A DNA stretch of 35,155 bases, taken from the NCBI GenBank assembly GCA_046724795.1, contig JBKOXF010000102.1, positions 1 through 35,155 on the forward strand. The letters run 5' to 3'. The translations under genes were made by a program, and so were the position numbers. Below the pieces are notes generated by a model. It made no database searches, was not told the origin of the DNA, and worked only from the letters and a program-made list of their open reading frames with translations. The DNA is from Actinomycetota bacterium. Lineage in GTDB: Bacteria; Actinomycetota; UBA4738; JACQTL01. Within the stretch, counting starts at the first letter, position 1, and each line of letters opens with the position of its first letter. Positions 1-35,155 of this stretch are shown one piece after another.

Positions 1-653
1 GCGGTCGACACCGCCAGGAGGATCCTGGTCGGCAGCGGCAGCGTGCCGTGAAGCTGCGAGTAGATCGTCTTGAACTGCGGCACGATGAACATCAGCATCG
101 CGACCAGGATCAACGAGACCATCGCCAGGACCACGACGGGGTAGGTCATGGCCGACTTGACCCGCTGTCGGAGCGCGACTTCCTTCTCCGTGTTGTCGGC
201 GAGGCGAAGCAGCACCTGGTCGAGCACACCACCCGTCTCGCCGGCCTTGATCATGGCCACGTACAGGCTGGAGAACGTCTTGGGGTGCTTGGCCATGGCG
301 ACCGACAGGGACGAACCTCGCTCCACGTCCAGCCGCACCTGGGTGACGATCTTGCCGAGCTGCTTGCTCTCGGTCTGGTTCCCCAGGATGGTCAGGGCCT
401 TCAGGATGGGGAGGCCGGAGTTGACCATCGTCGCGAACTGGCGCGAGAAGACGGCCATGTGCTTGGGCTTGACGTGGCCCGGGCGCAGGTTGATCTCCAT
501 GGAGAGCCCCTCGCGCTTCTTGTTGACCTTGACGGGCGTGTAGCCCATCTCGCGCAAGCGGCCCAGGACGGCCTGGTCGTTGTCGCCCCAGATCGTGCCG
601 GTGCGGAGCTTCCCCTGGCGGTCCCTGACTTGGTATGCGTAGTTGTCAGCCAA
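1..653 (-). CDS. pilC: Type IV pilus inner-membrane platform protein PilC (T2SS F family), 5' part; truncated by the window edge
   Basis: Not in the ORF track; translated by hand from TTG at 653: MADNYAYQVRDRQGKLRTG...VFSRQFATMVNSGLPILKAL...VERGSSLSVAMAKHPKTFSSLYVAMIKAGETGGVLDQVLLRLA...VKSAMTYPVVV. These are classic GspF/PilC motifs. It overlaps the pilT stop by 8 bp and has AAGGG upstream. Confidence 0.93.
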   Translation of the reverse strand, partial: MADNYAYQVRDRQGKLRTGTIWGDNDQAVLGRLREMGYTPVKVNKKREGLSMEINLRPGHVKPKHMAVFSRQFATMVNSGLPILKALTILGNQTESKQLGKIVTQVRLDVERGSSLSVAMAKHPKTFSSLYVAMIKAGETGGVLDQVLLRLADNTEKEVALRQRVKSAMTYPVVVLAMVSLILVAMLMFIVPQFKTIYSQLHGTLPLPTRILLAVST

Positions 654-1878
654 CGTCGTAGCCCTTCGCGCCGTAGCCCGCCGCCGATCCCTGCACCATT
701 CCATCGGCAGTACGGAGCAATCGGTTGAGTTCCTCCGGGTCGTGGGAGCGTTCCGTGGCCAGGTCGTGCGTGATCTGGCCGGCCTTGACCAGGCGGGCCA
801 GGGACGCGTCCATGGTCTGCATCCCGAACCGGCCGCCGGCCTGCATCACGGAATAGACCTGGTGGACCTTGCCCTCCCTGATGAGGTGGCGGACCGCCGG
901 CGTGGCGATCAGGACCTCGGTAGCGGCCACCCGCCCCCGTCCGTCCGCGGTCTGCAGGAGCTGCTGGGTCACGACCCCTTGGAGCGTGGTCGACAGCTGG
1001 ACCCGGATCTGCTGCTGCTGGTGCGGGGGGAACACGTCGATGATCCGGTCGATGGTCTGCGGGGCGTCCTGCGTGTGCAGGGTCGCGAAGACGAGGTGTC
1101 CCGTCTCGGCCGCCGTGATGGCGGTCGAGATCGTCTCGAGGTCACGCATCTCACCGACCAGGATCACGTCTGGGTCCTGGCGTAGGACGTGCTTGAGGGC
1201 CTCGGAGAACGAGTGGGTGTCGGTCCCGATCTCGCGCTGGTTCACCATGGATCGCTTGTGCCGGTGGAGGAACTCGATCGGATCCTCGACCGTCATGATG
1301 TGGCACGCGCGCTCCACGTTCACGATGTCGACGAGCGACGCGAGCGTGGTGGACTTGCCCGAGCCGGTGGGGCCGGTCACGAGGATGAACCCGCGAGGCA
1401 AGCGAGCGAACTCCCCGACAACCGGCGGGATCCCGAGGTCGTCCAGGTTCTTGATCTCGAAGGGGATCAGCCGGAACGCGGCGCCGATGGAATCGCGCTG
1501 GAAGTACACGTTCACACGGAACCGCGCCTTGCCCGGCACGGAGTACGACAGGTCGAGCTCCAGCTCCTGCTCGAGCTTCTCCCGCTGCCGCTGCGAGATG
1601 ATCGCGTAGATCATCGTGCGCAGGGTCTGCGGCGTGAGCACCGGGTATTCGTCCAGACGGACCAGCTCGCCGAGCAGCCGAAGCACGGGCGGCGACCCCG
1701 ACGTGAGGTGGAGGTCGGACGCCCCTCGCTCGAGGACGACGTCCAGGAGGTCGGGGATGAGCAGCTGGTGCTCCGGGGGTTGCGCCTGGACCTGCGTGGC
1801 GACGGCCGTCTGACCGTTGCCGGCGCCCTCGACTGGCGCCTCCATGGGCGGGGGTGCGTCTTCGAATTGGGCGCTCAT
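646..1878 (-). CDS. pilT: Type IV pilus retraction ATPase PilT
   Basis: ASDLHL, Walker A GPTGSGKSTT, Asp box TVEDPIE, Walker B LRQDPDVILVGEMRD, His box AAETGHLVFATLHT, and AIRNLIRE-like AVRHLIRE. Its ATGA overlaps the pilB stop. Confidence 0.95.
   Translation of the reverse strand: MSAQFEDAPPPMEAPVEGAGNGQTAVATQVQAQPPEHQLLIPDLLDVVLERGASDLHLTSGSPPVLRLLGELVRLDEYPVLTPQTLRTMIYAIISQRQREKLEQELELDLSYSVPGKARFRVNVYFQRDSIGAAFRLIPFEIKNLDDLGIPPVVGEFARLPRGFILVTGPTGSGKSTTLASLVDIVNVERACHIMTVEDPIEFLHRHKRSMVNQREIGTDTHSFSEALKHVLRQDPDVILVGEMRDLETISTAITAAETGHLVFATLHTQDAPQTIDRIIDVFPPHQQQQIRVQLSTTLQGVVTQQLLQTADGRGRVAATEVLIATPAVRHLIREGKVHQVYSVMQAGGRFGMQTMDASLARLVKAGQITHDLATERSHDPEELNRLLRTADGMVQGSAAGYGAKGYDVG
701..728 (-). 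promoter_or_regulatory. Putative sigma-28 (FliA/WhiG-like) promoter for pilC, inside the 3' end of pilT
   Basis: The minus strand reads TCAAC-N15-GCCGATGG, about 48 nt upstream of the pilC start. Spacing matches the TAAA-N15-GCCGATAA consensus. Confidence 0.6.
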
Positions 1879-3548
1879 ACGACCACCCGCAGCACTTCCT
1901 CGACCGAGGTCATCCCCAGCCGAGCCTTCTCCAGGCCGTCGTCGCGGAGGGACTTCATCCCCTGCTCGACGGCCAGGTGGCGGATCGCCTCAGACGAGGC
2001 GCGCTCCGCGGTCATGCGTTCGATCTCCTCGCTCATCAGCATCACCTCGTAGAGTCCGATCCGGCCCTTGTAGCCGGTCTTCGCGCAGTTCCCGCATCCC
2101 ACCGCGTGGTACAGCGTGGGGATGTCCTGCCACTGATATTCGGGGAACCCCGCCGCAGCCAACTGGCTCTCGTTGGGTTCGTATCCCTCGCGACAGCGGT
2201 CGCAGAGCTTCCGAAGGAGGCGCTGGGCCACGACGCAGTCGATGCCCGACGCCACCAGGTAGGCCTCGACGTCCATCTCCTGGAGGCGGGTCAGCGCGGA
2301 CGGTGCGTCGTTCGTGTGCAACGTGGTGAGCACCAGGTGACCGGTGAGGGCCGCCTCCATCGCGATCATCGCCGTCTCGCGGTCGCGGACCTCGCCGACC
2401 ATCACGATGTCGGGGTCGGCGCGCAGGATGGAGCGCAGGGCCGACGCGAACGTCAATCCGGCCTTCGTGTGCACCTGAACCTGGTTGATCCCGCGCAGGC
2501 GGTACTCGACGGGGTCTTCGACCGTGATGATGTTGCGGTCGGGCTCGTTCAAGATGTTGAGCGTGGCGTACAGCGTCGTCGACTTGCCCGATCCCGTCGG
2601 GCCGGTGACGAAGATCGCGCCGTACGGCTTGCGGAAGGATGTCTCGAACCGCTTGTAGGAATCCTCCAAGAACCCCAGCTGCTCCAGCTTCAGGAGCACG
2701 GACTCCTTGTCCAGGATCCGGATGACCACCTTCTCGCCGAACACGGTCGGGAGCGTGGCGAGCCGCAGGTCGACGCTCCGGCCGGAGACCTTCAGCCCGA
2801 CCCGGCCGTCCTGCGGGACGCGCTTCTCCGCGATGTTCATGTCGCCCATGACCTTCAGGCGCGAGACCAGGCCGGAATGAATGTTGCGCGGCGAGCGCAT
2901 CATCTCGTGGAGCACGCCGTCCACCCGGAACCGGATCCGAACGTCGGACTCGGTGGGCTCGATGTGGATGTCGGAGGCCCGGTCCTCGACGGCCCGGGTC
3001 AGGACCATGTGGACGAGCTTGACGATGGGGGCGTCCTCGACAGCCGTCTCCGCGTCGGCAGGGCCGACGTCATCGCTCTGCTCGGCGGCCTCGGCCGTCA
3101 GCGCCTCGACGGACCCCTCCAAGTGGCTGAACTTGCGGATCGCGGCAACGACGTCGGCGGCCGTCGCCACGACCGGCTGGATGTCCCGGCCGGTGATGGT
3201 GCGGATGTCGTCCAGCGCATACACGTTGGCGGGGTCGGACATGGCGACCAGAAGCTTGCCGTCGCGCTCCGCGTACGGCAGCGCCCGGTGACGCTTGGCC
3301 ACTCCCTCTGGGATGAGGCCGGCCACGGTCGGGTCCGGCGGGGTCTCGGTGAGGTCCACGAACTCCAGGCCGACCTGGAGCGCGAGCGCGCGAACCAGGT
3401 CGACCTCGCGGATCAGCCCGTGGTCGATGAGGATGCGACCGATCGACTTCGGCACGCGCTCCTGCTCCTGCAGCGCGAACTCGAGCTGATCGGGCGTGAT
3501 CAGGCCCTCCTCGACGAGGATGGGCCCCAGCTCTTTCTTCTTCTTCAC
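1875..3548 (-). CDS. pilB: Type IV pilus extension ATPase PilB (GspE/PulE family) with an N-terminal MshEN-like domain
   Basis: RASDIHIEP, RVPQDGR, GPTGSGKSTT, TVEDPVE, LRADPDIVMVGEVRD and LTTLHTND motifs. Zn-binding CDRC...CGNC and GYKGRIG are present. The N-terminus has LGxxLVxxGLI repeats. Confidence 0.95.
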   Translation of the reverse strand: MKKKKELGPILVEEGLITPDQLEFALQEQERVPKSIGRILIDHGLIREVDLVRALALQVGLEFVDLTETPPDPTVAGLIPEGVAKRHRALPYAERDGKLLVAMSDPANVYALDDIRTITGRDIQPVVATAADVVAAIRKFSHLEGSVEALTAEAAEQSDDVGPADAETAVEDAPIVKLVHMVLTRAVEDRASDIHIEPTESDVRIRFRVDGVLHEMMRSPRNIHSGLVSRLKVMGDMNIAEKRVPQDGRVGLKVSGRSVDLRLATLPTVFGEKVVIRILDKESVLLKLEQLGFLEDSYKRFETSFRKPYGAIFVTGPTGSGKSTTLYATLNILNEPDRNIITVEDPVEYRLRGINQVQVHTKAGLTFASALRSILRADPDIVMVGEVRDRETAMIAMEAALTGHLVLTTLHTNDAPSALTRLQEMDVEAYLVASGIDCVVAQRLLRKLCDRCREGYEPNESQLAAAGFPEYQWQDIPTLYHAVGCGNCAKTGYKGRIGLYEVMLMSEEIERMTAERASSEAIRHLAVEQGMKSLRDDGLEKARLGMTSVEEVLRVVV

Positions 3549-3570
3549 GGATCCATGCCCCCGTCAGTGC

Positions 3571-4794
3571 TCATGCAGAGTCTTCGTCACTACGGCGGTC
3601 TTCCTGTAGGAGTCCGGCGAACTCTCGGGCCAGCGCGACTGGATCGATCTCCGAGTCGTCGATGAACGAGGGAACGGGTCCCTCATCCGTCCCCTCACCC
3701 GAGCCGGCGGGGGGCTCGTCCGCCGGCGGCCCCAGGGGGTCGGACATCTCCTCGAGCGGAAGGGGCTGCAGCACCTCGTCCACCGGTGGCGCGAGAGGGT
3801 CCGGTAGCTCCTCGAGCGGAAGGGGCTGCAGCACCTCGTCCACCGGTGGCGCGAGAGGGTCCGGTAGCTCCTCGAGCGGAAGGGGCTGCAGCACCTCGTC
3901 CACCGGGGGCGCGAGAGGCTCTTGCAGCTCCTCGATCGAGAGCGGCTCCGCGATCTCGTTCAATGGCGGGTCCAGCGCCTCCGACACGGGCCCGGTCATC
4001 GACGACCCCAGGGGCTCCGAGAACTGCCCGTCGAGGATCGGGTCCGTCGGCTCTGCCAACGGAATCTCCAACTCCGTCGCTCCGGACTCCGCGGCAGGCG
4101 GCTGTAGCTCCGCGCCGACCGGCTCCGGGACGAGGCGCGCGAACCGCGCGCTCAGCGGGTCCTCGAATGGCTCCACCATGTGCGTCTTGATCCGCTCGAA
4201 GATCGGCTTGTCGGCCTCGGCGACTGGATCGACCGGTGGCGCGGCGTGCGCGGGGAGCGGCTCGAAGGCGTTATCGAGAGGCTCGAACCCGTTGTTCAGA
4301 GGCTCGAAGCCGTTGCTCAGAGGCTCGAACTCGGTGTCCAGACGCTCGAACTCGTTGTCTGCGGGACCGGACACACCGTTGGGGGGCTCGTCGGGCCCCT
4401 GGGCGATGGCCTTGGGCGTCGTTCCCTCCACCAACTCGACCCGGTCGGGAGGCCTCGCCACCGCCAGGTTGTCCCTGGACTCTCCCGCCACCGCCAGTGT
4501 CTGCTCCAGATGGTCGATCAGGACGCCGGGGCGAGTCGAACCGTCCGCGACGGCAAATGCTGCGTACGGGCCGGAGCTGAGATAGGCCCACAGTTGGTCG
4601 TCGACCTTGACGAATCCACGTTCCGGGTTGCCGATGGCGGCGAAACGCAGCCATGCCTCTTTGATCCCGTCTCCGTCTCCGTCCGCGGGCGGGAACGTCC
4701 CGAGAACGAGCCCGTCGGACGACAGGATGATGCAGCCGAGGACGTCGCTGAATGACGCGACCCTCGAAGCGAGTGCCGAGTAGTCGATGTCCAT
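3571..4794 (-). CDS. Hypothetical protein: N-terminal Roadblock/LC7 (MglB-like) domain, long acidic Pro-rich repeat linker, short C-terminal helix
   Basis: The first ~105 aa (YSALASRVASFSDVLGCIILSSDGLVLG...AFAVADGSTRPGVLIDHLEQ) fit the Roadblock helix-beta-beta 'DGL' pattern. The middle is D/E/P-rich with tandem repeats. The C-terminus is IDPVALAREFAGLLQED. It lies 22 bp upstream of pilB in the same orientation. Confidence 0.7.
   Translation of the reverse strand: MDIDYSALASRVASFSDVLGCIILSSDGLVLGTFPPADGDGDGIKEAWLRFAAIGNPERGFVKVDDQLWAYLSSGPYAAFAVADGSTRPGVLIDHLEQTLAVAGESRDNLAVARPPDRVELVEGTTPKAIAQGPDEPPNGVSGPADNEFERLDTEFEPLSNGFEPLNNGFEPLDNAFEPLPAHAAPPVDPVAEADKPIFERIKTHMVEPFEDPLSARFARLVPEPVGAELQPPAAESGATELEIPLAEPTDPILDGQFSEPLGSSMTGPVSEALDPPLNEIAEPLSIEELQEPLAPPVDEVLQPLPLEELPDPLAPPVDEVLQPLPLEELPDPLAPPVDEVLQPLPLEEMSDPLGPPADEPPAGSGEGTDEGPVPSFIDDSEIDPVALAREFAGLLQEDRRSDEDSA
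3581..3608 (-). promoter_or_regulatory. Possible weaker sigma-28/WhiG-like promoter for pilB, inside the 3' end of the upstream gene
   Basis: The minus strand reads TACAG-N15-GACGAAGA, about 32 nt upstream of the pilB GTG. Spacing is the same as the other two sites but the match is more degenerate. Confidence 0.35.
3748..3935. repeat. Intragenic 60-bp tandem repeat, about 3 copies (20-aa unit EELPDPLAPPVDEVLQPLPL)
   Basis: 3781-3840 is identical to 3841-3900. Flanking partial or degenerate copies lie at 3748-3780 and 3901-3935. Confidence 0.95.
4256..4360. repeat. Intragenic 21-bp tandem repeat, 5 degenerate copies (7-aa unit xxxFEPL)
   Basis: Units on the + strand: agcggctcgaaggcgttatcg / agaggctcgaacccgttgttc / agaggctcgaagccgttgctc / agaggctcgaactcggtgtcc / agacgctcgaactcgttgtct. 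They encode DNEFERL-DTEFEPL-SNGFEPL-NNGFEPL-DNAFEPL. Confidence 0.9.
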
Positions 4795-4812
4795 GAAGGC
4801 TTCTCTGTAGAT

Positions 4813-4840
4813 GCATCGGAGATCGTGGAGAGGCGCTTGA
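4813..4840 (-). promoter_or_regulatory. Putative sigma-28 (FliA/WhiG-like) promoter heading the pilus locus
   Basis: The minus strand reads TCAAG-N15-TCCGATGC in the 52-bp gap between aroE and the Roadblock-like gene. Confidence 0.6.
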
Positions 4841-4846
4841 GCGTGT

Positions 4847-5728
4847 TCAGGCAGCCGCGGGGCCCAGTTCGGCCAATGCGGCTGCCGACATGACGTCCAG
4901 AGGTGGGACGTGACCGGTCCAGAGCTCGAAGGACAGGGCCGCTTGATGCAGCAGCATGCCGAGCCCAGTGAACGCGCTGGCGCCCGTCTCGCGCGCCCTC
5001 GCCACCAGCGGCGTCACGGTGGGGCGATACAGCAAGTCGACGACGAGTTGGCCAGCATGCAGTGGTGGAAGCGGGAGCAGGTCCCCATGAACGGGCGTGG
5101 CGTTCACGAAGAGATCGGCGCCTCGGGGCGGCGGATCGTTCCAGGACGCGACATGCAGCTCGGCGCGGTCCGCGAGCCGTTCGGCGAGCAGCCCTTCTCC
5201 CTTCTTGAGGTCCCGGACCACGACGGTCGCCCTCACTGCTCCGCCCCGCACGACCGCTGCGATACAGGCCCGTGCCGCACCGCCGGCCCCGTAGACCACG
5301 ATCGATCGCCCGGCCGGGTCGAAGCCGGCGTCTTGTTCGAGGAACCTGGCGAACCCGGCCACGTCGGTATTGTGTCCCTCCAACCTCTCCGCCCCGAACA
5401 CCAGGCTGTTCACCGCACCGACGAGCTCGGCGTCCTCGGACAGGGTCGCGGACGCCGTCGCGGCCTCCTCCTTGTGCGGCATGGTGACATTCGCGCCGGC
5501 GAATCCCATCGCCCGCAGTCCCGCCAGCGCCGTGAGCAGGGAGTCCGGGCCGACCGGAAGAGGCACGTAGACCCAGTCGAGCCCGAGTGCCGCATAGGCG
5601 GCGTTGTGGATCACCGGCGACAGGCTTTGCTCCACCGGCCAGCCGATGACGCCGGCGAGCGTGGTCGTCCCCGTGATGGTCCCCGCGGCACGGGCTGCTG
5701 ACTCGATCTCTTGTGGGAGGTCATCCAA
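4847..5728 (-). CDS. aroE: Shikimate dehydrogenase
   Basis: GWPVEQSLSP, GANVTMPHK, VGAVNS, GHNTD, GAGGAA, DLLY and GLGMLLHQA motifs. The TTG start is uncertain. Confidence 0.93.
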   Translation of the reverse strand: MDDLPQEIESAARAAGTITGTTTLAGVIGWPVEQSLSPVIHNAAYAALGLDWVYVPLPVGPDSLLTALAGLRAMGFAGANVTMPHKEEAATASATLSEDAELVGAVNSLVFGAERLEGHNTDVAGFARFLEQDAGFDPAGRSIVVYGAGGAARACIAAVVRGGAVRATVVVRDLKKGEGLLAERLADRAELHVASWNDPPPRGADLFVNATPVHGDLLPLPPLHAGQLVVDLLYRPTVTPLVARARETGASAFTGLGMLLHQAALSFELWTGHVPPLDVMSAAALAELGPAAA

Positions 5729-6800
5729 GACACTGCGCCTTGAGGTGCAGGAACTCCTGATACGACGCGGTGAATGCGCTTCGGCCCTTCGATCCGCACT
5801 TCACGTAGTACAGGTAGTTGACGTCCGCGGGCTGGAGCGCGGCGCGAAGCGATGCCAGGCTCGGGCTCGCGATCGGCGTCGGGGGCAGCCCCGGGCGATT
5901 GCGTGTGTTGTACGGACTGTTCGACTCGAGATCCGAGTTGCTCAGGGAGTTGTCGCCGGGCGTGGGATCGTCGTACAGCAGCGTCGCGTCGATCTGCAAC
6001 GCCATCCCCATCTTCAGCCGGTTGTAGATCACGGCGGCGACCTTCGCGCGGTCCGGTGGGTATCCGGTCTCCCTCTCGATCATCGATGCGATCGTGACGA
6101 TCTCGTAGTCGTTCACGCCGAGCTTCTTCGCGTTCTTCCAGGGCAGGCCCCCGGCTTGCGACCGGAACTGGTCCAGGAGGTAGGTGATCACGCTGTCGGC
6201 CGTGTTCTTGTGCTTCGGGAACTGATAGGTGTTCGGGAGCAGGAACCCCTCGACCGAGGGCGACCCCTTCGGCAGATATGGCGGGAGGGAGTACGTCCCG
6301 CCGAACGCGGCGTCCTCGAACTCCTGCCTCGGGACGTCCAGGAGCTGTTCCGCCCGCGCCGCGATCTGGGTGACACGCCATCCCGGAGGGATCGTGAACC
6401 GGACGGCGGGCGCCGCGGCCGGTCCCTTCGCCAACGCGGCGAGCGCGGCATCGAATCCCATATTCGTCGTGAGCCGGTAGGAGCCGGCCTGGAAGCTCTG
6501 CTTCTTCGATCGAAGAGCGATCCGAGAGACGAGCCCGCCGCAGCGGATCACGGCCTTGTCGTGCAACATCGAAACCACCTCGGTGCCCGATGCGCCTCGG
6601 GGAACCACGACGGTGACGTCGCGTCCGGAGCCCGAGCCTCCCTGGCACCACCGGTAATAGGTGAACGCCGCGACCCCGACGGAGACCACGAGCAGCAGGA
6701 GCACGAGGACGAGAATCAGACCCCGTCGGCGCTTGCGACGGCGTCCGGGAGGTCCTCCTGTGGGGGTGCCCGTTTCGAGCTGATCGAACAGGCTCGACAT
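5721..6800 (-). CDS. mltG: Endolytic transglycosylase MltG (YceG family)
   Basis: N-terminal TM after RRRKRRR, followed by EGFLLPNTY, IASMIERE (catalytic Glu), VIYNRL, LQIDAT and SPYNT..GLPPTPI. The start was moved to the ATG at 6800, which lies 7 nt after a TAGACT -10 element. Confidence 0.93.
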   Translation of the reverse strand: MSSLFDQLETGTPTGGPPGRRRKRRRGLILVLVLLLLVVSVGVAAFTYYRWCQGGSGSGRDVTVVVPRGASGTEVVSMLHDKAVIRCGGLVSRIALRSKKQSFQAGSYRLTTNMGFDAALAALAKGPAAAPAVRFTIPPGWRVTQIAARAEQLLDVPRQEFEDAAFGGTYSLPPYLPKGSPSVEGFLLPNTYQFPKHKNTADSVITYLLDQFRSQAGGLPWKNAKKLGVNDYEIVTIASMIERETGYPPDRAKVAAVIYNRLKMGMALQIDATLLYDDPTPGDNSLSNSDLESNSPYNTRNRPGLPPTPIASPSLASLRAALQPADVNYLYYVKCGSKGRSAFTASYQEFLHLKAQCLG

Positions 6801-6810
6801 CCGGCGGAGT

Positions 6811-7248
6811 CTACCCGCGGTGGCGGTCCAGCCATGCCTGCAAGATGATCGCCGCGGCAGAGCGGTCGACGGCTCGACGCCGCTCCCGCCCTCCGACGCC
6901 GGCCTCCCGGAGTGCACGGTCCGCCTCCACCGTCGACAACCGTTCGTCGTGCAGCTCGACCCGGATTGCCAGGAACGACCGGAGTGCGCCGGCGAACTCC
7001 TCGGCCTGCCGGGCTCGAGGCCCGACCGCTCCCGACATCGAGATGGGGTGTCCCACGACGACCACGGCGATGTCGTTCTCGGTCACGAGCTTCTGGATGG
7101 CTTTCAGGTCCTGGGGCGCGCCGGTCGGCACCGTCCCCAGGGGCACCGCCAGAGTCCGTTCTGGGTCGGAGATGGCGACGCCGATGCGCGCGTCCCCCAG
7201 GTCGAGCCCCAGGACCCGCCCCGTCTCAGCGTTGCGCGAGGAGCTCAT
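6811..7248 (-). CDS. ruvX: Holliday junction resolvase-like / pre-16S rRNA nuclease RuvX (YqgF)
   Basis: LGLDLGDARIGVAISD, VVGHP, DERLST and VDRSAA motifs. It has the conserved alaS-ruvX-mltG synteny. Confidence 0.95.
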   Translation of the reverse strand: MSSSRNAETGRVLGLDLGDARIGVAISDPERTLAVPLGTVPTGAPQDLKAIQKLVTENDIAVVVVGHPISMSGAVGPRARQAEEFAGALRSFLAIRVELHDERLSTVEADRALREAGVGGRERRRAVDRSAAAIILQAWLDRHRG

Positions 7249-9856
7249 TCAGCCGCGCGTGGACCGTCGGCGCCAGATCCTCTGGAGAGATCTGCTTCGG
7301 CCCCCCGCCGATGGCGAGATCGGGCTTGCCTCCGGCCCGGCCGCCCGCCGCGGCGGCCAGGGGAAGCGCCACGTCTGCTGCCGTCAACCCCCGGTCGAGC
7401 AACGGCTTCGTCAGCGCGACGACCACGTTCGATCGTCCGTCTCCCGACGTGGCGAGGACGACCGCCGCCGGGTCGTTCGACAGGTAGCTCTTCAGCCGAA
7501 GGGCCATGTCACGGAGGGTCGAGGCGTCGCTGCCCGGCCGATACTCCACGAGCACCTTCACGCCGTCCAGGTCGGCCACGGTGTCGAGGAGACGCTCCAG
7601 CTCCCCCTTCTGCTCCTCCTTGCGGAGCTTGCCGAGCTCGCTCTCCAGCTGTTTCACGCGCTCGATGGCCCGGCGAGCGCGTTCCGGCGCCTGCTGGGGG
7701 TCGCCGGCGCCGAGGGCGGCGGTGACCTCCTCGAGCAGCGTGCGCTCCGCGTTGATGTGCTCGAGGGCATCCGGCCCGACCAGGGCCTCGATCCGGCGCA
7801 TCCCGGATCCGATCGACCCTTCACCGAGGATCCGCACGATGGCCACTTTGCCCGTGTGGGGCACGTGGGTGCCACCGCACAACTCCTTCGAGTAATCGCC
7901 GATCTCGACCACGCGCACGATGTCGCCGTACTTCTCGCCGAACAACGCAATCGCGCCCTCACCTCGCGCGTACTCGATGGTGGTCTCGTATGCACGGACC
8001 GGGTCGTCGTCGGCGAGCTTGGCGTTCGCCGTGTACTCCGTGGTCTGGAGGACGTCGCGAGGCACCCCCTGGTGGTGCGTGAAGTCGAACCGGAGTCTCC
8101 CTGGCTGCACGAGCGATCCAGCCTGCCGGGCGTGTTCGCCGAGGAGGTGGCGGAGCGTCCAGTGCACGACGTGGGTGGCGGTGTGGGATCGCGCGGCGCC
8201 GCCGCGGAACTCGGGGTCCACCTCGGCCAGCGCCGTCTCGCCCCGCCGCACCTCGCCTGACGTCACGGTGCCGTGATGGACGATGACGTCCCCGGGCCCG
8301 TGCCGGACGTCGCCAACGCGGATCGTTCCACCCGCCGTGCGGATCACGCCGCTGTCGCCGACCTGGCCTCCGCCCTCCGGGTAGAAGGGTGTGCGTGACA
8401 GGACCACGGAGACGTCCTGGCCCTCCGAGGCCACGTCCGTGTCGCGACCGTTCCAGATGAGGGATTCGATCCGGGCCTCGGCCGAGAGCGTCTCGTAGCC
8501 CAGGAACTCCGTTCGACCGAGCCGCGCCGACGCCGCAGCCAGTGCCTCCTCCTCGGTCACCAGCCCGCGCTGGGCCGACTCCTGGGCCCGGCGCCGCTGC
8601 TCCTCCATCAACGTCGCGAAGCGATCGGCGTCGAGCGACAGCCCCTGCTCGTCCAGCAGCTCACGCGTCAGCTCGATGGGGAACCCGAAGGTGTCGTGGA
8701 GCTGGAACGCCACGTCTCCGGAGTGCTTCGCCCATCCCGGTTCCGCGATCTCCTGCTCGAGCAACGTCAGGCCCTGACGGAGGGTGGCGGAGAACCGTTC
8801 CTCCTCCGAGCCGGCCACCTGCAGGATGAACTCGCGGTTCTCCCGGAGCTCGGGGTAGGCCTCCCCGTACATCTCGATGACACGCTCCGACAGCGCCGTG
8901 ATCGCCGGCTGATGCACGTCGAGGCGGCGGGCGTGGCTGACGACGCGACGGATGAGCCGACGCAGCACGTAGCCTCGACCCTCGTTCGATGGAAGCACGC
9001 CGTCGCCGATCAGGAACGTCACCGCGCGGGAGTGCTCCGCCACGATCTTCAGGCTGACGGTCGTGTTCTCGTCCTCGCGGTAGCGAGCGTTCGAGATGGA
9101 CAGTCCAACCTCGATCAAGGGCCACATCAGGTCGGTCTCGAAGTACGTCGGCGTGTCCTGCAGGACGGTGGCCACACGCTCCAGTCCGCTCCCGGTGTCG
9201 ATGTTCTTCTTGGGCAGGTCCCCCACGACCTCGCCCTCGTCGTTCATCTGGTTCTGCATGAACACGAGGTTCCAGATCTCCATGAACCGGTTCTCGTCGA
9301 CGGCCGGGCCGCCGTCCGGGCCGTACTTCGGGCCTCGGTCGACGAAGATCTCACTGCACGGCCCGCCGGGACCCGCCGCGTGGGTCCACCAGAAGTTGTC
9401 CTCCTTGCCCCGGCGGACGATCCGCTCGCGAGGGACCCCCACCTCGTCGGCCCACACGTCCACGGCCTCGTCGTCGGTCTCGAACACGGTGACCCACAAA
9501 CGCTCGGCGTCGATCCCGTAGCCCTCGGTGACCAGCTCGTACGCGTACTTCGCCGCGCCCGACTTGAAGTAGTCGCCGAACGAGAAGTTCCCGAGCATCT
9601 CGAACAGGGTGCAGTGCCGTGCGGTCCGTCCCACCAGCTCGATGTCCACGGTGCGGGCCGACTTCTGCACCGAGGTCGCGCGAAGGAACGACGGCTCGGC
9701 CTGTCCCAGGAAGTACGGGATGAATTGGTTCATGCCGGCGTTCGCCAGCAGCAGCCCCGTCTCCGGCGACGGGATCAGGGACGACGATCGGACACGCGTG
9801 TGTCCGCGCTCCTCGAAGTAGCGAAGGAAGAGATCGCGGATCTTTGAACCCTGCAC
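7226..9856 (-). CDS. alaS: Alanine--tRNA ligase
   Basis: NAGMNQF, EMLGNFSFGDYFK, EIWNLVFMQ, IDTGSGLER and NEGRGYVLRR motifs. The editing motifs HTATH and ELCGGTH and the C-Ala GGKP are present. Confidence 0.98.
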   Translation of the reverse strand: MQGSKIRDLFLRYFEERGHTRVRSSSLIPSPETGLLLANAGMNQFIPYFLGQAEPSFLRATSVQKSARTVDIELVGRTARHCTLFEMLGNFSFGDYFKSGAAKYAYELVTEGYGIDAERLWVTVFETDDEAVDVWADEVGVPRERIVRRGKEDNFWWTHAAGPGGPCSEIFVDRGPKYGPDGGPAVDENRFMEIWNLVFMQNQMNDEGEVVGDLPKKNIDTGSGLERVATVLQDTPTYFETDLMWPLIEVGLSISNARYREDENTTVSLKIVAEHSRAVTFLIGDGVLPSNEGRGYVLRRLIRRVVSHARRLDVHQPAITALSERVIEMYGEAYPELRENREFILQVAGSEEERFSATLRQGLTLLEQEIAEPGWAKHSGDVAFQLHDTFGFPIELTRELLDEQGLSLDADRFATLMEEQRRRAQESAQRGLVTEEEALAAASARLGRTEFLGYETLSAEARIESLIWNGRDTDVASEGQDVSVVLSRTPFYPEGGGQVGDSGVIRTAGGTIRVGDVRHGPGDVIVHHGTVTSGEVRRGETALAEVDPEFRGGAARSHTATHVVHWTLRHLLGEHARQAGSLVQPGRLRFDFTHHQGVPRDVLQTTEYTANAKLADDDPVRAYETTIEYARGEGAIALFGEKYGDIVRVVEIGDYSKELCGGTHVPHTGKVAIVRILGEGSIGSGMRRIEALVGPDALEHINAERTLLEEVTAALGAGDPQQAPERARRAIERVKQLESELGKLRKEEQKGELERLLDTVADLDGVKVLVEYRPGSDASTLRDMALRLKSYLSNDPAAVVLATSGDGRSNVVVALTKPLLDRGLTAADVALPLAAAAGGRAGGKPDLAIGGGPKQISPEDLAPTVHARLNELLAQR

Positions 9857-9901
9857 GGGGCTCTAGTCTAGGCGGCGGTTCGGGTGCCGCCGTGGAAGCG
9901 G

Positions 9902-10135
9902 CTAGGTGGTGTCGAGCTGCGCGCGGATCTCCGCCTCCTTCTCGGCCGCGCCCCGCCGCCACTCCTCCGCAGCCTCCCGGGCGAGCTGGCCCAGATCGCG
10001 GGCCGTCGAGCCGAGTTGCTGCCCAAGGTTGGCCGGGGCCATCCGCTGGCCCTGCCTGCGCATCCAGCGGGAAGCGATGATGGCGGCCGTAGCCCCGGCC
10101 CCCAGGCCGAGGGCCACCCAGAACGCGCGTCGCAC
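9902..10135 (-). CDS. Small membrane protein (DUF6167-like, typical upstream of alaS in Actinomycetota)
   Basis: N-terminal MRRAFWVALGLGAG TM segment followed by an amphipathic helix. It lies 1 bp after the DUF948 gene. Confidence 0.7.
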   Translation of the reverse strand: MRRAFWVALGLGAGATAAIIASRWMRRQGQRMAPANLGQQLGSTARDLGQLAREAAEEWRRGAAEKEAEIRAQLDTT

Positions 10136-10136
10136 G

Positions 10137-10505
10137 CTAGTCCTCCCTGCGGACGCGCTTGAAGGCCCGCGACGCCCCCGCGGCGAACGCGGCGAACTTG
10201 ATCAGCGGGTTCGACACCGTCTGCTCGACGACGACCGTGATCCGCTCCGCCGACTTCGAGATCCTCCCGGCCGAGTCCAGCACGGTGTCCACCCGATCGA
10301 GCTCCCGATTCACGCCGGACACGGTCTCCTTGACCTCACCGAGCAGGGGGACGGTCTCGGAGCGGATCCCGTCGATGAGCGTCTTCGTGCTCTCCAGGAC
10401 CCGGAAGAGCGTGATGAGGACGAGCCCCAGAAACAGCACCAACAGGCCCCAGAAGGCCGCCAGCACCACCAGCGAGACGTCGCCGGCGGAGAAATTCGCG
10501 ATCAC
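10137..10505 (-). CDS. DUF948 (YoxC-like) membrane-anchored coiled-coil protein
   Basis: TM segment (LAAFWGLLVLFLGLVL) followed by heptad helices and PLIKFAAFAAG. It has a strong RBS (GAGGAGGGAG) and a TATGAT -10 at 10535-10540. Confidence 0.8.
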   Translation of the reverse strand: MIANFSAGDVSLVVLAAFWGLLVLFLGLVLITLFRVLESTKTLIDGIRSETVPLLGEVKETVSGVNRELDRVDTVLDSAGRISKSAERITVVVEQTVSNPLIKFAAFAAGASRAFKRVRRED

Positions 10506-10571
10506 GCGCTCCCTCCTCGACTCACGCGGGCGGCATCATACCGAGGGCCTTGTCGGGCGTGCCTCCCGGGC

Positions 10572-11804
10572 TCACTCCTCGGCTTCCTCGCCCTGGTCGC
10601 TTGGCTCGTAGTAGCGGCGCCCCTCGTAGCGCTGCGGTCGGTATTCCTGCTCGACGTGGTGGTCCGGATAGTCGTGCGGGTACTTGTAGCCCTCGCCGTG
10701 CCCGAGCTTGCGGGCCCCGGGGTAGTGCGCGTCGCGGAGGTGCCGGGGCACCGGCTCGGCGGACCGGGCGTCCTCGGTGGCTCGTCCGATCGCCGAGATC
10801 ACGCTGTTGGACTTCGGCGCGGAAGCCAGGTAGATCGTGGCGTGGGCCAGGTTGATCGCCACCTCGGGAAGCCCGACGTATTCCACGGCGCTCGCAGCCG
10901 CGGTGGCGATGAGCAGCGCCCGAGGATCGGCCATCCCGATGTCCTCGCTCGCGTGGACCACCATCCGCCGGGCGATGTACCGAGGGTCCTCGCCCGCCTC
11001 GATCATCCGGGCCAGCCAGAACAACGAGGCGTCGACGTCGCTGCCCCGGATCGACTTGATGAACGCGCTGATGACGTCGTAATGGGCGTCGCCCTGGCGG
11101 TCGTAGACGATGGCCTTCTTCTGCACGGCGTCGGCGGCACGCTCGAGCGTGACCACGTCCCCCCCCGCGGCGCGCGCCGAGAGGACGGCCGCGTCCAGGC
11201 CGGTGAGGGCGACCCGGGCGTCGCCCCCGGCGATCTCGACGAGGTGCTCGAGGGCCTCGTCCGACACCTTCACGTTGAAGGCACCCAGGCCGCGTTCGGC
11301 GTCGGCCAAGGCCCGGTCCATGACCAGTCGGAGGTCCTCCCCGGAGAGTGGCTCGAGGCGAAGGAGGAGACATCGGGACAGGAGGGGCGTGACCAGCGAG
11401 AAGTACGGGTTCTCGGTGGTCGCTCCGATCAGCGTGATGGTTCCGGCCTCCACCGCCGGAAGCAGGACGTCCTGCTGGGCCTTCGACCACCGGTGGACCT
11501 CGTCGACGAACAGAACGGTTCGGAACATCCCCTCCTGCTTCGCCGACTGCATGATCTTGCGGGCATCGGCCACGCCCGAGGCCACCGCGGACAGTTGTTG
11601 CATCTCGGCGCCGACGGCCTCGGCCAGCAGATGCGCGATGGTGGTCTTGCCGGTCCCGGCTTGCCCCCACAGGATCAGGGACGGGAGGTGCCCGCCCTCT
11701 AGCAGGGACGTCAGCGCCTTCCCCGGCCCGAAGAGGTGTTGCTGTCCCACGAGCTCGTCGAAGCTGCGGGGGCGCATCCTCGTCGCGAGCGGAGCCTCGG
11801 CCAT
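10572..11804 (-). CDS. rarA: Replication-associated recombination protein A (RarA/MgsA AAA+ ATPase)
   Basis: PLATRMRP, GQAGTGKTT, FVDEVHR, GATTENP, HYDVISAFIKSIRGSD, SEDIGMAD and YKYPHD motifs. The start was moved to the ATG at 11804. Confidence 0.95.
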   Translation of the reverse strand: MAEAPLATRMRPRSFDELVGQQHLFGPGKALTSLLEGGHLPSLILWGQAGTGKTTIAHLLAEAVGAEMQQLSAVASGVADARKIMQSAKQEGMFRTVLFVDEVHRWSKAQQDVLLPAVEAGTITLIGATTENPYFSLVTPLLSRCLLLRLEPLSGEDLRLVMDRALADAERGLGAFNVKVSDEALEHLVEIAGGDARVALTGLDAAVLSARAAGGDVVTLERAADAVQKKAIVYDRQGDAHYDVISAFIKSIRGSDVDASLFWLARMIEAGEDPRYIARRMVVHASEDIGMADPRALLIATAAASAVEYVGLPEVAINLAHATIYLASAPKSNSVISAIGRATEDARSAEPVPRHLRDAHYPGARKLGHGEGYKYPHDYPDHHVEQEYRPQRYEGRRYYEPSDQGEEAEE

Positions 11805-11836
11805 GCCGGTTCCGAGGGTACTCGACCGCCGGACGC

Positions 11837-11864
11837 AGAAGGGGCGCCCGAAGGCGCCCCCTCT
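11837..11864 (-). terminator. Intrinsic terminator-like hairpin downstream of the Asp-box protein gene
   Basis: The minus strand reads GGGGCGCC-TTCG-GGCGCCCC-TTCT: an 8-bp GC stem with a C(UUCG)G tetraloop. Confidence 0.7.
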
Positions 11865-11886
11865 CACCGACTTCCCGGGCCGGGGG

Positions 11887-13464
11887 CTAGCTCACCTTCA
11901 CCACGAAGATGTCGGAGTTCCCGAAGTCCGTCGGACAGGAGTCGTAGATGTTCGGCTCGGGGGCCCTCCCCGCTCTCCAATCGTCGATCGCCGAGCAGGT
12001 GTCGCCCTGCATCGTCCCGGTGAACGAGAACCAGAACGCGCCGTCGGATCCCGCGTCGGCTCCGTTGTAGTCACCGAGGAACTGCGCCGTCAGTCCATTG
12101 GTCGTGGCGGCGTCCGGGTCGGACGTCGTCCCGGCGATCAGGACCGGCGCGCCGAAGCTCGTTCCGCCGTTCGAGGACAGGACGTAGTACGCGTCGTACG
12201 AGACGACGCCTGCCCCCGGATCGGTGCCGGCCGCGACGTCGTCGATGGCGGTGAAGCCGATAAAGACGTTCGATCCGTTCACGGCGGGCGCCGCGAAGAA
12301 CGCGCTCCGCCCCGACACGTCCGCCGCCGTGCTCGTCGTCCAGGTCCCGCCACCGTTCGTCGACTTGGCCAGCTTCACCACGCCGTGGCCGCTCGCGTAG
12401 TCGGTCCACGTCACGTAGAGGTTGCCGCTGGCGTCGGCGTCGGCCTGCGGGTTGCTGCTGTCCCTGAAGCTGGCTCCTGGCAGGGGCGACGGGTTGTCGT
12501 TCTTGAAGGAAACCAGGAACGGCTTCCCGAAGCTCACGCCTCCGTCGGTGGAGCGGGATCCCATGACGGCGCTCTGCCGGTTCAGCGATCCATCAAAGAA
12601 CACGTACACGTTGCCGTCGGGGGTGGTTCTGATGAACGAGTCCTGCCGGCCGCCGACGGCCCCGTTGTTGGCCGCCCGGGTGATCCTCACCGGCTTCGAC
12701 CACGTGAGCCCGCCGTCGTTCGAATGCGCGACCACGATGGGCTCCGGCGAGAAGGTGTTCGAGTTGCCGAACGACAGCGTCGGGTTCCCCGTGAACAGCG
12801 TCCACCCGACGTATACGCGTCCGAAGAACGGGCTCGACGGGTCGGCGTCCGCCCAGATTGAGATCTTGTCGTTGAACGAGACGGGGTTGAGCTTGTTGGT
12901 GGCCACGGCCGGCGCGCTCCACGTGGCGCCTTTGTCGTCGGAACGAGAGACGGCGAGGAGCTCGTGCGCGGGCCCGAACGACGGGTTACCCGCGAGCGAC
13001 CCGAAGTACGCCCTGGCACCGTTCGCGTAGGTGAATCCCCCGCTGCCGTCCGGCTTTGGACCGAACGCGACCACGGGGTCTCCGTCCGAGGTGATGTTGG
13101 AGCTCGGGAACCAATCCAGGATCTGCTGCGACCAACTGCCGCCGCCGTTCGTGGTCACGTAGACGCCGCTCGTGTCCACCGTGGGATCGAACGGGCAGCT
13201 CGACGGGCCTCCCGTCGCCGGTGTGCAGTCCGGCTCCTGGATCTCGTCGTTCGCGCCGGTGATGGCATTCGACGGGTCGACCGGGTTCACGGCCATGGGC
13301 GACTCGTTCTGCTTGTTCTGCGGGAAGTGCGTGACCCCCGCGGTTCCCGGGCTCACCTTGGTCAGCGTGACCGTGGTGGCCCGGCTCAGGCCGGACGCGA
13401 TCGCAACGATCGTCAAGGACGCGATCAGAACGATCGAGATCCGGGAAACCGGGTGTCTGCGCAT
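11887..13464 (-). CDS. Secreted Asp-box (BNR repeat) beta-propeller protein, sialidase-like family
   Basis: Signal peptide followed by six Asp-box-like motifs (TTNGGGSW, SDDKGATW, SNDGGLTW, STDGGVSF, STNGGGTW, SSNGGTSF) and a C-terminal FLGDY. RBS is GGAGG. Confidence 0.85.
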   Translation of the reverse strand: MRRHPVSRISIVLIASLTIVAIASGLSRATTVTLTKVSPGTAGVTHFPQNKQNESPMAVNPVDPSNAITGANDEIQEPDCTPATGGPSSCPFDPTVDTSGVYVTTNGGGSWSQQILDWFPSSNITSDGDPVVAFGPKPDGSGGFTYANGARAYFGSLAGNPSFGPAHELLAVSRSDDKGATWSAPAVATNKLNPVSFNDKISIWADADPSSPFFGRVYVGWTLFTGNPTLSFGNSNTFSPEPIVVAHSNDGGLTWSKPVRITRAANNGAVGGRQDSFIRTTPDGNVYVFFDGSLNRQSAVMGSRSTDGGVSFGKPFLVSFKNDNPSPLPGASFRDSSNPQADADASGNLYVTWTDYASGHGVVKLAKSTNGGGTWTTSTAADVSGRSAFFAAPAVNGSNVFIGFTAIDDVAAGTDPGAGVVSYDAYYVLSSNGGTSFGAPVLIAGTTSDPDAATTNGLTAQFLGDYNGADAGSDGAFWFSFTGTMQGDTCSAIDDWRAGRAPEPNIYDSCPTDFGNSDIFVVKVS

Positions 13465-13661
13465 GCAGCCCCTCCAATGCGCTCGGTGACCTGCCCCCGC
13501 AGGCCGACTGGATGAACCTCCGATGTCCGCGTGTCTACGTCAAATTGGCACTCTTGGGTATACGCGGCGCGTCCCCGAAGGGTTTCCACGGTTTGTCCGC
13601 CCCGGACTCCGGCCGTCGGCCGTCCGGCCGGGACTCCCGGATGGGACGGTAGGCTTCGCTG

Positions 13662-14723
13662 ATGCGCTGGATCGCGCTACCCGCCGGGATCGCACTGCTC
13701 GCGGTCACGCTGCTCGACGCGTTCCGAACCATGGTGATGCCTCGGGCGGCGCGCGGGCGGTTCCGACTGACACGCGTGCTCTTCCTGGCGCTGTGGCGGC
13801 CCTGGTCCTGGCTGGGCGTCAGGCAGCAATCGCCTCAGGCCCGGGAGAAGGTGCTCTCGCCCGCGGCGCCGTTCGCGTTGTTCGCCCTGCTGCTGGTGTG
13901 GGCGGCGTTGGCCATCATCGCGTACGCATTGATCATGCTCAGTCCGCTGTTCCACGACGGGATCCACGGCGCACGGACCTTCGGCGACCTCCTGTACGTG
14001 AGCGGCACGTCGTTCACGACCGTCGGGTTCAGCGGCGTGATCCATGCGACCGGGTGGGCCCGGATCCTCGTCGTGGTCGAGGCGGCTACAGGGCTCGGCC
14101 TGGTCGCCGTCGTGATCGCGTATCTGCCCGTGCTCTATCAGTCGTTCAATCGCCGCGAGGTCGGCATCATGTTGCTCGACGCGCGGGCGGGCTCACCCCC
14201 ATCCGGGCCGGAGCTCCTGATCCGAGCCAAGAACCGCGGGGCGCATACGGATCTCGATCGGCTGTTCCGGGAATGGGAGCGCTGGGCGTCGGATGTGCTG
14301 GAGACCCACCTGTCGTATCCGTTGCTGGCGTTCTTCCGATCGCCGCACGACTACACCTCCTGGGTGACGGCACTCGGCGCGGTGCTCGACGCGGCGACGT
14401 TGTCCATCGCAGCGATCGATCATCCGAGTGATCCGGCGGAGCTCCTCTACGCGACTGGTACACACGCCGTCGAGGATCTGTGGCGCTACTTCCGGATCCC
14501 CGACCGGGTTGCCGTTATCGAGCGCTCGGAGTTCGAAGAGGTCCTCGACAAGCTCCATGGGCTCGACGTCCCGCTCCGGGATCGCGATCTGGCCTGGGAC
14601 CGATTCAGCGAGCTGCGGGCACGGTACGGTGGTCGCCTCGACGCGCTAGCCGTGCGGGTAGCCGCGACGCCGGCCCAATGGATCGGCGACCGTTCGTTCC
14701 TGGGAGCTCGCACCCCGCACTGA
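13662..14723 (+). CDS. Potassium-channel-like membrane protein (Ion_trans_2-type pore domain plus cytoplasmic C-terminal domain)
   Basis: TM helices flank a pore helix and filter-like LYVSGTSFTTVGFSG, followed by VEAATGLGLVAVVIAYLPVLYQSFNRRE and ETHLSYPLLAFFRSP, typical of this bacterial family. A TAGGCT -10 lies 6 nt before the ATG. Confidence 0.8.
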   Translation: MRWIALPAGIALLAVTLLDAFRTMVMPRAARGRFRLTRVLFLALWRPWSWLGVRQQSPQAREKVLSPAAPFALFALLLVWAALAIIAYALIMLSPLFHDGIHGARTFGDLLYVSGTSFTTVGFSGVIHATGWARILVVVEAATGLGLVAVVIAYLPVLYQSFNRREVGIMLLDARAGSPPSGPELLIRAKNRGAHTDLDRLFREWERWASDVLETHLSYPLLAFFRSPHDYTSWVTALGAVLDAATLSIAAIDHPSDPAELLYATGTHAVEDLWRYFRIPDRVAVIERSEFEEVLDKLHGLDVPLRDRDLAWDRFSELRARYGGRLDALAVRVAATPAQWIGDRSFLGARTPH

Positions 14724-14752
14724 GAGTTCGCAACGGCGGCGCGAATCGCCTG

Positions 14753-14793
14753 ACGCCGGGGGTGGGGGTTGGGGAGGGGCAGCCGCTCCCCAA
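14753..14793 (+). repeat. Dispersed G-rich REP-like element, copy 1
   Basis: ACGCCGGGGGTGGGGGTTGGGGAGGGGCAGCCGCTCCCCAA. It is nearly identical to the reverse complement of 28916-28958 and has an internal TTGGGGAG...CTCCCCAA hairpin. Confidence 0.8.
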
Positions 14794-14799
14794 GAAAAA

Positions 14800-14957
14800 C
14801 GGAGCACCCTCGAGCCGATCCCGTGAACCGAGGCCCACGAAGTTTGGGTGCCCTCCCGGCGCCTTCGCGTACCCCTTTCGGGGTGCGACTCCCGCCACCG
14901 GAGCCGGGCTCCCTGTGCTGTAGTGCTGGTCCACAACACAGCTCGAGGGATGCTCCG
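14800..14957 (-). ncRNA. ssrS: 6S RNA (SsrS)
   Basis: Folds by hand into a rod. The closing stem is CGGAGCA(U)CCCUCGAGC/GCUCGAGGGUGCUCCG, then GUGGACC/GGUUCAC, then a central bubble (AGCACUACAGCACA opposite AAACUUCGUGGGCCUC). Next come GGGAGCCC/GGGCACCC and an apical ACCCC-GAAA-GGGGU stem. The GGGAGCCC, GGGCACCC and GGUUCA blocks and the aspS-to-rarA position match Firmicutes 6S-1. TTTTTCTT follows. Confidence 0.88.
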
Positions 14958-14964
14958 AAGCTCG

Positions 14965-14994
14965 ATGCTCCGCCTCGCCCCTCCGAGCTGTCAA
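14965..14994 (-). promoter_or_regulatory. Housekeeping-sigma promoter for the 6S RNA
   Basis: TTGACA (14989-14994, overlapping the aspS TGA)-N18-GAGCAT. The predicted TSS at about 14958/14957 coincides with the 5' end of the closing stem. Confidence 0.6.
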
Positions 14995-16766
14995 GTGGGG
15001 CGTTTGGCCTGACGGAGCTGCAGCCCGAGCTCTCGCAGCTGCGTGTCGGGGACCTCGGCCGGTGCGCCGGTGAGGGGGTCGGTTCCAGTCTGCGTCTTGG
15101 GGAACGCGATGACCTCGCGGATATTGTCCTTCCCCGCGAGCATCATCACGATGCGATCCATTCCGAACGCGATCCCCCCGTGCGGCGGCACGCCGTACCG
15201 GAACGCCTGCAACAGGAACCCGAACTTCTCCTCAGCCTCTTCTTGCGTGAGGCCGAGCGCCTCGAACACCTCGCGCTGCACGTCGGTTCGGTGGATCCGG
15301 ATGCTCCCCCCGCCGAGCTCGACGCCGTTCAACACCAGGTCGTAGGCGCGAGCCCTCGCTGTCTCCGGCGCCAGGTCGTCGGTGGCCGGCGACGTGAACG
15401 GGTGATGCACGGACGACCATTTGCGTTCCTCTTCGGACCACTCGAACAAGGGCGGCTCGGTGATCCACACGAAGGACCACACGTCCTCCGGGATGAGGTT
15501 CATCTTCTCGGCCATGTGCCGCCGGAGCCCATCGAGCGCCACGGCCACGCGGTTCGGCTTGTCCGCCACGATGAGGACCAGGTCCCCGTCACCCGCGCCG
15601 GTGGTCGCGGCGACGGCACCCAGCTCGTCCGGGGAGATGTGCTGCGACACGGGCGTCCGGATGTCGGATCGGTCGAAGGCCATCCAGACCAGGCCAGACG
15701 CGCCGCGGCCCCTGGCTTCTTGCACCAGGTCGTCGAGATCCTTGCGGGAAAGCGATGCAGCCCCGGGCACGACGATGGCCTTGATCACGCCGCCGTCGGC
15801 GAGCACGTTCCCGAACACGCGGAAGGACGTGTTCGCGAACGCCGGTGACAGGTCGACGAGCTCCATGCCGTAGCGGAGGTCGGGCTTGTCGCTCCCATAG
15901 CGCTCCCCGGCCTCCGCGTAGGTGAGCCGCGGGATCGGGGTGGGGACCTCGACGCCGTTGGTCTCCCGAACGAGCTCCACGACGAGCGGCTCGATCGTCC
16001 CGATCACGTCCTCCTCCTGAACGAACGACATCTCCACGTCGAGCTGCGTAAACTCGGGCTGTCGGTCGGCGCGGAGGTCCTCGTCTCGGAAGCACCGCAC
16101 GATCTGGTAGTACCGGTCGAGGCCCGCCACCATGAGGATCTGCTTGAACAGCTGCGGCGATTGGGGCAGCGCGTAGAACTCTCCCGGCGAGAGCCGCGAT
16201 GGCACGAGGAAGTCGCGAGCTCCTTCCGGCGTTGAGCGCGTGAGCATCGGTGTTTCCACCTCGACGAACCCGCGGCCGGCGAAGTACCGCCGGATGATGT
16301 CGTTGACCTGCGCCCGGACCTGCATGACGCGGGCCACCTCGGGGCGGCGGAGGTCCAGGTAGCGATATTTCAGCCGGATGCCCTCGTCGATCTCGGCGCG
16401 GGCTTCGACCAGGAACGGCGGCGTCTCGGCCTCGGAGAGGACCTCCACGTCGATCGCCATCACCTCGATCTCGCCGGTCCCGAGCTCGGGATTGATCGTT
16501 CCTTCCGGCCGCGGGCCGACCCGGCCGCGCACGCGAACGACTGACTCGGTCTTCAGGCTCGACGCTTCCTCCAGTGCCTCCGCCGAGGTCTCCTTGTGGA
16601 ACACGACCTGCACGATGCCGTCGCGGTCCCGAAGATCCACGAACGTCACACCGCCCTGGTCGCGGCGGTGCGCGACCCAGCCACAGAGAACGACGTCGAT
16701 GCCGGCGTCGGAGGCGCGAAGTTCGCCGCACGTGTGCGTTCGAAGCGAGGTGGCCCTGTCGCTCAC
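14991..16766 (-). CDS. aspS: Aspartate--tRNA(Asp/Asn) ligase, probably non-discriminating
   Basis: LRTHTCGEL, RYLDLRR, TPEGARDF, LPQSPQLFKQ, CFRDEDLRADRQPEFTQLD and PPHGGIAFG motifs. His in WVAHRRD and Gly in RPEGTIN are the non-discriminating signatures. The GTG start at 16766 overlaps the hisS stop (GTGA) and has an AGGAG RBS. Confidence 0.97.
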   Translation of the reverse strand: MSDRATSLRTHTCGELRASDAGIDVVLCGWVAHRRDQGGVTFVDLRDRDGIVQVVFHKETSAEALEEASSLKTESVVRVRGRVGPRPEGTINPELGTGEIEVMAIDVEVLSEAETPPFLVEARAEIDEGIRLKYRYLDLRRPEVARVMQVRAQVNDIIRRYFAGRGFVEVETPMLTRSTPEGARDFLVPSRLSPGEFYALPQSPQLFKQILMVAGLDRYYQIVRCFRDEDLRADRQPEFTQLDVEMSFVQEEDVIGTIEPLVVELVRETNGVEVPTPIPRLTYAEAGERYGSDKPDLRYGMELVDLSPAFANTSFRVFGNVLADGGVIKAIVVPGAASLSRKDLDDLVQEARGRGASGLVWMAFDRSDIRTPVSQHISPDELGAVAATTGAGDGDLVLIVADKPNRVAVALDGLRRHMAEKMNLIPEDVWSFVWITEPPLFEWSEEERKWSSVHHPFTSPATDDLAPETARARAYDLVLNGVELGGGSIRIHRTDVQREVFEALGLTQEEAEEKFGFLLQAFRYGVPPHGGIAFGMDRIVMMLAGKDNIREVIAFPKTQTGTDPLTGAPAEVPDTQLRELGLQLRQAKRPT

Positions 16767-18025
16767 GAGGACTCCTGCCTCGAGAGCCACGCCGCGACGT
16801 CGGTGATCGGCACGGCATCCTCATGACCGTCCTCGAGGCGTCTCACCGTGACGCTCCCCGACTCGGCCTCTCGGTCGCCGAGGATGAGCGCGAACCGGGC
16901 GCCCGCGCGGTCGGCCATCTTCATCTGCGCGCCGAGCGGGCGTTCCTCGAACGCGGAGTCGGCCGAGACCCCCGCGCCGCGGATCGTTCGAAGGAGCTCT
17001 GCCGCCTTCTTCCGACCCTCGCCGAGCGACACCACGAAGCAGGTGACGCCGGGAGCCGGACGAGGCACACCCTCCTCCTGTGCTGCGAGGAGCAGGCGAT
17101 CCAACCCGAGGCCGAACCCCACCCCCGGGGTGTGCTTCCCGTCGAGGACCTCGGCGAGGCCGTCGTACCGTCCCCCGCCGCACACCGTCGACTGCTGTGG
17201 TCCGAGCATCTCCGAGACGAACTCGAACGCCGTGCGCGTGTAGTAGTCGAGCCCCCGGACGAGGGTCGGCGTCAGCTCGAACTTCAAGCCCTCCGCCTCG
17301 AGCCCGCGTTGCACGCCGTCGAAATGCTCGCGGCAGGGGTCGCAGAGGTGGTCGACGATCTTCGGTGCGTCCTCCGCCACGTCCCGGCATGCCGGGTCCT
17401 TGCAGTCGAGCACACGCAGAGGGTTCTCGCGGAACCGGTCGCGATGCTCGTCCCGCAAGCGCTCGCGCTGTCCCTCGAGGTACGAGATCAGCAGCTCGCG
17501 GTAGGCAGGGCGGCACACTTCATCGCCGATCGAGTTCAGCTGGAGCGCGTAGCGTTGCAGCCCCGCCCCACGAAGGAACACGTCCCCGAGCGCGATGACT
17601 TCCACGTCCGGCTCGGGTCCCGCCACGCCGATCACCTCGACCCCGAACACACGGAACTCGCGCAGGCGTCCCTTTTGCGGCCGGCCGTATCGCCACGCCT
17701 GGTTCACGTAGTACGCCTTGAACGGCGCGCCGAGCTCCTGCTGATGCGCGAGGTAGGCGCGAAGGACCGGCGCGGTTCCCTCCGGCCGAAGCGTGAGCGA
17801 GCGATCGCCGCGGTCGGTGAACGTGTACATCTCCTTGCTCACGATGTCACTGGTCTGCCCGGAGCTCCGCGCGAACAGCTCGGTTGCCTCGAACGCCGGC
17901 GTCTCGACGTACCGGTAGCCGTAGCGTTGAGCGAGTCGGTGCGCGCGGTCGAACAGCAGGGCCATGGCCTGCGACTCGGGCGGAAGCAGGTCCTCCGTTC
18001 CGCGTGGCGGCGTGAACTCCGTCAC
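16763..18025 (-). CDS. hisS: Histidine--tRNA ligase
   Basis: PRGTEDLLP, KEMYTF, LRPEGTA, RYGRPQKGRLREF, LVRGLDYY and GGGRYDGL motifs. The start was moved to the GTG at 18025 (GTGA overlap with the MBL gene). Confidence 0.97.
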   Translation of the reverse strand: MTEFTPPRGTEDLLPPESQAMALLFDRAHRLAQRYGYRYVETPAFEATELFARSSGQTSDIVSKEMYTFTDRGDRSLTLRPEGTAPVLRAYLAHQQELGAPFKAYYVNQAWRYGRPQKGRLREFRVFGVEVIGVAGPEPDVEVIALGDVFLRGAGLQRYALQLNSIGDEVCRPAYRELLISYLEGQRERLRDEHRDRFRENPLRVLDCKDPACRDVAEDAPKIVDHLCDPCREHFDGVQRGLEAEGLKFELTPTLVRGLDYYTRTAFEFVSEMLGPQQSTVCGGGRYDGLAEVLDGKHTPGVGFGLGLDRLLLAAQEEGVPRPAPGVTCFVVSLGEGRKKAAELLRTIRGAGVSADSAFEERPLGAQMKMADRAGARFALILGDREAESGSVTVRRLEDGHEDAVPITDVAAWLSRQESS

Positions 18026-18642
18026 AGCTCGAGGAGGAAGGGGTTGGTTCGGCGTTCCAGGCCCACGGTCGTGTCGGGCCCGTGTCCCGGATAGACGGGC
18101 AGCGGATCGTCGAGCTCGAGGAACCGGCGGAGGCTCCGCTCCATGTCGGCGCCGCTCGAGTTGGGGAAGTCGTAGCGGCCGATCGAGCCTCGAAACACCA
18201 GGTCCCCGGCGAACAACCACTGGTCGCCCGCTTTGAAGCACACGCTCCCGGGCGTGTGGCCCGGTGTGTGCAGGATCTCGAAGCGGAATCCCCCGAGGTC
18301 GAGCACGTCGCCGTCGGCCATCGTCCGGACGTCCTTTACCGGCGCGGGGGGTGTCGGGAAACCGGATCCCCACGACGTCGGGTCGGTCAGCGCGAGCTGG
18401 TCGGCCTCATGGATGTAGAACGGGATGTCGTCGCCGCAGAACGCGCCGGCCGAGCCGATGTGGTCGTAGTGCCCGTGCGTGGCCAGCACCGCGATCGGCG
18501 TCTTGCCGGCCCTGTCGAGCATGGCCCGGACCTGGTTCGGCTGGAACCCAGGATCGACGACCAGGGCCTCGTCGCTCCCTTCCGCCGCGATCAGCCAGCA
18601 GTTCGTGTCGAACGGGTTGTCGGAATGAACCTCGAGATACAT
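18022..18642 (-). CDS. MBL-fold metallo-hydrolase (glyoxalase II-like, YcbL family)
   Basis: THGHYDH, HTPGHTPG, FAGD, GSIGRYD and YPGHG motifs. It has the conserved position upstream of hisS. A TAGGAT -10 lies at 18652-18657. Confidence 0.92.
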   Translation of the reverse strand: MYLEVHSDNPFDTNCWLIAAEGSDEALVVDPGFQPNQVRAMLDRAGKTPIAVLATHGHYDHIGSAGAFCGDDIPFYIHEADQLALTDPTSWGSGFPTPPAPVKDVRTMADGDVLDLGGFRFEILHTPGHTPGSVCFKAGDQWLFAGDLVFRGSIGRYDFPNSSGADMERSLRRFLELDDPLPVYPGHGPDTTVGLERRTNPFLLEL

Positions 18643-18795
18643 TGACGCGACATCCTACCGGCCCCCACCGTGCGCTTCGCCTGACCTCGGGGTGTCCCGG
18701 TCCCTCAGCCCACGTCGCGTGACAAGTGCTCGATCGCCACGACGGCGGCCAGGCTCAAGGCACACCGCCCACGCAAGCTCCCCTCGTTGATGTCC

Positions 18796-19272
18796 TCAGC
18801 AGTGTGTGCCTCGCTGATACAGCAGGTCGAGGATCGCTTCGCGGAGGGTGGTCGGGGATCCGTTCGCAGAGCGCCACTGCACGGTGTAGACGTGACCGTC
18901 CACGCCCTCGAACGTCGAGGCCGGACCGACGAAGGTGAAGGAGAACCCCTTCGTCCCCGTTCCCGGGTCGAACTCGGTCTTCGCCGGGAAGAGTCTCGGG
19001 CCGTCCTCGTACAGCACCCGGAACCGGACCGGCGCGCCGGAGACGTTGGCCGAGAGCATGGCCGTGACTTGCCCTTGGGCGCAGATCAGCACGTCGGTCA
19101 GCTTGGGGACGTTCCGCCAGCTCGTGCTCGACGTGGTGATGTCCCTGCCACGGATGGCGTTCGTCTGCCGATCGAGGCGGGCCGACCTTCCGGACGTGAG
19201 CGCGAGCACCGTGAGCGGGATGGCCACGAGCGCGGCCACGAGAATGGCGACAACAGCTGCTTTCCTGAACAT
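18796..19272 (-). CDS. Secreted or membrane-anchored hypothetical beta-rich protein
   Basis: ATG at 19272 with an AAAGGGGG RBS. It has a signal-like N-terminus (MFRKAAVVAILVAALVAIPLTVLA), a beta-strand-rich mature part and two Cys. Confidence 0.7.
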   Translation of the reverse strand: MFRKAAVVAILVAALVAIPLTVLALTSGRSARLDRQTNAIRGRDITTSSTSWRNVPKLTDVLICAQGQVTAMLSANVSGAPVRFRVLYEDGPRLFPAKTEFDPGTGTKGFSFTFVGPASTFEGVDGHVYTVQWRSANGSPTTLREAILDLLYQRGTHC

Positions 19273-19342
19273 GGATCCCCCTTTGGTCCAAACCGTGTTC
19301 AAAAAGTATCCGATGCGAACTGCCGGACGTAAAGGAAGGTCG

Positions 19343-19789
19343 CTACAGAGTTGCCGCATCGAGGACGAGCGTCACCGGCCCGTCGTTCACCAGCTTCACC
19401 TCCATGTGCTCGCGGAAGGCGCCTCGGGCCACCGAGGCGCCGAGCGACGAGAGCGCGCGGGAGAAGGCCTCGACCCGTTGGCTCGCGATCTCGGGTGGCG
19501 CCGCGCCGATCCACGAGGGCCGGCGACCTTTTCGTACGTCGCCGTAGAGCGTGAATTGCGGCACCACCAGGATCTCCCCACCGATGTCGGCGAGCGACCG
19601 GTTCATCTTCCCCTCGTCGTCCTCGAAGACGCGTAGATGGACGATCTTCTCGGCGAGCCGGGCGTCACCCGCGGGGTCGTCGTCGACACCCACGCCCACC
19701 AGCAGGAGGAACCCCGGCCCGATCGACGCGACGGGTTCTTCGCGGACGGTGACCGAGGCTCGAGAGACGCGCTGGAGGACGACCCTCAA
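19343..19789 (-). CDS. dtd: D-aminoacyl-tRNA deacylase
   Basis: MRVVLQRVSRASV, LRVFEDDEGKMNRS, PQFTL, KGRRPS and NDGPVT motifs. The TTG start overlaps the rel stop (TTGA). Confidence 0.95.
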   Translation of the reverse strand: MRVVLQRVSRASVTVREEPVASIGPGFLLLVGVGVDDDPAGDARLAEKIVHLRVFEDDEGKMNRSLADIGGEILVVPQFTLYGDVRKGRRPSWIGAAPPEIASQRVEAFSRALSSLGASVARGAFREHMEVKLVNDGPVTLVLDAATL

Positions 19790-22026
19790 CGCGGGACGAC
19801 GCGGTACGCGTCGAACACACTGTCGACCTTCTTCACCGCTTGCAGGACCGACGACAGGTGCGTGATGTCGGCGAGCCCGAATACGAACCGCAGCTTGGTG
19901 ATCCGGTCGCCCCCCACCGCCGAGGACGCGGACAGGATGTTCACGTGGTGGTCCGACAGCACGGTGGCGACGTCTGACAGCAACCGTTTGCGGTCGAGCG
20001 CCTCCACCTGGATCGACACGACGAAGGACGTCGACCGGCCGGGCCGCCACGACACCTCGAGGATGCGCTCGGGTTCCCGGGCCAGGGCCTTCGCGTTCGG
20101 GCAGTCGGTCCGGTGTACCGAGACGCCTTGCCCGCGCGAGACGAACCCCATGATCTCGTCGCCCGGCACCGGCATGCAGCACTTCGCCAGCCGAACCCAC
20201 ACGTCGGTCGCCCCGGGCACCACGACGCCCTGCTGCGGCTCGCGCTTGATCTTGACGGGCCGTGAGAGCGGGACGTCCTCGTCGGCCTCCTCCGGTTCGC
20301 CGGAGATGCTCCGCGAGAGCCGGGCCACGATGGACTGCGGCGACACGTGCCCCTCTCCGATCGCCACGTACAGCGCGTCCAGCCCGGGGTACTTCAGCTC
20401 CGCGGCCAACTGCTCCATGGCCTCTTCGGTGGCGAGCCGCTTCAGCGGAAGGTGCTGCTTGCGCATGGCGGCCTTCATCAACTCGCGGCCGGTCTCGAGC
20501 GCGTCCTCGCGGCGCTCCCTGCTGAACCACTGCTTGATCTTGTTGCGGGCCCGGGGGCTCTTCACGATGTGCAGCCAGTCCCGAGACGGCCCCGCGTCCT
20601 GGGCCTTCGACGTGATCACTTCGACGGCGTCACCGGTCTGGAGCTGGTAGTCGAGGGGGACGAGCTTGCCGCCCACCTTCGCCCCGATGCAGCGGTGGCC
20701 CACCTCCGTGTGGATCGCGTACGCGAAGTCGATCGGGGTGGACCCGGCGGGGACGTCGACCACGTCGCCCTTCGGCGTGAATACGAAGACCCGGCCTTCG
20801 TACAGGTCGATGCGGAGCCCCTCCATGAACTCGCGGGGATCCGACATCTCCTTCTGCCACTCCAGCATCGCGGACAACCACGCCAGCTCGGCGGCGTCGG
20901 TCTTCTTGCGCGAGCCCTCCTTGTACCGCCAGTGCGCGGCGATCCCGTACTCCGCGGTGCGGTGCATCTGCTGCGTTCGGATCTGGATCTCGATCTGGCG
21001 ACCCTCCAGCGCGACCACCGTCGTGTGCAGCGACTGGTACATGTTGAACTTGGGGCTCGCGATGTAGTCCTTGAACCGCCCCGGAACCGGGGTCCACAGC
21101 GCGTGGATGGCGCCGAGCGCGCCGTAGCAATCGCGGATGGAATCGACGAGGACACGGATCCCGACGAGGTCGTAGATCTCGCTGAACTCCTTGCCCCGCA
21201 ACACCATCTTCTCGTACACGGAGTACAGGTGCTTGGGCCGTCCCTCGACGTCCGCCTTGAGCTTGGCCTCGCGCATGCGAGCGTCGACCATCTTCGAGAC
21301 CCGCTCGATGTACTCCTGCCGCTCCCCCTCGCGCTGTTCGACGAGCGCCCCGATCTCCTGGTAGCGCTTGGGGTACAGCGTGAGGAACGACAGGTCCTCG
21401 AGCTCCCACTTGATGCGGTCCACGCCGAGGCGGTTCGCGAGCGGCGCGTAGATCTCGAGCGTCTCCGTGGCCATGCGCCGCTGGCGGTCCGCCGGAAGCG
21501 CGTCCGCCGTTCGCATGTTGTGCAGGCGATCGGCCAGCTTGATGAGCAGGACCCGGATGTCCCGGGCCATGGCCACCATCATCTTCCGGACGTTCTCGGC
21601 CTGCTCCGCCTCGCGGCTCCGGAACGTGATCTTGTCGAGCTTGGTCAGCCCGTCGACGATCTGCGCCACACGCTCGCCGAATTCTTCCTGGATCTGATCG
21701 AGCGAGAACTCGGTGTCCTCCACGACGTCATGCAGCAGGGCCGCAACGATGGTGGTGGTGTCGAGGCCGAGATCGGCGAGGACCTCAGCGACGCCGAGCG
21801 GATGTTCGATGAAGTCGTCGCCGGAGAGCCGTTTCTGCCCTCGGTGCGAGACCTCGGCGAAGACGAACGCTCGCTGGACCTGTTTGAGGTCCGCCTTCGG
21901 GTTGTAGGACTTGATGGTTCGAAGCAGCGGCTCGACGCCGGCCGGGGCAGCTGAGGTCTCCTGCGGGCGGAGTCGCGACAGGATGCCACCCCGACGCTCC
22001 ACCTTGACCTGCTCCGCACCCTCCAC
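19786..22026 (-). CDS. rel: Bifunctional (p)ppGpp synthetase/hydrolase Rel (long RSH)
   Basis: Intact HD hydrolase (HPLGVA, LLHDVVED) and synthetase motifs RPKH, RFKDY and YQSLHT. TGS (DFAYAIHT), ZFD (KCC...HRTDC) and ACT domains follow. A TAGACT -10 lies 6 nt before the GTG. Confidence 0.97.
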   Translation of the reverse strand: MEGAEQVKVERRGGILSRLRPQETSAAPAGVEPLLRTIKSYNPKADLKQVQRAFVFAEVSHRGQKRLSGDDFIEHPLGVAEVLADLGLDTTTIVAALLHDVVEDTEFSLDQIQEEFGERVAQIVDGLTKLDKITFRSREAEQAENVRKMMVAMARDIRVLLIKLADRLHNMRTADALPADRQRRMATETLEIYAPLANRLGVDRIKWELEDLSFLTLYPKRYQEIGALVEQREGERQEYIERVSKMVDARMREAKLKADVEGRPKHLYSVYEKMVLRGKEFSEIYDLVGIRVLVDSIRDCYGALGAIHALWTPVPGRFKDYIASPKFNMYQSLHTTVVALEGRQIEIQIRTQQMHRTAEYGIAAHWRYKEGSRKKTDAAELAWLSAMLEWQKEMSDPREFMEGLRIDLYEGRVFVFTPKGDVVDVPAGSTPIDFAYAIHTEVGHRCIGAKVGGKLVPLDYQLQTGDAVEVITSKAQDAGPSRDWLHIVKSPRARNKIKQWFSRERREDALETGRELMKAAMRKQHLPLKRLATEEAMEQLAAELKYPGLDALYVAIGEGHVSPQSIVARLSRSISGEPEEADEDVPLSRPVKIKREPQQGVVVPGATDVWVRLAKCCMPVPGDEIMGFVSRGQGVSVHRTDCPNAKALAREPERILEVSWRPGRSTSFVVSIQVEALDRKRLLSDVATVLSDHHVNILSASSAVGGDRITKLRFVFGLADITHLSSVLQAVKKVDSVFDAYRVVPR

Positions 22027-22063
22027 GGATCAAGTCTACCGGGAGGGTCGAGCCCGCCCGAGT

Positions 22064-22348
22064 CTACTCGTCCGCGGTTTCCCCGGCCTTGTCGATCTCC
22101 TCTGCCTCCCGGGCCTGCTGTGAGAGGGCGTCGACCTCCTCGACGGCTCGGAACTCCTCGGGTATGGCATCCGGAATCAGGGCGTCGGAACCTCGTTCCC
22201 CGGGTGGAAGCTTCGAGAGCTTCGCGTTCGAGTAGGGCTTTCCCTCCTGCTCCGCGAACAGCTTGCCGAGCTCGTCGGCCTCGTCGTCGGAGAGCCCGGC
22301 CTCGAGACGCTTCCCGATGAGCTCCTCGATACGCTTTTCGTCGACCAT
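22064..22348 (-). CDS. Small acidic hypothetical protein
   Basis: A 94-aa ORF filling the apt-rel gap, with GC-biased third positions. A TAGATT -10 (built from the apt stop) lies 7 nt before the ATG. Confidence 0.65.
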   Translation of the reverse strand: MVDEKRIEELIGKRLEAGLSDDEADELGKLFAEQEGKPYSNAKLSKLPPGERGSDALIPDAIPEEFRAVEEVDALSQQAREAEEIDKAGETADE

Positions 22349-22358
22349 GGTGGGAAAT

Positions 22359-22880
22359 CTAGTACTTGATGATGGAGAAGAAGTCCAGGTCTCCGAGCTT
22401 CTCCCGCCCGTTCAGGAACGTCAGCTCGATGATGCAGGCGATTCCCACGACTTTCGCGCCCAGGCGTTCGACAAGCCTGGCCGTGGCCCGGGCCGTGCCA
22501 CCGGTGGCGAGCACGTCATCGACCACGAGCACTCGTTCCCCTGGAAGGAACGCGTCCTTGTGGATCTCGAGGGTCTCGGTCCCGTACTCGAGCTCGTAGC
22601 CCTCGGTTTCGGCCTCCCACGGAAGCTTGCCCGCCTTCCGAACGGGGACGAACCCGGCATTGAAGTGATACGCAACGGGCGCGGCCACGATGAAACCCCG
22701 GGCTTCGATGCCCACGACCTTGTCGACGTTCCCCCGGCCGAAGTGCACGACGATCGTGTCCACGACGGTGGAGAAGGCCACCGGGTTGGCCAGCAACGGC
22801 GTGATGTCCCGGAACACGACGCCCTGCTGGGGGAAATCGGGAACGTCTCGGATCAGCGACTTCAGACGCTCCGCGTCCAT
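22359..22880 (-). CDS. apt: Adenine phosphoribosyltransferase
   Basis: [37 protein letters not shown] and the PRPP motif [11 protein letters not shown]. Confidence 0.97.
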
Positions 22881-22883
22881 GGC

Positions 22884-24692
22884 TCAGCGACGCCGCCGCT
22901 GAGCGGCGGTGGTCTTACGCCGTCGCTTGGGCACGGACTTGGTCCCACTCTCTCCGGCAGGACGAGGCCCACTGGGCGCGGTCGCCTGTGTCGCGGCGGG
23001 CGCGGGGATGGTGCCGCCGTCGCCGCCGTCCCCGGTCCGGACCGGCCGCAAGGTGGCGGTCGGCGCCGCTGCGCGCTGCATGGCCCGTGCCCGGATCTGC
23101 CGGTTCTTTGGCTCCCGCTCCTTCAACACGGCCAGGAGCGGTGATGCCACGAAGATGGACGAGTAGGTGCCCGACGCCACGCCGACGAACAGGGCGAACG
23201 CGAAATCCTTCAGCGTCTGCCCGCCGAACAACAGCAGCGACAGGATCGGGAGCAGCACGACCAGAGAGGTGTTCACCGACCGCATCAACACCTGGTTCAG
23301 CGAGGTATTGACCACGCCGGAGTAGGTGTCGCGGGACACGGCTGCGAGCGATTCCCCGGTGTTCTCCTTGACCTTGTCGAAGATGACGACGGTGTCGTAC
23401 AGCGAGTACCCGAGGATGGTCAAGATGGCGATGATCGTGGCGGGCGACACGGTCCGGCCCACCAGCGCGTAGATGCCGAACGTGATGATCAGGTCGTGCA
23501 GGAGCGCCACCTGCGCGGCCACCGCCATCTTCCACTCGAACCGGAAGGCGATGTAGACGGAAACGAGGATCAGGAACAGGATGAGGCCCCTGACGGCCTT
23601 GTCGGTGATCTGTGCGCCCCACGTGGGGCCGACGTCCTTCTCCGTGATGTTGACCGGGTTGGTCCCGGCCTGGGTGGCCAGCGCGTCCAGCAGTTGCTGC
23701 TGCTCCTTCCCGCTGACCTCCTTCACGTCGATCTGCGACGGATCGACCCCCGCCGTCTTCGCCACCGCGTCGATCACCGTTGATTCCGTCACGGTGGAGA
23801 GGTCGCTCATCTTGACCTCGTTCGTCGAGATGCCCTGCTGCTTGGCCAGCGCGGCGATGACGTCGTCTCGCCCCTTCACCGTCGGGGTGGGCGACGCGGC
23901 GGGCGTCGGGGACGCTGCGGGAGAGGCGCTGGGAGACGGAGAGGCCCTCGGGCCTTGTTTCTTCGTGGCCCCGGCCTTCGCCGCGCCCTTCCCGGAGGAC
24001 GCCGTCGGGGACGGTGCCGCGGACGCCGACGGGCTCGCCGATGGCGCGGGCGACGGCTTGGGCGGATGGACCGGGAGCGAGCCGAACCGCAAAACGACGG
24101 TCGGTCCGATCACGTCGATGCGCGTCCCGGGGTACCCCAGCTTCGCGAGCTCCGTCTGGAGATCGGCTGAGGTGAGGTTCTTCGAGTTCGGATAGGTCAG
24201 CGTGACCCCCGTCTGCTTCGCGGAAAGCGGATGCGTCTTGATGGTCGTTTCGGTGGGCGTGGAGGTGATGTCGGGATCGTCGAAGCCGTGCTCCGCGAGT
24301 GTGGTTTGGAGGTCCTCCACCGAAACGGCGGCCTTGTGGAGCGTGAGTTCCGTGGACGGCTGGCTGGCCAGGGTGGTGAGGGAGCTCGTCCGGACGGCTA
24401 CCTGGTTCCCGTTCACGATCTGCACCTGCGAGTCGGTGAACCCGAACTTCGAGAGCGTGTCCTCGATGTCGTTGACCGTGACCTCGCCGGTCGCGCAGTT
24501 GGGACAGGGATACGTCAGCAGTGAGCCGCCGCTGAAGTCGATGGAGAAGTTGAGGCCCCGAATGGCCAGCCCGAGGATCGACAACACGATGAAGAACCCC
24601 GAGAGGGCGAACCAAAACTTCGTCCGCCCGATGATGTTGACGTGCGGCACCTCGTGACCGCGGAACTTGGCCATCGCTCCCCGGAGCGTCAC
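22884..24692 (-). CDS. secF: Protein translocase subunit SecF with an enlarged extracytoplasmic domain
   Basis: LNFSIDFSGG, VGPTWG, FRFEWK, LLHD, ILGYSLYDTVVIFDKVKEN, RSVNTS and GTYSSIFVASP motifs. At 602 aa it is about twice the usual SecF length. Confidence 0.93.
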   Translation of the reverse strand: MTLRGAMAKFRGHEVPHVNIIGRTKFWFALSGFFIVLSILGLAIRGLNFSIDFSGGSLLTYPCPNCATGEVTVNDIEDTLSKFGFTDSQVQIVNGNQVAVRTSSLTTLASQPSTELTLHKAAVSVEDLQTTLAEHGFDDPDITSTPTETTIKTHPLSAKQTGVTLTYPNSKNLTSADLQTELAKLGYPGTRIDVIGPTVVLRFGSLPVHPPKPSPAPSASPSASAAPSPTASSGKGAAKAGATKKQGPRASPSPSASPAASPTPAASPTPTVKGRDDVIAALAKQQGISTNEVKMSDLSTVTESTVIDAVAKTAGVDPSQIDVKEVSGKEQQQLLDALATQAGTNPVNITEKDVGPTWGAQITDKAVRGLILFLILVSVYIAFRFEWKMAVAAQVALLHDLIITFGIYALVGRTVSPATIIAILTILGYSLYDTVVIFDKVKENTGESLAAVSRDTYSGVVNTSLNQVLMRSVNTSLVVLLPILSLLLFGGQTLKDFAFALFVGVASGTYSSIFVASPLLAVLKEREPKNRQIRARAMQRAAAPTATLRPVRTGDGGDGGTIPAPAATQATAPSGPRPAGESGTKSVPKRRRKTTAAQRRRR

Positions 24693-24699
24693 GGCGTCC

Positions 24700-26328
24700 T
24701 CACTCGGAGGCTCCCGCCACGGGCGCCGGGAGGGCGGTGGGTACGGGATCCGCTGCCACGCCGCTGCGCAGCCCGATCCCCCGCAGGTTCGACAGCTTCG
24801 GACTTCGCGCGATCAGGAACACTGTGGGCCGCTTGAAGAAGTACACGACGAACAGGTCCAGAGCGGTGCAGAACCCCAGGGTGAGGGCGAACCCGCGGAC
24901 CGAGCCCACGGACACCACGTACAGCACCGCGGCACCGATCGCGGTGACGATGTCGGCCGCGACGATCGTCCGCCACGATCGCTTGAACGCGGGCTGCACC
25001 GCGGTGCGCAAGGTCTTCCCGTTGCGGACCTCGTCCTTCAGCCGCTCGTAGAACACGATGTAGGAGTCGGCGGTGATGCCCATCGACACGATGATCCCGG
25101 CGATGCCGGCGAGGCTGAGGCGGTAGGAGATGCCCCGGCCCAGCACCGCCACGAACCCCAGGGCGAAGATGGCCCAGATGGCCATCCCGAACCACGTGAC
25201 CACCCCGAGCAGGCGGTAGTAAAAGGCCAGGTACAGCATCAGCAGGGCCAAGCCGACCAGCCCGGCGATGAGGCCCTGGTGCAGGGATTGCTTCCCCAGA
25301 GTCGGTGACACCGTCTCCACGTTGAGTCGCTTGAGGTCGACGGGCAGCGCGCCCTGGTTCAGGACGAGCGCGAGGTCCTTCGCGTCGGACTCGCTGAAAC
25401 TGCCCGTGATCTGGCCGTGTCCGCCCGTGATGGCGGATTGGATGACCGGCGCCGACACGACCTCCCGGTCGAGGATGATCGCGAGCTTCTGGCCCACCAG
25501 GCGCGAGGTGACGTCGGCGAACGTCGACGTACCGGATTTCGTGAGGTCGAAGTTGATCAGCCACCCCGCCGGGGTTCCCTGTTGAGGCTGGGTGTTGTAC
25601 ACGGCTGTCGCCCTGGCGATGGCGTCCCCTGTGATGAGCACAGGACCGAGCTTGTTGCGGGGGCACGCGGCAAAGGTCGTGCACGACACCTGCGTGAGGG
25701 GGTTGCCCAGATACACGACGTCCTTCTTAGTGAGGCTCGCTTGGGAGCAGGGTCCCGTCGTCGCGTCAACCTGGGCCAGCGGACAATCAACCGTCTTGGT
25801 CGTGTTGCAACTCGGGTCCTTCGCCAGCGAAGACGGGCACGCCGTGACCTTGTCCGCCGGCGTCGCGTTTCCGGTGACCTGCCGCTCCTCCAGCCTGGCG
25901 GTCTGACCGATGATCGCCAGGAGCCTGGACTGACCCTCCTGCTGGATCGCCGACTCGGCCGCCGCCTTCGAGTCGAAGTCGCAGCCGAGGTTCTTGTTGT
26001 CGCTTGTGATCGCGCAGAACTTCCCGTTCTTCATCGGAGTCGTGCCGTGGCCGAGACCCGGGACCTCCACCTGGATGTCCTTCGACCCGAGGCGCCCGAT
26101 GAGGGCCTCGCCCACGCCGAGCGCGTCCACGCGGTCGCGGATGTTGTTCACCGTGCGGTCCATCACGTCGGCCTTCGTGCCGGAAGGAGCTTCCAGCACC
26201 ACGGAGACACCGCCGACGAGGTCGAGGCCCTGCTGCGGCACGATCCCCATCACGAACGCGGTGATGGTGAGGCCCACGAGCACGACGACCATGCCGATGG
26301 AGAGTCCGAGTTTGGTGGTCTGCTTCAC
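24700..26328 (-). CDS. secD: Protein translocase subunit SecD
   Basis: GLDLVGG, RVDALGVGE, AIILD..VVSAP, ITGSF, GALP, VSPTLG, GITADSYIVFYERLKDE and VRGFALTL motifs. Confidence 0.95.
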   Translation of the reverse strand: MKQTTKLGLSIGMVVVLVGLTITAFVMGIVPQQGLDLVGGVSVVLEAPSGTKADVMDRTVNNIRDRVDALGVGEALIGRLGSKDIQVEVPGLGHGTTPMKNGKFCAITSDNKNLGCDFDSKAAAESAIQQEGQSRLLAIIGQTARLEERQVTGNATPADKVTACPSSLAKDPSCNTTKTVDCPLAQVDATTGPCSQASLTKKDVVYLGNPLTQVSCTTFAACPRNKLGPVLITGDAIARATAVYNTQPQQGTPAGWLINFDLTKSGTSTFADVTSRLVGQKLAIILDREVVSAPVIQSAITGGHGQITGSFSESDAKDLALVLNQGALPVDLKRLNVETVSPTLGKQSLHQGLIAGLVGLALLMLYLAFYYRLLGVVTWFGMAIWAIFALGFVAVLGRGISYRLSLAGIAGIIVSMGITADSYIVFYERLKDEVRNGKTLRTAVQPAFKRSWRTIVAADIVTAIGAAVLYVVSVGSVRGFALTLGFCTALDLFVVYFFKRPTVFLIARSPKLSNLRGIGLRSGVAADPVPTALPAPVAGASE

Positions 26329-26353
26329 GTGCGTCCGATCCCTCTGGTCCTGG

Positions 26354-26740
26354 CTACGACGTCTCGCCCGGCTCCTCGTCCGGGACGGTGGTGTCCGCGA
26401 TGTCGTCCGCGTATGCCTTCCGCAGGATCGCCGACTTCAGCATCCGGATGTTCGTTCCGGGTGCCACCTCCACCGTGACGGACTCGTCGTCCTGTGCGCG
26501 GATCGTGCCGAACATCCCCCCGACCGTCACGACATCGTCCCCGACACCCAGGCTCTCGACGAGGTCGCGCTGCGCCATGGCCCGGCGGCGCTGGGGCCGG
26601 ATCAACAGGAAGTAGAAGATCACGACCATCAGGCCGAGCGAGATCAGCAGGGCCGTCGATGAACCGGAACTACTGCTGCTTGCTGCGATCAGGGCGTCCG
26701 TGGGGGCCTCCTTCGGCGATTGAGCATACAGGCTGAACAC
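26354..26740 (-). CDS. yajC: Preprotein translocase subunit YajC
   Basis: FYFLLIRPQRRR, LGVGDDVVTVGGMFGTI and VEVAPG motifs. The start is uncertain. Confidence 0.93.
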   Translation of the reverse strand: MFSLYAQSPKEAPTDALIAASSSSSGSSTALLISLGLMVVIFYFLLIRPQRRRAMAQRDLVESLGVGDDVVTVGGMFGTIRAQDDESVTVEVAPGTNIRMLKSAILRKAYADDIADTTVPDEEPGETS

Positions 26741-26769
26741 TGGTTGAGCAGCAGAAGAAGCGGGTGCTC

Positions 26770-27795
26770 TCAGGAGAGCGGCAAGGCACCCTCGGGGGTC
26801 AATCCGAGGTGGCGGCAGGCCTCGTCGGTGGCCACGCGGCCCCGCGGGGTTCGCCTGAGGAATCCCAGCTGGAGCAGGTACGGCTCGTAGACATCCTCGA
26901 TGGTCTCGGTCTCCTCGCCGACGCTCGCCGCGAGCGTGGACAGCCCCACCGGTCCCCCACCGAACTTCGTCACCAGCGTGGAGAGGATGGCTACGTCAAC
27001 CTTGTCGAGGCCCCGGGAGTCCACCTCGAACACCTCCAGGCCCCCTCGAGCCACGTCGCCGGTGATACGGCCGTCGCCGCGGACCTCGGCGAAGTCTCGG
27101 ACTCTCCGGAGCAGGCGGTTGGCTACGCGCGGCGTCCCTCGGGACCGGCCGGCGATCTCCTCCGCGCCGCCCGACTCCACCGAGACCCCGAGGATCCCTG
27201 CCGAGCGCGCGACGATGCGGACGAGGTCCGGGGTGTCGTAGTAGTCGAGCCTGGGGGAGAACCCGAACCGCTCCCGCAGCGGCAGCGTCATGAGACCGGG
27301 GCGGGTGGTGGCGCCGACCAGGGTGAACCGCGGGAGATCCAGGCGGATGCTGCGGGCGCTCGGCCCCTTGCCGATGACCACGTCGAGCTTGAAGTCCTCG
27401 AGCGCCGCGTACAGCAACTCCTCCACGGGCCGGGGCAGCCGATGGATCTCGTCCACGAAAAGGACTTCGCCCTCCTCGAGGTTCGTGAGGATCGCGGCGA
27501 GGTCGCCTGCCCGCTCCAACGCGGGACCGGAGGTTGGTCGGAAGCCCACGTCCATCGCGTGGGCCACGATCCCTGCGAGGGTGGTCTTCCCGAGCCCGGG
27601 CGGCCCGGAGAACAGTAGGTGATCGACCACGTCGCCGCGGGCCCGAGCGCCCTCTACGAGCAGGCCGAGCTGCTCCTTGATGCGCTCCTGCCCCACGAAC
27701 TCAGCGAGGGACCGGGGGCGGAGCGTCGCATCGAAGTCGGTGTCTTCGATGCGAAGCACTCCGCCCACCATCCGGTCCACGCTCTCGACGTCCAT
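26770..27795 (-). CDS. ruvB: Holliday junction branch migration ATPase RuvB
   Basis: [56 protein letters not shown] and RTPRGR motifs. Confidence 0.98.
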
Positions 27796-27797
27796 CG

Positions 27798-28364
27798 TTA
27801 CCTCCCCACCGCTTGGAGGGCCTCGCGCAACAGATCCTCCACCGGCTTGTCCCCGTTCGGGGCGAGCGCCTCCAGCGCGTCTCGTGCCTCCTGTGCTGAG
27901 AGCCCGAGCGCGAGGAGCGCGTCGCGGACCTCCGCGAGCGGCCCGACAGGCTCGAGCCCCCCGGCGCCCAGCTTGTCCTTGAGCTCCATGACCACGCGAG
28001 TGGCGACCTTCTTCCCCACCCCGGGAACGATGGTGAGCGCGGCCTCGTCGCCGGTTGCCACGGCCCGCCGGACCGCGTCGGGCGACAGCACGGAGAGGAA
28101 CGCCAGCGCGACCTTGGGGCCCACGCCGTTCACCGTGACGAGGAGGTCGAAGACGCTGCGGGCATCCGCCGACGAGAACCCGTACAGGACGAGCGCGTCG
28201 TCGCGGACCTGGAGCCGGGTGAACACGCGGGCCGGCTTGCCGACCGACGGGAGCGACGCGACCGTCGTGGCCGGCACGAGCACCTCGTACCCGGTGCCGT
28301 GGACGGAGATCGTCACGCGATCGCCGGCCTTCTCGATGAGTTCGCCCTCGAGGAACGAGATCAC
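27798..28364 (-). CDS. ruvA: Holliday junction branch migration protein RuvA
   Basis: [18 protein letters not shown], the HhH motifs VNGVGPK and VPGVGKK, and domain III ALLALG. The start is the GTG at 28364 (GTGA overlap with ruvC). Confidence 0.96.
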
Positions 28365-28864
28365 GCGCGGACGGCCTCCCGGAGCCGGGACTGTTGTAGG
28401 TGACAGAACGCGACGGCCACGGCGTCGACGGCGTTCGGTTCCTCCGGGACGCCGGTCAGGCCCTGTGTGCGAACGAGGGACCGCCGCACGGCGTCCTTCG
28501 GCGCGTTCCCCACTCCCACCACGGCCATCTTCACCTCCAGGGGCGCGTACTCCTCGGCGGCGATCCCCGCTTGCGCTGCGGCCAGCAAGACCACGCCCGT
28601 GGCCCGGGCGACGCTCATAGCGCTGCCCACGTTCCGGCCCCACATGACCCGTTCCACAGCGAGCGTCCCGACGCCCTGCTCACGGATGGCCCCTGCCACG
28701 GCCTCGTGGAGGAGCCGCAACCGAGCCGGCTCCGCCAGGCCAGCCGGTGTCCGCACCGTGTCTGCCCACACGATCTCTGAGGCTGATGCCGACCGAGCCA
28801 GCACCGCGAGCCCGGTTGAAGCCAGACCGGGGTCCACGCCCAGGACCCGGGTGTCATCGAACAC
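28361..28864 (-). CDS. ruvC: Crossover junction endodeoxyribonuclease RuvC
   Basis: [30 protein letters not shown] and [12 protein letters not shown] motifs. Confidence 0.95.
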
Positions 28865-28872
28865 TTGTTCAT
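28857..28872. promoter_or_regulatory. LexA (SOS) box overlapping the ruvC start codon and -10 element
   Basis: TCGAAC-ACTT-GTTCAT matches the Gram-positive/actinobacterial CGAAC-N4-GTTCG consensus. A TAGGAT -10 at 28871-28876 lies 6 nt before the GTG. Confidence 0.8.
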
Positions 28873-28915
28873 CCTAGGGTCGACCCTACCGCCGGGCAAC
28901 GACATTTGTTGAACA

Positions 28916-28958
28916 TTGGGGAGAGGGCCAGCCCCCTCCCCAACCCCACCCCCGGCGT
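28916..28958 (-). repeat. Dispersed G-rich REP-like element, copy 2
   Basis: The minus strand reads ACGCCGGGGGTGGGGTTGGGGAGGGGGCTGGCCCTCTCCCCAA, matching 14753-14793. Confidence 0.8.
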
Positions 28959-28989
28959 GTGGTCTCCGGACCCCGGACTGACCTCTGGC

Positions 28990-29739
28990 TCAGCCGACTT
29001 CGGCGAGGACCTCTTCAGGGATGTCGAAGTTCGCGTAGACGTTCTGGACGTCGTCGTTGTCCTCGAGCGCGTCCACCAGCGACAGCACCTGCCGGGCATG
29101 TTGGCCCTCGACCGGCACGGTGACGCTTGGCTGCATCGTGATCTCCGCGGAGACCACCTTCACACCCGACTCCTTGAGCGAGTCCGCGACCACTTTGAAA
29201 CCGGAGGGCTCCGTGACGATCTCCCAGTGGCTCTCTTGGTCGAACAGGTCGTCGGCTCCGGCCTCGAGCGCGATCTCGAGCAACCGGTCCTCCTCCGGTG
29301 TGGAGTCCTTCTCCAGAAGGATCACGCCCTTCCGCTGGAACATCCACGCCACGCTGCCGGGATCGCCCATGGAGCCGCCCAGCCTGGAGAGCGCGTGACG
29401 GATCTCCTGCCCGGTGCGGTTGCGGTTGTCGGTAAGGGCCTCGATTAGCAGCGCCACCCCGCCGGGGGCGTAGCCCTCGTACGTGACCTCCTCGAACCGC
29501 GCGCCCTCGAGCTCCCCCGCCCCGCGCTTGATGGCTCGATCGATGTTGTCGCCCGGAACCGACGCCTCTCGCGCCTTCTCGACGGCCGACGCCAACGTCA
29601 TGTTCCCCTCGATGTTGCCGCCGCCTTCCCGCGCCGCGACCTCGATGGCGCGCAGGAGCTTGGCGAACATCTTGGAGCGCTTCTGGTCGGTGGCTTCCTT
29701 CTTGCGCTTGATCGTCGACCACTTGGAATGGCCGGACAT
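28990..29739 (-). CDS. yebC: YebC/PmpR family protein
   Basis: MSGHSKWSTIKRKK, YEGYAPGG, TDNRNRT and LEDNDDVQNVYAN motifs. It has the conserved position upstream of ruvC. Confidence 0.96.
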   Translation of the reverse strand: MSGHSKWSTIKRKKEATDQKRSKMFAKLLRAIEVAAREGGGNIEGNMTLASAVEKAREASVPGDNIDRAIKRGAGELEGARFEEVTYEGYAPGGVALLIEALTDNRNRTGQEIRHALSRLGGSMGDPGSVAWMFQRKGVILLEKDSTPEEDRLLEIALEAGADDLFDQESHWEIVTEPSGFKVVADSLKESGVKVVSAEITMQPSVTVPVEGQHARQVLSLVDALEDNDDVQNVYANFDIPEEVLAEVG

Positions 29740-30300
29740 CTATCCGCCCGCCTTCCGAAGGAGGTACTCGTGCAGTCGCCCGTCGCGCGCGAGCTCGGGG
29801 TGGAAGGTGCACACGACCAAGTTCTCCTGCTCCAAGACCACCGGACGGCCGTCGTGCTCTGCGAGGACGCGGACGCCCTCGCCGACGTCGTCGACCCACG
29901 GCGCTCGGATGAAGATCCCCCGGACCGGTCCGAGCCCCTCGACCTCGACGTCCGTCTCGAACGAGTCCACCTGCCGGCCGTAGGCGTTGCGTCGGACGGT
30001 GAGGTCCACCAATGAGAGCAGCGGCTTGCCCCCCTCGACGCGTTCGGCCATCACGATCATGCCCGCGCAGGTTCCGAGCATCGGCATCCCCGCAGCGACG
30101 CGCTCCCGGATCGGATCGACCAAGCCGTACAGCCGGGCCAGTTTCCCGATGGCGGTCGACTCCCCGCCCGGGATCACGAGCGCATCGATCTCGGCGAGGT
30201 GCTCGGGGGTCCGGACCTCCAACGGTGTCGCGCCGAGGTCGGCGAGCACGAACCCGTGCTCCCGGAAATCACCTTGCAGCGCCAGCACCCCGACCTTCAT
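29740..30300 (-). CDS. pdxT: Pyridoxal 5'-phosphate synthase glutaminase subunit PdxT
   Basis: GVLALQGDF, PGGEST, GTCAG, RNAYGRQVDSFE, FIRAP and FHPEL motifs. Confidence 0.97.
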   Translation of the reverse strand: MKVGVLALQGDFREHGFVLADLGATPLEVRTPEHLAEIDALVIPGGESTAIGKLARLYGLVDPIRERVAAGMPMLGTCAGMIVMAERVEGGKPLLSLVDLTVRRNAYGRQVDSFETDVEVEGLGPVRGIFIRAPWVDDVGEGVRVLAEHDGRPVVLEQENLVVCTFHPELARDGRLHEYLLRKAGG

Positions 30301-30366
30301 GACCGCTCAATGATAGGAGCGTGGCGGGGGATGGTCCCCGGGTCGCGCCCCTGGCAGGATTGCGCC

Positions 30367-32007
30367 GTGGCCACGCCAGACACGCTGGAGGCCGGTTGGG
30401 CCGCCCTTGCCGCCGGTCAGTGGGAGCCGGCCAGGGACGCCTTTCGTGATACGCGCGAGCCGGCCGCGCTCGACGGGCTGGGCCGGGCGCTCTGGTGGCT
30501 GTCGGATGTGGAAGGTGCCATCGACGCATGGGAGCGGGCCTACGCGGAGTACCGGCAGGCCGGCGACGACGAGGCGGCCGCGCGGATGGCGCTGCTGGTC
30601 TCCCGCGAGTACAGGGAGGCTCGAGGGAACTCAGCCGCGGCCGTCGGATGGATGCACCGGGCGGCCGAGATCCTGCCTGACGCGCCGGCCTCGACGGCCC
30701 ACGGCTGGCTCCGGCTGGTTGAGGCCGATGCAACCCCCGATCCGGCAGCCTCGATGGCGCTGGCCGCGGAGGCGCTCGACATCGCTCGCACATCTCGTGA
30801 CCCGGACCTGGAGCTGACCGCGTTGGGCCAGCTTGGCCTCGCGCGCATCACGACCGGCGACGTCGAGCGGGGCATGGCTGCGTTCGACGAAGCCATGGCG
30901 GCGGCCACCGGCGGCGAGGCCGCGGACCTCAGGACCCTCGGTGACCTGTACTGCTCGCTGACGGTGGCCGCGGAGCTCACGCTCGACATGGAGCGGTTCG
31001 AGCAGTGGAACGAAGTCGTGATGGGTTTCATGCAGCGCCACAACCACCCGGCGCTGCTCACGTTCTGCGGCACGTGCTGCGCCGAGGCGGAGGCGGCCGG
31101 AGGGAACTGGCAAGAGAGCGAGCGGTGGCTCACGGAAACGCTGAACGCACTGCAGTCCTCTGGCCAGCGGGCGCGATGCGTGCACCCCGCGACGAGGCTG
31201 GCGTCGATGCGGGTCCTCCAGGGCAGGCTCGAGGAGGCGGAGCGGTTGCTCGAGGGCTACGAGGACCTCCCGGAGGCGGTCCAGCCGCTCGTGGCCCTCT
31301 ATCTTGCTCGGGGTCAGACCGCGCTCGCGGCGGCGAGGCTCCTGCGACGGCTGAACGAGATCGGCCGCGAGTCCTTGTTGTCCGTTCCGCTTCTCGTGCA
31401 ACTCGTCGACGTCCAACTCGTGCAGGGTGATCGATCGGCAGCAGCTTCCACCGCCGGATCTCTACGGGGGATCGCCGAACGAACGGGCGGGGATCGGGTG
31501 CTGGCGGAGGCCGATCTCGCGGAGGGGCTCGTGCTCGGCGCCAGCAGGGATGAGAGGGCGATCGAGCCCCTGGAACGGGCGCTCGGGCGATTCACCCGCC
31601 TGAACACGCCGTTCGGCCAGGCCCGCGCGCACCTTGCGCTGGCGAAATCGACGGCAGCGCGTGACCCCGAACGAGCCGTGGAAGAGGCCAGGCAAGCACT
31701 GATGGTGTTCGAACGCCTCGGCGCCACTCGGCCGGCCGACACCGCAGCGGCGCTCCTCCGCGAACTCGGTGCGGCCGGACGCACGGGCCCCAAGGGCCTC
31801 GGGCTGCTCACCAAGCGGGAGCTGGAGACCCTTCGCCTCGTCGCCGAGGGGCTCACGAACGCCGAGATCGCCGCTCGCCTGTACATCAGCACGAAGACGG
31901 CCGGCCACCACGTCAGCAATATCCTGATGAAGCTCGGCCTGCGCAGCCGCACCGAGGCTGCCGCGTACGCCCGCCGCTACCTTGAGGACGAAACCGTCCC
32001 GAAATAG
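30367..32007 (+). CDS. LuxR-family transcriptional regulator with a TPR-like helical sensor region and a C-terminal HTH
   Basis: C-terminal LTKRELETLRLVAEGLTNAEIAARLYISTKTAGHHVSNILMKLG. The N-terminal region has Ala-rich helical repeats and no Walker A. The likely start is the GTG at 30367, 6 nt after CAGGAT. Confidence 0.88.
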   Translation: MATPDTLEAGWAALAAGQWEPARDAFRDTREPAALDGLGRALWWLSDVEGAIDAWERAYAEYRQAGDDEAAARMALLVSREYREARGNSAAAVGWMHRAAEILPDAPASTAHGWLRLVEADATPDPAASMALAAEALDIARTSRDPDLELTALGQLGLARITTGDVERGMAAFDEAMAAATGGEAADLRTLGDLYCSLTVAAELTLDMERFEQWNEVVMGFMQRHNHPALLTFCGTCCAEAEAAGGNWQESERWLTETLNALQSSGQRARCVHPATRLASMRVLQGRLEEAERLLEGYEDLPEAVQPLVALYLARGQTALAAARLLRRLNEIGRESLLSVPLLVQLVDVQLVQGDRSAAASTAGSLRGIAERTGGDRVLAEADLAEGLVLGASRDERAIEPLERALGRFTRLNTPFGQARAHLALAKSTAARDPERAVEEARQALMVFERLGATRPADTAAALLRELGAAGRTGPKGLGLLTKRELETLRLVAEGLTNAEIAARLYISTKTAGHHVSNILMKLGLRSRTEAAAYARRYLEDETVPK

Positions 32008-32021
32008 GGAACGTTCCCGAT
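32004..32021. promoter_or_regulatory. Palindromic candidate operator for the LuxR regulator
   Basis: ATAGGGAACGTTCCCGAT, with a perfect 12-bp core GGGAACGTTCCC, overlaps the regulator's stop. It lies upstream of a CATCCT -10 (32043-32048) of the SRPBCC gene. Confidence 0.55.
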
Positions 32022-32076
32022 CCTTCTCCGTCCCTCCCCCTTCATCCTGCTTCCCATGGAGCGAAAGGAGGAAGGG

Positions 32077-32622
32077 ATGAGCGAGCGAACACTCCGGGCG
32101 CCGGAGGACGCCGCGATCTTCGAGTCGACGGTCTCGGTTTCCTGCCCGGCTCCGGCGGAGGTCGTCTACGACCTGATCGCAGACCTCTCCACCCATCTCG
32201 AGTGGAACGGCCGGCGACAGCCCCGGAAGACGCGCCTGGAAACGCTGGTCGCGCCTTCGGGCCCGGCAACGGTCGGGACCGAGTTCACAAGCACCGGCAC
32301 GGACCACTCGGCCCGGTTCGCCGACCGCTCCGTCGTCACGGAGGCTGACAGACCGGCCGTCTTCGAGTTCGTCACGGAGGCCCGGCGGTCGCCGAAGCGC
32401 GGCACGACGACGGAGATGACGAACGTGAACCGATACGAGATCGAGGCGGAGGGCTCAGGCTGCCGGGTGACCTACCGCAGCCGCATCGTGCGCATCATGA
32501 ACATGCCATTCATCGGTCGCTTCCCACTGACCCGGAAGCTCGTGCTGGCGGAGGGGAAGAAGCAGATCCGTTCGACGCTCCGGAACCTCTCGAGCGTCGC
32601 CCAGGAGAAGGGAGGATCGTGA
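32077..32622 (+). CDS. SRPBCC (polyketide cyclase/START-like) family protein
   Basis: VSVSCPAPAEVVYDLIADLSTHLEW, VGTEF, VTEADRPAVFEF, YEIEAEGSGCRVTY and a C-terminal helix. The ATG at 32077 has an AAGGAGG RBS; 32056 is an alternative start. Confidence 0.85.
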   Translation: MSERTLRAPEDAAIFESTVSVSCPAPAEVVYDLIADLSTHLEWNGRRQPRKTRLETLVAPSGPATVGTEFTSTGTDHSARFADRSVVTEADRPAVFEFVTEARRSPKRGTTTEMTNVNRYEIEAEGSGCRVTYRSRIVRIMNMPFIGRFPLTRKLVLAEGKKQIRSTLRNLSSVAQEKGGS

Positions 32623-32888
32623 TGAGGCGACGGGTGAGCGCGCTGTTCGCAGCGGTGGCCGCGACGATCGTGTTCGGCACGGCGGCGCCCGCGTCGGCGG
32701 GGACCCAGAGCCCCCGGGCCGGATGCGTCGGGATCGTCACGAGCTGGGAAGCAACTGAGCTGCCGGCCGGATCCGTGGGAGGCGAGGTCTCGGAGCTCGC
32801 GGGTCGCGGGTTCGGAGCCGGATTCGTGGCTCCGCTGGCCAAGTACCACCTCGGTTCGCTGGACGGATGCGCCACCGTGGTGGGGTAA
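32619..32888 (+). CDS. Small secreted protein with one Cys pair
   Basis: Signal peptide MRRRVSALFAAVAATIVFGTAAPASA, a GGAGG RBS and translational coupling to the SRPBCC gene. The ~60-aa mature part has two Cys. Confidence 0.7.
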   Translation: MMRRRVSALFAAVAATIVFGTAAPASAGTQSPRAGCVGIVTSWEATELPAGSVGGEVSELAGRGFGAGFVAPLAKYHLGSLDGCATVVG

Positions 32889-32910
32889 CCACACCGTCGA
32901 GCGAGAGATC

Positions 32911-32943
32911 CGAAGGAGTCGTCCCGTTCGGACGGCTCCTTCG
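32911..32943. terminator. Hairpin between convergent genes (probable bidirectional terminator)
   Basis: CGAAGGAGTCGTCC-CGTTC-GGACGGCTCCTTCG forms a 14-bp stem with one G-U pair on the + strand. Confidence 0.75.
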
Positions 32944-32946
32944 CTG

Positions 32947-33828
32947 TTACCAGCCGCGAACCTGGAGCTTCTCCGCGAGCTGGGAGATCTCTTGGCCCCG
33001 CATCGGCTCGCCGAGCCCCCGCGACACTTTGGCCAGTACGTCGGGGTCGTTGAAGTACGTCGTGGCCTCGACGATGGCTCGGGCCCTGGGCGCGGGGTCG
33101 TCGCTCTTGAAGATGCCACTCCCCACGAAGTTCCCCTCCGCGCCGAGCTGCATCATCAGCGCGGCGTCAGCCGGCGTGGCGATCCCGCCGGCCGAGAAGT
33201 TCACCACTGGGAGCTTGCCGCTCGCGGCGACTTGCCTGACCAACTCCAGCGGGGCGCCGAGGTCCTTCGCCGCTCGGACCAGCTCTTCGGAGCCGAGCGT
33301 CGTCAGGTGCTTGAGCTGCGACACGATCGCGCGCATGTGCCGGACGGCCTCCACGACGTTCCCTGTCCCGGCTTCACCCTTCGTTCGGATCATCGCGGCG
33401 CCCTCGGCGATCCGACGCAACGCCTCGCCCAGGTCGCGCGCCCCGCACACGAAGGGCACGGTGAACTGCCACTTGTCGACGTGGAATTCCTCGTCCGCCG
33501 GAGTGAGGACCTCGCTCTCGTCCACGTAGTCGGCGCCGAGCGATTGCAGGATCTGGGCTTCCACGAAGTGGCCGATCCGGCATTTGGCCATCACCGGGAT
33601 GGAGACGGCGTCCATGATCTCCTGGATCTTGGCGGCGTCGGCCATGCGGGCCACGCCTCCCTCAGCCCGGATGTCGGCCGGCACGCGCTCGAGCGCCATC
33701 ACCGCGACGGCGCCGGCCTCCTCGGCGATCCTGGCCTGGTCTGCGGTCGTGACGTCCATGATCACGCCGCCCTTCAGCATCTCGGCCAACCCGGACTTGA
33801 CCCGGAACGTGCCGGTTTCGCGCTCCAC
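32947..33828 (-). CDS. pdxS: Pyridoxal 5'-phosphate synthase lyase subunit PdxS
   Basis: [50 protein letters not shown] and [18 protein letters not shown] motifs. The start is the GTG at 33828 (RBS GGAGG) or the in-frame GTG at 33852 (6 nt after TACACT). Confidence 0.97.
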
Positions 33829-33899
33829 GGCTCCACCCTCCTGCGCAGTCACGCAGTCAGTGTAGCGAAGCGGCCCGCGGGGCCAGAAGCCGAGCCCGG

Positions 33900-34940
33900 T
33901 TACTTGCCGGTCTCGAGCTTCAGGTTCTGTGGGAAGAGCTCCACCCATGTGTTCCCGGGTGTGAGAGCGATGACGTCGCCCGACTTGGTCTCGAACTTCG
34001 TCACGTCCGATGTGTTCGACCGGATCCACTTCCCCACGACCATGCGGCCGTTCCGGAAGACGTACGCTTTGCCCGTCCCCACCGCCACGACCTCCGGCGA
34101 GAGCGTTCCCCTCACGTCCTTCTGGCCCGGATAGATGATCTTCACCATCTGCACGACCACGTTCTTCGCCGACACCTGCTGGCCTCCCTCGAGCGTGTGG
34201 GGCACCGTGCCGTGGAAGCGCAGCCACACCTGCCTCTTCGCGTTCCACCGCCAGTACACGTCGGAATAGGAAGAGAAGTCGAGGTGCGCGAAGCCCACCT
34301 TCTTCGAGGGGTGCGGGACGGAAGTGTCGTACGTGAAGACCGGCGCGGGCTTGCCCTTCTCGTGGGAAGCCTTGTACAGCGCCTGCGTGCTCGTGTACAG
34401 GTTGTGCGGCGCGGAACGGTTGGGGTCGCGCGTGTACGCGCTCACCGCGATGTTGTAGTTCTCGTCCTTCACCCCCGCCGCATCCACGGCCTGGAGGACC
34501 GACGGCACTCCGCCGGCGTACCCGAACACCGGATGGTCGTACTGCTTGAGGATGCCGGCGTCGGTAAGACGGGCGCTTCGGACGGGCCCGACCCTCGAGG
34601 CGTCCTGGCTCTGGAAGAGCACGATGAACCGGGTGATACCGCCCTCCACCGGCTCCTCGTAGACGATGTCGGCCTTGTCGATCCCGGCCTGGGGCCTGGC
34701 ATCGGGGAGGTTCTCCACCTTGATCGCGAGGGCCGGGCGATCCGGCACGTGGCGCTGCACGCCGGTCAGCGGAGCGGTGGGTGGGGGCTTGGTGGGCTGC
34801 CTGCCGGTGACGACTCGCCCGATCGTCTGCAAGGGCTCCGGGCCCTTCCCCGTCAGCGCCAGGACGGCCGAGAGCGCGACGATGCCGACGACGCCGCCAC
34901 CGATGCTAGCCACGATCTTTCCGCGTTTGGTCAAGGCCAA
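33900..34940 (-). CDS. DUF3048 (YerB-like) membrane-anchored protein
   Basis: [53 protein letters not shown] and LTPGNTWVE motifs. The TTG start has an AAGGAGG RBS. Confidence 0.88.
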
Positions 34941-35059
34941 GTTGAAGGACCTCCTTACAAGGGGACTTGAATTCCTGAGGTTGGAACGCGCCGATGGTAC
35001 CGAGGGTTACAGGGCACCTCAAATACCTGACCGGATTGTTCCCGGTTCTTACCTTGTTT

Positions 35060-35155
35060 TCACATCTCCTCCAGGATACGGATCCGGTCCTGGATCGGGG
35101 GATGCGTCGAGAACAGCTTCTCCAGGGACGACATCTTCTCGCCCGGAACGCGCGA
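35060..35155 (-). CDS. htpX: 3' end of an HtpX-like M48 zinc metalloprotease (truncated by the window edge)
   Basis: Hand translation gives SRVPGEKMSSLEKLFSTHPPIQDRIRILEEM*. LFSTHPP..RI..L is the HtpX C-terminal motif. Confidence 0.8.
   Translation of the reverse strand, partial: SRVPGEKMSSLEKLFSTHPPIQDRIRILEEM

Follow-up and report, generated by a model that had tools for sequence, protein, structure and literature searches.

Triplicated P4 half-domains, predicted to be nested, in the SecF subunit of an uncultured actinobacterial family

The locus encodes a YajC-SecD-SecF module with an ordinary SecF core

The window, that is, the entire stretch of 35,155 nucleotides analyzed here, originates from an Actinomycetota MAG assembly of 116 contigs that is 69% complete. 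The gene order of the locus is ruvB-yajC-secD-secF-apt-relA (Table 1). The operon context is that of a SecF, with the stop codon of secD 7 nt upstream of the secF start and yajC upstream of secD. The secF product gave 296.9 bits against TIGR00966 (cutoff, 160), in a match that is split into two stretches because of an insert. It also scored 205.5 bits against PF02355 (cutoff, 20.5; residues 340 to 525) and 24.9 bits against PF07549 (Sec_GG; cutoff, 20.3; residues 42 to 61), and these were the only Pfam families that matched SecF at an E value of ≤1. In this assembly (69% complete), PF02355 matched no protein other than SecF and SecD. Comparison of the whole SecF model with 3aqp_A by VIA-align resulted in a Z score of 22.8. 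The assignment of the gene as secF in the initial annotation was thus supported, and the most likely reading is that its product is the housekeeping SecF of an export module made up of YajC, SecD, and SecF.

The membrane domain is highly conserved, with a mean pairwise identity of 86% among 13 homologues. Residue R471, located in the segment LMRSVNTS, is invariant in 13/13 sequences and aligns with the arginine of NQTLSRTVMTS in the SecDF of Deinococcus radiodurans (5xam). We take the arginine at the equivalent position of SecDF to be the functionally essential one. Residues 543 to 593 of the C-terminal tail had pLDDT values below 50 in the full-length AlphaFold2 (AF2) model.

Table 1. Features of the secF locus (residue numbers refer to SecF)
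Feature	Position	Strand	Evidence
secF, 602 aa (P0001)	22884..24692	(-)	Open ORF; GTG start
C-terminal cytoplasmic tail, residues 531-602	22887..23102	(-)	Homologue alignment; invariant polybasic motif at end
Membrane domain TM2-TM6, residues 359-530, incl. R471	23103..23618	(-)	PF02355
B3, residues 331-358, α2-β4 of canonical P4, DVGPTW at end	23619..23702	(-)	hhalign to 1x B half
B2, residues 303-330, α-β unit, predicted partner of A2	23703..23786	(-)	AF2 helix 303-314, strand 321-326
B1, residues 275-302, α-β unit, predicted partner of A3	23787..23870	(-)	AF2 helix 275-286, strand 294-297
Disordered P/S/T/A-rich linker, residues 207-274	23871..24074	(-)	pLDDT < 50 in both AF2 models
A3, residues 163-206, third β-α-β-β unit	24075..24206	(-)	AF2 strands 163-168, 191-195, 198-203; helix 175-184
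A2, residues 113-156, second β-α-β-β unit	24225..24356	(-)	AF2 strands 113-118, 141-144, 149-153; helix 125-134
A1, residues 56-105, β1-α1-β2-β3 of canonical P4	24378..24527	(-)	AF2 strands 56-62, 89-93, 97-102; helix 73-82
CPNC (C63, C66), β1-α1 loop of A1, within a 4-residue insertion	24495..24506	(-)	Homologue alignment
TM1, residues 24-45, followed by Sec GG motif	24558..24623	(-)	AF2 helix 24-45; Sec_GG at 42-61
secD, 542 aa (P0002), partner subunit	24700..26328	(-)	TIGR01129, 314.7 bits; PF22599 P1 head; PF21760
yajC	26354..26740	(-)	PF02699, 86.9 bits

Both halves of the P4 domain are present three times

Positions 23631 to 24524, which correspond to residues 57 to 354 of the 602-aa minus-strand ORF, had been described as an ectodomain with the layout A1-A2-A3-linker-B-B-B, and our analysis confirms this observation. 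Three β-α-β-β units (A1 to A3), a linker of 68 aa, and three α-β units of 28 aa each (B1 to B3) lie between TM1 and the VGPTWG motif. The repeat cores in the alignment span residues 59 to 105 (A1), 116 to 156 (A2), 165 to 206 (A3), 275 to 302 (B1), 303 to 330 (B2), and 331 to 358 (B3). Every repeat peptide quoted in the initial annotation was found in the ORF translation, and AF2 returned the announced strand-helix-strand-strand pattern for each A unit and helix-strand pattern for each B unit. The linker, previously given as a P/S/A/K-rich segment of about 65 aa, contains 76% P/S/T/A and 7 K+R but no D+E residues; in 19 homologues, its length ranges from 35 to 110 aa and its P/S/T/A content from 76 to 98%. 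The entire ectodomain comprises about 308 to 309 aa, compared to 83 to 90 aa at 64 related loci.

To assess the similarity among the units, local BLOSUM62 alignments of unit pairs were compared with 2,000 shuffles. The resulting z values were 7.2 for A1-A2 (0/2,000 shuffles as high), 9.4 for A1-A3 (0/2,000), and 4.1 for A2-A3 (5/2,000), as well as 5.5 for B1-B2 (1/2,000), 8.0 for B2-B3 (0/2,000), and 3.5 for B1-B3 (15/2,000). Similarity between A and B units, by contrast, was at chance level for all nine pairs in this test (234 to 1,773 of 2,000). Profile-profile comparisons with hhalign, using 19 homologues per unit, yielded probabilities of 97.4 to 98.2% among A units (E values of 1e-11 to 6e-14), 96.5 to 97.8% among B units, and 0.2 to 74% between A and B units. 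In comparisons to A1, the E values were 2e-13 for A2 and 6e-14 for A3. When the halves of ordinary SecF proteins with one P4 domain (1x) were used as reference, E values of 7e-26 (A1), 2e-13 (A2), and 4e-12 (A3) were obtained for the A half, and of 9e-22 (B3), 6e-14 (B1), and 4e-12 (B2) for the B half. Overall, the hhalign probabilities behind the homology calls were between 96.5 and 99.7%.

These alignments show that the A units are homologous to one another, that the same holds for the B units, and that the ordinary single P4 domain is represented here by A1 and B3, its two halves. The proposed triplication of both P4 halves thus withstood repeat detection, which revealed significant internal similarity within each of the two sets. 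TM1 and TM2 do not enclose a single, contiguous P4 domain; P4 is instead discontinuous, formed by A1 and B3, which is a departure in architecture and not in SecF family membership. The alternative that the initial annotation had itself named as its refutation, one P4 domain with an unrelated insert, is refuted by the matches of A2, A3, B1, and B2 to the 1x halves and by ferredoxin-like structural matches for all three pairs of units; we found no point in its favor and assign it a negligible probability.

The fragmentation and incompleteness of the assembly might suggest that the repeats are an assembly artifact or that the gene is decaying. However, the reading frame is open, the units are only ~30% identical to one another, and the same layout is shared by 19 distinct sequences that come from independent metagenomes. 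A 16-nt DNA word occurs three times, in B3, B2, and B1, at an exact spacing of 84 nt (28 codons). Since TRF detected no recent tandem repeat in the DNA, the copies are old and not generated by assembly. The independent homologues refute this possibility, which we regard as practically nil.

The halves are predicted to pair concentrically

Two AF2 models, one of the full-length protein and one of the ectodomain only, were built on shallow alignments of 13 and 19 rows. The units had pLDDT values of about 80 to 89 in the former and of 85 to 95 in the latter, for which the pTM was 0.59. Pairing was deduced from the first and last aligned residues of VIA-align rows against solved structures. Among the 50 rows for the ectodomain model (62 to 87 aligned residues; Z scores of 5.8 to 8.9), 23 spanned A1 to B3, 19 spanned A2 to B2, 7 spanned A3 to B1, and 1 was ambiguous. 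The corresponding numbers for the 50 rows of the full-length model were 12 for A1 to B3, 2 for A2 to B2, and 1 ambiguous; the two ambiguous rows, one per list, covered residues 81 to 246 and 130 to 296. For A3+B1, the innermost pair, the P4 domain of Thermus thermophilus SecDF ranked first (Z score of 8.9; root mean square deviation of 2.0 over 73 residues). A1+B3 matched 2rrn with Z scores of 8.2 to 8.6. By prediction, each of the three pairs forms a β-α-β-β-α-β domain with a four-stranded sheet. VIA-align Z scores under 8 are common background, and the fold is therefore assigned mainly on the basis of the homology to P4 seen in the sequences. Foldseek retrieved no match for the ectodomain model in the PDB at an E value of ≤0.001, which is expected because the domains are discontinuous. 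A search of the ESM Atlas with residues 51 to 362 returned only clusters of SecF fragments at 0.78 to 0.80, below the lead level of 0.9, and no structure.

The models consequently predict a concentric pairing of the halves, A1+B3, A2+B2, and A3+B1, in line with the pairing that the initial annotation had anticipated from AlphaFold; single ferredoxin-like PDB domains align to each of these pairs. The units could also be genuine but paired differently, either as A2+B1 and A3+B2 or through an exchange of halves between two SecF molecules, with A1+B3 fixed by the two membrane helices. The 68-aa linker makes such crossed pairs topologically possible, the AF2 alignments are shallow, and the nested partners did not stand out in a co-evolution proxy based on partial correlations between the distance matrices of the units. 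The best partner in this test was B3 for A1 (0.23), B3 for A2 (0.54, with only 0.15 for B2), and B2 for A3 (0.34, exceeding the 0.23 for B1). On the other hand, none of the 50 rows in either list corresponded exactly to A2..B1 or A3..B2, the two separate model runs concur, and A3..B1 has the SecDF P4 domain as its top match. We hence consider crossed pairing quite unlikely and favor the concentric arrangement.

The six-unit layout is restricted to one family and predates its radiation

All six units were retained in 19/19 distinct homologues, down to ectodomain identities of 34 to 47%, and no homologue among them had a lost or decayed unit. SecF proteins with three copies (3x) were confined to a single MAG-only family of the Actinomycetota. 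The 88 loci parsed comprised 64 with a compact 1x ectodomain (83 to 90 aa), 10 with a 1x ectodomain plus linker, and 14 of the 3x type, the latter representing 8 genomes, several of which were fetched twice. Sister families possess either the compact 1x form or a 1x form whose β3/α2 site, the same as in the 3x proteins, holds a P/S/T linker. The suggested survey of SecF lengths for 1x, 2x, and 3x variants accordingly yielded the first and the last. No 2x form was found in the 88 loci, in 13 matches of a word-indexed search, or in the 24 matches of an exhaustive HMMER search of 1.84 billion representative proteins; just two of these 24, P0005 (614 aa) and P0017 (621 aa), were full length, and the others were fragments, 1x SecFs, or low-complexity sequences. 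A full-text literature search retrieved no described SecF with this architecture, in agreement with the initial annotation.

In unit trees, A1 and B3 intermixed with the halves of 1x P4 domains. Each extra unit formed one clade across the 19 sequences, with support values of 87 (A2), 94 (A3), 84 (B1), and 98 (B2), although every unit clade of the B tree was lost when the DVGPTW columns were removed. The presence of one clade per extra unit indicates that the six-unit layout predates the radiation of the family. As to the order of duplication, a clade of A2 and A3 had a support of 65, and AU tests rejected neither A1+A2+A3 (P = 0.56) nor A1+A3 (P = 0.52). The 3x and 1x-plus-linker proteins share one starred clade in the tree of the TM domain, which is poorly resolved (31/75 inner branches open); the 3x proteins do not form a single clade in it (3 changes), and a single origin is compatible with this tree.

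Mean pairwise identities were 0.54 for A1, 0.37 for A2, 0.40 for A3, 0.45 for B1, 0.46 for B2, 0.64 for B3, and 0.86 for the TM domain; the extra units thus diverge faster than A1 and B3. This divergence would also fit weak constraint, as expected if the nested domains, although folded, were near-neutral ballast without a role in export, made of duplicated halves that had built up in a permissive disordered loop. The variable linker length, the sufficiency of a P4 domain of 83 to 90 aa in sister lineages, and the restriction of the architecture to one family are also consistent with this possibility. It is opposed by the retention of all six units even in the most divergent ectodomains and by the family-wide orthology of every extra unit. 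We consider ballast the less probable explanation, but one that deserves serious weight, and retain a structural arm as the preferred reading.

CPNC motif and possible modification of the linker

As initially noted, the first unit carries a CPNC motif. Both cysteines were present in 8/19 distinct homologues, and the 4 inserted residues are absent from the other 11. The motif resembles HMA domains in position only, namely, in the β1-α1 loop of a ferredoxin-like domain. An HMA site was not supported, as no Pfam HMA match was obtained at an E value of ≤1 and the cysteine pair is missing in 11/19 homologues. A thioredoxin-like oxidoreductase likewise lacked support, since the surrounding fold is P4/ferredoxin-like and no thioredoxin-family Pfam match was found. 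With respect to the O-glycosylation of the linker that the initial annotation considered possible, the genome contains a weak, split match to PF02366 (PMT/GT-C) on contig C93 (24.9 and 18.4 bits), which is unspecific because the same search also gave signals in the Escherichia coli and Bacillus subtilis controls.

Comparison with known porter domains

The protein shares with SecF/SecDF of the T. thermophilus type (PDB 3AQP and 2RRN; TIGR00966) the membrane domain, the GG motif, the VGPxxG junction, the TM arginine, the yajC-secD-secF context, and, in A1+B3, the predicted P4 fold. Whereas canonical P4 is one contiguous β-α-β-β-α-β domain of ~85 aa, its halves are here ~225 residues apart, and the stretch between them contains a disordered loop and two additional P4-like domains. 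The 1x-plus-linker SecFs of the sister family (for example, L010, L012, L032, L037, L039, L045, L059, and L090) have a P/S/T-rich low-complexity loop at the same β3/α2 site and are close to the 3x SecFs in the TM-domain tree; unlike the latter, they contain a single A and a single B unit in an ectodomain of 141 to 178 aa. Four of them possess a CxxxC in the β2-β3 hairpin and lack the CPxC in the β1-α1 loop. A further parallel is the regulatory region of aspartokinase, in which ACT (ferredoxin-like) domains are interleaved, one threaded inside another. Aspartokinase ACT pairs appeared among the weak Foldseek rows (121 to 142 columns), at nonsignificant E values of 0.03 to 0.07; that region is cytoplasmic, unrelated in sequence, and composed of two domains rather than three.

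In known SecDF, P4 has the order β1-α1-β2-β3-α-β4 and, together with the SecD P1 base, makes up an 8-stranded sheet, according to section 5.7.6.3 of PMC8277102 and the relevant part of PMC5974789. The porter-domain expansions treated in the pertinent sections of PMC8277102 are the SecD P1 head, the AcrB PN2/PC2 funnel inserts, HpnN PD3/PD4, MmpL, and MacB/FtsX, and the general pattern given there is β1-α1-β2-X-β3-α-β4, with the insert in the β2/β3 hairpin. SecF resembles these cases in that a membrane-adjacent ferredoxin-like porter domain is enlarged by domain insertion, which renders the host domain discontinuous. It differs from the expansions covered in those sections in that the insert is located past β3 (VAVRTSSL) and before α2 and in that it repeats the fold of its own host, in a recursion over two levels. 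The excerpt of bioRxiv 10.1101/2025.04.25.650208 concerns Mycoplasma dome proteins and not the SecF P4 domain. Expansion of the P4/porter fold is itself known; what seems new is its expansion at β3/α2 by copies of itself.

Proposed architecture and significance

Taken together, the data are probably best explained by an ordinary SecF core whose P4 domain contains two nested P4-like copies that would constitute a structural arm. The proton-driven membrane core is ordinary, and what sets this SecF apart is P4, its porter (ferredoxin-like) domain outside the cytoplasm. The canonical P4 (A1+B3) would hold a second P4-like domain (A2+B2) in its β3/α2 junction, and the second would hold a third (A3+B1) in the same junction, with the innermost junction carrying the disordered P/S/T/A loop of 35 to 110 aa. 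A long, permissive low-complexity linker at β3/α2, as present in the sister 1x-plus-linker SecFs, may have come first and subsequently taken in duplicated half-domains, which would have resulted in a SecF ectodomain about as large as that of SecD. We infer that this ectodomain most likely has a structural function in the wall zone, as a scaffold or an arm, leaving the pulling mechanism unchanged.

A more far-reaching proposal, which we regard as unlikely when taken as a whole, is that P4 inserted itself twice at β3/α2, a site new for the fold, to form a three-module arm of the size of SecD P1 that is active in export. Such an arm might bind emerging unfolded chains by β-augmentation or dock an extracytoplasmic partner; its loop might further cross the wall and possibly be glycosylated, and the CPxC of one subclade might be a redox or metal site at the HMA position.

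SecDF is a conserved machine in which the small P4 domain has so far been regarded as an unchanging structural partner for the SecD P1 base. The present case suggests that P4 is expandable after all, through recursion of its own fold and at a site unlike that of the porter-domain expansions covered in the review sections cited above. It also shows that half-domains must duplicate in matching numbers. The compact 1x, 1x with disordered loop, and 3x nested forms constitute a natural series in which the passage from a low-complexity loop to a discontinuous domain within a domain can be studied. If the arm has no role, it would neatly illustrate how an essential protein can tolerate structural growth; if it has one, it would point to a Sec holotranslocon that has adapted, specifically in this lineage, to the cell envelope of an uncultured actinobacterial group.

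Identification of the secF gene and its locus

The frame that carries the repeats matched TIGR00966 with 296.9 bits (cutoff, 160); an interruption of about 225 residues splits the match to the model in two. PF02355 covers residues 340 to 525, and the Sec GG motif covers residues 42 to 61. The membrane domain could be aligned with those of solved SecDF structures, with R471 matching the Arg of NQTLSRTV in D. radiodurans SecDF, and the full-length model matched T. thermophilus SecDF with a Z score of 22.8. The locus is a housekeeping locus that also includes yajC, ruvB, apt, and relA/spoT. In the assembly of the window (1.45 Mb, 116 contigs, 69% complete), PF02355 matched only SecD and SecF. Many long ORFs in other frames or on the opposite strand overlap the real genes at positions 22915 to 24615 and across 19343 to 27618, for example, a 566-residue frame over secF. 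Such ORFs are expected at a G+C content of 66 to 70%, and no family support was found for any of them.

Positions of secF, its neighbor secD, and features of the SecF protein
Feature	Window position	Strand	SecF residues	Description
secF	22884-24692	minus		602-aa open frame
secD	24700-26328			neighbor of secF
A1			59-105	beta-alpha-beta-beta
A2			116-156	beta-alpha-beta-beta
A3			165-206	beta-alpha-beta-beta
Linker			207-274	68 aa
B1, B2, B3			275-358	three consecutive 28-mers, alpha-beta
16-nt word, three copies	23675-23858			in B3, B2, and B1
16-nt word, looser fourth copy	24563			inside TM1
Polybasic end	22887-22928		589-602	cytoplasmic C terminus

Similarity of the repeat units

Every peptide quoted in the initial annotation was found in the SecF frame, and its claim of a triplication was borne out, since the A units resemble one another, as do the B units. 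When each pair was compared against 2000 shuffles, z scores of 7.2 (A1-A2), 9.4 (A1-A3), and 8.0 (B2-B3) were obtained with no shuffle scoring as high, followed by B1-B2 (5.5; 1 shuffle), A2-A3 (4.1; 5 shuffles), and B1-B3 (3.5; 15 shuffles). The nine A-versus-B pairs were at chance, with 234 to 1773 shuffles as high. The hhalign comparison of profiles built from 19 homologues per unit gave probabilities of 97.4 to 98.2% for A-A, 96.5 to 97.8% for B-B, and 0.2 to 74% for A-versus-B pairs. At the DNA level, the 16-nt word recurs at an exact spacing of 84 nt (81% identity between copies) and codes for a conserved L-x-A-L-A helix. TRF found no tandem repeat in the DNA, and the unit copies are therefore old.

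Predicted fold and pairing of the units

AlphaFold2 modeled the full-length protein from 13 alignment rows with a mean pLDDT of 63 (units, about 80 to 89; linker, below 50) and a pTM of 0.37, and residues 51 to 362 from 19 rows with a mean pLDDT of 79.6 (units, 85 to 95; linker, below 50) and a pTM of 0.59. Each A unit was predicted as strand-helix-strand-strand and each B unit as helix-strand. Unit pairing was taken from the ranges of VIA-align matches to the models. All 50 matches listed for the ectodomain model were single ferredoxin-like domains with 62 to 87 aligned residues; 23 ran from the first strand of A1 to the B3 strand, 19 from that of A2 to B2, 7 from that of A3 to B1, and 1 had an ambiguous span. 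The best among those listed was the P4 domain of T. thermophilus SecDF on A3 to B1 (Z score, 8.9; root mean square deviation, 2.0; 73 residues). Among the 50 matches listed for the full-length model, 12 were on A1 to B3, 2 were on A2 to B2, and 1 was ambiguous. None of the listed matches to either model spanned exactly a crossed pair (A2 with B1 or A3 with B2). These single-domain matches support, at the level of prediction and short of proof, the nested three-domain architecture that the initial annotation expected from AlphaFold. A lone domain of 75 residues can account for no more than about one-quarter of the TM-score of a 312-residue model; a pTM of 0.59 therefore suggests that the relative placement of the three domains is fixed in the ectodomain model.

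The sole sequence-based pairing test, partial correlation of the unit distance matrices, did not single out the nested partners (A1-B3, 0.23; A2-B3, 0.54; A2-B2, 0.15; A3-B2, 0.34; A3-B1, 0.23), being a weak test with short units and only 19 related sequences. Mean pairwise identity was 0.37 to 0.46 for the extra units, 0.54 for A1, 0.64 for B3, and 0.86 for the TM domain; judged from these sequences, the lower conservation of the extra units than of A1 and B3 does not help the nested reading.

Distribution among relatives

The SecF with three A+B sets (3x) is restricted to a single uncultured family. Residues 56 to 360, used as the query of a word-indexed search (E ≤ 0.001; 8000 candidates scored), matched 13 proteins, 12 of which had 566 to 676 residues and aligned across all six units. 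When 1.84 billion representatives were searched exhaustively with HMMER, only 24 passed E ≤ 0.001; of these, two were full-length 3x proteins, and the others were fragments, single-set (1x) SecFs matching just A1 or B3, or low-complexity hits. Among relatives, 26 of 41 genomes were matched in a whole-genome search, including all eight other genomes of the family, which matched along the triplicated region (seven complete ectodomains, one interrupted by a contig end); this tally includes an unpublished genome, G002, whose ectodomain is that of public protein P0010. Another unpublished genome, G031, gave a weak 1x match only. After duplicate removal, 19 distinct 3x ectodomains remained, all with six units.

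A survey of ectodomains covered 100 loci, 99 with a SecF membrane-domain match and 88 with a parsable ectodomain. Compact 1x ectodomains (83 to 90 residues) were found at 64 of the 88 loci, one A and one B unit split by a P/S/T-rich linker between beta3 and alpha2 (1x+linker; 111 to 178 residues) at 10, one parse being incomplete, and 3x ectodomains (298 to 355 residues) at 14, representing 8 genomes, several fetched twice. The 2x variant was absent among the 88 parsed loci and among the hits of the word-indexed and HMMER searches.

Origin of the extra units

Of the A units, A1 was by far the nearest to the 1x A half (hhalign E values, 7e-26 for A1, 2e-13 for A2, and 4e-12 for A3), and B3 was nearest to the B half (9e-22 for B3, 6e-14 for B1, and 4e-12 for B2). 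In unit trees, A1 and B3 were interspersed with 1x halves. A2, A3, B1, and B2 each formed one clade of the 19 sequences (supports of 87, 94, 84, and 98), so that the six-unit layout was already in the ancestor of the family; the trees leave the duplications unordered. The TM-domain tree, in which row L003 comes from G002, placed 3x and 1x+linker SecFs in one starred clade (36 rows) that is poorly resolved inside. One relative in the 1x+linker clade (L043) has a compact 86-residue 1x ectodomain, which points to a possible loss of the linker or to more than one gain of it.

The beta3/alpha2 junction would have become a long permissive loop, as in the sister 1x+linker SecFs, which duplicated halves could have entered either through tandem duplications that occurred in pairs and ended in the linker or through insertion of a copy in one piece. 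The review PMC8277102 describes P4 as the classic contiguous porter domain and gives the general expansion of the porter fold as beta1-alpha1-beta2-X-beta3-alpha-beta4, for SecD P1, AcrB PN2/PC2, HpnN, MmpL, and MacB/FtsX. The SecF studied here differs from these expansions in having its insert between beta3 and alpha2, in that this insert copies the host fold, and in the repetition of the insertion within itself. In agreement with the initial annotation, full-text searches of the literature, subscription-only papers aside, yielded no description of a SecF with more than one P4.

Cysteines, C-terminal tail, and a weak glycosyltransferase match

C63 and C66 (CPNC) belong to an insertion of 4 residues that A1 carries in its beta1-alpha1 loop, at the position where HMA domains place their CxxC. 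Of 19 homologues, 8 have both cysteines, and the remaining 11 lack the insertion altogether. SecF had no HMA or thioredoxin Pfam match. Most simply, the two cysteines would form a disulfide that staples the loop. Four 1x+linker SecFs (L012, L039, L045, and L059) have a C-x3-C in the beta2-beta3 hairpin (CPSGC, CPTGC, CPQGC, and CASGC); since this site differs from that of CPNC, these ectodomains appear to have gained cysteine pairs on more than one occasion. SecD has eight cysteines at about residues 100 to 225, between the SecD_1st (56 to 92) and P1 head (230 to 330) matches. At loci with a whole SecD ectodomain parsed, this had 243 to 257 residues and no Cys beside 83-residue SecF ectodomains, 293 to 302 residues and 2 Cys beside 1x+linker SecFs, and 315 residues and 6 Cys at a single locus, that of a 3x SecF.

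SecF ends in a polybasic K/R-K/R-K/R-K-T-T/P-A/P-A-Q/K-RRRR; the tail before it, about 50 residues long, is variable and disordered. K589, T594, A597, and the final four Arg are unchanged in all 13 homologues, and a 1x+linker relative (L010) ends in KAKRRRR. Possible binding partners of this end are anionic lipid, ribosomes, and RNA. Elsewhere in the assembly (contig C93, 12250 to 12822; L101 and L102), a 549-residue frame gave a weak split PMT glycosyltransferase match (24.9 and 18.4 bits); since the search also matched E. coli and B. subtilis controls, the match indicates an enzyme of the GT-C type, which need not be a protein O-mannosyltransferase.

Possible role of the enlarged ectodomain

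In SecDF, as described in PMC5974789 and PMC8277102, the proton-motive force moves the SecD P1 head, and P4 joins the P1 base in a sheet of eight strands that is able to close into a barrel. A1 and B3 could keep the usual part of P4; with them still usable as P4 and the membrane core highly conserved, the pulling mechanism would be unchanged. The two extra domains and the P/S/T/A loop (35 to 110 residues) would then form an appendage on SecF, whose ectodomain of about 308 residues is as large as that of SecD. Near-neutral growth of the SecF ectodomain is a serious rival to our best guess, namely, that the appendage may have a scaffold or spacer role in the wall zone.
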